From assembly GCA_045605805.1 (NCBI GenBank), contig JAZUQR010000027.1, positions 160,001 to 224,000 of the forward strand: a DNA stretch of 64,000 nucleotides. The letters are read 5' to 3'. Below, in pieces: positions 1-64,000 of this stretch (positions within the stretch are counted from its first letter, which is position 1; every line of letters starts with the position of its first letter). The notes below the pieces were generated by a model. The model had not been told where the DNA came from, ran no database searches, and saw only the letters and a list, made by a program, of their open reading frames with translations. This DNA comes from Alphaproteobacteria bacterium. Its GTDB lineage: Bacteria; Pseudomonadota; Alphaproteobacteria; CAAHEQ01; UBA3637. The translations under genes and the position numbers were made by a program.

Positions 1-330
1 AAAACATGGGCAGGTTTAATTGGTGCCATCTGTTTTGCCATGGCAATGGCCTATGTTTTTGCTCTGTACTTAAAAGCCTATGGATATATGAGTGGAGATT
101 TCAGATTTAACACAAGAATCCTTGTTCTGTCGTCTGGGGTTTTGGCCGTCATTTCTCAAATTGGGGATTTATTTGAATCACACATCAAACGCAAATTAAA
201 CATCAAAGATTCAAGCAACATCATCCCAGGGCAAGGTGGTTTATTTGATCGCTTTGACGGATTGATTTTTGCGGCCTGTGCCGTAGCCTTGGCTGTGACA
301 TTCATGGGGGAAAATTGGTGGACACCATGA
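1..330 (+). CDS. cdsA: Phosphatidate cytidylyltransferase, 5'-truncated by window edge
   Basis: Frame open from base 1 (KTWAG...); SQIGDLFESxxKR and KDSSNIIPGxGGLFDRFD motifs; directly upstream of rseP. Confidence 0.95.
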   Translation, partial: KTWAGLIGAICFAMAMAYVFALYLKAYGYMSGDFRFNTRILVLSSGVLAVISQIGDLFESHIKRKLNIKDSSNIIPGQGGLFDRFDGLIFAACAVALAVTFMGENWWTP

Positions 331-1424
331 TTTCAACATTAGCTTATTTATTTGCCTTTATTGTTGTCTTATCCTTGGTGGTAATTGTCCACGAAGGGGG
401 GCACTTCATTGTGGCCCGCTTATGTGGGGTCAAAGTCACCGAATTTTCTTTGGGATTTGGAAAAAAACTTTTTTCAAGAACAGACAAAAAAGGGACAGCA
501 TGGCAAATTCGGGCCATTCCATTGGGGGGCTATGTTAAAATGTTGGGCGATGAAGATGCGGCCAGTGCAAAATCATCTGATAAAGACATAGCACCAGAGG
601 ATAAAAACAAAACATTTGCCGCCAAAAACTTGGCTCAACGATCAGCCATCATCTTTGCCGGCCCCGCTATGAATTATATTTTTGCGTTTGTGCTGTTGGT
701 TGGGTTGTTCTGGGGATGGGGTGAAATCATCATCAAACCCGTTATTGGTTCTGTTCTGCCAGATTCGGCCGCACAACAAGCCGGCCTGATGCCCAAAGAT
801 GAAATCCTCAGCATCAACGAAGAAGAAATTGATTCTTTTATGGATATTCAACGCAAAGTTTTGGTGTCTGATTTTGGTCAACCACTCAACCTAAAAATCA
901 AGCGCAACGAAGAAGTTTTAACCATCACTTTAACACCCCATGTGGATGAAAAGACCCAAAATCCCATAATTGGCATTACTTCTGCCGGAGACACACAAAT
1001 TATCAACCAAAACTTAGGTTTTATTCAATCCGCCCAAAAAGCATTAGAAACAATTTATCTCAGCACACATGATACTTTGGTTTATCTGGGACAAGTTTTA
1101 ACCGGACAACGGTCACCAAAAGAGATGCGTGGTCCGTTGGGAATTGCCGAAGCGTCTGGAGATGCCATGATGGGTGGTTTGATTTCTTTAATAGCATTTA
1201 TTGCACAAATCTCTATTGCAATTGGCTTGATGAACTTACTACCTATACCTTTGTTGGATGGAGGTCATTTGTTCTTTTACGCCATTGAAGCCATTCGGGG
1301 CAAACCTTTATCCGAAAAAATGCAATCAGTCATTATGTGGGTTGGTTTCAGCATTCTGATAACCATTTTTGCCTATACAATGCTGTTGGATATACCAAGA
1401 ATTATACAAAGGATGATTGAATGA
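327..1424 (+). CDS. rseP: RIP zinc metalloprotease RseP
   Basis: HEGGH, PDZ domain, NLLPIPLLDGGH; ATG at 327 overlaps the cdsA stop (ATGA). Confidence 0.96.
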   Translation: MISTLAYLFAFIVVLSLVVIVHEGGHFIVARLCGVKVTEFSLGFGKKLFSRTDKKGTAWQIRAIPLGGYVKMLGDEDAASAKSSDKDIAPEDKNKTFAAKNLAQRSAIIFAGPAMNYIFAFVLLVGLFWGWGEIIIKPVIGSVLPDSAAQQAGLMPKDEILSINEEEIDSFMDIQRKVLVSDFGQPLNLKIKRNEEVLTITLTPHVDEKTQNPIIGITSAGDTQIINQNLGFIQSAQKALETIYLSTHDTLVYLGQVLTGQRSPKEMRGPLGIAEASGDAMMGGLISLIAFIAQISIAIGLMNLLPIPLLDGGHLFFYAIEAIRGKPLSEKMQSVIMWVGFSILITIFAYTMLLDIPRIIQRMIE

Positions 1425-3685
1425 CAAAAACAAAATATGCTTTATTGACAGCCGTCAGCCTGCTTGCCTTTCAAGCTCAGGCCGAAACATTAAAAGAAAT
1501 GAAAATAAGTGGTACAAGACGCATTGAAAATGCCGCCATTATGAACTATACGGGTCTTAAAACCGGCCAAGAGGTATCTCATGCTGATTTAGATCAAGCC
1601 ACAAAAACATTGTTTGCTACCGGCCTGTTTGCGGATGTAGATATTCAAATGAACGACGGAATAGCCTCTGTCAAAGTGACAGAAAACCCCATTGTTCAAG
1701 ATATTTATTTTGAAGGCAACAAAGCGTTGGATGATGATGTTTTGAAAACAGAAATTATGTTAAAACCCCGTGCGGTTTATACCAAAACAAAACTTCAAAA
1801 AGATGCCAATCGTTTGCAAAGTGTTTATCAACGCAGCGGGCGTTTTGCGGCCGTGGTAGAACCAAAAATCATTCAAAAAGACCAAAATCGGGTGGATATT
1901 GTGTTTGAAATCAAAGAAGGCGAAAAAGCCTTTGTCCGCCAAATCAACTTTATAGGCAACTCAGCCTTTGATGAAGACACCTTAAAAGATAAAATGATGA
2001 CCCAAGAAAAAGCATGGTATCGGTTTTTGTCCAACACCGACACCTATGATGCCGACCGTTTCAAATACGATCAGGAACTGTTAAGAAGATTCTATTTTGA
2101 AAAGGGCTATCTGGATTTCCAAATCACCGATACCTTGTCCGAATTGACACCGGATAAAGAAGGCTTTATTTTAACCGTTAAAATGGACGAAGGAAGCCCT
2201 TATACAATTGCTAATCAAACACTTCAAGTGTCTTTACCTGATTACAAAAACAACATTTCTTTGGAAGAGTATTTAGAACAAGAAACGGGCGAAAAAATCA
2301 ACATTACCAAAGTTGAAAAAACAACTGATGCGTTGACAGATAAGTTTTTGAACGAAGGCTTTGCTTTTGCGGCCGTAGAACCGGATATCATTCCAAACAA
2401 AAAAGACAAAACCGCCACAGTGGTTTATCGTGTCGCAGAAGGCGAAAAAGTCTTTATCAGACGCATCAATATCGTTGGCAATTCTCGCACACAGGATGAA
2501 GTCATCCGTCGTGAGTTTCGTATAAAGGAAGGAGATGCCTATAACGCCAACCTGTTGCGCCAATCCAAACAAAATGTATCGGATTTAGATTATTTTTCCA
2601 CCGTAGAAATGACAACAAATGCCGTTCCAATGAATCCGTCTTTAACGGATGTTGAAATGTCATTGGCCGAAAAATCAACCGGAGCCTTTAACATCGGCAT
2701 CGGCTGGTCCTCCTATGACGGCATGATGTTTGAAACCGGCATTCAAGAACGCAACATTTTGGGAACAGGCAAAATTGTTGGTATCAATATGATGCTCAGC
2801 CAAAAAGAAACCCAATATAATATCAGTTTAACCGATCCTTATTTCTTGGGCTATCGCCTGACAGCTGGCATTGATTTATATCACACAACAAGTGATAACT
2901 CGGATTCATCGTCCTATAACTATAAAACCACAGGCGGTACTGTCCGGTTCGGATGGCATTATACCGATGCGTTCAGCCATTCGGTACGCTATACTTTGCG
3001 GCAAGACAATATCTATGATATTGATGCCGATGCGGCCTTGTCCATCAAAGAACAAAAAGGCAAAACCGTTGTGTCAATGATTGGTCAAGATTTAACCTAT
3101 GACAAACGAGACAGTCGTATCAATCCAACCACCGGTTATTATACTTCGTTCAGCTCAGATTTAGCTGGCCTTGGCGGGGATACAAAGTTTTTCCGTGTGG
3201 ATGCAACAGCCATCAAATACTTCCCTGTTGCCGAAGATGTTGTCTTTTCTTTGCGAGCCGATGGGGGCTATATCTGGGGCATAGGAGGCAAAGATTTACG
3301 CATCAATGACAGATACTTCTTAGGTGACAGAAGTTTGCGTGGCTTTGAATATGGTGGCGTAGGGGCCCGTGATAAAGCCTCTGATGACGCATTAGGCGGT
3401 GATTGGTATGCAACCGCAAGTGCCGAACTCTCTTTCCCAATTGGCCTGCCCAAAGAAATGGGGGTTAAAGGAAAGGTATTCACAGATGCCGGTTTAATTG
3501 GCAAACCGGATGATTATGATGCCCAAACGATGGAATACTCCAACCGTTTGCGGGCAGCTGTTGGAACGGGCATTGAATGGGCCTCCCCAATGGGTATCAT
3601 TAACTTTGACTTTTCTTATGCATTTGCAAAAGAAGACTATGATAAAACAAGGGTTTTCCGCTTAAACTTCGGAAAAGGATTTTAA
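1421..3685 (+). CDS. bamA: Outer membrane protein assembly factor BamA
   Basis: Signal peptide, POTRA repeats, LRGF loop motif, C-terminal F; conserved context. Confidence 0.97.
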   Translation: MTKTKYALLTAVSLLAFQAQAETLKEMKISGTRRIENAAIMNYTGLKTGQEVSHADLDQATKTLFATGLFADVDIQMNDGIASVKVTENPIVQDIYFEGNKALDDDVLKTEIMLKPRAVYTKTKLQKDANRLQSVYQRSGRFAAVVEPKIIQKDQNRVDIVFEIKEGEKAFVRQINFIGNSAFDEDTLKDKMMTQEKAWYRFLSNTDTYDADRFKYDQELLRRFYFEKGYLDFQITDTLSELTPDKEGFILTVKMDEGSPYTIANQTLQVSLPDYKNNISLEEYLEQETGEKINITKVEKTTDALTDKFLNEGFAFAAVEPDIIPNKKDKTATVVYRVAEGEKVFIRRINIVGNSRTQDEVIRREFRIKEGDAYNANLLRQSKQNVSDLDYFSTVEMTTNAVPMNPSLTDVEMSLAEKSTGAFNIGIGWSSYDGMMFETGIQERNILGTGKIVGINMMLSQKETQYNISLTDPYFLGYRLTAGIDLYHTTSDNSDSSSYNYKTTGGTVRFGWHYTDAFSHSVRYTLRQDNIYDIDADAALSIKEQKGKTVVSMIGQDLTYDKRDSRINPTTGYYTSFSSDLAGLGGDTKFFRVDATAIKYFPVAEDVVFSLRADGGYIWGIGGKDLRINDRYFLGDRSLRGFEYGGVGARDKASDDALGGDWYATASAELSFPIGLPKEMGVKGKVFTDAGLIGKPDDYDAQTMEYSNRLRAAVGTGIEWASPMGIINFDFSYAFAKEDYDKTRVFRLNFGKGF

Positions 3686-3703
3686 TAATAAAAGGAGAAA
3701 AAA

Positions 3704-4264
3704 ATGAAAAAAACAATGATAACAAGTATTGCAACAGTCGCTATGATTTCATGGATGGCCTTTAACACCTATCAAATCAACAAGCCACAAATCGGTATCA
3801 TCAACTTTGCCAAAGTGCAACAAACAGCCAAAGCCTATGTTGATGCCGCCCAAAAACAACAAAAACACGATGAACAAATTCAAAACATCATTTTGCAAGA
3901 TAAAGAGTTCATCAAATTGCAAGAAGAAGGACAAAAATTAGCCGATAACCAGAAAAAAATGCCTGTGGATGAATTCAAAACAAAATCGGTTGCATTGCAA
4001 GAAAAAGCATTAAAAATCAACGAAAAATATCGTACTTCATTTGAAAGAAATGCTTTTGCCACACAAATTGCCTTAAAGGCTTTGGAAAAACAAATTGCCG
4101 AAGCGGTTGAAGCCACTTCAAAAGCAACAGGGGTTCAGGTTATCTTGCCTGTCAATACAATTTTGTATGCCACAGAAAAAGTGGATTTAACCGAAAAATT
4201 CATCAAAGAATTGGATGGGCGAGTCCAAACCGTCAATTATCCAGATCCAATCACATTACAATAA
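3704..4264 (+). CDS. skp: OmpH/Skp-family periplasmic chaperone (divergent)
   Basis: Lies between bamA and lpxD; IGIINFxKV start, coiled coil, VDLTEKFI end. Confidence 0.8.
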   Translation: MKKTMITSIATVAMISWMAFNTYQINKPQIGIINFAKVQQTAKAYVDAAQKQQKHDEQIQNIILQDKEFIKLQEEGQKLADNQKKMPVDEFKTKSVALQEKALKINEKYRTSFERNAFATQIALKALEKQIAEAVEATSKATGVQVILPVNTILYATEKVDLTEKFIKELDGRVQTVNYPDPITLQ

Positions 4265-4273
4265 GGAGTAAAA

Positions 4274-5353
4274 ATGGCTGATACACGCTTTTTTCAAAAA
4301 AAAGAAGGGGGATTAAGTCTGCAAGAACTGGCATCCTGTGCCGAAATCGCACTGCCGGAAGGGGTGGATAACACAAAGGTATTTCATGATGTGGCTGACT
4401 TGGAGTCGGCAACTGAAAAGGATATTTCTTGGGCATTTATTCCCTCGGTGCGGGATCAGCTAAAAACAACAAAAGCAGGGGCTGTCATTGTGCCGGAAAA
4501 GTTCAAAGATTTGGTCCCTCAGGGAACAATTGCCTTGGTTTCAAAAGATGCCCACCGTTCCTATGGTTTGGCAGCCAGTGCCTTTTATCCCAATCATATT
4601 GAACCATACATTTCACCCGCAGCCCACATTGATAGCACGGCACAATTGGGGGAAGGCTGTCGTGTAGAAGCCGGAGCCGTTATCGGAAAAAATGTGAAAT
4701 TAGGCCCCATGTGTCATATTCGTGCCAATGCCGTCATTGAAGATGGTGTTGAAATGGGGGCGATGTGTATTGTGGGAGCAAACGCAACCGTATCCCACTG
4801 TATTGCCGGTTCAAAAGTATATATATATGCAGGGGCTCAAGTCGGTCAAGATGGATTTGGCTTTGCCATGAGTCCGGAAAAAGGCCCCCAAAAATGCCCT
4901 CAATTAGGTCGTGTGATAATCGGCAATGATGTGGAAATCGGTTCCTGTACAACAGTGGACCGTGGGGCCATGGGCGATACAGTCATTGGTGATGGCTGTC
5001 GCATTGATAACTTGTGCCAAATTGCACACAATGTTCAATTGGGTCGGTGCTGTGTCATCGTGGCTCAAAACGGCATTGCGGGAAGCTGTAAGTTTGGCGA
5101 CTTTGTTGTCTCCGGCGGACAAGCAGGCTATGCCGGTCATTTAACAATCGGCACAGGGGCGCAAATTGCGGCTCAATCTGGTGTTATTGGCAACATTGAC
5201 CCCATGAAAAAAATGATGGGAGCACCCGCCCAAGAAGGCCACGAGTTTATGCGCCAAATGGTTGCCTTGCGTGGCTTGACAAAAAAGAAATCTGAACAAG
5301 TAAAAGCAGATGCAAAAATCTGGTTCTGGAAAAAGTTTATAAAGAAAGGATAA
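4274..5353 (+). CDS. lpxD: UDP-3-O-acylglucosamine N-acyltransferase
   Basis: Hexapeptide repeats, [23 protein letters not shown]. Confidence 0.97.
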
Positions 5354-5358
5354 AAACT

Positions 5359-6147
5359 ATGGCAAATATTCATCCATCCAGCGTTGTTGATCCCAAAGCA
5401 GAAATTGCAGACGATGTGCAAATCGGCCCCTTCTGTACCGTTGGACCACAAGTAAAAATCGGTTCAGGCACACGCCTGATTTCACACAATGTGATTGACG
5501 GTGATACAGTAATTGGCACAGGCAATACATTATACCCGTTTGCAAGTTTGGGCCTTCCTTGTCAACATAAACGCAACAAAGCCCAAGATTTGAAGTTAGT
5601 CGTGGGAAATGACAATGTGTTTCGTGAACATTTTACGGCCCACACTGGTTCTGATGTGGATAAAAAAATCACCACCATCGGCAACCGCAACTGGTTTTTG
5701 GTTGGGTCACATGTGGCCCATGATTGCGTTGTTGGAGATGATATTGTCATGAGTAACAATGCAGGTCTGGCCGGCCATGTGATTGTTGAAAATCGGGCAA
5801 TCATCGGGGCTATGGCAGGCGTGTTGCAATTCACTCGCATTGGCGAAGGCGCAATGATTGGGGGTATGTGTGGTGTACCAAAAGATGTCATTCCCTATGG
5901 CATTGTGATGCGAGATGGCTTATCCGGCTTAAATCTGGTTGGTTTGCAACGAGCAGGTATAGATAAAACTTTGGTAATGGAACTTCAAAAAACATACAAA
6001 GAATTGTTTTTGTCACAAGAAGGTGTGTTTAATGACCGATTGGAAAATCTGCTAGCCCAAAACACACCCAATCCATTGATTCAAAAAGTATTGGCATTTT
6101 GTCAAAATCCGTCTAAAAACGGCATTTTACATCCTGAAAGGAAATAA
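5359..6147 (+). CDS. lpxA: UDP-N-acetylglucosamine O-acyltransferase
   Basis: IHPSSVV start, hexapeptide repeats, HVAHDC, LAGHV, GLNLVGL. Confidence 0.96.
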   Translation: MANIHPSSVVDPKAEIADDVQIGPFCTVGPQVKIGSGTRLISHNVIDGDTVIGTGNTLYPFASLGLPCQHKRNKAQDLKLVVGNDNVFREHFTAHTGSDVDKKITTIGNRNWFLVGSHVAHDCVVGDDIVMSNNAGLAGHVIVENRAIIGAMAGVLQFTRIGEGAMIGGMCGVPKDVIPYGIVMRDGLSGLNLVGLQRAGIDKTLVMELQKTYKELFLSQEGVFNDRLENLLAQNTPNPLIQKVLAFCQNPSKNGILHPERK

Positions 6148-6150
6148 CAA

Positions 6151-6969
6151 ATGAAAAAGTTGGGGATTATTGCCGGTGCCGGTGCCTTACCCATTTGCTT
6201 GGTACAAGCCTGCGAACAAATGAAGCGTCCCTATTTTGTGGTTGCGTTGAAAGATTGCATGGCAAAAGACGCCCTCCCCAAACACACACCCATGGCTTGG
6301 ATACGATTGGGGGCCTTAGGGAAAGGATTAAAACTTTTGAAAAAAAACGGTGCCGAAGAAGTGGTGATGATTGGTGCCGTCAAACGCCCCTCGTTTATCG
6401 GCTTGTTCCCCGATTGGAAATGTTTCAAACTGCTTTTGAAGCATCGCAAAAAAGCCTTAGGGGATGATGCGCTTTTAAGAATCTTAATTCAAGAATTAGA
6501 AGCCAACAAGTTTTCTGTGGTCGGCATTGATCAAATTTTACCGCATCTTTTAATCAAAAAAGGTGTCTATGGACGCATGATTCCCGATGAACAAGATACT
6601 CGGGATATTAAACGAGGAATGGAAGTGGCCAAAAAACTGGGCGAAGCCGATGTTGGTCAGGCCGTTATCGTTCAACAAGGTCTTGTGTTGGCGGTAGAAG
6701 GCATAGAAGGCACAGATGCCCTTATCCATCGCAGTAAAAACTTAAAACGCAAAGGTGGACATGGTGTTTTGGTCAAAGCCGCTAAACCTCAACAAGACAG
6801 ACGGGCAGACCTGCCCACAATTGGCCCTAACACCGTTCAATCTGTGGCCGAAGCAGGTTTGGTTGGGATTGCCGTTCAAGCCGATTCTGTGTTGTTCAGC
6901 GAAGCCGAAAAAGCCGTCAAATTGGCAAACCAATTGGGCATTTTCATTATAGGAGTGGAATCAAAATGA
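6151..6969 (+). CDS. lpxI: UDP-2,3-diacylglucosamine pyrophosphatase LpxI
   Basis: LGIIAGxGxLP, DVGQAV, AVEGIEGTD, QDxRxDLPTIG motifs. Confidence 0.95.
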   Translation: MKKLGIIAGAGALPICLVQACEQMKRPYFVVALKDCMAKDALPKHTPMAWIRLGALGKGLKLLKKNGAEEVVMIGAVKRPSFIGLFPDWKCFKLLLKHRKKALGDDALLRILIQELEANKFSVVGIDQILPHLLIKKGVYGRMIPDEQDTRDIKRGMEVAKKLGEADVGQAVIVQQGLVLAVEGIEGTDALIHRSKNLKRKGGHGVLVKAAKPQQDRRADLPTIGPNTVQSVAEAGLVGIAVQADSVLFSEAEKAVKLANQLGIFIIGVESK

Positions 6970-8102
6970 GCTTAAAAGTCTATTTAATCACAGGCGAACC
7001 ATCTGGCGACTTACTGGGTGCCAGAGTGATGCGTTCCTTAAAAAAAATAGACCCTAAAATCCAAATCTTCGGAGTTGGCGGTGAAGAGATGCAATCCGAA
7101 GGCTTAAACTCATTATTTGATATTAAGGACTTGGCCGTCATGGGTTTTTTTGAAGTCTTACCCCATTTACCCAAAATCTTAAAACACTTTAACGAAATTC
7201 AACAAGATATCCAAAAAATTAAACCAGATATCATTATGACAATTGACAGCTATTCGTTTTCAATTCGTGTGCATAAAATGTTGAAAAAAAATAAATGTGA
7301 TATACCACATGTTCATCTGGTTGCCCCTCAGGTTTGGGCATGGAAAAAAGGGCGAGTCAAAACAATCGGCCATTATGTGGATCATCTGTTTTGTCTGTTG
7401 CCAAACGAACCAGCCTATTTTGCCCCCTATGGTATGCCAGCCACTTTTGTGGGACACCCTGTCATAGAGGGAGGCTCTGACAACGGAGATGCAACCGCAT
7501 TCAGAAAAAAACACAACATCTCCCCCGAAAAAAGAATTGTATGTCTTTTGTCGGGAAGTCGTTCCAACGAAATCAAATATCTGTTAAAAGATTTTATGCA
7601 AGTGGCCGAAAATCTGTATGCCACAAATCCTGATTTATTTTTTGTTATTCCCACAGTTCAAACAGTTCAGGAAAAATTGGAAAAAGCCATGAAAAATTGG
7701 TTTGTACCACACTTGATTATCACAGGGGAAAAAGAACGCTATAATGCCTTTGCATCGGCCTCTGCGGCCTTGGCGGCAAGCGGAACAGTCAGCTTGGAAT
7801 TAGCTTTGGCCAAAGTACCCCATTTAATTGCATATAAAATGCATCCGGTCACAGCGGCTTTGGCAAAACGCATTTTGAAAATTAAATATGCCAATCTAAT
7901 CAATTTATTGGAAAATAAAGAAATCATTCCCGAATACTTACAGGAAAATTGCACTGTACAAAAATTAACCACACAAATGCGTCTGTTTTTACAAGGAGAA
8001 ACACAACAAACCCAACAAGCTCTTCTGAAACTGGGGCATCAAACCATCCCTTCGGAAAAAATAGCCGAAAAGCTGATACAACTGGCAAGGAATCATCAAT
8101 GA
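6966..8102 (+). CDS. lpxB: Lipid A disaccharide synthase
   Basis: GEPSGDLLG, APQVWAW, FVGHP, GSRSNEI, ASGTVSLE. Confidence 0.97.
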   Translation: MSLKVYLITGEPSGDLLGARVMRSLKKIDPKIQIFGVGGEEMQSEGLNSLFDIKDLAVMGFFEVLPHLPKILKHFNEIQQDIQKIKPDIIMTIDSYSFSIRVHKMLKKNKCDIPHVHLVAPQVWAWKKGRVKTIGHYVDHLFCLLPNEPAYFAPYGMPATFVGHPVIEGGSDNGDATAFRKKHNISPEKRIVCLLSGSRSNEIKYLLKDFMQVAENLYATNPDLFFVIPTVQTVQEKLEKAMKNWFVPHLIITGEKERYNAFASASAALAASGTVSLELALAKVPHLIAYKMHPVTAALAKRILKIKYANLINLLENKEIIPEYLQENCTVQKLTTQMRLFLQGETQQTQQALLKLGHQTIPSEKIAEKLIQLARNHQ

Positions 8103-8776
8103 CAAACAGAACTTTAATTTATCATTACCCCCTATGTCCGTTTTGCCGTTTGGTAAGATTGGCCTATTACGAAAAAGGCATTCCCCACGCTTTATTGACA
8201 GAAATCCCATGGGAAAGGCGTCCTGCTTTTTTGGATAAGAATCCCCTAGGCACATTACCCATGATAACCGAACCGGATGAGTATATGCTGTCAGGAGCCG
8301 ACACCATCTGCACCTATCTGAATGAAATCCACCAATTACCGGATTTAATGGGCGAAACGCCCCGAGGCCGTGCCGAAATTCATCGTCTGATAGAATGGAC
8401 ACATAGTGTTTTTTATACAGATGTTGTCAAACCCATTTTGTCCGAACGAGTTTATAAAACCTTACAACACAAAGGTGTTCCGGATTCCAATATTTTACGG
8501 GCTGCCCGACAAAACTATAAAATCCTGATGCCCTATTTGGATTGGATCGCATCCAGACGATCCTATTTGGGAGGGCGACACTTATCTTATGCCGATTTAG
8601 CTGTGGCCGCACAACTGTCTGTATTGGATTATTTGGGCGAACTCACTTGGGAAAAATGGCCTGATGTCAAAGTCTGGTATGCCAAAATAAAATCTCGTTC
8701 CTCATTTAAGTCTTTACTTCAAGATAAAGTTGGTGGTATAATGCCCACAGAGGAATACACAAACTTAGATTTTTAA
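8099..8776 (+). CDS. fzlA: Glutathione S-transferase-family protein, FtsZ-binding FzlA-like
   Basis: LIYHYPLCPFCRLVRL, ADLAVAAQLSVLDYLG, KSRxSF, YxNLDF end; ATG at 8099 overlaps the lpxB stop. Confidence 0.75.
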   Translation: MTNRTLIYHYPLCPFCRLVRLAYYEKGIPHALLTEIPWERRPAFLDKNPLGTLPMITEPDEYMLSGADTICTYLNEIHQLPDLMGETPRGRAEIHRLIEWTHSVFYTDVVKPILSERVYKTLQHKGVPDSNILRAARQNYKILMPYLDWIASRRSYLGGRHLSYADLAVAAQLSVLDYLGELTWEKWPDVKVWYAKIKSRSSFKSLLQDKVGGIMPTEEYTNLDF

Positions 8777-8785
8777 GGGGCCGCC

Positions 8786-9199
8786 ATGAGAAAATTTGTA
8801 TGGATATGTTTTGCCACACTCACCCTTGCTTCTTGTCAGTTTATGATGGGAGAAGAAGGCCAAAAAGTTTTTTATTGGCAACGAGCCAATACAGGGGTTG
8901 CATGGTTTGCCAAAGATCATCGGGAATGTCTGCAAGAGGCCGATTTATTTCCCTTTGAATGGCCCTCTATTCCATTATTTTCTGAAAAACCAAAAGATTT
9001 GAAATTGCGTTTTGATAACGATGCGCCATCAGGTGTTTGGGCACAATTTGTTCCTTTTCCTGGGGCACAACCTGTCTATGTAAATTCGGCCGAAAACGAT
9101 TGGTCCGTAGATTATACCTCTTACCAAGAGTGTATGGAAGGGCGACACTACCACCAACGCCTACCTGCCACACAAAACAGACAAGTTTTCCCAATGTAA
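8786..9199 (+). CDS. Hypothetical lipoprotein
   Basis: Signal peptide with LASC lipobox; two further Cys (xECL, xECM). Confidence 0.7.
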   Translation: MRKFVWICFATLTLASCQFMMGEEGQKVFYWQRANTGVAWFAKDHRECLQEADLFPFEWPSIPLFSEKPKDLKLRFDNDAPSGVWAQFVPFPGAQPVYVNSAENDWSVDYTSYQECMEGRHYHQRLPATQNRQVFPM

Positions 9200-9209
9200 G
9201 GAGAAAAAA

Positions 9210-10340
9210 ATGACCCTAAGGATTATGCAGATTTTGCCCTCACTTAAACAAGGTGGCGTAGAAACAGGAACCATTGAAATTGCCGCTGCCTTACAACAAG
9301 CCAACATTTCAAACATTGTTGTATCCTCTGGCGGCCCAATGACAGACAGCTTAAAAAAGTTGGGCGTAAAACATATCACCTTGCCTGTTCAAAGCAAAAA
9401 CCCGTTTGTCATTTGGAAAAATGCAAAAAAATTAGCAGCCATAGTCAAAGAATATCAAATCACATTAATGCATGTCCGATCCCGAGCGCCGGCATGGTCC
9501 GTCTGGTTGGCCTCAAAAAAAACAGGCATTCCTTTTATAAGCTCTTACCATGGTATCTATGGCATAAAACCAAAATTGAAAAAGCTGTATAACCAAGTGA
9601 TGTTAAAAGGCCAGCACACCATTGCCGTATCTGAATATGTAAAACAACACCTGATAAACGAATATAATTATCCGCAAGAAAAAATAACTGTTATTCATCG
9701 TGGGGCCGATTTGAATCGCTTTAATATAGATAAAGTGACACCCCAAAAAATACAAGAATTTGCCGAAAAAAATCAAATTCCAATGGATAAACCAATTCTT
9801 ACATTGGTGGGGCGGTTATCCAAAATGAAGGGGCAATTGGAATTGATTCAAGCCTTACAAAAAATGGCCCATAAAGAAGTCACCTGTCTTTTAATTGGCG
9901 GCAAAGCCACCCCAAAATATCAAAAAGAATTAAATGAAATGATGCAAAAACTCCCCGCAACAACCAACCTAAAAATCCTATCGGTCAACAGCAAGGATAT
10001 GTATTTGGTGTATGCCTTATCAAATGTAATGGTTTCTGCCTCTTTAATTCCAGAATCGTTTGGGCGCACCATAGCCGAAGCAAACGCCATGAAAAAAATT
10101 GTGGTTGCCTTTAATCATGGAGGACCAACCGAAACAATCATACAAGGAAAAACAGGTTTTTTAACCCCTGTTGGCAACATTACCGAATTAGCCCATACAT
10201 TGGATAAAGTTTTGGATATGTCCGCTTCTGAAAAAGAACAAATGGAAAATGCCGCATACCAAAATGTCCACCAACACTTTTCTGTTCAAAAAATGTGTGA
10301 AAAAACACTGGCATTATATAAGGAGCTGTTCAATGACTAA
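9210..10340 (+). CDS. GT4-family glycosyltransferase
   Basis: GGVETGT, HVRSRAPAW, GRLSxxKG, ESFGRTIAEA motifs. Confidence 0.92.
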   Translation: MTLRIMQILPSLKQGGVETGTIEIAAALQQANISNIVVSSGGPMTDSLKKLGVKHITLPVQSKNPFVIWKNAKKLAAIVKEYQITLMHVRSRAPAWSVWLASKKTGIPFISSYHGIYGIKPKLKKLYNQVMLKGQHTIAVSEYVKQHLINEYNYPQEKITVIHRGADLNRFNIDKVTPQKIQEFAEKNQIPMDKPILTLVGRLSKMKGQLELIQALQKMAHKEVTCLLIGGKATPKYQKELNEMMQKLPATTNLKILSVNSKDMYLVYALSNVMVSASLIPESFGRTIAEANAMKKIVVAFNHGGPTETIIQGKTGFLTPVGNITELAHTLDKVLDMSASEKEQMENAAYQNVHQHFSVQKMCEKTLALYKELFND

Positions 10341-10680
10341 AAACAAAAAACAAACCGAACCACAAACACAAAAAAAACAATCCCCCAAAGAACGGATTTC
10401 CCAATTAGAAAAGTTGGCCAACCGATTGGAAGTGATGCGTGTGGGAGATTATGTCACCAACTTAAACAAAACTTCTCGTTTAATTTGGATAAACCTGATA
10501 AGCGGGATTTCTCGTGGTGTAGGGCTAACCATTGGGGCAACCTTGGTTATCGCCATCATATTCAAAATTATCAGTGCCTTGATAAGCCTAAATGTGCCTT
10601 ATTTAAGTGAAATGATGCAAGAAATGCTGGATACACTTCAAAACAGATATCAACCTGTTCAACAAATCAACCCCAAATAG
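10333..10680 (+). CDS. DUF5665-like small membrane protein
   Basis: NLISGISRGVGLTIGAT segment; AAGGAG RBS before ATG 10333. Confidence 0.7.
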   Translation: MTKNKKQTEPQTQKKQSPKERISQLEKLANRLEVMRVGDYVTNLNKTSRLIWINLISGISRGVGLTIGATLVIAIIFKIISALISLNVPYLSEMMQEMLDTLQNRYQPVQQINPK

Positions 10681-10683
10681 GTT

Positions 10684-10857
10684 TTACATAAACACACTCA
10701 GGATATCATGCAGCAGATCCAAAATCCGATCTGTCATATCAATAAACCAATTCAAAACAGTGTACACACACCATTCAATGGTGTGCATAATATACTCATA
10801 CGCCACCACAATGGGATGAGTCACATATGTGAAAAACTCAACAACATAATTTTTCAT
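10684..10857 (-). CDS. Unannotated 57-aa protein (MKNYVVEFFTYV...LLHDILSVFM)
   Basis: Translated by hand: ATG 10857 to TAA 10684, AGGGAG RBS, starts 3 nt after the ATPase stop and fills the whole gap; below the ORF-track cutoff. Confidence 0.7.
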   Translation of the reverse strand: MKNYVVEFFTYVTHPIVVAYEYIMHTIEWCVYTVLNWFIDMTDRILDLLHDILSVFM

Positions 10858-10860
10858 ATT

Positions 10861-12363
10861 CTACTCCCTAAACATTGGTAAACCACGTTCCATGCGTGTT
10901 TTTTGTTGTTCCATAAATGTCGCCAAATTGATATTGGCATCCCGAATAGCCATTCGCATTTGGTCGGCCGCCTGAGCATTTGGATTGGCAAAAGCCGATT
11001 GATAAACCAATTTTAATTTGGTTGTCCCTTCCAAGCGTTGATGTACCACACCCAAAATACCCCGAGCCAACAAATCCGCCACAAGGCTGTTATCCAACCC
11101 TGTTGAGGCCGCATATTTAATAATAGAGTTCAAAGCATCTTCCACCCCATTGGCGTGGATGGTAGATAAAACCAAGTGTCCGGAAGTAGCCGCCACCAAA
11201 CATTGGCTGGCCGTTTCGGGGGTTCGGATTTCACCCACTAAAATATAACGTGGTTTAGAACGCAAAGCCGAACGCAAGCCGGCCCCCCATTGGTCATTTT
11301 CAACCGGCACTTGTTTGCAAAGACCTAATCCGCCATTTTTGGAATGATACACGCCCGATAAAGGCATTTCAGGGGGATCTTCAATGGTGTATAAAAAGCC
11401 GCCATCCGTATCCAAAAAGCGTTTCATCAAAGCCGAAACGGTGGTGGTTTTACCTTGTCCTGTCGGTCCGGCAAAAAGCAACAATCCCGAAGAACGGCTT
11501 AAACTTGTCAAATGTTTCACAACCGATGGAGCAAACCCCAAAGTTTCAATTTCGGGCGTTGTGGTCGGCATTTTACGACAGTTATATTGTAACCCATCGG
11601 CCGTATTCACCCGCTCCACACGATAGGAATCACCGGCAAAACGCACGGCATAACTGGACATCCCCGTAAAACCTTGCTCCAAAACCGTATGAAACTCATC
11701 CAAATCATCTGTTTCAATGGGCGTTAAAGCAAAACGAGTATCCTTATCCCGTACATAGGCCACCCCTTCTGGTGTGAACCAAATATCCGCAAAATCAACA
11801 TTATGTAACGAATCCCCACGCACCGTTTTAATTTCATGAATCACATCTTTTTCAAAATGTTCCTTAAATTCAATGGACGACTTGGGGGCAACAGGGGTCA
11901 CTGAATCAACAGGTGTTTCGTCCGAAGGGATAAAGACTTTGGCATTTTCCACTTTCTGTGGAGCCTCTGTTTTCAAAAACGAAGGCGGTTCTGGCGGATT
12001 TTCCACCTTATTCTCTGGCAACTCATCCATAGGTAAAGCTGTTTCTGGATTTTCTTCTTCATCCGGCAAATCAGCCAAATCCAGCGCACTCTGGCCCGCC
12101 TCCGGCCGAACAACAGAAGGTAATTCATCTGGCAGAATCGGATGATTTGCCATGGGAGGTTTAGCGTTGGGATCAAGCGCATCTGACATCAGTTGTGGCC
12201 GAACTTCCGGCAAAGGATTTTGTTGTACATCAGGCTGTGCAGAAGGCAAAGTCATAGCGGCTGGTTTAGGCATCTCTGTCCTTGGCACAGGTGCCACCGG
12301 CACAGGCGTATTTGGATTTTCCGAATCTTCCGGCGGACGACCATGTAAAAAGCGTTCAAACAT
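10861..12363 (-). CDS. PilT/VirB11-superfamily secretion or pilus ATPase with long Pro/Glu-rich N-terminal extension
   Basis: Walker A GPTGQGKTT, TIEDPPE Asp box, ILVGEIR, SGHLVLSTIHA His box; GAGGAGG RBS. Confidence 0.88.
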   Translation of the reverse strand: MFERFLHGRPPEDSENPNTPVPVAPVPRTEMPKPAAMTLPSAQPDVQQNPLPEVRPQLMSDALDPNAKPPMANHPILPDELPSVVRPEAGQSALDLADLPDEEENPETALPMDELPENKVENPPEPPSFLKTEAPQKVENAKVFIPSDETPVDSVTPVAPKSSIEFKEHFEKDVIHEIKTVRGDSLHNVDFADIWFTPEGVAYVRDKDTRFALTPIETDDLDEFHTVLEQGFTGMSSYAVRFAGDSYRVERVNTADGLQYNCRKMPTTTPEIETLGFAPSVVKHLTSLSRSSGLLLFAGPTGQGKTTTVSALMKRFLDTDGGFLYTIEDPPEMPLSGVYHSKNGGLGLCKQVPVENDQWGAGLRSALRSKPRYILVGEIRTPETASQCLVAATSGHLVLSTIHANGVEDALNSIIKYAASTGLDNSLVADLLARGILGVVHQRLEGTTKLKLVYQSAFANPNAQAADQMRMAIRDANINLATFMEQQKTRMERGLPMFRE

Positions 12364-12481
12364 AAAAAAACCTCCTCTTTTACTCTATCATGAACTTTTT
12401 TCCACACTTTTGCAAGTTTTTTCTTTTGGATAATATTTTTTTTAGGCAACCACCCACAACCTCTTGTCATAAAATAAAAAC

Positions 12482-12510
12482 TTGATTTTTTTCAAAAAGT
12501 AATGTATAAT
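12482..12510 (+). promoter_or_regulatory. sigma70 promoter of rpsO
   Basis: TTGATT-N17-TATAAT. Confidence 0.7.
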
Positions 12511-12532
12511 ATATCTCGTTATTTTTAATGAA

Positions 12533-12581
12533 AACAGTGTTGACCTAACTGAACGATATCTCGGTGTGTGCCAATTCTGTT
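12533..12581 (+). ncRNA. Probable S15-binding rpsO leader (alphaproteobacterial type)
   Basis: AACAG...CTGTT outer stem around an ACTGA-ACGATATC-TCGGT hairpin, between promoter and rpsO; resembles the alpha S15 leader motif as recalled. Confidence 0.6.
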
Positions 12582-12622
12582 GGAAAAAATAACAACGAAT
12601 AAAACAAATGAAAGGAAAAAAG

Positions 12623-12892
12623 ATGTCGTTAACAAAAGAAGCAAAACAAAAATTGATTGCTGACTTCGCCACAACAAAAGGCGATACAGGTTCACCGGAT
12701 GTGCAAATTGCTGTATTGACAGAAAAGATTGCCGCCTTGGCTGAACACATGAAAACACACGCCAAAGACTTTCACTCCCGTCGTGGTTTGAATGCCATGG
12801 TGACACGTCGTCGCCAATTGTTGGCTTATGTTAAAAAGCAAGATAAATCTCGCTATGAAGATTTAATTGCCCGCTTGAAATTGCGTAAATAA
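12623..12892 (+). CDS. rpsO: 30S ribosomal protein S15
   Basis: [23 protein letters not shown]; ATG 12623 after AAGGA. Confidence 0.98.
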
Positions 12893-12899
12893 TTTCACA

Positions 12900-12930
12900 G
12901 CAAGGGGTGTCAAGGGATGCCCCTTGCCTT
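12900..12930 (+). terminator. Hairpin between rpsO and pnp (terminator or processing stem)
   Basis: GCAAGGGGTGTC-AAGG-GATGCCCCTTGC with a short T run. Confidence 0.6.
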
Positions 12931-12962
12931 TGTATGTATGAATGATGAAGAAAGGAAAAAAG

Positions 12963-15140
12963 ATGTCAATTTTTACAACATATAAAAAAGAAATGACATG
13001 GGGCGGAAAACCCTTGTCCATTGAAACAGGTAAAATCGGCCGTCAAGCCGACGGTTCTGTCATCGTCCGTTATGCAGATACAGTGATTCATGCAACTGTG
13101 TGTGCCTCTAAAAAAACACCGGACACATTTGAAGATTTCATTCCATTGACCGTCAACTATCAAGAAAAAACCTATTCTGCCGGTCAAATTCCTGGGGGAT
13201 TTTTTAAGCGTGAAGGAAAACCAAGTGAACACGAAGTGTTGGTCAGCCGTTTGATTGACCGTCCTATCCGTCCTTTGTTTGTCAAGGGCTTTAATAATGA
13301 AACACAAGTTGTTTGCACATTGATTTCTTATGACAAAAAAACCCAAGCCGATATCGTTGCCATGATTGCGGCTTCTGCGGCCATCACAATTTCCGGCTTG
13401 CCATTTTTGGGGCCAATTGCTGGCGCACGGGTGGGTTATATTGATGGTCAATATGTGTTAAACCCAGATATTCAACAAATGAAGAACACCGATTTGGACT
13501 TGGTTGTTGCCGGTACCAAAGAAGGGGTGTTGATGGTTGAATCCGAAGCCCAAGAATTGTCCGAAGAAGTAATGTTGGGTGCTGTGGAGTTTGGTCATGA
13601 AAGTTTGAAACCTGTGATTGATTTGATTATTGCCTTGGCCGAAGAATGTGCCAAAGACCCATGGGAAGTTCAATCCGAACCGGCTGAATACGAAACAGTC
13701 CGCACACAAATCAAAACAAGTTTGGGTGATAAAATCGCAGCCGCCTATCAAATTCACAATAAATTGGAACGCCAAAACACATTGGATGCCATTCGTGAAG
13801 AAGCCAAAGCCTTGTTTGAAGGCAAAGAAGTAGAATTATCCATCTATGAAAAAGTGTTTCATGAATTAGAAGCCAGAACAGTGCGTGATTCCATCTTGGC
13901 TGGTAATCCTCGTATTGATGGGCGTGACACAAAAACCGTTCGTGTGATTGAAACCGAAGTCGGTTTGTTGCCAAAAGCCCATGGTTCTGCCTTGTTCACA
14001 CGGGGTGAAACACAAGCCATGGTTGTCACAACATTAGGCACAGAAGATGACGAACAAATCATTGATTCGTTGGATGGTGAAACCTCTGAAAGTTTTATGT
14101 TGCACTATAACTTCCCGCCTTATTCTGTGGGTGAAGTGGGCCGTCTTGGCTCTCCGGGCCGTCGTGAAATCGGCCATGGAAAATTGGCATGGCGTGCCAT
14201 CCACCCAATGTTGCCGAACAAAGAACAATTCCCTTACACAATTCGTGTTGTGTCTGATATTATGGAATCTAACGGGTCTTCCTCTATGGCAACAGTTTGT
14301 GGTTCAACCTTGTCCTTGATGGATGCGGGTGTCCCAATGAAAAAACCTGTGGCAGGGATTGCAATGGGTTTAATCAAAGAAGGCGAAAAGTTTGCCGTTT
14401 TAACCGACATTTTGGGTGATGAAGATCACTTAGGCGATATGGATTTCAAAGTGGCCGGCACAAAAGACGGTGTCACCGCCTTGCAAATGGATATTAAAAT
14501 CACATCCATTACAAAAGAAATCATGGCAATTGCCTTGCAACAAGCCCACGAAGGCCGGATGCATATTTTGGGCAAGATGGCCGAATCTATCGCTGAACCT
14601 CGTGCTGAAATAAGCCCGAATGCCCCACGCATCCAATCTTTCCAAATTGATAAAGAAAAGATTCGTGAAGTCATCGGTTCTGGTGGAAAAACCATTCGTG
14701 AAATCACCGAAAAAACAGGCGCAACAATCAACATTTCTGAGGAAGGGATTGTGTCTGTGGCCGCCGTGGATGGCATTGCCGGTCAAGCCGCCATTGATTG
14801 GATTAAAGGCATTGTCGCCGAACCTGAAAAGGGCCAAGTCTATGATGGAACAGTTGTCAAGATTATGGAATTCGGTGCCTTTGTGAACTTTATGCCAAAT
14901 CGTGACGGATTGGTCCATGTGTCCGAAATCAAACCGGAACGTGTGGAAAAAGTGACCGATGTGTTGCATGAAGGAGATAAAGTCAAAGTCTTGTGTCAAG
15001 GAACAGACAATCGTGGAAAAATCAAACTGTCCATGAAACGTGTGAACCAAGAAACAGGCGAATTGATTGAATTACCTGAAAAGAAAAAACACACAGACGG
15101 TGAATCAGAAGAAAAACCAACTGAAACACCTGCCGAATAA
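12963..15140 (+). CDS. pnp: Polyribonucleotide nucleotidyltransferase
   Basis: Two RNase PH domains, [18 protein letters not shown] and S1 domains. Confidence 0.98.
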
Positions 15141-15152
15141 AAACAGGCAAAG

Positions 15153-15186
15153 AAAACACCCCGCCCAAAAGGTGGGGTGTTTTTTT
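15153..15186. terminator. Bidirectional intrinsic terminator between pnp and truB
   Basis: AAAACACCCCGCC-CAAAA-GGTGGGGTGTTTTTTT between convergent genes. Confidence 0.85.
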
Positions 15187-15199
15187 GAATCTTCCAAAC

Positions 15200-16099
15200 C
15201 TACCAAATAAATAAAGGACGCAAAACCAAATTGTCTTTTTGAACCAAACCACACACCACACCATCCGTTTGAACTTTCACCACACCTGTGGATAAAGTTA
15301 TCTTCTGTGGTAAAGATAATTTATTCATACTCAACCGCTGGCCACAAGAAAGCCGATAAAGCTCGTCTGTGGATAAAAATAAACAGGGCATCGGTGGCAA
15401 CACTGTTTCCATGGATATCAACGGTAAATTATCCAAACAAACAGCCCCCGATTTAATTTGTTCAACCGTCACAGCCATAGATAAATCAAACGGCAAACAA
15501 ACGGTTCGTCTTAAAAAAGTCACAACGCCAACTGTTCCCAAAGCATGGGCTATATCATGGGCCAAAGAACGCACATAAGTCCCCTTACTGCATACCACTT
15601 CAAAAGTGGCTTGTTCGGTTTGAAAATCAATCAACTTTAATGAATAAATAAACACAGGACGAGCCACCAAATGCACTTCCTTTCCTGCTCTGGCCAAATC
15701 ATAGGCCCTTTGTCCATTCACACGCAAAGCCGAAAAGATATTAGGGGTTTGCATGATCTGACCGTTAAAACGCCCTAAAACAGCCTCTACGGCCTCTTTG
15801 GAAGGGCGCACCTCGCTGTGATCAACCACATCTCCACCTAAATCATCCGAAGCCGTTTCCACGCCCCATTGAATCGTAAAACGATAGGTTTTTTGTCCCT
15901 CCATCACATAAGAAATTAAACGGGTTGCCTTTCCAAAAGCAATAGGCAAAACACCGCTTGCCAAAGGGTCCAAAGTACCGGCATGTCCAATTTTTTCGGG
16001 ATGAAAATATCTTTTCAACAAAGAAACAACTTGTGTAGAACCCATTTCATAGGGCTTATCTACCACCAAAAAACCGTTTATCTTATTCTTCTGATTCAA
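15200..16099 (-). CDS. truB: tRNA pseudouridine(55) synthase
   Basis: KIGHAGTLDPLASGVL, CSKGTYVRSL. Confidence 0.97.
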   Translation of the reverse strand: MNQKNKINGFLVVDKPYEMGSTQVVSLLKRYFHPEKIGHAGTLDPLASGVLPIAFGKATRLISYVMEGQKTYRFTIQWGVETASDDLGGDVVDHSEVRPSKEAVEAVLGRFNGQIMQTPNIFSALRVNGQRAYDLARAGKEVHLVARPVFIYSLKLIDFQTEQATFEVVCSKGTYVRSLAHDIAHALGTVGVVTFLRRTVCLPFDLSMAVTVEQIKSGAVCLDNLPLISMETVLPPMPCLFLSTDELYRLSCGQRLSMNKLSLPQKITLSTGVVKVQTDGVVCGLVQKDNLVLRPLFIW

Positions 16100-16469
16100 T
16101 GTCAGCCTTTACTTTTGGAGAGTTAAGAAGCTGTTCAATGCGTTCAGCCTGTTCCATACGAGTATCAACCACAAAATCCAACTCTGGCACAATCCTCAAA
16201 CGAATCTGTCGGCCAATTTCCTTTCTGAAAATCCCCTTATGAGCCTTTAACAAAGCCACCTGCTCGGCCGTATCAACGGGAGGAATAGCCCGCACATAAA
16301 GACGAGCAAAAGATAAATCTGGCGAAATATCCACTTCCGTCAACATAATATACGAAGCCTTCAAGCCTGTAATAAAGAAATTATTGTGAATCAATAAAGT
16401 GGCCAACACATGTTGGATTTCTTCCGCAACACGCAATTGCCGTTGACTGGGTGCTTTTTTTCCACGCAT
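16083..16469 (-). CDS. rbfA: Ribosome-binding factor A
   Basis: SQRQLRVAEEI, SPDL, LRIVPELxF; follows infB. Confidence 0.93.
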   Translation of the reverse strand: MRGKKAPSQRQLRVAEEIQHVLATLLIHNNFFITGLKASYIMLTEVDISPDLSFARLYVRAIPPVDTAEQVALLKAHKGIFRKEIGRQIRLRIVPELDFVVDTRMEQAERIEQLLNSPKVKADIESEE

Positions 16470-16479
16470 CACATTCTCC

Positions 16480-18882
16480 TTAGTTTGCCACAAACTTCAC
16501 CGCAGTTTGTTCCATTTCAAAACATTCCACAATGTCGCCTTCTTTAATATCATCAAACTTGGCCAACTTCACACCGCATTCAAAAGATTCTTTCACCTCA
16601 CGGACATCATCTTTAATGCGTTTCAATTGTTCCAAATCACCGGTATAAATCACCGTATCATCACGCAGCAAGCGCACCTTTGCCCCCCGTTTGATAATAC
16701 CTTCTGTCACCATACAACCGGCAATTTTACCCACTTTGGAAATAGAAATAACCTGACGAATTTCGGCATAACCCAAAATCTTTTCGTGTTCTTCTGGGGC
16801 AAGCATTCCTTCCACCACATTTTTGATATCATCAGCCACATCATATACAATAGAATAATAACGAATATCCACACCATCCCGTTTGGCAGCGGCCCTTGCC
16901 CCTTGGTTGGCCCGCACATTAAATCCAATCACAATGGCATGACTGGCTCTGGCCAAAGCGATATCTGTTTCATTGATACCCCCCACAGCACTATGTACAA
17001 TATTGACTTTGATTTCATCATTTTTAATTTTGGATAAAATACCAATCAAAGCCTCCACAGAGCCTTGCACATCGGCTTTAATCAACACAGGTACTTCTTT
17101 AATCTGGCCGGCTTTTATTTGGGCCAACAAGCCTTCTGTGCCACCAATATGTTTCACATTTAATAATTCACGAGCCTTGCGTTGACGATAAGCAGAAATA
17201 TCTCTGGCAGTTTGTTCATCATCCACCACAGAAAAATCATCACCGGCCGCTGGCGTACCGTTCAAGCCAATCACTTCCACAGGTTGAGCCGGTTCAGCCG
17301 TCTCCAAAACCTGATTTTTGGCATTACTCATAGAACGCACACGCCCCCATTCTTGACCAACAACGAACAAATCCCCCACATGTAATGTGCCTTTTTTCAC
17401 CAAAATAGTGGCCACAGAACCCCGTCCTTTTTCCATACGGGCTTCCACAACAACCCCTTCGGCAGGGCAATTTTTTGGGGCCTTCAAATCCAACATTTCC
17501 GCCTGCAACAAAATAGCATCAACTAGTTTATCCAAATTGATATGTTTTTTGGCCGAAACTTCCACTTCTAACACATCACCGCCCATAGATTCAACCGCAA
17601 TTTCATGTTGCAATAAATCCAAACGCACACGGTTTGGATCAGCCCCTGGCACATCAATTTTGTTGATGGCCACAATCACAGGCACACCCGCCGCTTTGGC
17701 ATGATGAATGGCTTCAATGGTCTGAGGCATCACACTGTCATTGGCCGCCACAACCAAAATCACAATATCGGTCACCTGCGCCCCTCTGGCACGCATAGCC
17801 GTAAAGGCTTCATGCCCTGGCGTATCAATAAAGGTAATTTTCTTACCGTTTTCCAATTCCACCTGATACGCACCAATATGTTGTGTAATCCCACCCGATT
17901 CCTTGGCCGCCACATTGGTGGAACGCAACGCATCCAAAAGAGAAGTTTTACCATGGTCCACATGGCCCATAACCGTCACCACAGGCGGCCGGAATTCGTG
18001 CTCGGATTCGGGGATTTCATCCCGTTTCAAAATGTTTTCCACATCCGACTCGGCCACACGTTGTTTCACACGATGGCCCATTTCTGTCACAACCAATTCT
18101 GCGGTATCCGCATCAATAGACTGTGTAATCGTCACCATCATCCCTAACTTCATCAAGGTTTTAACAACATCCGCCCCTTTTTCGGCCATACGAGAAGCCA
18201 ATTCCTGAACCGTAATAGTTTCCGGAATAATCACATCATGAATCACCTTTTCTGCCGGCCCCTTTTGGGCATTCAAAAACTTTTGATATTGTTTTTCTCT
18301 GGCTCGTTTAATAGAGGCCAAAGAACGGCGGTGATGATGTGGCCCGCTTTCACCATCTCCTTCTTCATCATCCGAAGTGTATTGCTTGTACGCATTCAGA
18401 TTCATCTTATTGGCCCGTTTAGCTTCAAAAGCACCTTGAGAACGATTCATAGATTGTTCTAATTCTTTTTGCTTTTTGGCGGCTAAAATCTCGTTCACAT
18501 CCTTCTTTTTTGATTCAGTAAAGGTTTTGGGTTTAGAAGGTACTTGTGCTTCAACAGCTGTCACCGCTGCCACAGGCTGTGTCTGAACAGCGGCTTCTTC
18601 TGCGGCTCTGCGTTCTTGCTCTAAACGCACTTTTTCGGCCTGAGCTTGACGTTCTGCCTCTAATTGTCGGGCGTGTTCCGCCACCCGTTGAGCTTCTTGC
18701 AACAATTTTAATTTTTGGGCCGTATTTTCACTTAAAACGGTTTGTTTTTGTTCTGGTGAGATAACTCTGCGTTGCTTACGCACTTCCACCTGCACACCGG
18801 TACGCACCGAAGTATTTGGGCGCAAAGTCCCCCCCAAAGATAATGTTTTACCTGATAATGTCAATTTTTTATCTTCACTCAT
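16480..18882 (-). CDS. infB: Translation initiation factor IF-2
   Basis: [32 protein letters not shown]. Confidence 0.98.
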
Positions 18883-19219
18883 GACTGGCTCCTTCTAAAA
18901 AGAGTTTTTGTTTTTCGGGATATCTTTCAAGCATTTGTTCAACCACACACATCAAATCCGTTGGAATATGAACCGTTCCTTTTGCCGCTTTGTAAAAAAG
19001 TTTTTTGTCAATCGCTTGTTCTAAACAGGCTTTATTGGCATGCAACCACATTCCCCGACCGGGCATCACTTCTTTTGCATCAAAACAAACAGTTTGTCCC
19101 GCTCGCCCCACAAAGCGCAACATCTCGGCCCGCGGGGCAGCCGTTTTACAAACAAAACAAGTGCGTGTTCCCACAACTGTTTTGGGATTTGAATTTTTGT
19201 GATTGTGTCTATTCACCAA
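18875..19219 (-). CDS. ylxR: YlxR/DUF448 RNA-binding protein
   Basis: RTCFVC, LRFV, PGRGxW; between nusA and infB; exact start uncertain. Confidence 0.85.
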
Positions 19220-20708
19220 ACCAATGCTCCCTTGCTTTCATAATCAAGGCATTCGCATCATCTTCGGACAATTCCGAACCAACAATTTCTTGAAGTTCAT
19301 CACCGGCCAAATCAGCCAAATCATCCAAAGTTTTCACACCTTTTTCACCTAATTTCACCAACATTTCTTGGGTCAATCCCTCAAAACTGGACAAGTCTTC
19401 GGCTAAATCTAATTCTTTAAGTTTAGCAGCCAATTCAGATTCTTTGGCCACCAAATAAGCCTTTGCCCGATTTTGAAGTTCTGTGGCCAAATCCACATCA
19501 AAGCCTTCAATGCCCGCCAATTCATCCAATTCAATATAAGCAATATCTTCCACTTTGGCAAAGCCTTCTTGCACCAACAAATGAGCCATCATATCATCCA
19601 CATCCAAGGCAGACATAAACAAATCCACACGGCCTTTTGTTTCGGCTTGACGATGTTCGGATTCTTGTGCCTCCGTCATCATGTCAATATGCCAACCGGT
19701 CAATTGGCTGACCAAACGGATGTTTTGCCCTCTGCGACCAATAGCCAATGACAGTTGTTCTTCGTTCAAAACAACTTCCACATTTTTGGCTTCTTCATCA
19801 ATCACAATTTTCAACACTTCATTGGGGGCCAAAGCATTGATGATAAATGTGGCCGGATCATTAGACCAAGTCACCACATCAATTTTTTCACCCTGCAATT
19901 CGTTGATAACAGCCTGTACCCGAATCCCACGCATACCGATACAAGCCCCACGAGCATCCAAAGTGGAATCATTTGAATACACAGCAATCTTAGCCCGAGA
20001 ACCTGGGTCACGAGCAACTGCTTTTATATCAATAATACCATCATAGATTTCTGGCACTTCGGCCTTAAATAAAGCGGCTAAGAAATCCGGATGAGAACGG
20101 GTTAAAAACACCTGAGGACCACGCACTTCGTTGCGCACATCCAAAACCAACGCCCGAATGCGATCCCCCACCCGATACATTTCTCTGGGAATCATTTCAT
20201 CACGGCGCAACAAAGCCTCTGTCCGCCCCATTTCCACAATGATATTACCGGCTTCCACCCGTTTCACAACACCATGAACAATTTCGCCTTTTTTATCTTT
20301 CATTTCTTCATATTGTTGGCTGCGTTCAGCCTCACGCACTTTTTGCGTAATCACCTGTTTTGCTGTTTGAGCCGCAATCCGACCAAAGTCCATTGGCGGC
20401 AATTCATCCACAATTTCATCACCGATTTTGGCAAATGGATTGTTTTTGCGGGCTTCTACCAAACTGATTTCCCGAAACTCATCCATCACTTCTTCCACAA
20501 CGGTAATGTATCTGGCCATACTGATAGAACCGTTATTTGGATCAATTGTGGTACGAATATCGTATTCAGGGCCATATTTACTGCGCCCAGCTTTGGAAAT
20601 ACCTTCTTCCATAGCTTTCAAAACAGCGGCTTTTTCAATACCTTTTTCATGGGCCAAAACATCGGCCATTTGAATCAATTCTGGTCTGGGAAGTGTTGCA
20701 TTATGCAT
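19209..20708 (-). CDS. nusA: Transcription termination factor NusA
   Basis: FGRIAAQTAKQVI, ARDPGSRAKIAV, S1/KH domains and acidic repeats. Confidence 0.98.
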   Translation of the reverse strand: MHNATLPRPELIQMADVLAHEKGIEKAAVLKAMEEGISKAGRSKYGPEYDIRTTIDPNNGSISMARYITVVEEVMDEFREISLVEARKNNPFAKIGDEIVDELPPMDFGRIAAQTAKQVITQKVREAERSQQYEEMKDKKGEIVHGVVKRVEAGNIIVEMGRTEALLRRDEMIPREMYRVGDRIRALVLDVRNEVRGPQVFLTRSHPDFLAALFKAEVPEIYDGIIDIKAVARDPGSRAKIAVYSNDSTLDARGACIGMRGIRVQAVINELQGEKIDVVTWSNDPATFIINALAPNEVLKIVIDEEAKNVEVVLNEEQLSLAIGRRGQNIRLVSQLTGWHIDMMTEAQESEHRQAETKGRVDLFMSALDVDDMMAHLLVQEGFAKVEDIAYIELDELAGIEGFDVDLATELQNRAKAYLVAKESELAAKLKELDLAEDLSSFEGLTQEMLVKLGEKGVKTLDDLADLAGDELQEIVGSELSEDDANALIMKAREHWFGE

Positions 20709-21195
20709 GTTGTTTTTTTCCTTTCTTGTTGTCTAATGTTTCATCCTTAAAAGTCAATTTTGCCTTGACAATATCTTCAAAGTCAAAAGTGATATCCTGT
20801 CCTTCAAAATCCATGGTGATTTTGCTGTTTTCCACAGACTTCAAAGTTCCCTTAAATCTTTTACGGCCATCAATATCCCGCATCAATTCCACCTTGGCAT
20901 CTTCACCCAAAAAGCGTTCATAGTCGGCCAATTTTACCAACGGACGATCAATCCCCGGAGAAGAAACTTCCAACACCCAACGGCCATTGAAAGGATCTAC
21001 CACATCTAACAAAGCACTAACTGTATGACTTATTTTTTCACAATCATCCACTGTCATATCCGTGCGATCTGTGCGTTCCGCCATCACTTGAACGGTTTTC
21101 ATATCCCCACCGTTCACCGCCACACGCACAAGATCATATCCCATATCTTGCAACGCAGGCTCAATAGCCTCTTCAATTGTTTGAATCAATTCCAT
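20701..21195 (-). CDS. rimP: Ribosome maturation factor RimP
   Basis: VDDCExIS, LEVSSPGIDRPL. Confidence 0.96.
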   Translation of the reverse strand: MELIQTIEEAIEPALQDMGYDLVRVAVNGGDMKTVQVMAERTDRTDMTVDDCEKISHTVSALLDVVDPFNGRWVLEVSSPGIDRPLVKLADYERFLGEDAKVELMRDIDGRKRFKGTLKSVENSKITMDFEGQDITFDFEDIVKAKLTFKDETLDNKKGKKQHA

Positions 21196-21316
21196 TTTTT
21201 CTCCTTGTAAAGTTTAAGTGGAGCTCTTTTGAAGCCCCACCCGTTTGTTATCATCTCAGGAAGTATGTAAAGATTATAATCAATTTTTTTTGATTTGTCA
21301 ACAACTTTTTATCAAA

Positions 21317-22039
21317 CTAAACCACACCACCAAATCGTCTTTGACGACGAGCAAAAGATTCCAAAGCCAAATCCAAATCCTGTTCATTAAAATCTGGCCA
21401 ATAAATCGGGGTAAAATAAAGTTCAGCATAGGCAATTTCCCATAACAAAAAATTGCTAACCCGTTGCTCACCACTTGTCCGAATCACTAAATCTGGATAA
21501 GGAAGGTCATGCGTAGACAAAGCCTCATTGATAATTTTTTCGTCAATAGCAGAAATCATATATTTTCTGTCCATCACATCCAAAGCAATCCGCTTGATGG
21601 CCGTAATGATATCATCCCGAGCCCCATATGAAAGAGCTAATATCACATGAAAATCATGATATTCAGAAGTCTCTCTTTCTACTTCATTCATCCGATCCTG
21701 CATATCTTCTGGAAAACGAGTTCGGTCACCAATAAAAGAAACACGCACCTTTTTCTTTTGAAGTTCCGCCACATCTTCTTTAAGGTATTTTCTAAATAAA
21801 TCCATTAAAACTTTCACTTCCTCTTTTGGGCGTTTCCAATTTTCGGAAGAAAAAGCATATAAGGTCACATATTTGACCCCTCGTTCCTTGGCATGTTCCA
21901 AAATCACACGCACATTTTCGGCCCCTTTACGATGCCCTTCCGAACGAGGTAAGCCCTGTTCCGAAGCCCAGCGACCGTTGCCATCCATAATAATAGCAAT
22001 ATGTTGAGGGATAGTATCAGATTCAACCACAGACGACAT
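21317..22039 (-). CDS. uppS: Undecaprenyl diphosphate synthase
   Basis: HIAIIMDGNGRWA, FSSENWKRP, IRTSGEQRVSNFLLW. Confidence 0.97.
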   Translation of the reverse strand: MSSVVESDTIPQHIAIIMDGNGRWASEQGLPRSEGHRKGAENVRVILEHAKERGVKYVTLYAFSSENWKRPKEEVKVLMDLFRKYLKEDVAELQKKKVRVSFIGDRTRFPEDMQDRMNEVERETSEYHDFHVILALSYGARDDIITAIKRIALDVMDRKYMISAIDEKIINEALSTHDLPYPDLVIRTSGEQRVSNFLLWEIAYAELYFTPIYWPDFNEQDLDLALESFARRQRRFGGVV

Positions 22040-22040
22040 T

Positions 22041-22595
22041 TTACACTTGTTTAATTTCAGCTTCTTTATTTTTCAAATCTTCGTCCAATTTGGCAATCGT
22101 TTTGTCTGTCAAATCTTGCACTTCTTTTTCATGACGCTTGAAATCATCTTCCGACAAAGAATCTTTAATCGCTTTCAAAGCATCCAAGGCCTCACGACGA
22201 TAGTTGCGCACAGACACACGCACTTCTTCTGTAAAACGAGCAGCAATTTTTACCAATTCCAAACGTCTTTCTTCCGACAAGGGAGGAATCGGTAAACGAA
22301 TCATTTGCCCATCATTCATGGGATTCAGCCCCAAATTGGCTTCTACAATGGCTTTTTCAACTGCTTTAATCAAGCCTTTATCCCAAACGGAAACGGTCAG
22401 CATGCGAGCTTCCGGCACGCTGACATTTCCCACTTGGTTCAAAGGAACCACAGAACCATAGGCTTCCACCATTAAACCATCCAACAAAGCTGTGGAAGCA
22501 CGCCCCGTACGCAAACCGGAAAACTCTTTTTTCAAAGCCTCTTCCGCTTTGGCCATATTTGTTTGCATTTCAGATTTAATTACATCCCAAGTCAT
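22041..22595 (-). CDS. frr: Ribosome recycling factor
   Basis: [15 protein letters not shown]. Confidence 0.97.
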
Positions 22596-22612
22596 GTGAT
22601 TCCTTTCTTTAA

Positions 22613-23497
22613 TTAGCCATTCATTTGTGCAGCTACTTCTGCGGCAAAATCTTCTTGTTTTTTCTCAATACCTTCACCCAAAGCAAAGCGAGTAAAGCCA
22701 GTGACAGTCACACCAGCATCTGCCAACACTTCTTTAACCTTTTTATCTGGGTTCATCACAAAAGCCTGTTCTAACAACACAACTTCTTGATAGTATTTTT
22801 GCATACGACCTTCAACCATTTTTTCAATAATGGCTTCTGGTTTTCCGCTTGCCTTTGCTTGTTCGGCATAGATTTCCCGTTCATGGGCAGCTGTATCTGC
22901 ATCCACATCATCCACGCTTAAAAACTTCGGAGAGGTAGCAGCAATGTGCATAGCCACTTGTTTGGCCACTTCACCGGCATTAGCCCCATTGGCGGCAACC
23001 AACACACCGATTTTGCACAAATCATCACCCAAAGTTGTGTGCATGTAAGGAACAACAGTTTCGCCTTCCAAAACAGCCACACGACGCAAGCTGATATTTT
23101 CACCGATTTTGGCAATCAAAGCCACCACATTGTCTTGCACAGAAGTACCATTCATATCTGTGGCTTTTAAGGCTTCCACATCATTAGAACCATTCAAAGC
23201 AACGGTTGTCACATCTTGCACAAACTTTTGGAAATCAGCATTTTTGGCGGCAAAGTCTGTTTCAATGTTCACTTCAACCAAAGCCCCTTTGTTGCCGGCT
23301 ACTTTCACACCGACAGCGCCTTGATTAGCCACACGACCGGCCTTCTTTTCGGCCACAGACATACCTTTTTTACGCAAAAAGTCAATAGCAGCATCCAAAT
23401 CACCATTTGTTTCCACCAATGCTTTTTTGCATTCCATCATGCCGGCGCCTGTTTTTTCACGCAGTTCACCAACGAGTTTTGCTGTAATTTCAGCCAT
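22613..23497 (-). CDS. tsf: Elongation factor Ts
   Basis: [22 protein letters not shown]. Confidence 0.98.
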
Positions 23498-24265
23498 TTA
23501 TTCCCCCTTTGTTTCTGTTTCTACAATTTCAGCCACTTCTTCGGCAGCGCCCACATCAACGCCAGCTGCTTTCAATTCGGCTTGAATACCATCCAAAGCC
23601 GCACCTGCCATTAAATTGCAGTATAAAGCAATGGCTTTGCCGGCATCATCATTACCAGGAATGGGATAAGTGATATCATCTGGGTTAGCATTGGAATCGC
23701 AAATAGCCACAACAGGAATACCCAATTTTTTGGCTTCTGCAACAGCCAAACTTTCATGTGGCACATCAATCACAAACACAATGTCTGGACGACCGTTCAT
23801 ATCTTTAATACCACCGAAAGAGGCCATCAATTTTTCACGCTCACGTTCAATGTTCAGCTTTTCTTTCTTTGTCAAACCTTCAAAAGCACCTTTTTCTTGC
23901 TTAGATTCAATTTCTTTCAAGCGTTTGATGCTGGAAGAAATGGTTTTCCAGTTTGTCAACATACCACCCAACCAACGTTGATTGACATAGAATTGGCCAC
24001 AACGAGCAGCAGCATCAGCCACCAATTCACGAGCTTGTGCTTTTGTGCCGACAAACAAGATTTTACCACCTTTGGCAGCCACATCACGCACAGCCTCCAT
24101 TGCCCGATACATCATCGGAACAGTTTGAGCCAAATCCATAATATGAACACCTTCCCGTGTACCATAAATAAACGGAGCCATTTTTGGGTTCCATCTGCGG
24201 GCATTATGCCCAAAGTGAACACCAGCTTCAATCAGCTGACGCATAGTAATTGTTGGAATAGACAT
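23498..24265 (-). CDS. rpsB: 30S ribosomal protein S2
   Basis: [22 protein letters not shown]; start placed at ATG 24265 after AAAGGA. Confidence 0.97.
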
Positions 24266-24510
24266 TTTTATAATCCTTTCTTTTTCCAGTTGATCCTCTG
24301 CAAGGCTTAAAATATGCTTAAAACTCATTTTTTAAGCACACCGGAAGCGAATTTTCGGAACACCCGAAATGCGCCTGCCCCGCATGTGTTTTGTCACTTC
24401 TTTATTGAAATAACACACAGAGTATATCAAATTTTTTTCAAAAAATCAAGAAAAAAATAAAACTTCTCCCCCTTCTGTTCAAAGAAAAGATGAAAAAACA
24501 TAAAAAAGTG

Positions 24511-24558
24511 TTGCAAATCAAAAAAAAGTGTTTTATCATATGAGAACAAAACAAGAAC
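24511..24558 (+). promoter_or_regulatory. recA promoter with alphaproteobacterial LexA (SOS) box
   Basis: TTGCAA-N17-TATCAT, then GAAC-AAAACAA-GAAC at 24544-24558. Confidence 0.85.
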
Positions 24559-24582
24559 AAAATTGATAAGGAGTTGAAAAAT

Positions 24583-25617
24583 ATGGAAAAAGATAAAGCA
24601 TTAGAAGCGGCCGTGGCCCAAATTGAACGGGCATTTGGCAAAGGCTCAATCATGCGTTTGGGTCAACAAGATAACAGCGAAGAAATCCCCGCCATCTCAA
24701 CCGGCTCATTGGGCTTGGATTTGGCACTTGGAATTGGTGGTCTCCCCAAAGGCCGTATCATAGAAGTCTATGGTCCGGAAAGTTCTGGTAAAACCACATT
24801 GGCCCTTCATGTAGTGGCTGAAGCCCAAAAGCAAGGGGGCGTCTGCGCATATATTGATGCGGAACACGCCATGGACCCAAGCTATGCCCGCAAATTGGGT
24901 GTGAACATTGACGACTTATTGATTTCGCAACCTGATACAGGGGAGCAAGCGTTGGAAATTGCCGACACATTGGTGCGCTCTGGCACATTATCTGTGTTGG
25001 TGGTAGACTCTGTGGCCGCCCTTGTACCAAAAGCCGAATTAGAAGGCGATATGGGCGATTCACACATGGGATTGCAAGCCCGCCTAATGAGCCAAGCTTT
25101 ACGCAAACTCACAGCTTCTGTGGCCCGAGCCAATACATTGGTTATTTTCATCAACCAAATCCGCATGAAAATTGGGGTAATGTTTGGTAATCCGGAAACA
25201 ACAACAGGGGGCAACGCCTTAAAGTTTTATGCCTCTGTCCGCATGGATATCCGTCGTATTGGTTCGGTCAAAGACCATGAAGATGTGATCGGCAACCAAA
25301 CCCGGGTTAAGATTGTAAAAAACAAAGTGGCTCCTCCGTTCAAAACAGTTGATTTTGATATTTTATACGGCGAAGGCATCTCTAAACTGGGCGAATTGTT
25401 GGATTTAGGGGCCAAAACTGGTTTAGTGGAAAAAGCCGGCGCATGGTTTTCGTATAAAGACGAACGCATCGGACAAGGGCGTGAAGCTGCCAAAAAATGG
25501 TTAAAAGAAAACCCCGAAAAAGCCGCAGAATTGGAAAAAGCCATTCGGGACAATGCCAAAGACATTTCAAAAGAAATGATTGTTGGCGACCATGATGCGG
25601 CCACAGAAATAGAATAA
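24583..25617 (+). CDS. recA: Recombinase RecA
   Basis: [30 protein letters not shown]. Confidence 0.99.
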
Positions 25618-25636
25618 CTCCTCTGTGTCACATAAT

Positions 25637-25670
25637 AAAAACCGGATATGTTCTGTATCCGGTTTTTTTT
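25637..25670. terminator. Bidirectional intrinsic terminator after recA
   Basis: AAAAACCGGATAT...GTATCCGGTTTTTTTT. Confidence 0.85.
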
Positions 25671-25687
25671 GAATATGTTTATAATGT

Positions 25688-25966
25688 TTATTCGCCTTTG
25701 GCAGCCTTCAAAGCCGTTAAAACATTGGTCGCAGCCGTCACTGATTCTTGTGATAAACCAGACTTTTCCAACGCTAAATCCTTCAAACATTGAACTGAAA
25801 CATTTTTGGCCAATGTTTTAATGTCTGTTGTAAATAAAGAACCATCATTCAAAGCAGCATAGGCCTTTTGAGTTAAACAAGCATTCAAAGAAGTGCTGGA
25901 TGTATCGGCATTTTGAACGCAGGCAGTTAAAATAAAAGAACACATAAAAATAAAGAGCTTTTTCAT
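25688..25966 (-). CDS. Small hypothetical lipoprotein
   Basis: MKKLFIF...LTAC lipobox from ATG 25966 with AAAGGA RBS; two more Cys. Confidence 0.75.
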   Translation of the reverse strand: MKKLFIFMCSFILTACVQNADTSSTSLNACLTQKAYAALNDGSLFTTDIKTLAKNVSVQCLKDLALEKSGLSQESVTAATNVLTALKAAKGE

Positions 25967-26092
25967 AAAAATCCTTTCTGTCATTTGAAATATGTACACC
26001 ATTATAGAAACATTTTGCAATTTTGTCAAATACCTTGACTTTTTAATCAATTTTTGATACAATCCCGAATAATTTCAATAAAGGAGAAGAAA

Positions 26093-27856
26093 ATGAAAAT
26101 GACATATGATGAATTGCGCACATTGTGGTTGGATTTTTATAAATCAAAGCAACACAGCGAAATCCCATCGGCCTCTCTGTTGCCGGAAAATGATGCCACA
26201 GTGTTGTTCACAACGGCAGGCATGCACCCATTGGTTCCCTATCTGATGGGAGAAAAACATCCGGCCGGCAATCGTTTAACCGACATTCAAAAATGCATCC
26301 GCACAAATGATATTGCCGAAGTGGGCGACCATTGTCATTTAACATTTTTTGAAATGATGGGCAACTGGTCATTGGGGGATTATTTCAAAAAAGAAATGAT
26401 TGAATGGAGTTTTGAATTTTTAACTCAAAAATTGGGATTCAAGCCCGAACAATTGGCCGTCACCTGCTATAAAGGCGATGAAAACACCCCAAAAGACGAA
26501 GAAGCAGCCGCCATTTGGCACTCTTTGGGCTTAAAAGACAATCAGATTTTCTTTTTAGAAGATAACTGGTGGGGCTTGGCCGATGGGGGGCCATGCGGGC
26601 CGGATACGGAAATGTTCATTGACAACGGCAAACCAGCCTGTGGCCCAGCATGTAATCCATCTTGCAACTGTGGCAAATACACCGAAATTTGGAACGATGT
26701 ATTTATGCAATACTTAAAGAAAAAAGACGGTACATTAGAACCGCTGTCTCAAAAGAATGTGGATACGGGAATGGGGTTGGAACGCACACTTGCTTTCTTA
26801 AATGGCGAAGGCGATGTATTTATGACAGAATTATTTGAAGAATCTCGCTTGAAATTAGAAGAAATCAGCGGTAAAAAATATACTGATAATTTGGTGCCAT
26901 TCCGCAAAGTGTTAGACCATTTACGCACAGCAGTGTTCATTTTGGGGGATGATAAAGGCATTCCACCAAGCAACACTGATCAAGGTTATGTTTTGCGGCG
27001 TCTTATCCGCATTGCCATCCGCAACTTAAAGAAATTGGATGTCACCGATTTTGTTTTGGCCAAATTAGCGGAATCTGTTGTGAATAAATATAAAAAATAC
27101 TATCCGGAATTGGAACGCAACAAAGCCTTTATTATGGCTGAATTGGAAAAAGAAGAACAATTGTTCAACCGCACAATTACAGCCGGCTTAAAAGAAATGG
27201 ATAAAGTTCTGAACCGTGTTCAAAACAACCTGATTGATGGACAAACCGCTTTTCATCTGTATGACACCTATGGCTTTCCATTAGAGTTCACCCAAGAAAT
27301 TGCCGCAGAACATAATGTTCAAGTGGATGTGGAAGGGTTTAACAAATGCTATGAAGCCCACCAAGAACTGTCCCGTAAAGGGGCCGAACAAAAGTTCAAA
27401 GGCGGCTTGGCTGACCATTCTGAAAAGTCTGCCCACTATCATACCGCCACACACATCATGCACGCCATGTTGCGCCAAATGTTTGGGGAGACAGTGGCCC
27501 AAAAGGGAAGCAATATCACACCCGAAAGAATGCGCTTTGACTTTTCGTTTGACCGCAAGATGACCCCCGAAGAAGTGGCCGAATTGCAAGCCAAAGTCAA
27601 TGCAGTCATTGAACAAAAGATTCCTGTTGTCTGTGAAGAAAAAACATTGGATGAAGCCAAAGCCGAAGGGGCAATCGGGTTATTTGCCCATAAATATGAT
27701 GCAGAAAAGGTAAAAGTCTATACCATCGGCACAGTATCCAAAGAAGTCTGTGGCGGGCCTCATGCCCAAAACACAGGCGATTTAGGACATTTTCGCATCT
27801 TAAAAGAAGAATCTTCTTCGGCCGGTGTCCGTCGCATCAAAGCAGTGTTAGAATAA
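26093..27856 (+). CDS. alaS: Alanine--tRNA ligase, short form lacking the C-Ala domain
   Basis: LFTTAGM, HLTFFEMMGNWSLGDYFK, DTGMGLER, editing motifs HTATH and CGGPH; ends at GVRRIKAVLE. Confidence 0.96.
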   Translation: MKMTYDELRTLWLDFYKSKQHSEIPSASLLPENDATVLFTTAGMHPLVPYLMGEKHPAGNRLTDIQKCIRTNDIAEVGDHCHLTFFEMMGNWSLGDYFKKEMIEWSFEFLTQKLGFKPEQLAVTCYKGDENTPKDEEAAAIWHSLGLKDNQIFFLEDNWWGLADGGPCGPDTEMFIDNGKPACGPACNPSCNCGKYTEIWNDVFMQYLKKKDGTLEPLSQKNVDTGMGLERTLAFLNGEGDVFMTELFEESRLKLEEISGKKYTDNLVPFRKVLDHLRTAVFILGDDKGIPPSNTDQGYVLRRLIRIAIRNLKKLDVTDFVLAKLAESVVNKYKKYYPELERNKAFIMAELEKEEQLFNRTITAGLKEMDKVLNRVQNNLIDGQTAFHLYDTYGFPLEFTQEIAAEHNVQVDVEGFNKCYEAHQELSRKGAEQKFKGGLADHSEKSAHYHTATHIMHAMLRQMFGETVAQKGSNITPERMRFDFSFDRKMTPEEVAELQAKVNAVIEQKIPVVCEEKTLDEAKAEGAIGLFAHKYDAEKVKVYTIGTVSKEVCGGPHAQNTGDLGHFRILKEESSSAGVRRIKAVLE

Positions 27857-27861
27857 ACCCA

Positions 27862-27890
27862 AAAGCCCCGTTCAAACGGGGCTTTCATTT
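27862..27890. terminator. Intrinsic terminator after alaS
   Basis: AAAGCCCCGTT-CA-AACGGGGCTTT. Confidence 0.85.
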
Positions 27891-27904
27891 TGAAAAAGTA
27901 TAAC

Positions 27905-28060
27905 CTATCTATCTTTCTTTTTGGAAAAATCCACATGGCGCATATAGCGGTGATGTTTAGCCTTCACAACATTTTCAAAAACAAGCGCACCACCTTTGTA
28001 TAAACCAGAACCACCCAAGGCAATCAAAGCCCCAAGGAACATAATTTGATTTAAGTTCAC
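27905..28060 (-). CDS. Unannotated 51-aa single-TM protein (MNLNQIMFLGALIALGGSGLYK...KKKDR)
   Basis: Translated by hand: GTG start overlaps the upstream TAG (TAGTG), AGAGGAAG RBS, hydrophobic N-terminus, basic tail. Confidence 0.6.
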   Translation of the reverse strand: MNLNQIMFLGALIALGGSGLYKGGALVFENVVKAKHHRYMRHVDFSKKKDR

Positions 28061-28716
28061 TATCTTCCTCTATGATGTTTTTGTGCCTGGTATACACATT
28101 GGGCTTTATCTGCTTCTGCCTGACGCTTGTGAATATCTGTAAGAAGACCCTTCAAATACGCTTCTCGTTGAAAAGGCAATTTATTATGGTTCTTTTTTCT
28201 AAATTGTGCATCTTCCTTCCAAATCGTTTCCATTGTTTCAGCAATTTTCAGATGCCTCTGTTTTTGCGCCAAATGTACATTCGCAACGCCTTCGTTTTCG
28301 GCATTATACATTGCTGCATTGGCACATTGGATGCGAGATATTAATGAATCTTTCACCCAATCACGGCCATAATTTTGAGTCCCTTCTATATACGTTCTCA
28401 AATCATTCAAATAGTCTTTATAACACTTCACTTGCATCTCATTACAAAAAACAGCCTTTTTGCGAATATCCCATAAAGTGCTGGATTCATTAATTGGTAA
28501 TTGCCAACCAGCCTCTTCACCATAATTGTAAATACGTTCTGCTATAATCTGTCGCTTTGCTTCTTCCTTGCGTTCAGCGGCCCTCCCTTTGCCGACTGCA
28601 CAGACACCACCGGCAACAATAGAACTAAGAGCAACAGTCAAACCAACCGTTTTCAGTTTGGCAATTGTTTGTTTCTTTTTAAGTTTTGCATGATCTACCG
28701 CTGTTCCAAAAGGCAT
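28060..28716 (-). CDS. Hypothetical protein with N-terminal membrane anchor
   Basis: 218-aa ORF, AGGAGG RBS, upstream TTGACA-N17-TATAAT; basic C-terminus QKHHRGR. Confidence 0.75.
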   Translation of the reverse strand: MPFGTAVDHAKLKKKQTIAKLKTVGLTVALSSIVAGGVCAVGKGRAAERKEEAKRQIIAERIYNYGEEAGWQLPINESSTLWDIRKKAVFCNEMQVKCYKDYLNDLRTYIEGTQNYGRDWVKDSLISRIQCANAAMYNAENEGVANVHLAQKQRHLKIAETMETIWKEDAQFRKKNHNKLPFQREAYLKGLLTDIHKRQAEADKAQCVYQAQKHHRGR

Positions 28717-28812
28717 ATTTTGTTCCTCCTGTTAAAAATTGCATCTGTAGATAAATTATACCATAAAACAAAATTTTTGTCAATTTTAGCCCTTTTTGAA
28801 AAGTAAATAAAA

Positions 28813-28847
28813 GAAAAACAACCTATGTATTTCAATAGGTTATTTTG
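28813..28847 (-). terminator. Hairpin/terminator immediately beyond the outermost CCGCCA core (probable original tRNA terminator)
   Basis: AAAACAACCTAT...ATAGGTTATTTT with a T tract on the - strand, 4-5 nt from the core at 28852. Confidence 0.55.
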
Positions 28848-28851
28848 AAAG

Positions 28852-28884
28852 TGGCGGGCAATGCTGTGCATAATGGGAACTCAT
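28852..28884 (-). repeat. Cassette end site R, copy 1, including the CCGCCA core
   Basis: TGGCGGGCAATGCTGTGCATAATGGGAA identical to 29713-29740; 32 of 33 bases match over the extended repeat. Confidence 0.95.
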
Positions 28885-29482
28885 TTAATTGTCTGATTTT
28901 TCGTATTCTCAATATTTTTATTTACTTTATAGATATAGTATGTATCATATTTGGAACCTAAGGAAAACTCCTTTTTTGGTTCCATATCTGGAATTGGAAA
29001 CCGATTGACATAAAGAAGGGTACTTTTTTTTGCTTCTGTTTGACATTTAGTGCTGATTTTTTTCATTAAGTGGGATAATAAAAATAAAAATATAATATCA
29101 GCTTTGGATATATCTGCGTTAAAGAAATTTTGACGATAAAACTCGATATTTTTCATTTTTCTGGCTCTAAATCTACTAACTAAATAGGGAACCACCCATA
29201 TTCAATTCCAATAAACTTGTGCTGTGGAAATTGTTGCGCCAAGGGTAAAAGTAAGGTACCCCAACCGCTTCCCAAATCCATTATGGTTTGATTTTTTCTT
29301 TTCTCTAAAAGTTGAGCAACATTTTTTAACATAGCCCTTTTAACTTTTCCACTTGATGGAACAGGTGGTGCATTGCGCATAAAACTGGAATTAAAAGCAA
29401 AATAGATGGTTATTATTCCCACACAGAATATAACTAACATTAATAAAGTTTGCAATAACACCAACAAATAAATAAGAACCAT
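28881..29482 (-). pseudogene. Frameshifted class I SAM-dependent methyltransferase with N-terminal TM (FAM173-like)
   Basis: ORFs 29180-29482 (TM, PPVPS, MDLGSGWG, FIGIE) and 28881-29195 (NFF, ADIIFLF) join into one fold if one base is restored near 29192. Confidence 0.8.
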
Positions 29483-29523
29483 ATATCCTTATCCTTCCGT
29501 GTTAATTTATAAAATTTTTTACT

Positions 29524-29718
29524 AAAATGTTCGAATGTCGGTAAGGGTTCCAAACAGCGTTAAAAATGTGAAATGTAATAAATTCAAGCGCTTACTGCGT
29601 TATCGGTTCGATTGTTGAAAAAGTATGTGCTTTTTGACCAAACAACATTTGAACCAGCTTAACATATTGAAAACAAAAGAAAAAGTCGCTATTTTAAGCG
29701 ACTTGTTCACTTTGGCGG
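29524..29718 (-). repeat. Cassette arm L, copy 2 (~195 bp)
   Basis: Colinear with 31763-31958, about 80% identity by manual alignment. Confidence 0.95.
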
Positions 29719-29745
29719 GCAATGCTGTGCATAATGGGAAGTCAT
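29713..29745 (-). repeat. Cassette end site R, copy 2, including the CCGCCA core
   Basis: 28-bp exact match to 28852-28879. Confidence 0.95.
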
Positions 29746-29777
29746 CTAGAGCATTTTGATACATAAAAGGTCTTAAC

Positions 29778-31691
29778 TCAACCTCCTGCCTGTGGGGTAT
29801 TTTGTCCTTTTAAAATAGAAAGAGGAGGTTGTTTTTTATTTGAAAGCGATCTTTTATCAGCACTTTTGGAAAGCATTTGTATTAAACCGGATTTACCTGT
29901 ATTATTCCCAGACTTCTTATGCGACTTAACGGAAGAAGTTAAAGGACTGTTTTCTGGAAATCTATCAATATTCTCCTGACTGATAATCGGCTTCCCATAT
30001 TTGTCCTTTAATGACATAAGGATAGGTAATTGTTCAGCATAATCTGAATGTGCCTGAATAAGACTTTCTAACAATATATTCTTTCCTTCTTTTGTATCAA
30101 AAGTCTTACGGGAAAGTGGTAGATTTCCTTTTTCATCTTTAATTGCATCAAATAATAATTTAATTTCTTCCTTGCAATTTTTTCCTCTACTTATGTCTCG
30201 CACCCAAATATCCAATGCTTTAGCAAATTGTTCCTCTCTAACAAGTACCTTTCCATCACGACCTGTTAATTTTAGTATTTGAGGAAGTAATGGAAGCATT
30301 TTAATCCAGTCCTCATCGTAAGGACCGAAATGTCCCAAAAACACATTCCTCGTGTTATCAAAAGAGGCTCGTAAATCTTTTTCTATAAGGGGTAGACGTC
30401 CTTCATCATCTGAAAGAATAGCAACAGACTTTTTAAAATCTTCTGGAATCTTTGTTTTAAAAGACAATATATTCGCAATATTTTCTGAAGTCGCTATTTT
30501 TTCACCATCACGAGTAGCCTCAACTAGGTACTTTAATGCAGCGGGACTAATAATTTGCTGAATACCACAACCTTTAAAAAGATCTCTAACTTTTTCTATA
30601 TTAAATACATATTGAGAATCAGTTCTTTTCAATGTCAATATATCGTGAATCTGTGCTGGTGAAGCATTTTCCAATATGTATCCTAAAACCTCTTCATAAT
30701 CCTTGGGCATTTTTTCATCAACACCATCATGTAAAAGACGTATATATTCATCCAGATGGTTATTCTTTTTGGCTTGCAATAACTTTCCTCGAAAACGTCT
30801 AGCTCTTCTAGGGGCTTCTTGTAATTTTTTCATCAAACTTTGTGGTAAGTGAAATACCTCTGGAATACAATCTAAACCTGGATCATTTTCCCCAATTGGA
30901 GCTCTCATATCATATAAATCTTTATAAGGACTACCATATACTCTATCTAATATGGCACTTATCGCCTCTTCTTCAATTTTTTTATCACCTCTATGGCTCA
31001 CATCATTTGCGTGTTTTTTTAATATTTCTTCATACGTTTTAACCCCAGTCATTTTAGTATCATCTGTATGACCAAAAATTTCATAATAAGCTCGCGCACC
31101 GGTTTCAAATGCTTGTGCTTCTGATAAAAATTCAAGCTGATGCCAAGCATAGGCATTTTCTATTGGAATTCCAAAAAACGAAGCATTCATCATACGTTCT
31201 TCCTGATGATAGGCAGCCTCATCATTTTGTTCTGCGTGTTTGAGTTCATGTGATAATACTAAAACTAAAAAATTAAGATCATCCACCTTTTCAAAAACAA
31301 CCTTATTGTCCATCGGTCCATATGAAGCCGCAGATTTTGCCTCCTTATCTCCGTTATTTCTTTCTCTGACTATTGTAGTGTCAATTATGAGAGGGTTCGT
31401 ATCTTGACGAAAGGTTGAAAATTTATGATACAAAGGTGTTTCCTTACCATTCAGTTCATAAATCAATTTTAAAGCCTGTTGAACCTTTTGTTCTCTTTCG
31501 CTTAAATTTAATTTTGGATTATTCGGGTAATCTTCTGGATATATAAACTCACGAATAGAGCATGTTTTTATTTTGCTTTTTAACTCTTTTGCTCTTTCTT
31601 CATCTATAAAACTATGTTCAAGAAGATATTGCTCCTCTTCTGTCAATAAAACCCCATATGACACTTTTATCATATCCATTGAATTTTCCAT
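29778..31691 (-). CDS. Hypothetical 637-aa protein with HExxH zinc-metallopeptidase-like domain and C-terminal degenerate repeats
   Basis: VLSHELKHAEQ followed by EAQA; recurring [L/I]xDxxGxxx[I/L] units; AAGGAG RBS. Confidence 0.7.
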   Translation of the reverse strand: MENSMDMIKVSYGVLLTEEEQYLLEHSFIDEERAKELKSKIKTCSIREFIYPEDYPNNPKLNLSEREQKVQQALKLIYELNGKETPLYHKFSTFRQDTNPLIIDTTIVRERNNGDKEAKSAASYGPMDNKVVFEKVDDLNFLVLVLSHELKHAEQNDEAAYHQEERMMNASFFGIPIENAYAWHQLEFLSEAQAFETGARAYYEIFGHTDDTKMTGVKTYEEILKKHANDVSHRGDKKIEEEAISAILDRVYGSPYKDLYDMRAPIGENDPGLDCIPEVFHLPQSLMKKLQEAPRRARRFRGKLLQAKKNNHLDEYIRLLHDGVDEKMPKDYEEVLGYILENASPAQIHDILTLKRTDSQYVFNIEKVRDLFKGCGIQQIISPAALKYLVEATRDGEKIATSENIANILSFKTKIPEDFKKSVAILSDDEGRLPLIEKDLRASFDNTRNVFLGHFGPYDEDWIKMLPLLPQILKLTGRDGKVLVREEQFAKALDIWVRDISRGKNCKEEIKLLFDAIKDEKGNLPLSRKTFDTKEGKNILLESLIQAHSDYAEQLPILMSLKDKYGKPIISQENIDRFPENSPLTSSVKSHKKSGNNTGKSGLIQMLSKSADKRSLSNKKQPPLSILKGQNTPQAGG

Positions 31692-31762
31692 AATGTTCTC
31701 CTTTTTTTATCACACTAACATATTTTAATGTGATTTACAACACAAATGGTGTAATCACTCAA

Positions 31763-31958
31763 AAAATGTTCGAGTGTCAGTAAGGGTTTCAAACAGTGTC
31801 AAAAATGCGAAATGCTTTAAAATCAATCGCTTACTGAGTTATCGGTTCGATTGTTGAACAAAGTATGCCTATTTTTCCTGCTTAACAATCGAACCGCCTT
31901 AAACCATTGAAAATAAAAGAAAAAGTCGTCATTTCTGACGACTTGTTCACTTTGGCGG
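31763..31958 (-). repeat. Cassette arm L, copy 1 (~196 bp), abutting the tRNA 3' end
   Basis: Contains a terminator hairpin, a 13-bp perfect inverted repeat CGGTTCGATTGTT/AACAATCGAACCG and IHF consensus AATCAA-TCGC-TTA. Confidence 0.95.
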
Positions 31959-32041
31959 AGCGTACAGGATTTGAACCTGTGCATCCCTTTAACAGGATGA
32001 CGGATTAGCAATCCGCTGCATTACCACTCTGCCAACGCTCC
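31953..32041 (-). tRNA. tRNA-Ser(GCT)
   Basis: GGAGCGT/ACGCTCC acceptor stem, anticodon loop TTGCTAA, long variable arm, TTCAAAT T loop, G discriminator, encoded CCA; TTGACA/TATTAT promoter upstream. Confidence 0.97.
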
Positions 32042-32107
32042 TGACATGTGATAAAGTCATAATACCAAAAAGACCTTGCATTGTCAAGTCTTTTTAATAA
32101 AACCAAA

Positions 32108-32551
32108 TTATTTTGTTTTTTGTGTCTTCAAAAAATGAACCCCAACATAGGATGCAGGCTTGGTTGTATCAACTTTCGCAGGTTGAAATTGTTTTTTCAA
32201 ATCCAATAAAGACGAGTCAGAACCAACTGGTTTTTCTTGAAAAGCAACCTCTTGCTTCAAAGTCGGAAACGGCACATCCATCACCGCCTCAATGGTTTTG
32301 GGATTCTTATCTGTATCCAAATAAAATCGACCTGTCTTATCCAAAGCCCTTTTTGCAACAATCGTTCCTTGTGTATCGGCCAACATCTTATGAAAAGCCA
32401 CATCATTTTGTTTATACCAGTCTTTACTTAAAGACTTTCTGCACATATTTTCACAAGAATGTAAAAGCAGCCCCATAACACAAAGAAAAGAGGCAGAACA
32501 TCCCCAAAAAAAAGGGGTTTTGAAAATAGAATCACATTGTTTTTTTGACAT
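32108..32551 (-). CDS. Hypothetical membrane-anchored or lipoprotein
   Basis: 147-aa ORF, AAGGAG RBS, hydrophobic N-terminus ending LLLHSC. Confidence 0.7.
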   Translation of the reverse strand: MSKKQCDSIFKTPFFWGCSASFLCVMGLLLHSCENMCRKSLSKDWYKQNDVAFHKMLADTQGTIVAKRALDKTGRFYLDTDKNPKTIEAVMDVPFPTLKQEVAFQEKPVGSDSSLLDLKKQFQPAKVDTTKPASYVGVHFLKTQKTK

Positions 32552-32675
32552 AAAAACTCCTTAAACAACTATAAAAAACGAAACTATTTTAATACAAAAT
32601 TAACTTTTTGTCAAGTTAAAGAAAAAGCCCCACTGATCAGGATAAGCAGGGCTTAAACAAAACACCGTTTAGATT

Positions 32676-34613
32676 TTACCACAAGTTCAACGATTGGCTC
32701 TCACTTATCTGTTTCACAACAGCAATAAAATCATCTAATGGCAAAGCATTTTTTTGTTGACCTGTTCGATCCCGAACGGAAACAGTATTGCTTTCAATTT
32801 CCTTATCCCCCACAATCACAGCATAAGGGATTTTGGCATTATGCGCTTCCCGAATCTGATAGCCGATTGTGTTGGATTGACGCTCCATCTCGGCCCGAAT
32901 CCCCACAGATTTTAATTTTTCCAAAATCTGTGCAGCATAATCCCGATGTTTATCCGAAACAGGCAATAAACGCACTTGAACAGGCGAAATCCATACAGGG
33001 AAAGCACCGGCAAAATGTTCGGTCAACACCCCCATAAAGCGTTCCAACGAGCCATAAATAGTCCTGTGAATCACAACAGGTGTTTTTTGCGCCCCGTCTT
33101 TATCAATGTATTTACAGCCAAAGCGACCAGCCAATTGGAAATCTAATTGGAAAGTACCTGTTTGCCACTCACGCCCCAAAGCATCCTTCATGGAAATATC
33201 CACCTTTGGCCCATAGAAAGCCCCATCTTTATCTTTAATGGCATAGTTTCCTTCCCCACAATGTTTATCCAAAATCCGCTTCAAAGCAGCCTCTGCCCGA
33301 TTCCAAGTTTCCACATCTCCGATAAAATCATCCGGACGGGTTGAAAACTTCATTTCATATGTCAAACCAAACAAGTTATAAAACTGATCAGCCAAAGCAA
33401 ACAGTTTTTCATATTCTTCCTCAATCTGATCTTCTGTAATAAAGATATGGGCATCATCTTGATGGAACTCACGCACACGCAATAAACCATTCAAAGCCCC
33501 ACTGGCTTCGTTGCGATGAATCATATCTACATCAGAAAAACGAATGGGCAAATCTTGATAAGAACGAGTTTTTAAGTTGAATAACAGCATGGTTGAAGGG
33601 CAACTCATCGGTTTCAAAGCATACACTTCATTTTCTCCCATATCAGCAGCTGTTAAAAGATACATATCGTCTTTATAATGCGACCAATGGCCGGAAGTTT
33701 CCCATAAAACTTTTGAGTTCATCAACGGGCCAGCAAACTCTTGATAACCGTTTGCTTCATGAACTTTGCGCCAATAATCCAACAAAATGTTGTACATTTT
33801 TAAGCCTTTTGGCAACCAATAAGGGCAACCTGGGGCTGTTGAATCAAAATAAAATAACTCTAACGCTTTACCAATTTTACGATGATCTCGCTTTTCGGCT
33901 TCGGCCAACAATTCAAAGTAAGCCTTTAATTCCTTTTCGCTGAAGAAAGCCGTTCCATATACACGTTGTAAAGAGGCCTTTGTAGCATCTCCCCGCCAAT
34001 AAGCAGCCGCCACTTTGGTCAGCTTAAAAGCCTTACCGATTAAACCGGTACGAGGCAAATGCGGCCCACGACACAGTTCCACATAATCCCCCTGAGTATA
34101 GATGGAAACCTCTTTCACATCCTCAGGCAAATCATCAATCAATTCTACCTTAAACAATTCCCCACGGTCGGTAAAAATCTGTCGGGCCGTTTCACGTGAA
34201 ACAACCTGGCGTTCAATAGCCAAATCAGCCGCCACAATCTCGGCCATCTTGGCTTCAATTTTTACCAAATCATCTTCTTTCAAAATAATGCCATGAAAAT
34301 CATAATAAAAGCCGTTTTCAATGGCCGGCCCAATAGTGGCTTTTGCATTTGGATATAAAGCCTCCACCGCTTGAGCCAAAGTATGTGCTGTGGTGTGACG
34401 CAACATTTCCAAAGCCTCAGGGGTTTTTTGTGTCACAATAGAAACAGTTGCGTTGGTTGTGATGGGCGTCATTAAATCAGTAAGTGTGCCGTCCACAATG
34501 GTGGCAAGGGCAGCTTTGGCCAAGTTCATACTAATTTTTTCGGCAATTTGAAGGCCGTTCACCGGTGCTTCAAACGGCATTTTAGAGCCATCAGGCAACA
34601 TAATTTCTATCAT
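32676..34613 (-). CDS. thrS: Threonine--tRNA ligase
   Basis: TGS domain, LRHTTAH, LCRGPH, RDHRKIG, TSGHW, GAFYGPK, GSLERF. Confidence 0.97.
   Translation of the reverse strand: MIEIMLPDGSKMPFEAPVNGLQIAEKISMNLAKAALATIVDGTLTDLMTPITTNATVSIVTQKTPEALEMLRHTTAHTLAQAVEALYPNAKATIGPAIENGFYYDFHGIILKEDDLVKIEAKMAEIVAADLAIERQVVSRETARQIFTDRGELFKVELIDDLPEDVKEVSIYTQGDYVELCRGPHLPRTGLIGKAFKLTKVAAAYWRGDATKASLQRVYGTAFFSEKELKAYFELLAEAEKRDHRKIGKALELFYFDSTAPGCPYWLPKGLKMYNILLDYWRKVHEANGYQEFAGPLMNSKVLWETSGHWSHYKDDMYLLTAADMGENEVYALKPMSCPSTMLLFNLKTRSYQDLPIRFSDVDMIHRNEASGALNGLLRVREFHQDDAHIFITEDQIEEEYEKLFALADQFYNLFGLTYEMKFSTRPDDFIGDVETWNRAEAALKRILDKHCGEGNYAIKDKDGAFYGPKVDISMKDALGREWQTGTFQLDFQLAGRFGCKYIDKDGAQKTPVVIHRTIYGSLERFMGVLTEHFAGAFPVWISPVQVRLLPVSDKHRDYAAQILEKLKSVGIRAEMERQSNTIGYQIREAHNAKIPYAVIVGDKEIESNTVSVRDRTGQQKNALPLDDFIAVVKQISESQSLNLW
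34188..34203. promoter_or_regulatory. parS site inside thrS
   Basis: CGTTTCACGTGAAACA, 15/16 match to the parS palindrome. Confidence 0.75.
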
Positions 34614-34724
34614 TTTTTTCCTTTTGTTATTATTAAAGTCAAACAACCCCTGTTTGACAACAACAAAATTATAGCATCTTTTTCGTTAAAAGTCAAAGAG
34701 TTTATGATTAAATCAGGCTCTACT

Positions 34725-35939
34725 TTAGACAGAACGCCCTTTGGATTTTACCTTATTATCCAACACAACAATTTTGTTGTCTTTGGTCACATGATAGGTG
34801 GGCAAACGGCAACAATCCGGCACAGGGATTTCAATAAAGACATTTTTGCCCATAAAAGAGAGTAAATTAAACTTTTCTTGAATGGGATCCAGATATTCTT
34901 CATGTAAAGCCGTATGTTGCTTATAGGGTAAAAAGACAATGTTATTGATATCATTATTACCCCCAAAAGCAAGAGGAATCACATGATGGGCGGTTAAATC
35001 TTGTTGGGTGTCAGTTGTATCAGAATGAAAAAATAAATTAAAATCACCCCGCAAACCACAAGCCTGCAAAAACTGCAAACGGTTCTGGTTAAAATCATAT
35101 CGGCGTATTTTTTTTTCGGCCCCCGATACAAAATCAGCCTTTACAATTTGCATACTCATATTTTCTGGAACAACCGGTTTTTTATGCAAACTCAATAAAA
35201 TCCCTTTTTTGAATTGTTGGCTGATAACCTTATTGCCCAATTTTGAACGCCAATTTGCTTTATTTTGAAAAACTTTTTCATAAGCAGCTCTATCAGTAGC
35301 CGGTACAAAATCCAAAAAAGCCTCGTTTGTAAAAACACAAGGAAGGGACGGCATATAAAAACCCAGTTTATGTGTAAAATCTTTTTCTTGTAAAAACTTG
35401 TCCTTACAATTTTTAATCACAGACCAATAAGTTTCATCCATAATTTCGGCCACATCAGACGAAACCACATACATATTAGAAGTATCCAAAGTACCACCTA
35501 ATTCCAAAGGAATGCGAAAATCAACCATATAATTTTTGGGTAAATGACCTGTTTTTAACGCAATAGCCTTGTCTTTTTCCGAAAAAATACCATCAAAACA
35601 ATGTCGTGTGGCCAAGCGTCGCACAAAAAGATTAGCCTGTTTTTTGAATTGTTGAATATGAAACTTTTTAACAGAAGTTTCTTTTTCCCCAACAACTGTT
35701 TCCGTTAAATAAACAGTCTGGGGATTTTCCTTAAAATACTTATTATCTTGGCAAACAAAATGAAGCATCAGATTCTTAAACTTATCAGTTGTCTTGCGAA
35801 TTTGGGTATCTTTCACCCAAGTGGACATTTTTTTTTGAATTTCAGATTTTGCCTTATTCTTGGAAAAAACAACTAATTCCATAACATTTTCATTGTTTTT
35901 TTTATGCCGAAAATCGCCTTTTTTTTTATAATTTTTCAT
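34725..35939 (-). CDS. HNH endonuclease-domain protein with a degenerate N-terminal HNH copy
   Basis: C-terminal AHHVIPLAFGGNNDINNIVFL...H...H; N-terminal paralogous VDFRIPLELGGTLDTSNMYVV. Confidence 0.75.
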   Translation of the reverse strand: MKNYKKKGDFRHKKNNENVMELVVFSKNKAKSEIQKKMSTWVKDTQIRKTTDKFKNLMLHFVCQDNKYFKENPQTVYLTETVVGEKETSVKKFHIQQFKKQANLFVRRLATRHCFDGIFSEKDKAIALKTGHLPKNYMVDFRIPLELGGTLDTSNMYVVSSDVAEIMDETYWSVIKNCKDKFLQEKDFTHKLGFYMPSLPCVFTNEAFLDFVPATDRAAYEKVFQNKANWRSKLGNKVISQQFKKGILLSLHKKPVVPENMSMQIVKADFVSGAEKKIRRYDFNQNRLQFLQACGLRGDFNLFFHSDTTDTQQDLTAHHVIPLAFGGNNDINNIVFLPYKQHTALHEEYLDPIQEKFNLLSFMGKNVFIEIPVPDCCRLPTYHVTKDNKIVVLDNKVKSKGRSV

Positions 35940-35946
35940 CTATTCC

Positions 35947-36624
35947 TTACACTTTCACAGCATAACCGGCCGATCGCACAGTCCGAATCAATTCAGCCTC
36001 ATCATCTTTCAAATTACGTCTCAATCTGCGAATATGTACATCAACCGTTCTGGGTTCTACAAAAACACTGTCTCCCCACACCAACTTTAACAATTCCTCT
36101 CGGGAAAAAACATGCCCCGCCTTTTCCATTAAAATGGCCAACAAGCGAAACTCAGTTGGCCCCATATGCATGGGTTTTCCCTCTTTCAAAACCAATTTTT
36201 TATCAAAATCTAAAGTTAAAATACCCGCTGTCAGCACCTGTGCCTGAGGCTTTTCCCCTACACGGCGCAACAAAGCCTTCACTCTGGCAAATAACTCGGG
36301 CATAGAAAACGGCTTTGTCATATAATCATCAGCCCCAAAAGAAAGCCCCTGCACTTTGTCGGCCTCTTCCGCCCGTGCTGTCACCATAATAATGGGAATA
36401 TCTTTCATCGCAGCATTTTCACGAATACTTTTACACAAATCAACGCCCGATACATTGGGCAACATCCAATCCATTAAAATCACATCAGGCTTTTCTTTCA
36501 ACACAGATTGAAGAACCAACGCCCCATCCATCACAGAAACAACATCAAATCCTTCTTTTTCAAGGTTATAGGTTAAAAGAGCCACTAAACCGGCTTCATC
36601 TTCAACAACCAGAACTTTTGTCAT
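35947..36624 (-). CDS. phoB: OmpR-family response regulator PhoB
   Basis: VVEDE, DWMLP, MGPTEFRLL, VWG...RTVDVHIRRLR. Confidence 0.9.
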   Translation of the reverse strand: MTKVLVVEDEAGLVALLTYNLEKEGFDVVSVMDGALVLQSVLKEKPDVILMDWMLPNVSGVDLCKSIRENAAMKDIPIIMVTARAEEADKVQGLSFGADDYMTKPFSMPELFARVKALLRRVGEKPQAQVLTAGILTLDFDKKLVLKEGKPMHMGPTEFRLLAILMEKAGHVFSREELLKLVWGDSVFVEPRTVDVHIRRLRRNLKDDEAELIRTVRSAGYAVKV

Positions 36625-37265
36625 TTTGCCCCCTTTAATGTTGCAATGGCTTTTTTATATGAAGACGCATGAAACACATAAGAACCGGCCACCAAAATAT
36701 CCGCCCCCGCCAAAACACAAGCCGGTGCGGTGATATCATTGATACCGCCATCCACAGAAACTTCCACTTTTTTATGCCCAATCAAGGCCTTTAATTCGGC
36801 AATTTTTTTCAAAGCCTGTGGCAAAAAAGCCTGCCCGCCAAAACCAGGTTCAACACTCATCACTAAAAGCCGATCAATCATGGGTAGATAAGAAATCACA
36901 TCTGCGGTTTTTGTGTGGGGTTTAATGGAAATACCCACTTTTTTACCATACTTTTTAATCTGTGCAATTAAATCATCAATTTTTTCCCTGCACTCCAAAT
37001 GTACAGTCAGACAATCCGCTCCCGCCTCACAAAACGAAGGAATTAAAACAGAGGGTTTTTCCACCATTAAATGCACATCAAAAGGTTTTTCTGTGTACGG
37101 ACGGATATCTTTTACAACCAACGCCCCAAAGGTCAAATTAGGTACAAAACATCCGTCCATCACATCAATATGAATCAAATCGGCCCCAGCCCTGTCCAAA
37201 GAGCGAACCTCTGCGCCTAAACGGGCAAAGTCGGCAGACAAAAGACTGGGAGCCACTTGAACCAT
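36621..37265 (-). CDS. rpe: Ribulose-phosphate 3-epimerase
   Basis: APSLLSADF, HIDVMDG, MSVEPGFGGQ, VDGGI. Confidence 0.97.
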   Translation of the reverse strand: MVQVAPSLLSADFARLGAEVRSLDRAGADLIHIDVMDGCFVPNLTFGALVVKDIRPYTEKPFDVHLMVEKPSVLIPSFCEAGADCLTVHLECREKIDDLIAQIKKYGKKVGISIKPHTKTADVISYLPMIDRLLVMSVEPGFGGQAFLPQALKKIAELKALIGHKKVEVSVDGGINDITAPACVLAGADILVAGSYVFHASSYKKAIATLKGAK

Positions 37266-37269
37266 CGGA

Positions 37270-38334
37270 TTAAGCCACCACTTTTGGATCTAATTCACCA
37301 TCAGCATAGCGTTTGGCCATATCTTCCAAAGAAATCGGTTTGATATGGGCGGCTTGACCGGCTGCACCAAATTGTTCATAACGTTCTTTACAAACTTTTT
37401 GCATGGCAACCATCGCTGGTTTCAAGTATTTGCGTGGATCAAATTCGGCTGGTTTTTCTGTGAACAGAGTACGAATAGCCCCTGTCATAGCCATACGCAA
37501 ATCGGTGTCCACATTGACTTTGCGCACACCATGTTTAATGGCTTCTTGAATTTCTTCCACAGGCACACCGTATGTTTGTGGCATTTGACCACCATGGGCA
37601 TTGATAATGTCCTGTAAATCTTGTGGCACACTGGAAGAACCATGCATCACCAAGTGAGTATATGGCAATTTTTCGTGGATTTTTTTCACTGTATCAATGG
37701 ATAAAATAGCACCATCTGGCTTGCGTGTGAACTTATAAGCCCCATGAGAAGTACCAATAGCCACAGCCAAAGCATCCACCTTTGTAGAACGCACAAAATC
37801 AACAGCTTGATCTGGGTCTGTCAACAGTTTAGATTTATCAATTGCGCCATCAAAACCATGTCCGTCTTCTTTTTCACCTTTACCGGATTCCAAAGAACCG
37901 ATACAACCCAATTCACCTTCCACCGACACACCGGCAGCATGAGCTTTGGTGGCCACTTCACCGGTCACTTGAGCATTATATTCATAAGTGGCAGGTTTGC
38001 CTTCTGGATCCAAAGAACCATCCATCATCACAGAAGTAAAGCCGGCCGCCATAGCGGAATAGCACACATCTGGGCTGGAACCATGGTCTTGATGTACACA
38101 GATGGGCAAATCTGGATACATTTCCACACCGGCCATCATCAAATGTTTCAACACAGCATCATTAGCGTATTGACGAGCCCCTTTACTGGCTTGAATAATC
38201 ACAGGAGAGTTTGTCTCATGAGCCGCAGCCAAAATAGACAAAACTTGTTCCATATTGTTCACATTAAACGCAGGAATACCATAACCGTGTTCCGCAGCGT
38301 CATCTAACAGTTGTCTTAAAGAAACTAATGCCAT
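37270..38334 (-). CDS. fba: Class II fructose-bisphosphate aldolase
   Basis: [33 protein letters not shown]. Confidence 0.97.
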
Positions 38335-38409
38335 TTTTCTATCCTTTCTTTTGTTTTACTTAAATGGTAAAGTTATTGTACAAAAGATACGGATAAAAAT
38401 CAAGGGATT

Positions 38410-40365
38410 TTATTTTTGTTGAATCATCTCTTTGGCAAGACGCAAAACATTTTCCTTTGTAAAGCCATATTTGATAAAATTATCTTTGGCTGGTGCGCTT
38501 TGACCAAAACAATCCATTCCTAAAATCACATCCTGTTCCCGCTTAAACGGATACCACGACAAAGCACTGCCGGCTTCAATAAACAAACGGGGAGCATCGC
38601 CTAAAATATATTGTTGTTCCCGAACAGATTGCTTAAAAAACAAATCCCAACACGGCACAGACACCACAGCCACATCCATCCCTTCTTCAACCAAGGTGGC
38701 AAAAGCCTGTAAAGCCAAAGCAACCTCCGACCCACTGGCCACAAAAGTCAATTGGCGTTTTTTCAAAGGCTGCCGCAAAATATAAGCCCCTTTTTGCACC
38801 AAATTATCACCGGCATCTCTGCGAACAGTAGGCAGATTTTGTCTGGACAACACAATACAAGAAGGTCCATCAGTTTTCAAAGCCACCTCATAACTTTCCA
38901 CAGTTTCAATGGCACCAGCCGGCCGAAAAACGGTTAAATTCGGCATCGCACGCAGCGAAACAAGATGTTCCACAGGTTGATGAGTCGGCCCATCTTCCCC
39001 TGCCCCAATGGAATCATGCGTAAAAATAAACAATTCTTTTAAGTTCTGTAAAGCTGCCATCCGAATAGCCGGTCGCATATAATCAGAAAAGGCAAAAAAA
39101 GTGCTGGAATAAGGCAGATATCCGCCATGTGCCGCAATACCGTTGGAAATAGCCCCCATGGCATGTTCCCGCACACCATAGTTGATATAGTTGCCCGAAT
39201 AATCCCCCGCACAAATTGGTTTAGAAGCACTTGTCTTGGTTAAATTACTGGCCCCCAAATCAGCCGAGCCCCCCATCAAAGCCGGTATCTTTTCCAACAT
39301 TTTTTGCAAAACAATCTGTCCTGTCTTACGAGTAGCTATTTCTGGTTTTTCCTTCAAAAATTGTTGTTTAATCTCTTGAAATAAAGAAGAAGTATCATCA
39401 GGTAAAACCCCTTGCATCCGATTGATAAAATCTTGATTTTGATTGGCTTTTTCAATCCATTTCTGATATTCTTTTTCATATTTAACACTTGTTTCACGCC
39501 ACATATCATAAAGTTCATTTGGCATTTCAAACGCAGGTTTATTCCAATTCATATTTTGCCTAAATTGAGCCATTCCTTTTCCCAAAGGCGAGCCATGCAC
39601 TTTGGAAGTATTTTCCAACTCCCCTGCCCCAAAACCAATGCGTGTATGACAATCAATAAGCGTTGGTTTCTTGGCAGATTGTGCTTTATATAAAACTTTT
39701 TCAATAGATTTATAATCATGTCCATCACAGCTTAAAACCTGCCAACCATTGGCTTCAAAGCGTTTTTTCATATCTGTTTTGGTGGCAATATCTGTGTGGC
39801 CGTCAATGGTAATGGTATTATCATCCCAAAGCACAATTAAATTGTTTAAGTTTAACACACCGGCCAAACTGATGGCTTCCTCTGAAATACCTTCCATCAA
39901 ACAACCATCCCCCACAAAGCAATAGGTTTTATGATTGACAAGTTCATCCCCAAAGGTGGCATTCATCATGCGTTCTGCCAAAGCCATGCCAACGGCCGAA
40001 GCAATTCCCTGTCCCAATGGGCCGGCCCCAAAATCAACACCATTGATATGGGGTTCTGGATGTCCGGGAGTTAAAGAATCCTGTTGCCGAAAACGCTTTA
40101 ATTCATCCATCGTTAAATCTTCAAAACCGGCAAAATGAAGGGTTGAATAAATCAAAGCCGAAGCATGTCCGTTTGAAAAAACAACTCTGTCCCGATTAAA
40201 CCAAGCGGGATGTTTGGGGTGAAACTTCAAAAACCGATTATATAAAACGGTCACAATATCCGCCATACCCAAAGCCGCCCCCGGATGGCCGGATTGCGCC
40301 TGTTCCACCATATCTGCCGACAATATACGCAAAGCGGTTGCCATTTTCTTAAAATCTTGTTTCAT
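38410..40365 (-). CDS. tkt: Transketolase
   Basis: SGHPG, GPLGQG, GDGCLMEG, GEDGPTHQP. Confidence 0.97.
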   Translation of the reverse strand: MKQDFKKMATALRILSADMVEQAQSGHPGAALGMADIVTVLYNRFLKFHPKHPAWFNRDRVVFSNGHASALIYSTLHFAGFEDLTMDELKRFRQQDSLTPGHPEPHINGVDFGAGPLGQGIASAVGMALAERMMNATFGDELVNHKTYCFVGDGCLMEGISEEAISLAGVLNLNNLIVLWDDNTITIDGHTDIATKTDMKKRFEANGWQVLSCDGHDYKSIEKVLYKAQSAKKPTLIDCHTRIGFGAGELENTSKVHGSPLGKGMAQFRQNMNWNKPAFEMPNELYDMWRETSVKYEKEYQKWIEKANQNQDFINRMQGVLPDDTSSLFQEIKQQFLKEKPEIATRKTGQIVLQKMLEKIPALMGGSADLGASNLTKTSASKPICAGDYSGNYINYGVREHAMGAISNGIAAHGGYLPYSSTFFAFSDYMRPAIRMAALQNLKELFIFTHDSIGAGEDGPTHQPVEHLVSLRAMPNLTVFRPAGAIETVESYEVALKTDGPSCIVLSRQNLPTVRRDAGDNLVQKGAYILRQPLKKRQLTFVASGSEVALALQAFATLVEEGMDVAVVSVPCWDLFFKQSVREQQYILGDAPRLFIEAGSALSWYPFKREQDVILGMDCFGQSAPAKDNFIKYGFTKENVLRLAKEMIQQK

Positions 40366-40367
40366 AA

Positions 40368-40919
40368 TCAACTCCTTGTTTTCAAAAATAAAAATAAATT
40401 ACGCCCTGCCGCCCGTTCTTTAAGAACCTCAAAAGTGTCTGGCACAGCTTCGGGGGATTTTTTGTCTGTTTCCACAACCACCAAAGTCTCAGAATCAATC
40501 CACCCATGTTGGGTTAAAGCCAGCAAGGCTTGCGCCCATAATCCCTTACCATAAGGGGCATCCATAAACACAACGCGCATGGCCCGATTGGCTGGCATAG
40601 GATGTAAGACATCTGTTTTTTCAACAGGCGGCAAATGAAATAACGCCCTGTTTTGATTCAAAATCTGCAAAGCAGAAACATCATTTTCCATAAAATATAA
40701 AGACTTCACACCCCGTGACCAAGCCTCCAAGCCCACAGAACCAGACCCAGCAAAAGCATCCAAGAAGCTAATCTGCCCCCAACCAAGGCCTTCTTGTAAT
40801 CGCCATGATTCCAACATATTAAACAAAGTTTCTTTGGCTCTGTCCATCGTGGGTTGAGTTGTTTCTGTTAAAGGCGAAAAAAGTTTTTTACCTCTGGCTA
40901 TTCCTGAAATAATACGCAC
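40368..40919 (-). CDS. rsmD: 16S rRNA m2G966 methyltransferase
   Basis: MRIISGxARG, LDAFAGSGSVGLEAxSRG, FMDAPY. Confidence 0.92.
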   Translation of the reverse strand: MRIISGIARGKKLFSPLTETTQPTMDRAKETLFNMLESWRLQEGLGWGQISFLDAFAGSGSVGLEAWSRGVKSLYFMENDVSALQILNQNRALFHLPPVEKTDVLHPMPANRAMRVVFMDAPYGKGLWAQALLALTQHGWIDSETLVVVETDKKSPEAVPDTFEVLKERAAGRNLFLFLKTRS

Positions 40920-41605
40920 GCAACCTCCTTTACTTCACCAACCTTCAAAGCCCCCAGCTGATAAGGACCATAAGCCACCCGAATCAACCGAGAAACCTCT
41001 AATCCAAAAAACTTCATCAAACGACGAATCTCTCTGTTTTTGCCTTCGGTTAAAGTAATTTGCAACCAAGTGTGTTTGCCTTGTATTTTTTCAACTACCA
41101 AGCGGGCAGGGGCATAGCGCACCCCATCAATCACAACACCTTTGGACAATTTTTCAACCATCTCTGGCTGAAACACACCAAACACCCGCACCCGATAGGT
41201 TCGTGGTAAATGAGACGAGGGCAATTCCACCTGTCTTGCCCATTCACCATCATTGGTTAAAAGCAACAATCCTTCCGAATTCAGGTCTAACCGCCCCACA
41301 GAAATCACTCTGGGCAAGTCCTTGGGTAAAGCATCAAACACAGTGGGCCGCCCTTGCGGATCACGATGAGTGGTCACCAATCCAACGGGCTTATGATAAA
41401 GCCATACACGGGTTTTTTGTTTTTTATTCAATGGTTTATTATCAACCAAAATAACATCATTATTCCCAACTGTCACAGCTGGGGTTGTTAAAATCTGGCC
41501 ATTCACAACCACCCGACCGGCCTGTATCCAGCGTTCAGCTTCACGGCGAGAACATAATCCGGCATCCGCCATCTTTTTTGCAATTCGTTCTTTCTTTTCT
41601 GTCAT
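40898..41605 (-). CDS. rluB: RsuA/RluB-family rRNA pseudouridine synthase
   Basis: S4 domain, VGRLDLNSEGLLLLTNDG, EGKNREIRR. Confidence 0.88.
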   Translation of the reverse strand: MTEKKERIAKKMADAGLCSRREAERWIQAGRVVVNGQILTTPAVTVGNNDVILVDNKPLNKKQKTRVWLYHKPVGLVTTHRDPQGRPTVFDALPKDLPRVISVGRLDLNSEGLLLLTNDGEWARQVELPSSHLPRTYRVRVFGVFQPEMVEKLSKGVVIDGVRYAPARLVVEKIQGKHTWLQITLTEGKNREIRRLMKFFGLEVSRLIRVAYGPYQLGALKVGEVKEVACVLFQE

Positions 41606-41626
41606 ATTTATGCTATTATACGCTTT

Positions 41627-42088
41627 ATGGAAGAAAAAGAAAGAAAAAAGATTATTTTAACTGCATTAAAAGAAGCAAGCAAGGCTTTTCATCAAGAAGA
41701 AGTCCCTGTGGGGGCAGTTATTTTTAACACAAAAACAGGTCAAATTCTAAGCAAAGCCCATAATCTTGTGGAAAAACAAAAAAATCCATTAGCTCATGCC
41801 GAAATGTTGGTCTTGAAAAAGGCTTTATCAAAAGTGGAAGATAAGTTTTTAAGCGGTTATTCCATTTTTGTCACATTAGAACCATGTACCATGTGTGCTG
41901 GAGCAATTGCTTGGGCCAGATTGGATGCCCTATATTATGGCGCACAGGATGCAAAAACAGGGGCAATAGAGCAGGGGACAAAGGTCTTTACCCATCCCCA
42001 AACACATCATAAAATAAAAACACAACTTTGGCCCAATCTGGAATGTGGGGCTTTAATGACACAATTTTTCAAAAGGAAGCGCAAATGA
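41627..42088 (+). CDS. tadA: tRNA adenosine(34) deaminase
   Basis: [22 protein letters not shown]. Confidence 0.93.
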
Positions 42089-43332
42089 GTGAACAACCGA
42101 TTTTGTCTGTCACTGAAATCTCTTTGTCCTTAAAAAGTTGTGTAGAACAGGTTTTTGCTCACATCAAAGTGCGTGGAGAAGTGTCTGAAATCAAAAAAGC
42201 CACCTCTGGCCATATCTATTTTTCATTAAAAGATAAAGAATCTGTGCTATCATCCATTTGTTGGAAAGGCCACAGTTCGGCGGTGTTGCCCCACTTACAA
42301 GAAGGGTTGGAAATCATCTGCACAGGCAAACTCTCCACCTATCCGGGGCGTTCAAATTATCAAATGATTGTAGAATCGGCCGAACCGGCAGGAATAGGGG
42401 CTTTATTAAAACTGTTAAATGAACGAAAAGAAAAATTAGAAAAAGAAGGGCTATTTGATGCAAAACACAAAAAGCCCATTCCCTACCTGCCAAAAGTGAT
42501 TGGAGTGATTACAAGCCCAACCGGTGCCGTCATTCGGGATATTATCCATCGGGTCAGTGAACGCTTTCCTCGTCATATCATTGTGTGGCCGGTGGCGGTT
42601 CAAGGGGAAGGCTGTGCCGAACAGGTCACCTCTGCCATTCAAGGATTTAATCATCTACCAGAAAACGGCCCCATCCCCAAACCGGATGTTTTAATTGTAG
42701 CCAGAGGAGGGGGATCACTGGAAGACCTGTGGGGATTTAATGAAGAATGTGTGGTGCGGGCAGCCTTTGAATCAAAAATACCTTTAATCTCCGCTGTGGG
42801 GCATGAAACAGATACAACTCTCATTGATCTCGTGGCCGATTTACGCTCTCCCACCCCAACAGGTGCGGCAGAGAAGGCTGTTCCTGTGCGTTTGGAAATT
42901 ATGAACTTATTGAATAATAAAGAAAATTCGTTAAAAAACGGTCTGAATAGAAAACTCATTGAATCTAAATTAAAAATCCAAGCCTTAACCAATAAAATAC
43001 CTAATTTAACTGAAATAATTCAAGGATTTATCCAAAAATTGGATGATAAATCGGAAAGATTGGAATTGGCGTTAAAAAGATATCTGACCCATCAACAAGA
43101 ACACTTCAAACACATCAGGGCGCTTTTAACTTCTTATTCTTATGAATCGGTCTTAAAACGGGGTTTTGCCATCGTGTCAAGCCCAAATAAAGTGATTGTT
43201 GAAGCAAAAGAAGCCGGCTTACAAGAGATGTTAAATGTGCGTTTTTCAGATGGAACTATACAGGTTATCCCATTGAAAAATAAAGAAAATAAGCAAAAAC
43301 AAATAAAGGTTGACGAACCCTCTCTTTTCTAA
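42085..43332 (+). CDS. xseA: Exodeoxyribonuclease VII large subunit
   Basis: [29 protein letters not shown]; ATG 42085 overlaps the tadA stop. Confidence 0.97.
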
Positions 43333-43524
43333 ATGTATACACAATGTAATCACAGAATAAAAAAGGAAGTAATAACAAAGTATATACATTATAAAAAATA
43401 AAAAAGCCGATTTACCTTGACATTTGAAAAAAAATGCTGTATATTCATTGTATTCTGAAAAAAAACTGTGGCACTTGATGATTTGCCACAGTATCTTTTT
43501 TCACAAAATTGAAAGGAGTACAAA

Positions 43525-44001
43525 ATGGAAGAGAAAGTCCCTATGACAAAAGCCGGTTTTGCCAGCTTAAACGAAGAATTAAAAAAATTGAAATATGAAG
43601 ATCGTCCAAACATCATTGCGGCCATTGAAGAAGCCCGCAGCCGTGGCGATTTATCCGAAAATGCCGAATATCATTCCGCTCGTGAACAGCAAAGTTTTAT
43701 TGAAGGGCGTATTCAAGATTTGGAAGGCGCACTTTCTCATGCCCAAGTTGTGGATACCGCTACTTTGTCCGGTGACAAGATTTTGTTTGGGGCCACTGTG
43801 GATGTATTAGATTGTGATACAGATGTCACATCCACCTATCAAATTGTGGGACAATACGAAGCAAATCTTGAAAAAGGATTGATTTCTTTCATCTCCCCCC
43901 TTGCAAAAGCCTTAATTGGAAAACAATTAGGAGATATTGTTGAAGTCAATACACCAAAAGGCGAAAAAGCTTACGAGGTTGCCGCTGTTCGCTATCTATA
44001 A
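43525..44001 (+). CDS. greA: Transcription elongation factor GreA
   Basis: [19 protein letters not shown]. Confidence 0.97.
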
Positions 44002-44015
44002 AAAAGAATAAAATC

Positions 44016-44046
44016 AAAAAAACCTCCCAAAAAGGAGGTTTTTTTT
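44016..44046 (+). terminator. Intrinsic terminator after greA
   Basis: AAAAAAACCTCC-CAAAAA-GGAGGTTTTTTTT. Confidence 0.8.
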
Positions 44047-44991
44047 ATGCAGACAGATATTTTAATTTTAGGCGCAGGCCCCGCTGGATTATCAGCCGCA
44101 ATCTATGCCGGCAGAAGTGGTTATACCACCACCCTTTTAACAGGACCGGAAGAGGGCGGTAAATTGTCTTTAACAAATACAATAGAAAACTATCCAGGCT
44201 TTGAAAACATAAGTGGCTATCAATTGACACAAAACTTGAAAAACCAAGCCATCAAAGCCCAAGTGCAAATCAAAAACGAAACAGCAATAAGCGTCAATGT
44301 AAAAACATATCCCTTTGAAATTACAACAGAAAAGGAATTATATCACACCCAAAGTTTAATCATTGCAACCGGCTCTGTTGTAAACTGGCTCAATTTGAAA
44401 TCAGAAGCAAGATTTAAGGGAAAAGGCATTTCTGTATGTGCCATTTGCGATGGATTTTTTTATAAAAACAAAACCGTTGCAGTGATTGGAGGAGGCAATA
44501 CAGCTATGTATGAAGCAATCCATTTGTCAAAAACCTCAAAAAAAGTTTTTATTATTTCAAATCAAGCCGCATTAAAAGGCGAGTTTGCCTTAAAAGAAAA
44601 AATCAAAAAAACAAATAATATCCACACCATTTTCAATGCAACAGTCATGGAGTTTGTGGGGCAAACAAAACTCACCCATCTAAAAATAAAAATAAAGGGC
44701 CAAGAACAGCCGCTTTTGCTGGCAGTGGATGGTTGCTTTGAAGCAGTTGGATTTTCGCCTGCAAGCCAGCTTTTTGAAAATCAACTAGCCATTTCAAACA
44801 CAGGCTACATCCAAACAAATTGCACTTCTTATCAAACAAGTATAGAAGGCATTTTTGCCTGTGGAGATATTCAAGAATCTAAAAACCGTCAAGCTATTAT
44901 TGCGGCCGGCTCTGGCGCAAAAGCAGCCTTATCAGCCATAGAATATCTGGAACAGAAAAGTTATCCCAAAACTTCCTTACTATATAAATAA
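44047..44991 (+). CDS. trxB: Thioredoxin reductase
   Basis: GAGPAG, IENYPG, CAICDG, GGGNTA, FACGD. Confidence 0.93.
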   Translation: MQTDILILGAGPAGLSAAIYAGRSGYTTTLLTGPEEGGKLSLTNTIENYPGFENISGYQLTQNLKNQAIKAQVQIKNETAISVNVKTYPFEITTEKELYHTQSLIIATGSVVNWLNLKSEARFKGKGISVCAICDGFFYKNKTVAVIGGGNTAMYEAIHLSKTSKKVFIISNQAALKGEFALKEKIKKTNNIHTIFNATVMEFVGQTKLTHLKIKIKGQEQPLLLAVDGCFEAVGFSPASQLFENQLAISNTGYIQTNCTSYQTSIEGIFACGDIQESKNRQAIIAAGSGAKAALSAIEYLEQKSYPKTSLLYK

Positions 44992-45280
44992 AATATATAT
45001 ATTTGTAGTAGTTATCTTGGGGATTGTGGGGATATTTTTTTGTAATTTTTCTTGACACGATTTTTACAAAGAATACGAATCGTTAAAAACAAAAGAAAAA
45101 CGATAATTTTTTGTGTAAAAAAACGAATCGGAAGGGTAAAAAACAGGCTGTGAATAAAAAACGCATAAAATAGGATAGAAAAACAAGACACCCTAAAATA
45201 ATCCATTAAAAGAACGATTATCCACATTATAAAAAAGTTATCCTTGAAAAAAACAAAAAATGTGGATATAATTATCCACA
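44978..45280. other. Probable chromosomal replication origin (oriC)
   Basis: AT-rich tract 44978-45011; TTWTNCACA boxes at 45112, 45149, 45218, 45272 and a near-box at 45261; parS/parAB adjacent; + strand appears to shift from C-rich to G-rich here (by eye). Confidence 0.8.
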
Positions 45281-45966
45281 TGAGAGAAATAGTATTAGAT
45301 ACAGAAACAACAGGTCTTGATCCTGAAACTGGGGACCGTATCGTTGAAATAGGGTGCGTTGAGCTTGTAAACCATATTCCAACGGGCAAAACCTATCATC
45401 AATACATCAATCCGGAACGCTCTATGAGCGAGGAAGTAATAGCCGTACACGGTTTAACAGAACAATTTTTGTCTGACAAGCCAAAGTTTGAAGAAATTGC
45501 CGACGATTTTTTGGCATTTGTTGGGGAAGATACATTAGTCATTCATAATGCTCCCTTTGATATGAAGTTTTTGAATTATGAATTAAACAAAGTAAATAGA
45601 CCTTTGCTAAAATACGAACATGTGCTGGACACATTGGTGATGGCACGCAAAAAATACCCTGGTTCTCGTGTCAATTTGAATGAATTATGTAAAAGATTCA
45701 ATGTAGATGCCTCCCGTAGAACAGTCCATGGAGCATTGCTGGATAGTGAATTATTGGCCGATGTTTATTTGGCAATGATTCTGGATAAAGAATTGAAATT
45801 TTCACAACCCATTGAAAAAAAAGAAAAAAAAGATATCCACACAAATGTTTCACGTGAAACATTATCCCCAAGAAGTTTTGAATTATTAACTGAGGAACTG
45901 GAAGCTCATAAAGAGTTTTTGAAAAAAATTAAAAATCCTTTGTGGGAAAAATTATCCACAGAATAA
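45280..45966 (+). CDS. dnaQ: DNA polymerase III epsilon subunit
   Basis: MREIVLDTETTG, HNAPFD, HGALLD exonuclease motifs. Confidence 0.96.
   Translation: MREIVLDTETTGLDPETGDRIVEIGCVELVNHIPTGKTYHQYINPERSMSEEVIAVHGLTEQFLSDKPKFEEIADDFLAFVGEDTLVIHNAPFDMKFLNYELNKVNRPLLKYEHVLDTLVMARKKYPGSRVNLNELCKRFNVDASRRTVHGALLDSELLADVYLAMILDKELKFSQPIEKKEKKDIHTNVSRETLSPRSFELLTEELEAHKEFLKKIKNPLWEKLSTE
45846..45861. promoter_or_regulatory. parS site inside dnaQ
   Basis: Perfect TGTTTCACGTGAAACA. Confidence 0.92.
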
Positions 45967-46001
45967 AAAAAATAGAAAAATAATTTTATCCACATAAAAA
46001 A

Positions 46002-46017
46002 TGTTTCACGTGAAACA
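46002..46017. promoter_or_regulatory. parS site between dnaQ and rsmG
   Basis: Perfect TGTTTCACGTGAAACA. Confidence 0.93.
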
Positions 46018-46105
46018 TTTTTTATTTTTTTATCATGAAAAAACTTGAAAATATATTTTTTTTTAATATAATGTAGAAAAATATACATAAAAAAAGGAAA
46101 TATAA

Positions 46106-46714
46106 ATGAAAACAAGGGCTGAATTGGAAAAAGAAATAACTCCTTGTGTTCCTCTGTTGAAAATGTATTGGGAACTTTTGTTAAAATGGCAAAAATCGGT
46201 CAATTTAATTTCGCCCAATACAATAAAAGACGGATGGGAACGGCATATTTTAGATTCTGCACAACTTTATTTTTTAATTGAAAATCAACAGCATATCTTG
46301 ATGGATGTGGGCAGTGGCGGGGGTTTACCGGCCATTGTTTTGGCTATAATGAATAAAACATTAAATGGACCTTTGACAGAAATTATTTTGGTGGAATCTG
46401 ATTTGAAAAAAAGTTTATTTTTGGCAGAATGTGCAAGACAGTTAAACTTAAAAATAAAAATTATGCGGGAACGGGTTGAAAAATTATCTTTAACGCCAGA
46501 TGTGATAACAGCCCGTGCTTTTGCGCCCTTAAATGAATTATTAAAACTTATCCACACAAATGTTTCACGTGAAACAATTTTACTTTTACCAAAAGGAAAA
46601 AATGTGTCAGAAGAAATAACAAACAATACATATAAGTGTGAGATTGAAAAAATAAAAAATATAATCAATTCAGATGGATGTGTTTTGAAAATAAGGGGGA
46701 TAGAATATGACTAA
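46106..46714 (+). CDS. rsmG: 16S rRNA m7G527 methyltransferase
   Basis: WQxxxNLI, RHILDSAQL, DVGSGGGLP, TARAFA; precedes parAB. Confidence 0.95.
   Translation: MKTRAELEKEITPCVPLLKMYWELLLKWQKSVNLISPNTIKDGWERHILDSAQLYFLIENQQHILMDVGSGGGLPAIVLAIMNKTLNGPLTEIILVESDLKKSLFLAECARQLNLKIKIMRERVEKLSLTPDVITARAFAPLNELLKLIHTNVSRETILLLPKGKNVSEEITNNTYKCEIEKIKNIINSDGCVLKIRGIEYD
46561..46576. promoter_or_regulatory. parS site inside rsmG
   Basis: Perfect TGTTTCACGTGAAACA. Confidence 0.92.
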
Positions 46715-47489
46715 ACCAACAATTTTTGCTGTGTCAAATCAAAAAGGCGGTGTGGGAAAAACAACAACGGTGGTGAACTTGGCAACTGCCTTGTCGGCCT
46801 TAAGAAAAAAGATTTTAATTATTGACTTGGATCCGCAAGGAAATGCCACAACAAGTTTGGGATTAAAACGTCAAATTGGTGGCAAAAGTTCTTACAGTGT
46901 CATGTTGGGACAATATAAGATAGAAGAAAGTATTTTAGAAACAGGGATTCCGTATCTGTACATCCTGCCTGCCAGTCAAGAGTTGTTAGGCGTTGATTTA
47001 GAATTGGCAGGTCAGGAAGGGTGTCAGTTTTTCTTCAAAAAAGCCTTAAATGAACTAAATAATTTTGATTATATTTTCTTTGATTGTCCGCCGGCGGTTG
47101 GAATGTTGACAATGAATGCCTTAGTGGCTGCCACAGATGTCATTATCCCTATTCAGTGTGAATATCTGGCATTAGAAGGGGTGGCGGACTTATTAAAAAC
47201 CATTGAAAAGGTTAGAAAAAACTTCAATCCAACCTTAAAAATCAAAGGAATATGTTTAACGATGTTTGATGGGCGATCTAACTTGTCTAAATCGGTGGTT
47301 CAAGATGTGCGTTCCTATTTTGGCGAGCTTGTTTTTGAAACAATTGTGCCACGAAATGTGCGTATTCCGGAAGCCCCTTCCCATGGAAAACCGGTGATGT
47401 TATATGATTTCAAAAGTGTCGGCGCACAAAGCTATGTCCGCCTTGCAAAAGAAGTGTTAAACAGAGAAAAGGAGAAAACAAATGGATAA
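46707..47489 (+). CDS. parA: Chromosome partitioning ATPase ParA
   Basis: NQKGGVGKTTT, DLDPQGNAT, DCPP, EAPSHG. Confidence 0.97.
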   Translation: MTKPTIFAVSNQKGGVGKTTTVVNLATALSALRKKILIIDLDPQGNATTSLGLKRQIGGKSSYSVMLGQYKIEESILETGIPYLYILPASQELLGVDLELAGQEGCQFFFKKALNELNNFDYIFFDCPPAVGMLTMNALVAATDVIIPIQCEYLALEGVADLLKTIEKVRKNFNPTLKIKGICLTMFDGRSNLSKSVVQDVRSYFGELVFETIVPRNVRIPEAPSHGKPVMLYDFKSVGAQSYVRLAKEVLNREKEKTNG

Positions 47490-48351
47490 AAGTTTAGGTC
47501 TTGGAAAAGGTTTAAGTGCCTTGATGGGGGATGATTTACCTTCGTTTAACCCTGTGATTCAAGAAACAGCCGAATCGTTGGATAAAATTATGATGGTAAT
47601 GTTGGATTCTTTAACGCCCAGCCGCTTTCAACCCCGCCGAGTGTTTGAAGAAAACGCCTTAAATGATTTGGTTGAATCCATCCGAGAAAAGGGGGTTTTG
47701 CAACCCTTGTTGGTCCGTCCAAATCCCAATAAAGCGGGTTATGAAATTATTGCAGGCGAACGCAGATATCGTGCATCGCAAAAAGCAGGATTGACACAAA
47801 TACCTGTTATCATTAAAAATTTTGATGATAAAAATGCATTAGAAGTGGCCTTGATTGAAAACCTTCAACGAGAGGATTTGAATGCGATTGAAGAAGCAGA
47901 GGCTTATGTGCGTCTGTTAAAAGAGTTTGATTATACACAGGAAGAATTATCCCGAGTGGTAGGAAAAAGCCGCAGTTATGTGGCGAATATGATGCGATTA
48001 TTGGAATTACCTGAATCAGTGAAAAAAATGGTGGCTGAAAAACAAATGACAGTTGGCCACGCAAGAACTTTACTCACTTCGCAAAATCCGGAAAAATTAG
48101 CCAAAGAAATTGTCAAAAAAGGGCTGAGTGTTCGGGAAACAGAACGCCTTGTTTCTGAACCGAAAAAAATAATTAAAACACCTAAGGTGGAAAAAGATAC
48201 AGATGTCGCCGCTTTGGAAAAAGATTTGTCTCAAATGTTGGGCGCACAGGTGTCTATCAAATGGAATGGTATCAAGGGAAGTGTGGTCATTCATTATGAT
48301 AGTTTGGGAAAATTAGATACGATTTTGCAAAAATTAACGCAACCCGCTTAA
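47482..48351 (+). CDS. parB: Chromosome partitioning protein ParB
   Basis: LGKGLSAL, QPR, IAGERRYRA, ENLQREDL, HTH. Confidence 0.97.
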   Translation: MDKSLGLGKGLSALMGDDLPSFNPVIQETAESLDKIMMVMLDSLTPSRFQPRRVFEENALNDLVESIREKGVLQPLLVRPNPNKAGYEIIAGERRYRASQKAGLTQIPVIIKNFDDKNALEVALIENLQREDLNAIEEAEAYVRLLKEFDYTQEELSRVVGKSRSYVANMMRLLELPESVKKMVAEKQMTVGHARTLLTSQNPEKLAKEIVKKGLSVRETERLVSEPKKIIKTPKVEKDTDVAALEKDLSQMLGAQVSIKWNGIKGSVVIHYDSLGKLDTILQKLTQPA

Positions 48352-49359
48352 ACTGTTGGCTGATTTTGTCATCTGTAAAAAGGTATATTCAATCAGCGTT
48401 TCTTTCGGAAGACCTGTTTGGCGAGTATTTTGTTCAAGTAAGCCCAATATATCCAATAAATGTAAAACAGAATTGGGTGTCCAAAAACGGGCTTGACGCA
48501 ATAAAGGTGTTTCTAAACGAAATTGATGCGAACGCAGGTTTTTTTTCACGACCATGGGCAAAGGTTCGGAAGTATCGCAAAGAATTAAAAGGAGGCGTTC
48601 AAAATAATCTCTGACCGATCGAAATAAAGCCACTTCTGATTCACCTGAGGATAAATATAAATGAATAAACTTTTGAACATTTTCAATTTTGCCATCGGCT
48701 AAATCAATGCATAAATCTTCTAAAGGTGTGTCTGAGGAGGTGGTTAAACAAGCTGATAAATCTGCCAAAGTCAGTTCTTTCTGATCACCTAAATAAAGCA
48801 AAAGTTTTTCAAGCTCTTGATTGATAACCTGTTGATTAAAAGAAACTTTTTGACATAACTCATTCAAAACAGTTTGAGAGATGCGTTTGTCGTGTTCTTG
48901 AAAATAACCTAAAACAGATTTTTGAATCTCTGCCAAAGAAGGCGTATAACAAGAAATCGCAAGAACTCTTGGATTTTTTTCTGCCTCTATCCGCAAAGCA
49001 TTTGTTTTATTCAAATTGCCACCTTGAATAATCAAAAGCGCATTCGTTTGTTTATGTTGTAAAAAATGCGTTAAAGCTGCTCCTGTAAAAGGAACATTTG
49101 CATCTACAAATAAAAAACGCCTTTCAGCAATTAAAGAAGGCATATTGGCCTCATCCGTAGCAATAAAAGGATTTTTATCAAACGATTCCTTAGATAAAAA
49201 TAATAAAGAATTGTTTTTTCCAACAAGACCAAAAAGTTGTTTTAATTGTGTGAAAGCATGGTTTAATTCCCCCTCATCAGAGCCAAACAAAACAACCGCA
49301 TCGGTGTGTTGTTGTAATTGAGTCGTTAAAGCCGAGATTTGAAAAGATTTTGCCTTCAC
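48334..49359 (-). CDS. holA: DNA polymerase III delta subunit
   Basis: LFGSDxG start, ELEKLLLY; usual alpha context lptE-holA convergent on parB. Confidence 0.85.
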   Translation of the reverse strand: MKAKSFQISALTTQLQQHTDAVVLFGSDEGELNHAFTQLKQLFGLVGKNNSLLFLSKESFDKNPFIATDEANMPSLIAERRFLFVDANVPFTGAALTHFLQHKQTNALLIIQGGNLNKTNALRIEAEKNPRVLAISCYTPSLAEIQKSVLGYFQEHDKRISQTVLNELCQKVSFNQQVINQELEKLLLYLGDQKELTLADLSACLTTSSDTPLEDLCIDLADGKIENVQKFIHLYLSSGESEVALFRSVRDYFERLLLILCDTSEPLPMVVKKNLRSHQFRLETPLLRQARFWTPNSVLHLLDILGLLEQNTRQTGLPKETLIEYTFLQMTKSANSLSGLR

Positions 49360-49814
49360 GGAGAGTTCCTATGTAAAAAAGCCGCAACATGTAAAGCAAT
49401 TTGCTCTGCCACAATAGAATAAAGGTTTTGTGCTGTTTTTTCTTCTGCCATCACGGTTGCATAAGGATTGGAAACAACCGCAGAGGAACCAGAAGAAGAA
49501 ACACTGTTTTCAAACAGTACTTTTTTATTTTTATCTAATAAAGTATAAGAAGTAGCTGTGGTAATCCGTTGCATAGTGATAAAATCTTTATCCGAGATAT
49601 TTTCATCAGACAAAGTTGTTTTGGGCGGATGAACCGTTAGTGTATAAAGACAGTTTTCCTTGTTTGGAAAGTGTTGTACCAAAGCCTGATAGATTTGAAA
49701 ACCGGAAGCCTCAGAAATAGGGGCAACACACACCTGATGAATGGATTTATCCACATACAAGGGTTGAAAAGAACAGGCGGTTAACAAAAAGAACGATAAA
49801 AATAAAAAACGCAT
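49356..49814 (-). CDS. lptE: LPS assembly lipoprotein LptE
   Basis: LTACSFQPLY lipobox; upstream of holA. Confidence 0.8.
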   Translation of the reverse strand: MRFLFLSFFLLTACSFQPLYVDKSIHQVCVAPISEASGFQIYQALVQHFPNKENCLYTLTVHPPKTTLSDENISDKDFITMQRITTATSYTLLDKNKKVLFENSVSSSGSSAVVSNPYATVMAEEKTAQNLYSIVAEQIALHVAAFLHRNSP

Positions 49815-49915
49815 ACAAACACCTCTTGTTTTTTAATGTCAGTATAACGGTTTTTAATAAAAAAAACAAGAAAAAAGAATGGACGAAAGAAGGAAAATAG
49901 GGTATAATCTTCAAT

Positions 49916-50770
49916 ATGAAAAAACAAAAAGTATTTATTATTGGCGGCCCAACAGCAAGCGGAAAATCTGCCTTAGCCATCCAATTAGCTCAACACTTCA
50001 AAAGTTGTGTTGTAAATGGGGATTCAATTCAAGTTTATAAGGATTTACGCTTGTTATCGGCTCGTCCCAGCCAATCGGATGAACAACAAGTGCCACATCA
50101 TCTGTTTGGTTATGTGGATGCGTGGACAACGCCGTCTATAACGGATTGGCTGGAACAAATTGAACAATTGATACCAACTGTTGAAAATCCCGTGATTGTA
50201 GGGGGAACAGGTATGTATTTGAATGCTTTAACAGAAGGGGTTAGTCCTGTGCCGGAAATCTCAAACGAAATCCGCCAACTGGTGCGTCAAATGCCATTAG
50301 AGGAGGTGCGCTCCCGTATGAAAGCCTATCCGTATCAAGATTCTCAACGCATCAGGAGGGCTTTGGAAGTGTTGTTGTCCACAGGAAAAGAGTTAAGCTA
50401 TTTTCATCATTTACCCAAAAAAAAATATATCAATGCCGATATCTGTTTAATTCATGTTTTGCCCCCTCGTGAAAAGGTCTATCAATCATGTGAAAAACGC
50501 TTTGAAATAATGATAAAAGAAGGGGCTATAGAGGAAGTAGCTCGTTTGAATGACTTAAAAGCAACAGGTGGGGTCTTAAAAGCCATTGGCGTGCCAGAAA
50601 TAAAGGCTTATTTGAAGGGTGAACTGTCTAAACAAGAAATGATTCAAAAAGCGGTGATTGCAACTCGTCAATATGCTAAACGCCAAATGACATGGTTCCG
50701 CCATCATGGTCAGCCAAATGTGGTTGTGGCAAATACTGCGGATATTAAAATAGAAGATATTACAAAGTAA
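49916..50770 (+). CDS. miaA: tRNA dimethylallyltransferase
   Basis: GPTASGKS, DSIQVY, VGGTGMY, TRQYAKRQxTW. Confidence 0.97.
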   Translation: MKKQKVFIIGGPTASGKSALAIQLAQHFKSCVVNGDSIQVYKDLRLLSARPSQSDEQQVPHHLFGYVDAWTTPSITDWLEQIEQLIPTVENPVIVGGTGMYLNALTEGVSPVPEISNEIRQLVRQMPLEEVRSRMKAYPYQDSQRIRRALEVLLSTGKELSYFHHLPKKKYINADICLIHVLPPREKVYQSCEKRFEIMIKEGAIEEVARLNDLKATGGVLKAIGVPEIKAYLKGELSKQEMIQKAVIATRQYAKRQMTWFRHHGQPNVVVANTADIKIEDITK

Positions 50771-50864
50771 TTACATATAAAAAGATATATTTTTCAATAT
50801 GTTATAAAAAATTAAAAAAAACAAACTGTAAAAGATGTAATTACAAAGTAATTTCCTCTTGACA
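50756..50864 (+). promoter_or_regulatory. Two operator-like palindromic boxes next to a TTGACA hexamer
   Basis: ATTACAAAGTAAT at 50759-50771 and 50840-50852, each overlapping GTAATTAC; TTGACA at 50859. Confidence 0.65.
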
Positions 50865-50910
50865 AGACAAAAAAAATATGTTCTAACTATCTGTGAAAGG
50901 AGGCCAAAGG

Positions 50911-52182
50911 ATGAAAACACACAAAAACATCGTTTGGTATGGGCGATATACCTTTATAGGATTATCTGTGATATGGGCTGTGATGGCCCTGTATGGATTC
51001 AAAACATTTGGATGGGTGGGGCGTTTTGCGGATTTATCACCGGCCGAATTTGTTATTCAAATCAGTGCCTTATTCTTTCCTGTGTCCGTGTTTTATCTAA
51101 TTGGTTCGTATATGGATCGTAATCAGTTGGCTCAGGCAAGCCTAAATGCGTCTAAAACTTATTTAGAAGAATTGATTTATCCGTCCGAGTTAGGGGCCAA
51201 ACATGTGCAAGAGTTGAATCAAGAATTAAAACAGCAAATTCAACTATTTAAGGGGTCTTTCACCGAGGTGACACAGCATACAAAACAGGTGCGGGAAGAT
51301 TTAACACATTGGATTGAAGAATTAAATAATATCATTACACATATGGGCGTTCAATCACAAAAAATGGCCGAATTTGTGGCGGAGTTAGAATCGGCTTCGG
51401 AAACAGCGAATCAGCAAACATTACAGGCCACAGAAAATATGGTCACACAAGCAGATATTTTATTAAAAGTCAGCCAAGAAACAGAAAGTCATTTACAAAA
51501 GACATCCAAAAATCTGGCAACACAAACAGAAGAAATCAGCCAAAATATGCATGCCGTCACACAAAGCGAAAAACAAATCTCAACAGCTTTGGATAAATCG
51601 GCCGTTCTGGTTCAAGGGCTGTCACAAAATGCCCAAAACATTGAAAAAGCCATGAATAAAACAAACGAAATGGCGCATTTTTTACAAGAAACAGATAAAG
51701 TGTTGTTAAAATTCAAAGAAATTGGCACAACATTGGATATGCGTTTGAAAACATTAAAGCAAAAATCTCTCCCTGCCACAGAAACAACTGAACAAGAAAC
51801 AGCTCTACCATCTGCGAAAGAGTTCACAGATAAAATGCAACAGATTCTTGAAAAATTACAAGGTCTGTCCGTAGAAATGATGTCGGTGTTTGAACTTAAA
51901 AATGAAGAAACACTGTGGAATAATTATTATGCGGGCGATAAAGCGGTTTTTATGCGTCATATTAAAAATATGTTGGGTCAATCCAAACATCAGCGCATTT
52001 TTGACAGTGCTTTAATAAATCCCGATTTTCAAGAAAATGTTAAAACTTATATGGCAACATTTGAAAGTTTAACAAAAGGGTTGGAAAACAGCCCTTGGTT
52101 GGGCGTATTGGTTGGGTCTGATGCCGGCCGTCTGTATATGGTTTTGGCAACTTTGTTCAAAGGAGAAAAAAATGCAGGTTAA
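50911..52182 (+). CDS. Two-TM coiled-coil protein with TipN/GPR-like C-terminal domain
   Basis: AAGGAGG RBS; 2 TMs, long heptad region, C-terminal LWxxYxxGDxxVFxR...YMxxFE...SDxGxLYxxLA resembling alpha polar landmark proteins as recalled. Confidence 0.65.
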   Translation: MKTHKNIVWYGRYTFIGLSVIWAVMALYGFKTFGWVGRFADLSPAEFVIQISALFFPVSVFYLIGSYMDRNQLAQASLNASKTYLEELIYPSELGAKHVQELNQELKQQIQLFKGSFTEVTQHTKQVREDLTHWIEELNNIITHMGVQSQKMAEFVAELESASETANQQTLQATENMVTQADILLKVSQETESHLQKTSKNLATQTEEISQNMHAVTQSEKQISTALDKSAVLVQGLSQNAQNIEKAMNKTNEMAHFLQETDKVLLKFKEIGTTLDMRLKTLKQKSLPATETTEQETALPSAKEFTDKMQQILEKLQGLSVEMMSVFELKNEETLWNNYYAGDKAVFMRHIKNMLGQSKHQRIFDSALINPDFQENVKTYMATFESLTKGLENSPWLGVLVGSDAGRLYMVLATLFKGEKNAG

Positions 52183-52390
52183 ATTGATAAAAATCGGCAA
52201 TTCATATGGTGTTCGTCTGCCTAAAACCGTGATAGAAAGTTGTGGCTTTGAATCAGATATAGAAATGAATGTCAAAGGAAAAAGTGTTGTTCTGACGGCC
52301 GAAAAACAGCCACGGCACGGCTGGAAAGAGGCCATACAAGACGAAATCAATTCAAAACCGTTAAGATATTTGGGAGATTGGGAATGGTAA
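52172..52390 (+). CDS. mazE: AbrB/MazE-family antitoxin
   Basis: KLIKIGNSYGVRLPK, PRxGW; AAGGAG RBS before ATG 52172. Confidence 0.88.
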   Translation: MQVKLIKIGNSYGVRLPKTVIESCGFESDIEMNVKGKSVVLTAEKQPRHGWKEAIQDEINSKPLRYLGDWEW

Positions 52391-52698
52391 ATCGGGGAGA
52401 TGTTTATATTTGTGAATCGCATGGCATAGAAAAACCATGTGTTATTTTGTCACCGGATGAAATGGCCGAAACAATGCCGTATATTTTAATTGCTCCCATC
52501 ACAACGGCCGAAAGAAACTTGCCGTTTCGGTTGGGGGTGAAGTTGCGTGGAAAACAAGGACAAATTGCCCCAGATATGATGCACGTCGTTCCAAAAACAG
52601 ATTTGGTCACAAGAATTGGTACTTTACCCGAAAGTTTAATGAATGACTTGAACCGAATTTTGAAAGAAATGTTCTGCTATGCATCGGTGGGTAAATAA
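52384..52698 (+). CDS. mazF: PemK/MazF-family protein with altered active-site loop
   Basis: RGDVY, PCVILSP, IAPITT; overlaps mazE. Confidence 0.82.
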   Translation: MVNRGDVYICESHGIEKPCVILSPDEMAETMPYILIAPITTAERNLPFRLGVKLRGKQGQIAPDMMHVVPKTDLVTRIGTLPESLMNDLNRILKEMFCYASVGK

Positions 52699-54047
52699 AC
52701 ATAGAAAGTTGTCCCCTTTTGATGGGAACTTTCCACTTGTATGATGCCGTTATATCGCTTCACAAGGTGTTGAACAATGCCAAGACCAAGGCCGAATCCA
52801 TTCAAAGAAGAGGCATTTTGTTCCACCCGATAAAACTTGTCCCAAATCCGATTGAGCTGATCGGGCGAAATAGGATTGCCGATATTATGAACACTGATAA
52901 CAAGTTGTTTTTTTTGAACAGTATCCAAATAAGTTGAAACGGTAATTTGTGAACGGGGTGCGCTGTATTTTAAGGCATTATCAATCAGATTCTGAAATAA
53001 ATGATAAAAATCATCACGACTTCCCGAAAACAAAGGGAGGTGAGGATGTTTATTTAAGATAATTTTTTTATTTATATGTTTTGCAGATAATTGAAAATCA
53101 TCCACAACTTTTTGAATTAAATCATTCATAGAAAAAGTTTGATATTCGGTTAAAGGGATATCCATCTGTAAGCGAGATAGTTTCAACATTTTTTGAACCA
53201 ATTGCGTCATACGAGCATTTTGTTCGGCAATTAAAGTCAGAAATTGTTGTTGCGCTTTTTTGTCATTTTTAGCCGAAGTTTGCAGTGTTTCCACACACCC
53301 GTTGATAATGGCCAAAGGTGTTTTTAATTCGTGGCTGGCATTGGCAAAAAAGTCGGCCTGTTGTGTTTTGAATAATTGAAAGGGCGTAATATCAAAAAAA
53401 GATAAAGCAATAATTGCCCCTTTTTTGGTGGGAGCAGGTAAATGATCAACCTGAACTTGAAACGAAAAGGATTGATGAAGATGATTTTTGAAAATCCATT
53501 CCTCCAAAGTAAATGATTTTTTGGTTTTCAAAACAGTTGAAAAGGCCTTTAACAGTTTTTTTTCTTTGAAAACGGTTGATAGCTTTTGATTGATAAGTTT
53601 CATCTTAAAGAAAGATTGGGCGCTTAAATTGGCGAACACGATTTTTTGATTTTTATCCAACATCAATAAAGGAGAGGGCAGATTTTCCAGCACACTTCTG
53701 TCAGATAAAAATTGATCAGACCACAAGTTTTTGACACTTAAAAAAGTATTGGTTAAACGCATGGAAGAAAAAATCCCCCATCGCAGTTTGGGCAGTTCCG
53801 GTTCAATGCCTTGTGCCAACTTTTTCAAATAAGCCATAAAAGTGTCTAAATCCTTAAAAACATATAAAACAATAACCGTGCTGATGGCCCAAAAACCAAG
53901 CAGCGAGATGAAGGCAGACAACCATGAAATTTTATCGGCCACCAACAAAGAAAGTAAAATAATCACCGCAGGAATGTTCAAAATCAACACTCTGGCCGAT
54001 GTTTTCAAAACCTTCTTGATAACATTTAAGACTTTCTTTTTATGCAT
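52677..54047 (-). CDS. phoR: Sensor histidine kinase, PhoR-like
   Basis: 2 TMs, PAS, DFFANASHELKTPL H box, NLIDNALKY, FYRV, GxGLGL. Confidence 0.8.
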   Translation of the reverse strand: MHKKKVLNVIKKVLKTSARVLILNIPAVIILLSLLVADKISWLSAFISLLGFWAISTVIVLYVFKDLDTFMAYLKKLAQGIEPELPKLRWGIFSSMRLTNTFLSVKNLWSDQFLSDRSVLENLPSPLLMLDKNQKIVFANLSAQSFFKMKLINQKLSTVFKEKKLLKAFSTVLKTKKSFTLEEWIFKNHLHQSFSFQVQVDHLPAPTKKGAIIALSFFDITPFQLFKTQQADFFANASHELKTPLAIINGCVETLQTSAKNDKKAQQQFLTLIAEQNARMTQLVQKMLKLSRLQMDIPLTEYQTFSMNDLIQKVVDDFQLSAKHINKKIILNKHPHLPLFSGSRDDFYHLFQNLIDNALKYSAPRSQITVSTYLDTVQKKQLVISVHNIGNPISPDQLNRIWDKFYRVEQNASSLNGFGLGLGIVQHLVKRYNGIIQVESSHQKGTTFYVYLPTDA

Positions 54048-54091
54048 AAATAGAGTATAATAGAAAACAGAAAAAAAAGAAAGGTAAAAAA

Positions 54092-56683
54092 ATGGCTAAG
54101 AAAAAAACATCTCCGATGTTGGAGCAATATTTTGAAATAAAAAAGAACTATCAAGAGTGTTTATTGTTCTTTCGGTTAGGGGATTTTTACGAGCTGTTTT
54201 TTGAAGATGCGAAACAAGCCTCAAAAGCATTAGACTTGGTTTTAACCCATCGGGGGGAATATGAAGGCCAAGAAGTCCCTATGTGTGGCATTCCCTTTCA
54301 TGCTTATGAAAACTATCTGGTTCGTTTAATTAAAGCAGGTTTTAAGGTGGCGATATGTGAACAAATGGAAACACCGGAACAGGCCAAACAGCGGGCAGGT
54401 TCTTCGGCAGTTATGAAAAGACAGGTGATTCGTGTGGTCACAGCCGGCACTTTAACAGAAGATGCGTTGCTCAGTGCCAAAACAAATAACTATCTGGCAG
54501 CCGTTTCACCTGGGGCTTCTTCCTATGGATTGGCATGGATTGACATTTCCACCGGAGATTTTAATGTGGAAGAAATCACTTTTGCACAATTATCCACCGC
54601 CCTCAGCCGATTGAGTGCATCAGAATTGTTGGTGCCTGAATCCTTTGAAGAAAAAATGCCTTTTATAAAAGAAGTTTCCTCGACGCAACCGACTTATTGT
54701 CCGGATAGCTTATTTTTACCTGTCAATCAAGAAGAGGCTATCAAAAAATATCCCCATTTAAGCAAGGTGGAACAAACCGCCATTGGGGTGTTATTAGACT
54801 ATCTTCAAAAAACACAATTGGATAATATGCCTGTTTTAACAGCCCCAAAAAGATTTGTTGAAAATCGCTACATCACCATTGATGGGGCCACAAGGCGCAG
54901 TTTGGAATTGGTCAATACGCTGTCGGATGAACGAGGCGCAAAAAGCCTTTTAGATGTGATAGACAGAACAAAAACAGGCTCGGGGGCAAGATTGTTATAT
55001 ACCTATCTTTCTTCGCCATTAGTTGTTCTGGAAGAAATCAACGCAAGGTTGGATAAGGTCAATTATTTTTATGAAAATCCCCTGATAACAGAGCAGGTTC
55101 GGACATTATTTAATCAAATTGGGGATGTAGAACGGTCCTTCAACCGATTGTTGGCAAACCGAGGAGGGCCTCGGGATATGTTGGTGATTGCTGACAGCCT
55201 GAATCTGGTTCCGAAAATGCGCAACCTGATGACAGCCGATCAACCACTCAGCCTTCAAGAAAATAATAATCGTTTAGGCATTCACAGTGAAATGTGTGAT
55301 AAATTAAAGCATTATCTGAAAGAGGAAGTACCGTTGTTGGCTCGGGATGGTGGATTCATAGAAAAAGGGGCAAGTGCTTTGTTAGATGAAGTAAAAATGG
55401 TAAAAGCGGATTCTAAAAAATACTTGATGGATTTACAATACAAATATGCCCGCCAAACCGGCATTCAAAACCTGAAAGTGGCTTATAATAATTTGGTGGG
55501 CTATTATGTGGAAGTACCAGCCAAAGCGGCAGAACCTTTGTTGATGGATAAAACAAGCGGGTTTATTCACCGTCAAACATTGGCAAATGTGGTGCGCTTT
55601 ACCACAACGGATTTGGCCGAAGTGGCCGATAAAATCCTGCATGCAGATGATAAAATCTTGAACATAGAGTTGCGGCTATATGAAGAATTGCGTGAAGCAA
55701 TTATCAATCGGGGAACCGAGATTTTGCGGGCTGCATCGGCCTTGGCTGAATTGGATGTGGCTACCTCGTTGGCCGAGCTGGCGTTGGAAAATAATTGGGT
55801 GCGACCAGAGCTGAATGAAACAACAGATTTATCCATAAAAGGCGGGCGTCATCCGGTGGTTGAAGCCTCATTAAAAGAGCAAAAAATACCGTTTATTCCC
55901 AACAACTGTGAGATGAATGAAAATCAAAACCTGTGGCTTTTAACAGGGCCGAATATGGCGGGAAAAAGTACTTATTTGCGCCAAAACGCTTTGATTGTTA
56001 TTTTGGCACAAATGGGGTCTTATGTGCCGGCCGAAGAAGCCCATATAGGCCTTGTAGATAAAGTTTTTTCACGGGTGGGGGCCAGTGATGATTTGGCACG
56101 GGGACGCTCTACATTTATGGTTGAAATGGTGGAAGTGGCCACAATTTTGAATAATGCCACTTCAAAATCGTTGGTTATTTTGGATGAAGTTGGACGTGGT
56201 ACAGCCACCTATGACGGCTTATCATTGGCATGGGCGGTGGTGGAATACCTGCATGATGAGGTAAAAGCCCGAGCTTTATTTGCCACGCATTATCATGAGC
56301 TGACAGGCTTGACCGGTAAATTAAAAAAACTGTCTCTCCATACAATGAAAATTAAAGAATGGCAAGGGGATGTCGTTTTTTTACACGAAGTGACCGAAGG
56401 GGCAGTGGCCCGCTCTTATGGGATTCATGTGGCGAAGTTGGCGGGCTTGCCCGAAACAGTGATAGAGCGAGCCGGCACAATTTTGGCTCAATTGGAAGAA
56501 AAAAAGAAATCTCAAAAACCTCTTTTTGATGATCTCCCCTTGTTTTCTTCACAACCAACACCCACATATCATAGTGTGACGCCTTCACAGGTGGAAAAAA
56601 AGCTTAAAGAAATGGATATTGATGCTTTGTCGCCCCGTGAAGCGTTAGAGGTGCTGTATAATTTGAAAAAGGAGATTCAATGA
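54092..56683 (+). CDS. mutS: DNA mismatch repair protein MutS
   Basis: GDFYELFFEDA, TGPNMAGKST, STFMVEM, DEVGRGT, FATHYHEL. Confidence 0.98.
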   Translation: MAKKKTSPMLEQYFEIKKNYQECLLFFRLGDFYELFFEDAKQASKALDLVLTHRGEYEGQEVPMCGIPFHAYENYLVRLIKAGFKVAICEQMETPEQAKQRAGSSAVMKRQVIRVVTAGTLTEDALLSAKTNNYLAAVSPGASSYGLAWIDISTGDFNVEEITFAQLSTALSRLSASELLVPESFEEKMPFIKEVSSTQPTYCPDSLFLPVNQEEAIKKYPHLSKVEQTAIGVLLDYLQKTQLDNMPVLTAPKRFVENRYITIDGATRRSLELVNTLSDERGAKSLLDVIDRTKTGSGARLLYTYLSSPLVVLEEINARLDKVNYFYENPLITEQVRTLFNQIGDVERSFNRLLANRGGPRDMLVIADSLNLVPKMRNLMTADQPLSLQENNNRLGIHSEMCDKLKHYLKEEVPLLARDGGFIEKGASALLDEVKMVKADSKKYLMDLQYKYARQTGIQNLKVAYNNLVGYYVEVPAKAAEPLLMDKTSGFIHRQTLANVVRFTTTDLAEVADKILHADDKILNIELRLYEELREAIINRGTEILRAASALAELDVATSLAELALENNWVRPELNETTDLSIKGGRHPVVEASLKEQKIPFIPNNCEMNENQNLWLLTGPNMAGKSTYLRQNALIVILAQMGSYVPAEEAHIGLVDKVFSRVGASDDLARGRSTFMVEMVEVATILNNATSKSLVILDEVGRGTATYDGLSLAWAVVEYLHDEVKARALFATHYHELTGLTGKLKKLSLHTMKIKEWQGDVVFLHEVTEGAVARSYGIHVAKLAGLPETVIERAGTILAQLEEKKKSQKPLFDDLPLFSSQPTPTYHSVTPSQVEKKLKEMDIDALSPREALEVLYNLKKEIQ

Positions 56684-56913
56684 ATATCTTTGGTTTATTG
56701 ATAACAGGGGCTATTTTTGTGGCGATTGTGACACTCATTATATGGGTGGGGATTTACATTGCCTTACCAATTATGTTGTTGATGTTGGTGGCATCGGCTA
56801 TTGGGGCTATTATCAAAGCATTTTTGCCATCAAAACCACAGCACCCGTATACCTCCCAAAAACATCATAATAATGAAAATGTTATTGATGTAGAATTCAA
56901 AGAAATTAAATAA
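56680..56913 (+). CDS. Small membrane protein
   Basis: Hydrophobic N-terminal half, C-terminal VIDVEFKEI; overlaps the mutS stop. Confidence 0.75.
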   Translation: MNIFGLLITGAIFVAIVTLIIWVGIYIALPIMLLMLVASAIGAIIKAFLPSKPQHPYTSQKHHNNENVIDVEFKEIK

Positions 56914-56915
56914 AT

Positions 56916-56977
56916 ATGACATTTTTATAAAAGATTTGTGACAATTTTGTTGCAATTCAAAAAGAAATGAGTACAAT
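56916..56977. promoter_or_regulatory. Pho-box-like array overlapping the fadL promoter
   Basis: - strand TTGCAAC-N4-TTGTCAC-N4-CTTTTAT-N4-ATGTCAT; + strand TTGCAA-N16-TACAAT. Confidence 0.5.
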
Positions 56978-57020
56978 ATCCCTTGTAAGTGTTGTTTAAC
57001 AATAACAAAGGATATGATAA

Positions 57021-58244
57021 ATGAAAAAAATAACACAATTTGCTTTATTCATTGGGGCCACATTGGGCGTTTGCTCGGCACAAGCTGGTGGTTATCAATT
57101 AAACGATTATTCTGTCACAGGTTTGGGGCGTTCATATGCTGGTGCTGGTGTTGTTGGAGATGATTATTCCGCCATTGCATTCAATCCGGCCGGTATGACA
57201 TTGATGAAACACTCTGGTGTCCAATTGAGCGGTTCGTTCATCAATTTGAAGGCTGATGTGGATTCTTTGAATTCAGATAAACATAAAAAAATGAACTTCT
57301 GGCAACCAATTCCAACCGGTTTTGCACAATATAATGTGAATGACAGATTTTCCATCGGGATGGGTGTGTATGCCCCATTTGGCTTAAAAACAGAATATGA
57401 TAGCAATTGGTATGGCAATCAAGATGCCATTTTATCTAAATTAGAAATCATTGATTTCAATGTATCTGCGGCATATAAATTGACAGATAAATGGTCCGTT
57501 GGGGCAAGTGCAATTATGCGCTATATTTATGGTCATTTAACAAATAAAGCACCGCTTCCGGGTGGAGAGATTGACATTGAAGTGGACGGATGGACAAAAA
57601 CCGGTGCCTTGGGGATTATGTATGAACCCACAAAGAACACTCGCTTTGGCCTGTCCTATCGCTTGCGTTCCACCCAACAGGTGAAGGGTGATTTTACGGT
57701 ATCCGGTCTTTCTGGGCCATATGCACCGTTTAATGAAACAGCCATTGGTCGTGCCTCACCGGCTTTGCCCGAAACTTTAACTTTCTCGGCTTATCACCGT
57801 TATAAAAAGTTTGGTTTTTCGGGAACAGCCCGTTGGACCCATTGGAGCCAATCTTTCCCAGAATTGGTTGTGAAAACAAATGCAAAGGCTATACCGGCTT
57901 TAACAGGAGGAACAGAAGTTCGCACAATCTATAACTATGATAACGCTTGGACATTAACCGGTGGTGTGGATTATTACTATTGCAAAAACCTCACCTTCCG
58001 TTTTGGGGGTGGATGGGATGAAAGTCCGGCACATAACAACAGCAACAGAACCATTCGTATCCCTGATAACGATCGTATTTGGTTAAGCGTTGGGGCAAGT
58101 TATATGAAGAACAATTGGCAATTGGATGTCGGTTATGCCCATATGATGGGAAGAACAGCAAAAGCCTTGAATAATACCAACAAAGTGAAATTCAAAAATA
58201 TGCAATCACATATTTTGGGTATTCAAGTTCAATATAAGTTCTAA
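57021..58244 (+). CDS. fadL: OmpP1/FadL-family outer membrane transporter
   Basis: Signal peptide, GYQL...LGRSYAG...FNPAGM hatch, APFGL, IPDNDR, C-terminal YKF. Confidence 0.9.
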   Translation: MKKITQFALFIGATLGVCSAQAGGYQLNDYSVTGLGRSYAGAGVVGDDYSAIAFNPAGMTLMKHSGVQLSGSFINLKADVDSLNSDKHKKMNFWQPIPTGFAQYNVNDRFSIGMGVYAPFGLKTEYDSNWYGNQDAILSKLEIIDFNVSAAYKLTDKWSVGASAIMRYIYGHLTNKAPLPGGEIDIEVDGWTKTGALGIMYEPTKNTRFGLSYRLRSTQQVKGDFTVSGLSGPYAPFNETAIGRASPALPETLTFSAYHRYKKFGFSGTARWTHWSQSFPELVVKTNAKAIPALTGGTEVRTIYNYDNAWTLTGGVDYYYCKNLTFRFGGGWDESPAHNNSNRTIRIPDNDRIWLSVGASYMKNNWQLDVGYAHMMGRTAKALNNTNKVKFKNMQSHILGIQVQYKF

Positions 58245-58258
58245 AAAAATGCTGTCAT

Positions 58259-58290
58259 AAAAGCCCTGTTCTTTGGAATGGGGCTTTTTT
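58259..58290 (+). terminator. Intrinsic terminator after fadL
   Basis: AAAAGCCCTGTTC...GAATGGGGCTTTTTT. Confidence 0.75.
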
Positions 58291-58375
58291 ATTTTTCTTG
58301 ACACATAAAAAGACTTGCCCTAAATGAACACCGTAAAACAACTTTCATAAACTGAAAAAAACGAAAGGAAAAACA

Positions 58376-58573
58376 ATGAGAATAATAAATAAAATTGCCG
58401 GCATTTTAGTGTTGATTGGGGCACTCAATTGGGGTTTTGTGGGCTTTTTTGGATTTGACTTAGTGGCCGCTTTGTTTGGTCCAATGACCATGCTCAGCCG
58501 CATTATCTATGGAGCCGTTGGCGTGTCAGGCCTGTGGCTGATTATAGATTATTTTGCCGAAAAATCAAAATAG
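58376..58573 (+). CDS. DUF378 (YuzA-like) membrane protein
   Basis: LVLIGALNWGxxGxFxFDLV, SRIIYxxVG. Confidence 0.9.
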   Translation: MRIINKIAGILVLIGALNWGFVGFFGFDLVAALFGPMTMLSRIIYGAVGVSGLWLIIDYFAEKSK

Positions 58574-58589
58574 TTCTTTACCTCAAAAA

Positions 58590-58616
58590 AAAGCTCGTCT
58601 GTTTCAGACGAGCTTT
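58590..58616. terminator. Bidirectional intrinsic terminator
   Basis: AAAGCTCGTCTG-TTT-CAGACGAGCTTT between convergent genes. Confidence 0.85.
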
Positions 58617-58623
58617 CATTTTG

Positions 58624-59088
58624 TTATCTGTTATTGTGTTTTAAGGAAGCAATCATCTCATCATTCACATGTTTTCTTGCTTCTGTTGTTGCCTGTTGAA
58701 AGGCATCCATATAAGGGGTTGAGCTATAAATAGAAGAAATCTCAGAACGGTCACCACGGCGATATAAATGATTGGCTACCTGTCGTACAAATTGGATATT
58801 ACTTTTTTCAAAAGGTTGCAAAGATTCTTGCCCCCGAGAAGCAACAAATGAAACACGATCACCTTGATCATCAATTCTTAAACCAGTATCAAAACAAATG
58901 GAAATGAGGTTGGGATTTTTATGATCCTGTTCAAACCAACATTCTTGGCGAGAACCAAAAACTTGATGCCAACCGTTCATTCTGTCTTGAAATGATTTTG
59001 GAATCGAGGATGAAGTTGTTTCAAACATCACGGTTTTTGCTTTTTCGGCTGCTTGTTGAGATAATTGTAATTTTGAAGTTAAAGACAT
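58624..59088 (-). CDS. Hypothetical protein
   Basis: 154-aa ORF with AAAGGAG RBS directly after gatB. Confidence 0.7.
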   Translation of the reverse strand: MSLTSKLQLSQQAAEKAKTVMFETTSSSIPKSFQDRMNGWHQVFGSRQECWFEQDHKNPNLISICFDTGLRIDDQGDRVSFVASRGQESLQPFEKSNIQFVRQVANHLYRRGDRSEISSIYSSTPYMDAFQQATTEARKHVNDEMIASLKHNNR

Positions 59089-59102
59089 CAGTTCTCCTTT
59101 TG

Positions 59103-60554
59103 TTAAGATTGCAGTTTTTTATTTAATAATTCGTTGGCCATAGCCGGATTGACTTTACCTTGACTTGCTTTCATAATTTGGCCCACAAGCCACCCTTTCA
59201 GCTTGTCTTTACCAGCCTTGATTTCGGCTACTTGTTCTGGATTGGCAGCCAAAACAGAATCAATAATCGCCTCAATGGCAGCGGTATCAGTGGTCTGTTT
59301 TAAGCCTTTTTCGTCCACAATCACAGCGGGTTCTTTGCCGGTTTCAATCATCAACAAAAACACATCCTTGGCAATTTTGCCCGAAATAGTGTTGTCTTCA
59401 ATCAAGCCAACCAAAGCCCCTAAATTATCGGCCGATACAGGGCTGTTCGTAATGGATAAACATTCTTTATTCAAATAAGCAAATAAATCACCCATCACCC
59501 AGTTGGCCACTTTTTTGGCATCATGCCCCTTGGCCGCCTGTTCAAAATAAGCCGCCGTCTCTTTATCAGCCGTTAAAATACCGGCATCATATTCTGGTAA
59601 GCCCAATTGCTCAATATAGCGTTTTTTCTTCACTTCCGGCAATTCAGGCAAGTTTTTGCGGATATTTTCAATATATTCATCTGTTAAAACCACAGGCAAC
59701 AGGTCTGGATCAGGGAAATAGCGATAGTCATTGGCATTTTCTTTGTTGCGCATAGGCCGTGTTTCGCCATTGTCCGAATCGTATAAACGAGTTTCTTGTT
59801 TGATAGTTCCCCCGTTTTCATAGATTTCAATCTGACGATTGGCTTCCACCTCAATGGCGTGCATGACAAAACGCACCGAGTTGACATTTTTCACTTCGGC
59901 TCTGGCTCGCAACCCTTCTTCGCCCACGGGACGCACAGAAATGTTCACATCACACCGCATAGAGCCTTCATCCATATTGCCGTCACAAGTACCAAGCGCC
60001 CGCACAATGGCCCGTAATTGACGCAAATACTCACCTGCTTCTTCAGGGGAATGCATATCCGGTTTTGATACAATTTCCATCAAACCCACACCGGAACGGT
60101 TCAGGTCAATCAAAGTTTTGCTGGGATGCATATCATGAATGGATTTACCGGCATCTTGCTCTAAATGCAGGCGTTCCACGCCGATTTTTCTTGTTCCTTC
60201 GCTTGTTGTCACCTCAATAAAGCCTTCGCCCACAATCGGATGATACAGTTGAGAAATCTGATACCCTTGCGGTAAATCGGCATAAAAATAGTTTTTTCTG
60301 TCAAAACGGGAGTATTTGTTGATTTGGGCATTCAAACCCATCCCAGTTTTCACACATTGTTCAATGCAGTATTCATTGACTTTTGGCAACATCCCTGGGA
60401 AAGCGGCATCAATAAAAGAAACTTGTGTATTTTGTTCACCGCCAAAAGCCGCACTGGCCCCCGAAAAAACCTTAGATTTGGATAAGATTTCACAGTGAAC
60501 TTCTAAACCGATAACCAGTTCCCATTTTCCTGTTTTTCCTTCAATTGTGTACAT
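59103..60554 (-). CDS. gatB: Asp/Glu-tRNA amidotransferase subunit B
   Basis: [36 protein letters not shown]. Confidence 0.98.
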
Positions 60555-60558
60555 AGTC

Positions 60559-62022
60559 TTATCCTTTCACCCGATGTGGTGTTTTATCAAAGTTTGCTTG
60601 TTTTTCCAAGACATCAGCCACTTGGAAAACCGTATTTTCGTCAAAGTGTTTGCCAATCACCTGTAAGCCAATGGGCAAGCCGTTTGAACTTAAACCAACA
60701 GGTAAAGATAACCCTGGAACACCGGCTAAACTGGCAGGGGTAGTAAAGACATCCCCCAAATAAACATCCACAGGTTTCATATTTTTCATGGCTTCTGCGG
60801 ATAAAGCAGGTGTTGGTGCGGCCGGAACCAAAAGAGCATCCACTTGCTTAAAGGCTTCAACAAAATCGTTGTAAATTAAACGACGCACGCGTTGCGCCCG
60901 AGTATAATAGGCATCATAAAAACCAGCCGATAAAACAAAAGTACCTAATAAAATCCGACGCACAACCTCATCCCCAAAACCATCAGTGCGTGTTTTTTCA
61001 TACATGTCATCCAAAGAGTCGCCCTCAATTCGGGTGGTATAGCGTACACCATCGTATCTGGATAAATTAGAGCTGGCTTCAGCACAAGCCACAATGTAAT
61101 AAACAGGCAAGGCATATTTTGTGTGCGGCAAAGAAATATCCACAATTTCGGCTCCGGCTTCTTTCAAAAATTGAATCCCTTTATCCCAAACAGCCGCCAC
61201 ATCCGGATTTAAGCCGTCTGGACGATATTCTTTGGGAATACCGATTTTTTTGCCCCGAATGTCACCGGTTAAACTGGCCACATAATCTGGCACAGGTAAA
61301 TCGGCCACAGTAGAATCTTTGTCATCCGCACCGGCCATAGCCCCCAACATCAGCGCACAATCTTTGACAGATCTGGCCATAGGGCCGGCTTGGTCTAACG
61401 AACTGGCAAAAGCCACAATACCATATCTGGAACAACGGCCATAAGTTGGTTTAATACCTGTCACACCGCAAAAACTGGCCGGTTGACGAATAGAACCACC
61501 TGTATCAGAACCGGTTGCTCCCATACATAAACCTGCTGCCACAGCGGCTGCCGACCCACCGGACGACCCCCCTGGCACTAAATCCAGATTCCATGGATTT
61601 TTGGTGGGGCCAAAATAACTGGTTAAAGTAGAACCACCCATGGCAAATTGGTCAGTATTGAGTTTACCCAACATCACTGTACCGGCATCCTTTAACTTTT
61701 GCGAAACCGTAGATTCATAAGGGGGAATAAAGCGAGATAAAATCTTGCTGGCGGCAGTTGTTTTCACACCTTTGGTACAATATAAATCCTTGTTGGCCAC
61801 AGGAATCCCTTCCAACAGGCCTGCCTGACCATTGGCACGCTTTGCATCACTGGCTTTTGCCTGTTCCAAAGCAAGTTCCGGTGTTTCGGTAATATAAGCA
61901 TTTAACACCCGCCCTTTTTCCATTTCGTTCAAATGAGCCTGCGTCAATTCCACGGATGAGATTTCTTTTTTATCTAAAAGATCCAACGCATCTGCGATGG
62001 TTAAGTTCACTAAATCTGTCAT
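60559..62022 (-). CDS. gatA: Asp/Glu-tRNA amidotransferase subunit A
   Basis: Amidase signature [25 protein letters not shown]. Confidence 0.98.
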
Positions 62023-62309
62023 TATTTCACCACCTTTGGCACAGTATAAAACCCTTGAATTTGTTCTGGCGCATTCAGCATCAATTCTTTTTGTAAGCCA
62101 CCATCTGTCACTTCATCCTGACGCATAGGGGCATTGCCCTGTGTCACAGAAACCAATGGTTCCACGCCTTCAATATCTACTTCTTTTAATTCTTCCACCC
62201 AATCCAAAATACTTTGCAGGTCAGACAAAATCTTTTCTTCTCTGTCAGCCGGCAGTTTTAATCTGGATAAAGCAGATAAGTTTTCAATAGTTTGCTGATT
62301 TAACGCCAT
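62022..62309 (-). CDS. gatC: Asp/Glu-tRNA amidotransferase subunit C
   Basis: LSRL, VEPL, MRxDEV, NAP, VPKVV; ATG 62309 after AAGGAG. Confidence 0.93.
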
Positions 62310-62429
62310 TTTATTCTCCTTATCAAATGTAAAAAGTATGCAAGATTTTTGAAAAAAAGTCAAGGAAAAAGCATTTTTTACTTTTCATTTATGATAATTT
62401 AGGGTATGAATAATATAAAGGAGATTAAA

Positions 62430-62723
62430 ATGCGCACACCAATCTTAAAAGCAGTCTGTATGCCACCACGCCTTTTTTGGGCGCCGTTTGTGCCTGCAAT
62501 GGCCAATTTTGTGATACAGGCAGCCGGTATGTTCATTATGATTGGTTTATTTAATGTGAACCCATTGGTATCGTTGATAACAATTTTAATTGGGCATACG
62601 ATATTGGTGATTCTGGGAACACGAGAACCGCATTTGTCACATATGTTAAAAGCATGGGGAACCTCAGGCCCCACAAGTAGTCATAACATCTATCCTTCCA
62701 AAGGGGTAAAATTGGCACCATGA
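62430..62723 (+). CDS. virB3: VirB3-family type IV secretion protein
   Basis: PILKAxxxPPRLFWAP, two hydrophobic segments, REP motif, terminal LAP; coupled to the VirB4-like ORF. Confidence 0.75.
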   Translation: MRTPILKAVCMPPRLFWAPFVPAMANFVIQAAGMFIMIGLFNVNPLVSLITILIGHTILVILGTREPHLSHMLKAWGTSGPTSSHNIYPSKGVKLAP

Positions 62724-64000
62724 ATAATATAGATGCAAACATTGTTGATTTTATTTTAAGAAGTGCATCGTCATTCCCGATGATTTTGGCCGTGTTGGGG
62801 TTGATAGCAGCCATTTTAATTTCTTTTGCTTCCGTATCCAAAATCGGGGAATGGGTTTTGCCTAAACCAAAAGAAACAAAGTTATCTGACTTTTTACCAT
62901 TTGAATATATGGATGAAGATGGGGCCACAATTCATTTAAGAAATGGGTCGCTGGCTCGTGTGTTTGAAGTGACGGGTGTGGACAGTACTTTAATGGCCCC
63001 CGAAGAAAGAATGGCATTGACAAGTTCACGCAAGCAATGGCTGGATTCAATGGCAGAATTGGAAATTGTAATCAGAATGATAACGGTGCGTGACAAAGTG
63101 CATCTAGAACAAATGGAATCATTCAAAGATAATAAACTGCTTCGGCAAATTGATGAACTGTGGATGCAAGATTTACATCGTGTTTTTAAGAACAGACACT
63201 ATATTGTGCTGTGTGTGAACGACCGTAAAGAAGCGATGCGTGATTTAGATCAAGCATGCAGTGCTTTAACCTCCATCATGGATTTATACCATCCGGTTTT
63301 GTTATCAGAACAGGAAAATATCCACCAAGAAGATAAAAGCCCCTTGTGGTTATATGCCCGTTTGGCCAGTCCGCTTTCTCGGCCAAAGCCGTTGGTTCAT
63401 GGGGAGCAGGGAGATTATCTGAACACACTTTTAACTTCGGACTATGTACACTTTTCAAAAGATGAAGGGATTGTGCGTTTCTTTTCGGGGGACCGGGATA
63501 AATTGGCCATTATGATGGGAGTTCGCAAACCAGGTGATTTTATGGATGAACAAATGGTGGCGGATTTGCTCAGTATTGATATAGAGCTTACCTTATTACA
63601 TAATGTGAAGGCCATCCCTATGTCAAAATCAACGGCAATTTTACTCAACCAGCGCAAAATGGCGTATATGACAAGTTTTTCACAAAATGTGTTAGATCAA
63701 TTTGATGAAGCACTAGCCTCATTGGATGCCACGGATGTGGATAGCCAAACCTTAAACGAATATGCCATGTCCATCATTTTGTATGGTGATTCACCTGAGG
63801 AATTAAAGTTTGGACAAGAAGAAGTGGAACGCATTTGCCGCATTCATAATGTGACACCTGTTCGGGAAGGGTGGTCAGCCCAAGCAGTGTTTTTCAATCA
63901 ATTTCCAACCTATGATGTATATCCAAGAACCTATTTGTATTTGTCTAATGTGGTGGCGTGCGCCACAATGATTGACCAACCCAGTGAAGGGCGTAAAAAG
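62720..64000 (+). CDS. virB4: VirB4-family T4SS ATPase, N-terminal part (runs off the window)
   Basis: ATGA overlap with virB3; translated by hand MNNIDAN...LSDFLPFEYMDEDGATIHLRNGSLARVFEVTG..., FFNQFP near the end; absent from the ORF track; Walker motifs not in window. Confidence 0.78.
   Translation, partial: MNNIDANIVDFILRSASSFPMILAVLGLIAAILISFASVSKIGEWVLPKPKETKLSDFLPFEYMDEDGATIHLRNGSLARVFEVTGVDSTLMAPEERMALTSSRKQWLDSMAELEIVIRMITVRDKVHLEQMESFKDNKLLRQIDELWMQDLHRVFKNRHYIVLCVNDRKEAMRDLDQACSALTSIMDLYHPVLLSEQENIHQEDKSPLWLYARLASPLSRPKPLVHGEQGDYLNTLLTSDYVHFSKDEGIVRFFSGDRDKLAIMMGVRKPGDFMDEQMVADLLSIDIELTLLHNVKAIPMSKSTAILLNQRKMAYMTSFSQNVLDQFDEALASLDATDVDSQTLNEYAMSIILYGDSPEELKFGQEEVERICRIHNVTPVREGWSAQAVFFNQFPTYDVYPRTYLYLSNVVACATMIDQPSEGRKK

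Follow-up and report, generated by a model that had tools for sequence, protein, structure and literature searches.

How does a tRNA gene come to be followed by a stack of small units that share the same two end sequences, carry unrelated genes and contain no recombinase? This question is raised by the minus strand of the window (the whole 64-kb stretch of DNA analysed here), in which two units of 2240 bp and 861 bp lie behind the gene for tRNA-Ser(GCT), as the original prediction of two stacked units of ~2.24 kb and ~0.86 kb with shared ends and unrelated cargo had it. The tRNA gene (31953..32041, minus strand; Rfam 63 bits) has a sigma-70-type consensus promoter, TTGACA-17-TATTAT (32059..32087, minus strand), and its upstream neighbours are thrS and a 147-aa ORF without known family. 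Each unit consists of a left arm (L) of ~190 bp, the cargo and a 28-nt right end (R) that closes with CCGCCA, the final six bases of tRNA-Ser(GCT) (31953-31958). In unit 1, the L arm (approximately 31763..31952) precedes a 637-aa ORF (29778..31691) and the R end at 29713..29748, of which 29713-29740 is the exact 28-mer, CCGCCA last; in unit 2, the L arm (approximately 29524..29712) precedes a class I SAM methyltransferase gene (28881..29482) and the R end at 28852..28887 (exact 28-mer 28852-28879, again CCGCCA last), all on the minus strand. Beyond the second R lies the native flank of the tRNA gene with its terminator hairpin (28813..28851, minus strand), homologous to the post-tRNA sequence of an empty site in a related species, G005. 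The first gene past the array (28060..28783, minus strand) is a 218-aa ORF of no known family with a consensus promoter (28755-28783). Both units are of foreign composition, with a GC content of 0.34 (unit 1) and 0.32 (unit 2) against 0.41 in the window.

We propose that the units are att-flanked integrative cassettes without a recombinase gene, which entered by site-specific recombination, probably driven by a tyrosine recombinase in trans, and we put the probability of this reading at roughly 60%. The locus and its relatives display exact boundaries and sites that are empty, arrays that vary, cargo shared between different tRNAs, conserved L motifs and no recombinase in cis.

The ends of the two units agree as closely as foreseen (L arms ~80% alike, 28 bp of R identical). 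Specifically, the L arms are 81% identical over 196 nt, and the 28-nt R is present in exactly two copies in the window, with 0 mismatches and a shuffled expectation of 0, within a repeat that extends to 36 nt at 94% identity. The stop codon of cassette 2, which had been placed inside the R repeat, does fall within this 36-nt extension (28881-28883) but outside the exact 28-mer, and the arrangement is not general in relatives. The duplicated core is very short, again as foreseen, with 6-7 nt in most cases and 15-16 nt in two variants. The terminal bases of R change with the target tRNA (CCCGCCA versus CCCTCACCA), and among 38 unique full-length L copies, 24 adjoin the CCA end of a tRNA gene, 12 an R-type end closing in CCA and one neither, with one unclear. 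Whereas tRNA-Ser had been named as the target, the CCA ends of at least eight tRNA genes are used: Ser(GCT, TGA, CGA, GGA), Lys(TTT), Glu(TTC), Met(CAT) and Arg(TCT). In a genome search for extra copies of tRNA 3' octamers, chance matches swamped the signal. In its strict form, the right-end motif AGTTCCC(N)ATTWTG is present three times in the genome, always at a right end (two R copies and an integrase island at tRNA-Thr); because a loosened form gave 10 matches against 4-12 in shuffles, which is the shuffled rate, the strict form alone was used.

The L arm has a structure of its own. Directly after CCGCCA, both copies open with a terminator-type hairpin (31923-31944 in L1, 29683-29704 in L2). 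L1 further contains an inverted motif pair, GTTCGATTG / CAATCGAAC (31879-31896 and 31843-31860), a site YAA-N4-TTGATW (31821-31833) and a third TCGAAC motif (31768-31773), all on the minus strand. In an alignment of 36 L copies, pairing in hairpin 1 is maintained by compensatory changes and the three TCGAAC motifs are near-invariant, while the Ns vary in the YAA-N4-YTGAT site, which we take to be IHF-like from its agreement with the IHF consensus. With its hairpin, TCGAAC motifs and IHF-like site, L thus has an anatomy that appears attP-like. Rfam at E<=1 returned no RNA family in L or R, and a search for sigma-70-type promoters in L gave none that was convincing. Candidate ECF, sigma-32 and sigma-54 promoters, judged by eye, had the wrong spacing.

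Empty sites show that the insertion is exact. An empty site in which the tRNA CCA is joined to the 28813-28851 hairpin had been predicted, and precisely this junction is present in G005, where the CCGCCA of the tRNA runs directly into the hairpin that follows the second R here. The G005 site aligns to the tRNA at 97% and then, via the CCGCCA overlap, to the CCGCCA of the second R and 38 nt of native flank at 82%; relative to it, the insert measures 3101 bp (28852-31952). Shared sequence beyond CCGCCA is demonstrable for these first 38 nt only, and the 218-aa ORF past the array has no BLASTP similarity to the 217-aa ORF that occupies the corresponding position in G005. A second empty site is found at tRNA-Lys(TTT) of the present genome, which is the empty form of a metagenome locus (L066) composed of tRNA-Lys, L, a GNAT gene, R and the same hairpin. 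Of the thrS-tRNA-Ser(GCT) loci compared in 15 genomes of the genus, 12 contain L after the tRNA or within the array, two are empty and one holds an integrase island. The cargo at this locus is different throughout the genomes, arrays with both ends on the contig have one or two units, and in one genome (G011) the tRNA-proximal segment is without L; overall, arrays comprise 0 to 3 units. Public runs were examined as contigs only, and stretches without cover in runs X1-X4 were not counted as absence. One contig of X1 connects 27885 with 29676 and leaves out unit 2 and the 218-aa ORF, with the intervening letters not given. X3 has a joint from 29586 to 31890, the shorter side of which is 25 letters only, and also an R|L junction with a variant R, at which a circle and a tandem array look alike. 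Neither a circular form nor an excision event was seen in these contigs.

Further L-gene-R units with other cargo, which the original prediction had led us to expect, are present in this genome, its genus and five more genera of the host family, which comprises small-genome gut bacteria (0.7-2.0 Mb). A strict L pattern yields 50 matches, distributed over 26 of 80 genomes and 6 of the family's 16 genera, with 0 in the reversed control, and the about 70 L copies examined belong to units of roughly 0.8-3.5 kb. L is up to 94% identical between genera that have 66-77% identity in their core genes. One match from a scan of viral contigs (L068), in which the profile finds no L, was treated as chance. 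A limited literature search found no description of such units at tRNA-Ser.

Each unit carries one or two genes, which are unrelated between units. Cargo 1 contains an HELKH motif and weakly matches DUF6782, a family of putative metallopeptidases. Cargo 2 does belong to the methyltransferases, as anticipated, but a +1 frameshift near 29191 splits it into two ORFs (29180-29482 and 28881-29195); with one extra C near 29191, a contig of X3 has the frame intact. Cargo on the opposite strand is seen in several cases (L031, L025, L022 and C7/C1 of the present genome), and housekeeping-type genes, tyrS (G012) and trpS (G083), are found within L-R units. The same cargo also recurs at more than one tRNA. 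G015 has a GNAT unit at Ser(GCT) and L066 has one at Lys(TTT); over 817 nt, from 3 nt past CCA, the two are 83% identical. A unit with a 323-aa ORF follows Ser(CGA) in G014 and Ser(TGA) in the present genome, with homology that ends at the last base of R. In turn, near-identical L copies carry different cargo. L and cargo are loosely linked, and recombination besides the proposed crossover must therefore occur.

Which enzyme could have moved these units? The 64-kb window had been described as free of recombinases and transposases, and whole-genome family searches for tyrosine recombinases, serine recombinases, Y1 (HUH), IS110 and rve indeed place no match within it; the nearest PF00589 match on the contig lies outside, at C27:104490. 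The autonomous element that had been envisaged, with a recombinase between L and R, was not found among the about 70 L copies examined, no unit examined contains a recombinase, and 0 of the 52 cargo ORFs scanned match a recombinase family. An ORF behind L in L070 (ORF414), considered as an integrase N-terminus, has no Pfam or NCBIfam match. Integrase islands insert at the same point, with their own terminator hairpin directly after CCA (tRNA-Thr and tRNA-Glu here, tRNA-Ser(GCT) in G013), and the far boundary of the tRNA-Thr island is a 16-nt repeat of the tRNA 3' end. To judge from these sequences, the units look like kin of the integrase-bearing tRNA islands of the same genomes. As their ends resemble those of the islands, the units resemble satellites of ordinary tRNA-targeting integrative elements, or elements derived from them, a description that appears preferable to that of a separate capture machine. 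By genus, L and the ~590-aa island integrase family occur together in five, L alone in one, the integrase alone in one and neither in nine, a co-occurrence that is confounded by kinship and by the general mobile-element richness of the genomes.

The data are compatible with a model in which a unit would be attL-cargo-attR, with L and R as the long and short arms of a single attP-like site, R-CCA-L, of about 225 bp. Conservative site-specific recombination would cross over within the final 6-7 bases of the tRNA gene, between CCA and the tRNA terminator hairpin. L would then supply a new terminator to the tRNA and displace the old one to the far end of the array, and each new unit would take the tRNA or an R-CCA junction as its entry point, so that a tandem array arises. 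The enzyme would most likely be a trans-acting tyrosine recombinase, for which the best candidate is the family of ~590-aa integrases found in the tRNA islands of these genomes, with a DNA-bending protein and a factor binding the TCGAAC motifs as possible helpers. This trans enzyme is putative, as no recombinase has so far been tied to L or R; we infer its class and identity, as we do a circular intermediate and present-day activity. A core of 6-7 nt that varies with the target fits a classical tyrosine integrase poorly, because such an enzyme needs identical overlap regions.

The proposed cassettes share much with tRNA-targeting tyrosine-integrase islands, namely insertion at the tRNA 3' end, a short far-end repeat of the tRNA end, precise empty sites, element sequence directly past CCA and tandem stacking. 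In contrast to these islands, which carry an integrase, the units examined here have none; they hold one or two genes, have a 6-7-nt core compared with 16 nt in the tRNA-Thr island and an L motif set of their own, and a single end family is found at no fewer than eight tRNA genes. Another comparison is with cis-mobilizable elements (CIMEs), att-flanked and integrase-less elements that stand in tandem with related elements, are presumed to depend on a related element's integrase and have been described as deletion derivatives beside a specific ICE. Units and this satellite type alike have both att sites and lack recombination genes, but the units constitute a separate, large and conserved family that spans six genera, for which no partner element was found: the search for an att-sharing partner yielded the integrase island at tRNA-Ser(GCT) in G013 and the right-end motif common to R and the tRNA-Thr island, and no L-integrase-R.

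A broader version of the proposed model is a living, trans-driven capture system that operates throughout the family. One shared recombinase, encoded by an island or the chromosome, would dock at the tRNA CCA end and the terminator behind it; many tRNA genes would serve as array heads, units would be swapped between tRNA genes and genera, and flanking genes, even those for aminoacyl-tRNA synthetases, would be picked up via secondary R-like sites. We regard this version as possible, though less likely than not. Integron-like, trans-mobilised capture had been suggested for the locus at the outset; the integrase-less tandem units support this in part, with a putative trans-acting enzyme and a likeness to integrons that is one of analogy only. 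Like integron cassettes, the units form arrays of mostly single genes with unrelated functions, with sites between units, no internal recombinase and additions at a fixed head site. However, integrons have intI and attI at the head of the array and none stands beside the array here, the boundary is R-...CCA followed by L and not the 7-bp core of attC, and a long conserved site lies 5' of the cargo. Integron cassettes moreover share one orientation and a common promoter, whereas the units occur in either orientation, each L opens with a terminator and there are many head sites per genome. As such, the units are not members of the integrons.

An alternative is that the units are relics, full-size integrase-bearing tRNA islands that shrank by internal deletion into fixed scars and were never mobile as cassettes. 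The insertion point, the design of CCA followed by an own hairpin and the right-end motif that islands have in common with R would all fit such an origin, as would the stop codons in some island integrase genes, the frameshifted methyltransferase and the existence of partial L copies. A precedent exists in the tycheposons of Prochlorococcus, which are described as cargo elements with their own integrase that integrate at tRNA genes of streamlined genomes, use partial tRNAs as att repeats and leave tandem integrations, parted by a partial tRNA copy only, whose remnants build islands (10.1101/2020.12.28.424599). Set against tycheposons as described there, the units differ in their lack of an integrase, their conserved 190-bp arm and their 6-7-nt repeat (15-16 nt in two variants). 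The L arms form a separate family of 190 bp, well conserved and without the arm repeats of the integrase islands (GTGTAACAC), and independent decay would not yield about 70 copies that have the same two ends, measure roughly 0.8-3.5 kb and never contain a fragment of an integrase. Since the same small unit also stands behind different tRNAs and L conservation between genera exceeds that of core genes, we consider relics improbable.

Equally doubtful to us is an explanation without a dedicated recombinase, in which L would be a portable terminator and regulatory module and, once DNA has been taken up, homologous recombination or gene conversion would exchange the units, with homology provided by the conserved tRNA gene and L copies. 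In its favour, L is uncoupled from the cargo and between-genus matches span the tRNA and L only, the GNAT units of G015 and L066 are alike in L and cargo and not in R, and the hairpin past the final R is often L-like. Several L-bearing genomes also lack an island-type integrase (G014, 91% complete; G019, 94%; G091 and G023, 98% each), and the recombinases of G014 are two Xer-like tyrosine enzymes and one large serine enzyme, with no others. Such exchange, however, leaves unexplained how a first insertion came to lie exactly after CCA at eight unrelated tRNA genes with a tRNA-matched repeat of 6-7 nt, and why L contains near-invariant motifs that resemble protein sites.

Xer-dependent elements (IMEX, pdif modules) are likewise integrase-less and stackable, with short recombination sites and host recombinases; a dif-like site has 28 bp with two inverted 11-bp arms. 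The units, by comparison, target a tRNA end instead of dif and possess a 190-bp accessory arm. Movement by Xer recombinases, by single-strand HUH transposition (IS200/IS605-type) or by a bridge-RNA IS110-type recombinase, for which hairpin ends and short target words would speak, is very unlikely: insertion exactly 3' of a short word, a subterminal left hairpin, the lack of long repeats and the fact that Xer-like enzymes are the only tyrosine recombinases found in all 21 genomes of the genus agree with it, but the Y1 transposase (PF01797) occurs in only 1 of these 21 genomes, the present genome (98.9% complete) has 0 matches to the IS110 DEDD recombinase (PF01548), no rve domain and a single reverse transcriptase, inspection of the R alignment revealed no dif-type two-armed palindrome, and Rfam recognizes no RNA family in either end.

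The proposed cassettes have an unusual anatomy, in which a conserved 190-bp arm and an end of ~30 nt serve at least eight tRNA genes with a target match of 6-7 bases only, and this raises the question of how a recombinase could target tRNA CCA ends in general. They also offer a simple sequence signature by which such cassettes can be spotted in metagenomes. If the units are mobile, they may constitute a main route of single-gene gain and exchange in a lineage of reduced genomes (0.7-2.0 Mb), and the genes so exchanged would include enzymes, transporters, a putative metalloprotease, methyltransferases and extra aminoacyl-tRNA synthetases.

The interval between thrS and alaS carries two stacked units behind tRNA-Ser(GCT), each composed of a left arm of about 190 bp (L), cargo and a 28-nt right end (R). 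Read along the minus strand, thrS (32676-34646) is followed by a 147-aa ORF that belongs to no known family, a consensus promoter and the tRNA gene (31953-32041, minus strand), directly behind which lie unit 1 (L1, a 637-aa ORF, R1) and then unit 2 (L2, a split methyltransferase gene, R2). Beyond R2 come a hairpin, a consensus promoter, a 218-aa ORF and finally the convergent alaS. The R word occurs exactly twice in the window, where none is expected by chance, and L1 and L2 share 81% identity across about 196 nt, both lying immediately 3' of CCGCCA, the last six bases of the tRNA, and each opening with a terminator-type hairpin, which confirms the stacked arrangement described in the original prediction. 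The units measure 2240 and 861 bp, with GC contents of 0.34 and 0.32; the window as a whole is at 0.41, and thrS and alaS are at 0.42-0.43. Cargo 1 contains a HELKH motif and, below threshold, matches DUF6782, a family of putative metallopeptidases. Cargo 2 (28881-29482) is a class I methyltransferase gene broken by a +1 frameshift near 29191; since one additional C near this position restores the frame in a metagenome contig (run X3), the frameshift either marks the gene as a recent pseudogene or results from an error in the assembly. As to the flanking genes, the alaS ORF (26054-27856) comprises only 600 aa, with the catalytic and second additional domains present; a typical bacterial AlaRS is longer, about 870 aa. 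A 404-aa ORF (34725-35939) adjoining thrS encodes an HNH endonuclease domain and also matches, below threshold, the C-terminal domain of a T6SS immunity protein (Tdi1).

The thrS-tRNA-Ser(GCT) locus, or parts of it, was taken from 14 other genomes of the genus, making 15 with the source genome. L stands behind the tRNA or in an array in 12 of the 15, the site is empty in two (G005 and G003), and one (G013) has an island with a 587-aa tyrosine integrase at this tRNA. Specifically, G005 presents the empty site that had been predicted, a hairpin homologous to window positions 28851-28813 directly 3' of the tRNA's CCGCCA. Aligned with the window by BLAST, this site matches the tRNA at 97% and the CCGCCA of R2 plus 38 nt at 82%; because the two alignments overlap on CCGCCA, the insert corresponds to 28852-31952, 3101 bp with CCGCCA at each end. 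The hairpin next to the tRNA is L-type and the G005-type hairpin stands at the distal end of the array, thereby placing the crossover between CCA and hairpin, not behind the hairpin. Arrays with both ends on the contig hold one or two units, and in G011 the segment nearest the tRNA has no L. Cargo at this site varies between genomes, and many ORFs belong to no known family; others encode a GNAT acetyltransferase, a periplasmic binding protein, an M20 peptidase, a histidine phosphatase, radical SAM plus TyrRS, a chromate transporter or MBOAT/AlgX. In a further genome (G091, L070:6319-8001), tRNA-Ser(GCT) and L are followed by ORFs of 414 and 215 aa, of no known family, and a C-5 cytosine DNA methylase, cargo that may be of a restriction-modification or defence type.

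Contigs of four public gut or faeces metagenome runs (X1-X4) were also compared with the window; parts that they leave uncovered are not evidence of absence, and such contigs cannot reveal circular forms. In X3, parts of unit 2 and of the 218-aa ORF are present in near-identical form, X1 and X2 contain unit 1 at about 93-95% identity, and one X1 contig joins 27885 to 29676, without unit 2 and the 218-aa ORF.

The two ends extend well beyond this locus. L and R matches occur in 19 of the 20 other genomes of the genus, and an L pattern that recovers all 21 known copies has 50 matches across the order, which is a single family (26 of 80 genomes, 6 of 16 genera; none for the reversed control). Among metagenome contigs, 23 places match the pattern and an L profile confirms 19; L053, L054, L061 and L063 are treated as chance because the profile shows no L there. 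Among 38 unique full-length L copies, 24 abut a tRNA CCA end, 12 an R-type end and one neither, with one unclear. With a second batch of loci included, L is found behind tRNA-Ser(GCT), -Ser(TGA), -Ser(CGA), -Ser(GGA), -Lys(TTT), -Glu(TTC), -Met(CAT) and -Arg(TCT). The source genome (1.21 Mb, 31 contigs, 98.9% complete), in which ARAGORN identifies the permuted tmRNA typical of alphaproteobacteria, has five L copies. Besides the two in the window, these lie at C7:1009-1199, directly 3' of tRNA-Ser(TGA), at C27:2079, after a sequence ending CTCACCA, and at C21:130157. A third R (C1:373-402) is the right end of the tRNA-Ser(TGA) unit, which is split over contigs C7 and C1 by a break within its gene; tRNA-Ser(GGA), tRNA-Ser(CGA) and tRNA-Lys(TTT) on C21 are without L and represent empty forms. 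The same segment of about 130 nt (92% identical), containing three TGTGATAC repeats, precedes two of the L copies (C27:1873-2003, L004; C21:130028-130154, L005), and on C27 an inserted stretch of 73 nt that ends in CTCACCA separates it from L.

Related units at different tRNA genes provide evidence that the cassettes move as whole units. One GNAT unit is found at both tRNA-Ser(GCT), in G015, and tRNA-Lys(TTT), in locus L066, where the two copies show 83% identity over 817 nt, from 3 nt past CCA to 27 nt short of the stop codon. At its right end L066 has a different type of R, which ends CCCTCACCA and has CTCACCA in common with tRNA-Lys; the hairpin 3' of this R is the one found 3' of tRNA-Lys in the source genome. 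Similarly, a unit with an opposite-strand 323-aa ORF lies behind tRNA-Ser(CGA) in G014 and tRNA-Ser(TGA) in the source genome, and the homology extends exactly as far as the last base of R. The 32 distinct R sites form two types, Ser (...TGCACAG-N5-CCCGCCA) and Lys/Arg (...TGCAAG-N5-CCCTCACCA), with a common frame and TAG before most sites; two variants instead hold 15-16 nt of the true tRNA-Ser 3' end.

Other features point to additional recombination within or between units. Core genes show 66-77% identity between genera and L up to 94%, and these intergeneric matches span the tRNA plus L only, without cargo, so that L is either strongly constrained or exchanged alone. Furthermore, the GNAT units of G015 and L066 have L and cargo in common and a different R, and both tyrS (G012; TyrRS, L026:6075-7316) and trpS (G083; a 331-aa class I W/Y-type enzyme, L078:4040-5035) occur within L-R units. 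In another genus tyrS lies immediately 3' of tRNA-Ser(GCT), and the units perhaps capture neighbouring genes. In G022 and G015, tyrS immediately follows tRNA-Ser(GCT) or the array.

The anatomy of L, drawn from 36 copies, begins with a hairpin whose pairing is kept by compensatory changes, one pair being C-G in 26 copies and U-A in nine. An inverted pair, GTTCGATTG ... CAATCGAAC, and a third element, CAYTCGAAC, near the 3' end are near-invariant, which argues for putative protein-recognition sites rather than structure alone. A YAA-N4-YTGATTT site with conserved flanks and variable Ns fits the IHF consensus, and no strong sigma-70-type promoter was found in L. R, CCA and L together have the size and layout of an attP.

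No recombinase is present in the window, and none of the 52 cargo ORFs (28 + 24) matches a recombinase or transposase family. All 21 genomes of the genus encode tyrosine recombinases (two Xer-like, with island integrases in many), 18 encode serine recombinases and one a Y1 HUH transposase; the source genome has one reverse transcriptase, and searches of it for IS110 and rve domains found none. Its two integrases of about 590 aa lie behind tRNA-Thr(GGT) and tRNA-Glu(CTC), in islands that begin directly after CCA with their own terminator hairpin, and the tRNA-Thr island has a 16-nt tRNA 3'-end repeat at its far boundary. The right end of that island includes AGTTCCC(N)ATTWTG, a motif with three strict occurrences in the source genome, each at a right end (in two R copies and in this island); loosened, it occurs at the chance rate. 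L and the roughly 590-aa integrase family occur together in five genera, L only in one, the integrase only in one and neither in nine, a count confounded by relatedness and general mobile-element richness; G014, G019, G091 and G023 have L without an integrase of this type. The tRNA-Thr island itself (C21:75762-101703; L089, L091) covers about 25 kb, with a 593-aa tyrosine integrase, two serine recombinases and triple GTGTAACAC repeats, and has its 16-nt att repeat twice, 145 bp apart, leaving a tiny cargo-less unit at the end. Two tRNA-Pro(CGG)-like ends (C8:14347 and 15392; L092) are separated by 1045 bp and have the same terminator hairpin behind them; the gene for a 574-aa large serine recombinase is about 1 kb away, and contig C3 has a similar end 2.4 kb behind tRNA-Pro(CGG); further end families may thus exist at other tRNA genes.

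Taken together, the original interpretation is partly supported: its empty site exists, and the units are not integron members, since they lack intI and attI, their boundaries are not of the attC type and the orientation of their cargo is mixed. L-R units behave like att-flanked integrative elements inserted at tRNA genes. Among the closest concepts are CIMEs, which are flanked by att sites, lack an integrase and rely on a related element. Tycheposons are likewise close, with tandem integrations and remnants at tRNA genes (10.1101/2020.12.28.424599). A limited literature search found no description of such units, and one may already be in print. What is new is a conserved two-end family without any integrase, which carries one or two genes per unit, has a 6-7-nt core, uses the CCA ends of eight or more tRNA genes and is distributed over six genera of small-genome bacteria.

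Follow-up and report, generated by a model that had tools for sequence, protein, structure and literature searches.

Judged by its description rather than by a DsiB sequence, the closest known system to the locus reported here is that of the Dehalococcoides ssrA islands and DsiB (McMurdie et al. 2011, PMC3146451). According to the sections of that paper cited here, these islands lie in tandem at a t(m)RNA 3′ end, 15 of 31 have no integration module, a small serine recombinase stands beside the large serine recombinase (LSR), and the 3′ end of the LSR gene overlaps attL. The family described below shares these traits, the last of them in its type I members only. In contrast to the single target ssrA, the 20-bp repeat and the cut in the T-loop given for DsiB in the same sections, it uses at least 10 tRNA species with a 6-bp core at the CCA, mostly as single-gene cassettes of ~1.3 kb with a non-coding arm, a putative accessory pair and IHF-like sites, features that those sections do not describe.

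Accretion at the 3′ end of a conserved gene is also described for SCC/SCCmec elements (CcrAB, CcrC) and CIMEs, whose derivatives keep their att sites and lose the recombinase (cited parts of PMC3146451 and PMC5704250). The accretion of recombinase-less cassettes follows this known logic of DsiB and SCC; the target here, in contrast to SCC, is the tRNA T-arm. Three type I LSRs, P0001 (the enzyme discussed below) not among them, reach at most 88 bits against the NCBIfam CcrA/B/C models, which have cut-offs of 700-900. Integron cassette arrays are likewise rows of mostly single-gene, recombinase-less units with the newest first; they depend on tyrosine chemistry, a Pc promoter at the head and a resident integrase, whereas the arrays described here point to serine chemistry, double-stranded sites, a tRNA platform and a terminator at the head, and have no resident integrase. 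Tycheposons, in the cited part of their report (10.1101/2020.12.28.424599), also form islands by stacking at several tRNAs, the most recent arrival lying closest to the tRNA, but 910 of 937 have tyrosine recombinases, their att sites are about 40 nt long and they carry their own integrase. Among IMEs, those with a serine recombinase insert for the most part into dispensable genes, which they disrupt, and it is the tyrosine-type elements that use tRNA 3′ ends (cited part of PMC5704250).

The phage integrases A118/LI, Bxb1 and phiC31 share with the enzyme considered here the Resolvase, Recombinase and zinc-ribbon domains, and the motif of phage serine integrases, like the one found here, occupies positions 16-24 of the element and 11-19 of the target (Rutherford et al. 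2013, PMC3783163). Their sites are two-sided and about 40-50 bp long, no accessory sites or host bending protein are known to take part, and attL is not known to be an integration substrate, whereas here the motif is one-sided and the junction is proposed to be reused. The main text of an LSR survey (PMC10083194) does not contain the word 'tRNA', and the cited parts of PMC12884075 do not describe such sites. In the openly accessible literature searched, we found no paper on T-loop-reading LSR cassettes and no description of an accessory site within an LSR gene.

Here we analyze a window of 64,000 bases from an alphaproteobacterial genome of 1.2 Mb with a permuted tmRNA (G000). We conclude that the L arm behind its tRNA-Ser(GCT) gene is very probably the element-side arm of non-autonomous cassettes of a tRNA-targeting LSR.

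Two cassettes behind tRNA-Ser(GCT)

The array comprises the following features.

31953..32041, minus strand: tRNA-Ser(GCT), the target gene, with the T-loop GTTC at -24 from the CCA end
31953-31958: shared core CCGCCA, the 3′ end of tRNA-Ser(GCT)
31763..31952, minus strand: L arm of cassette A (attL/P′ arm), 190 bases
29778..31691, minus strand: cargo of cassette A, a 637-aa protein with a weak DUF6782 match (E 0.0006, below the cut-off)
29713..29744, minus strand: R arm of cassette A (P half-site), with the -29 motif decayed to CTTC; includes the core at 29713-29718
29524..29712, minus strand: L arm of cassette B, with a pair span of 49, H1 at 29660-29672 and H2 at 29582-29594
28881..29482, minus strand: cargo of cassette B, a SAM-methyltransferase-like gene in two frames (100 + 104 aa)
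28852..28883, minus strand: R arm of cassette B, with GTTC at -29 (28877-28880); includes the terminal core at 28852-28857
28812..28851, minus strand: displaced native tRNA-Ser flank, which ends the array with a terminator

On the tRNA strand, the tRNA and its CCGCCA are followed by the L arm, the gene for the 637-aa protein, an R arm of ~30 bp and a second CCGCCA; cassette B then repeats the order of L arm, methyltransferase-like gene, R arm and CCGCCA, and a terminator closes the row. Cassette A measures 2240 bp and cassette B 861 bp, and both are without a recombinase. The cargo of cassette B is frameshifted, and its Pfam matches are below the cut-off. The T-loop GTTC at -24 would serve as the attB half-site. 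The flank at 28812-28851 agrees at 30 of 40 bases with the sequence directly after tRNA-Ser in the cassette-free genome G005 (L302), compared with 13-20 matching bases of 40 in five other arm-free genomes. The identity with G005 indicates that the two cassettes displaced the native terminator by 3.1 kb.

Elsewhere in the window, palindromes at 45997-46020, 46558-46581 and 45845-45861, which we take to be parS-like, lie near repeated TATCCACA boxes, and this region is probably a replication origin region. At 34725-35939, flanked by thrS and a response regulator, is a 404-aa ORF with a C-terminal HNH domain. A tRNA cluster and prophage-like contigs of the assembly (G000:C26:21-575, C12, C16, C28) look foreign compared with the rest, possibly through mis-binning.

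Architecture of the L arm

Motif statistics refer to an alignment (A2) of 30 full-length homologous arms, each of at least 100 bits. From the distal end toward the core, the arm of cassette A contains the following features.

31768..31773, plus strand: distal half-site GTTCGA, which marks the arm end
31804..31812, minus strand: conserved TTTCGCATT, which resembles the Ser-type R-arm motif
31821..31833, plus strand: IHF-like site H2, perfect consensus
31845..31894: inverted GTTCGATTG..CAATCGAAC pair, span 50, at +59
31900..31912, minus strand: IHF-like site H1, one mismatch, on the core side of the putative accessory pair
31923..31944, minus strand: intrinsic-terminator hairpin followed by a T-run

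The central GTTC..GAAC pair has a span of 50 in 29/30 arms (49 in copy B) and lies at +59 in 26/30. It belongs to a 13-bp inverted repeat, present at 31843-31855 and 31884-31896 as first described from the sequence; the spacer, which had been called variable, varies in sequence but not in length. Alignment of L homologues, the check proposed at that stage, gave a column identity of 0.95 for the half-sites and 0.68 for the spacer, with the span fixed in 29/30. Across 90 arms the pair was detected in 63, in 57 of them at +59/+60 (shuffles 1.4), in the other 27 no pair could be detected, and many arms are short or truncated. The GTTCGATTG..CAATCGAAC pair may be an accessory site for an LSR dimer.

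In the distal part, the sequence-only reading had paired TGTTCGA (31767-31773) with TCAAACA (31789-31795) across 15 nt. Both halves are present, with an equivalent in copy B, but the exact pair is kept in only 2/30 arms. The outer half, TCGAAC, is exact in 19/30 arms and has at most one mismatch in 24/30, and TGTTTG occurs in 9/30; the two were probably mis-paired, the outer half being real. A better conserved partner for it is TTTCRYATT at 31804-31812, separated by a span of 45-46 in 21/30 arms and of 55-56 in 4/30, where 10 bp, one helical turn, are inserted. The conserved TTTCGCATT at this place is possibly a third half-site. Five of the six GTTCGA hexamers in the 64-kb window fall within the two L arms. 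The GTTC reported beside the core is indeed found at 31945-31948, but GAAC is kept there in only 18/30 arms; its final AC persists in 27/30.

Both IHF-like sites named earlier are as reported: AATCAATCGCTTA at 31821 matches the consensus perfectly, with one mismatch in copy B (29582), and the site in the opposite orientation at 31900-31912 has one mismatch. Chance alone yields 0.05 perfect matches and 0.5 matches at one mismatch per 190 bp of the window, which makes single IHF-like sites weak evidence. Across the alignment, H1 is found at no more than one mismatch in 21/30 arms and H2 in 23/30 (shuffles 0.6 and 1.8). In the coding arms of type I LSR genes, described below, such sites occur in 0-3/37 (shuffles 1-1.8); their enrichment in cassette arms makes them look gained rather than inherited. 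The IHF-like sites are conserved in position, and binding of IHF would be predicted from the consensus match. The IHF-alpha-like and IHF-beta-like genes of G000 match their families below the cut-offs.

The sequence-only reading overlooked the terminator next to the core. Its 9-bp hairpin is 95.9% paired across arms, with compensatory changes at 2/9 pairs, and is the predicted replacement for the displaced terminator of the tRNA. The covariation check proposed earlier separates this hairpin from the rest: in the long stem, pairing reaches just 37% at the 14 inner pairs, which argues against an RNA helix in the arm beyond the terminator hairpin, and the outer ten pairs are conserved as sequence. 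Covarying helices are confined to the terminator hairpin and do not extend throughout the arm.

Geometry of the junctions

In a set of junctions selected by the L arm only, the start of GYYC lies at -24 from the CCA end in 27/27 tRNA junctions and at -29 in 31/53 other junctions, any other offset being found at most 3 times. The -29 motif is missing in 22/53, including cassette A of the window; by our reading, these include two tRNAs cut at the locus edge, other kinds of insertion and decayed copies. Identity to the tRNA of the array holds at -5 and -6 in 20/21 junctions and drops to 14/21 at -7. A core-free scan, with an R model trained on the 31 junctions and spanning only -32 to -11, gave 42/46 at -5, 41/46 at -6 and 23/46 at -7. 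At -4, a mismatch is tolerated in several junctions. The edge at -6 is consistent with a short identity around a 2-bp crossover, and we place the exact dinucleotide provisionally at -6/-5.

Counted from a center at -6/-5, positions 11-19 fall on the T-loop 9-mer and positions 16-24 on the R motif. For serine integrases, the zinc-ribbon motif lies 5 bp nearer the center in attB than in attP (cited part of PMC3783163). The 5-bp shift between -24 and -29, together with the stop of identity at -6, therefore points to the geometry of a large serine recombinase. These motif positions also support the earlier proposal that one recombinase reads GTTC(GA) in both tRNA and arm. The shift is seen for the left half-site only: at +11 to +19 no motif is conserved in 37 LSR arms or in cassette arms, where only AC at +7/+8 recurs, mirroring -17/-18. 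Since no motif stands at the canonical place to the right of the core, the tRNA junction should be reusable, which would explain newest-first stacking. The R-arm motif is often unlike the internal pair (GTTCCCATT versus GTTCGATTG). The crossover site thus delimited is probably short, from about -29 to +8 around the CCA, and most of the L arm would consist of the terminator and accessory sites.

We also considered pairing of the R arm with the first L bases as an attC-like hairpin; by eye across families, the complementarity is inconsistent.

Candidate recombinases

A family search revealed LSR genes that end inside tRNAs. Public genomes yielded 80 related loci, with Alphaproteobacteria, Patescibacteria, Elusimicrobia and others in the record titles; of the 74 that extend to the C-terminus, 55 have their end in a tRNA or tmRNA. 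In the candidate attR sites of these relatives, -29 is the top motif offset (24/576 core repeats; the next offsets have 17 and 14), and identity is exactly 6 bp in 18/21, 17/21 coming from close relatives (L128-L139).

The LSR genes fall into two types. In type I genes the reading frame itself includes, at +82, a GTTC..GAAC pair with a span of 50. Among 37 dereplicated type I arms the outer six pair positions are symmetric in 29-35/37, and positions 11-25 in 0-15, with one exception at 31. The Ser codon in the palindrome is TCG in 43/54, compared with 10.9% elsewhere. Aligned in register with the type I coding segment, the cassette spacer scores -11.5 (shuffles -40 +/- 2; reverse complement -44.5); shifts of +/-1 base score -17.7 and -23.7, also above the shuffles, so that A/T tracts carry part of this signal. 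At the level of sequence, these results show that the central pair of the arm is homologous to the palindrome in LSR coding 3′ ends. The change from 82 to 59 amounts to 23 bp, no whole number of helical turns.

Type II genes have the orientation of the tRNA and lie near the R end of the element. In a quick tree of 32 rows, in which row L124 has an implausibly long branch, they form one branch (SH-aLRT 99) beside the type I Leu/Lys enzymes of the family. The palindrome (at least 7/9) is kept in 34/41 type I genes and in 0/13 type II genes, and the 3′ end of the integrase gene overlaps attL in type I but not in the type II LSR tied to the present arm.

An LSR linked to this arm was found in G062. 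One contig carries a tRNA-Ser(GCT) with an arm 139/193 identical (72%) to that of the window, about 13.8 kb without a further core and, at its end, residues 1-132 of P0001; another contig starts with P0001 residues 196-540, and a Ser-type R arm follows 117 bases later. Joined across the contig gap, as we propose, they make up an apparently autonomous element of about 14 kb with both arms and an LSR. P0001 (540 aa) passes the Pfam cut-offs for the Resolvase, Recombinase and zinc-ribbon domains. Type II elements with left arm, LSR and R arm on a single contig occur at tRNA-Gln (L142) and at tRNA-Glu (L312, LSR split). A search for a longer (fused) form of the Ser-type LSR P0001 found none.

G000 has no intact LSR of the family of this arm and retains C-terminal relics only, one of them 94% identical to the end of P0003. 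Strong LSR matches occur in only 4/20 other genomes of the genus, compared with arms in 19/20. Since the LSR is missing in G000 and rare in the genus, the helper is probably transient or unassembled. The other three LSRs of G000 and their relatives were rejected as the cognate enzyme, having no tRNA and no convincing L arm nearby.

Several further recombinase loci were observed. Between tRNA-Lys(TTT) and tRNA-Leu(CAA), two arrays face each other (G000:C21:126900-141000); in this region a Lys-type R arm is preceded by a type II LSR relic, and a type I relic forms the arm of a Leu cassette; an Mpi-like resolvase and a 1626-aa ORF are also present. Tandem pairs of type II-like LSR genes at L146:2419-5595, L149 and L181 are reminiscent of ccrAB. 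Genes of the Mpi family are located at G000:C13:11816, C30:1555 and C21:88515, 100237 and 135806, and at L310:11521, L103, L144, L145 and L043; in several cases the gene is preceded by inverted sites of its own, spaced about 120 bp from each other. Islands with ~590-aa tyrosine integrases and triple direct-repeat arms lie at tRNA-Thr and tRNA-Glu (G000:C21:75836-101558 and C7:57100 onward) and are a separate system.

Distribution of arms and cassettes

G000 contains five full L arms (187-205 bits) and several partial ones. Among the genomes compared, all of them kin, L arm matches occur in 19/20 other genomes of the genus, 22/24 of the family and, weakly, 1/16 outside it. An arm is present in 11/17 readable tRNA-Ser(GCT) flanks, and 10 or more tRNA species have arms. 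In G000 and 38 fetched regions, we catalogued 44 units at 10 tRNA species, with a median length of 1.28 kb; 33/44 have a single ORF, and none of the 44 contains a recombinase gene, neither tyrosine nor Mpi-like. One cargo gene is 84% identical between Ser and Lys cassettes of one genome.

A pattern scan of metagenomes returned 22 stretches, 13 of which read as L arms and 9 of which are unrelated, with no LSR within up to 4 kb on each side. In a viral collection, both of the 2 pattern matches were unrelated, and there was no locus for the Ser-type LSR. Contigs from four DNA runs represent related strains; one joins an L end to R-like sequence and may be a circle or an ordinary internal junction. 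These contigs contained no clear excised circle and no empty/filled pair within one strain.

Other observations concern the arrays more generally. L arms in L236, L245, L250 and L251 are cut or ended distally by the same IS-like end sequence. In G015 (L048, L049, L050), a family of ~380-aa proteins with a hydrophobic N-terminal stretch is cargo in Ser, Pro and Met arrays, with 25-44% identity among them. Short palindromic repeat elements behind tRNAs (G000:C25:3481-3639, C10:72638 and C21:101560-101700; L023, L030, L034) duplicate part of the T-arm and displace L arms. Rewriting of the discriminator base of tRNA-Arg(TCT) by a cassette was ruled out, as A and G both occur without a cassette.

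Discussion

The reading of the arm as an att arm, made initially from the window alone, is supported by the motif geometry and by LSR-bearing elements with the same arms. Our assignment to an LSR builds on sequence data: the arrays and their boundaries, the geometry, an LSR element with both arms (across one contig gap) and the homology of the central pair. A narrower interpretation, compatible with this assignment and different on the accessory role only, holds that the crossover is an LSR att site and the rest of the arm an inherited relic plus a terminator, with no accessory role today. Descent of the central pair from an LSR coding end would fit this, as would the many arms without a detectable pair or of reduced length, and the accessory role is itself a prediction. 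We nevertheless consider it unlikely, in view of half-sites conserved beyond their spacer at a fixed span, IHF-like sites that look gained while type I coding arms stay at shuffle level, and relocated LSR genes that lost the palindrome. IHF-interleaved arms suggest a tyrosine-type enzyme, and an attP/attL arm of a lambda-like integrase, acted on in trans by ~600-aa integrases or XerCD, would indeed account for IHF-like sites interleaved with repeats at conserved places and for the 6-bp shared core; 21/21 genomes of the genus encode tyrosine recombinases, and many of these have a length of about 600 aa. The evidence points instead to an LSR. The two ~600-aa integrases of G000 lie at tRNAs with different, direct-repeat arms, no tyrosine integrase is linked to the 44 cassettes or to loci L012-L061, and the 5-bp shift, the tolerated mismatch at -4 and the presence of the same arms in LSR-bearing elements all speak against this origin, which we hold to be very improbable.

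We give equally little credence to the arm as a res site for small serine recombinases of the Mpi family, five of which are encoded in G000. Among the small resolvases tested, two score above the cut-off of the Mpi family, several type II elements contain Mpi-like genes, and the Mpi repeats contain GTTCG in the cited part of PMC8375218. These resolvases, however, have their own upstream inverted sites of different sequence, no Mpi-like gene is found in the 44 catalogued cassettes, and the P/B shift needs a zinc-ribbon domain, which Mpi-family enzymes lack. By analogy with DsiA or CcrA, an Mpi-like resolvase may be a helper beside the LSR. A structured ncRNA co-transcribed with the tRNA is scarcely credible for the arm as a whole: although copy A folds well (z -4.8) and the 9-bp hairpin has compensatory changes, the fold of copy B is no better than shuffles (z -1.2), the inner long stem is poorly paired and the outer ten pairs are conserved as sequence, the terminator lies upstream of the remaining arm on the tRNA strand, and there is no Rfam match. 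As far as the alignments indicate, the RNA alternative holds for the terminator hairpin only.

In the LSR mechanism that we favor, an enzyme supplied in trans would recombine a cassette circle, in which R arm, core and L arm form attP, with the 3′ end of a tRNA gene, cutting at the dinucleotide -6/-5 from the CCA end. The zinc-ribbon domain would read the T-loop 9-mer (11-19) in the target and the same motif at 16-24 in the R arm. The cassette would restore tRNA bases -4 to -1 and supply a new terminator; the tRNA junction would stay a target, and cassettes would pile up newest-first. More speculatively, and with the case for and against about balanced, accessory LSR dimers, bound to the 50-bp pair and the distal half-sites, would contribute the missing specificity; IHF, by bending the DNA at H1 and H2, might loop these dimers to the core. 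To our knowledge, canonical LSRs need neither accessory sites nor IHF and do not re-use attL, which counts against our model.

As to its history, type I LSRs would represent the state in which the pair, at +82, is part of the coding 3′ end. In type II, a subclade from gut Alphaproteobacteria, the gene would have moved near the R end and lost the palindrome, and the element would have gained IHF-like sites and a non-coding arm in which the pair stands at +59. The wider picture, to which we give an even chance, is of an LSR family of several phyla with an asymmetric, resolvase- or lambda-like intasome and one-sided T-loop recognition; its accessory dimers, the source of specificity and direction, would first have used a 50-bp palindrome in its own coding sequence, and one lineage would have turned this into a non-coding, IHF-bent arm and integrase-less, integron-like arrays at tRNAs with a matching -6/-5.

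The prevailing view is that serine integrases require just two short sites and work without a host factor. If our model is true, this picture would be widened by an LSR that uses accessory sites and may depend on IHF. The locus supplies P0001 as a candidate enzyme, a prediction of the cut site and the two arms, the long one having a putative accessory pair for which the type II genes are a natural loss control; it also suggests a route to DNA insertion at almost any tRNA gene. If true, an integrase that requires a T-loop and a 2-bp match, restores the tRNA and leaves the site reusable would be a broad-host, stackable insertion tool. We regard a large serine integrase, with the universal tRNA T-loop for a landing signal, as the most likely mover of the cassettes; this would explain how single genes are gained and shuffled at many tRNAs in these 1-Mb gut bacteria without integrons.
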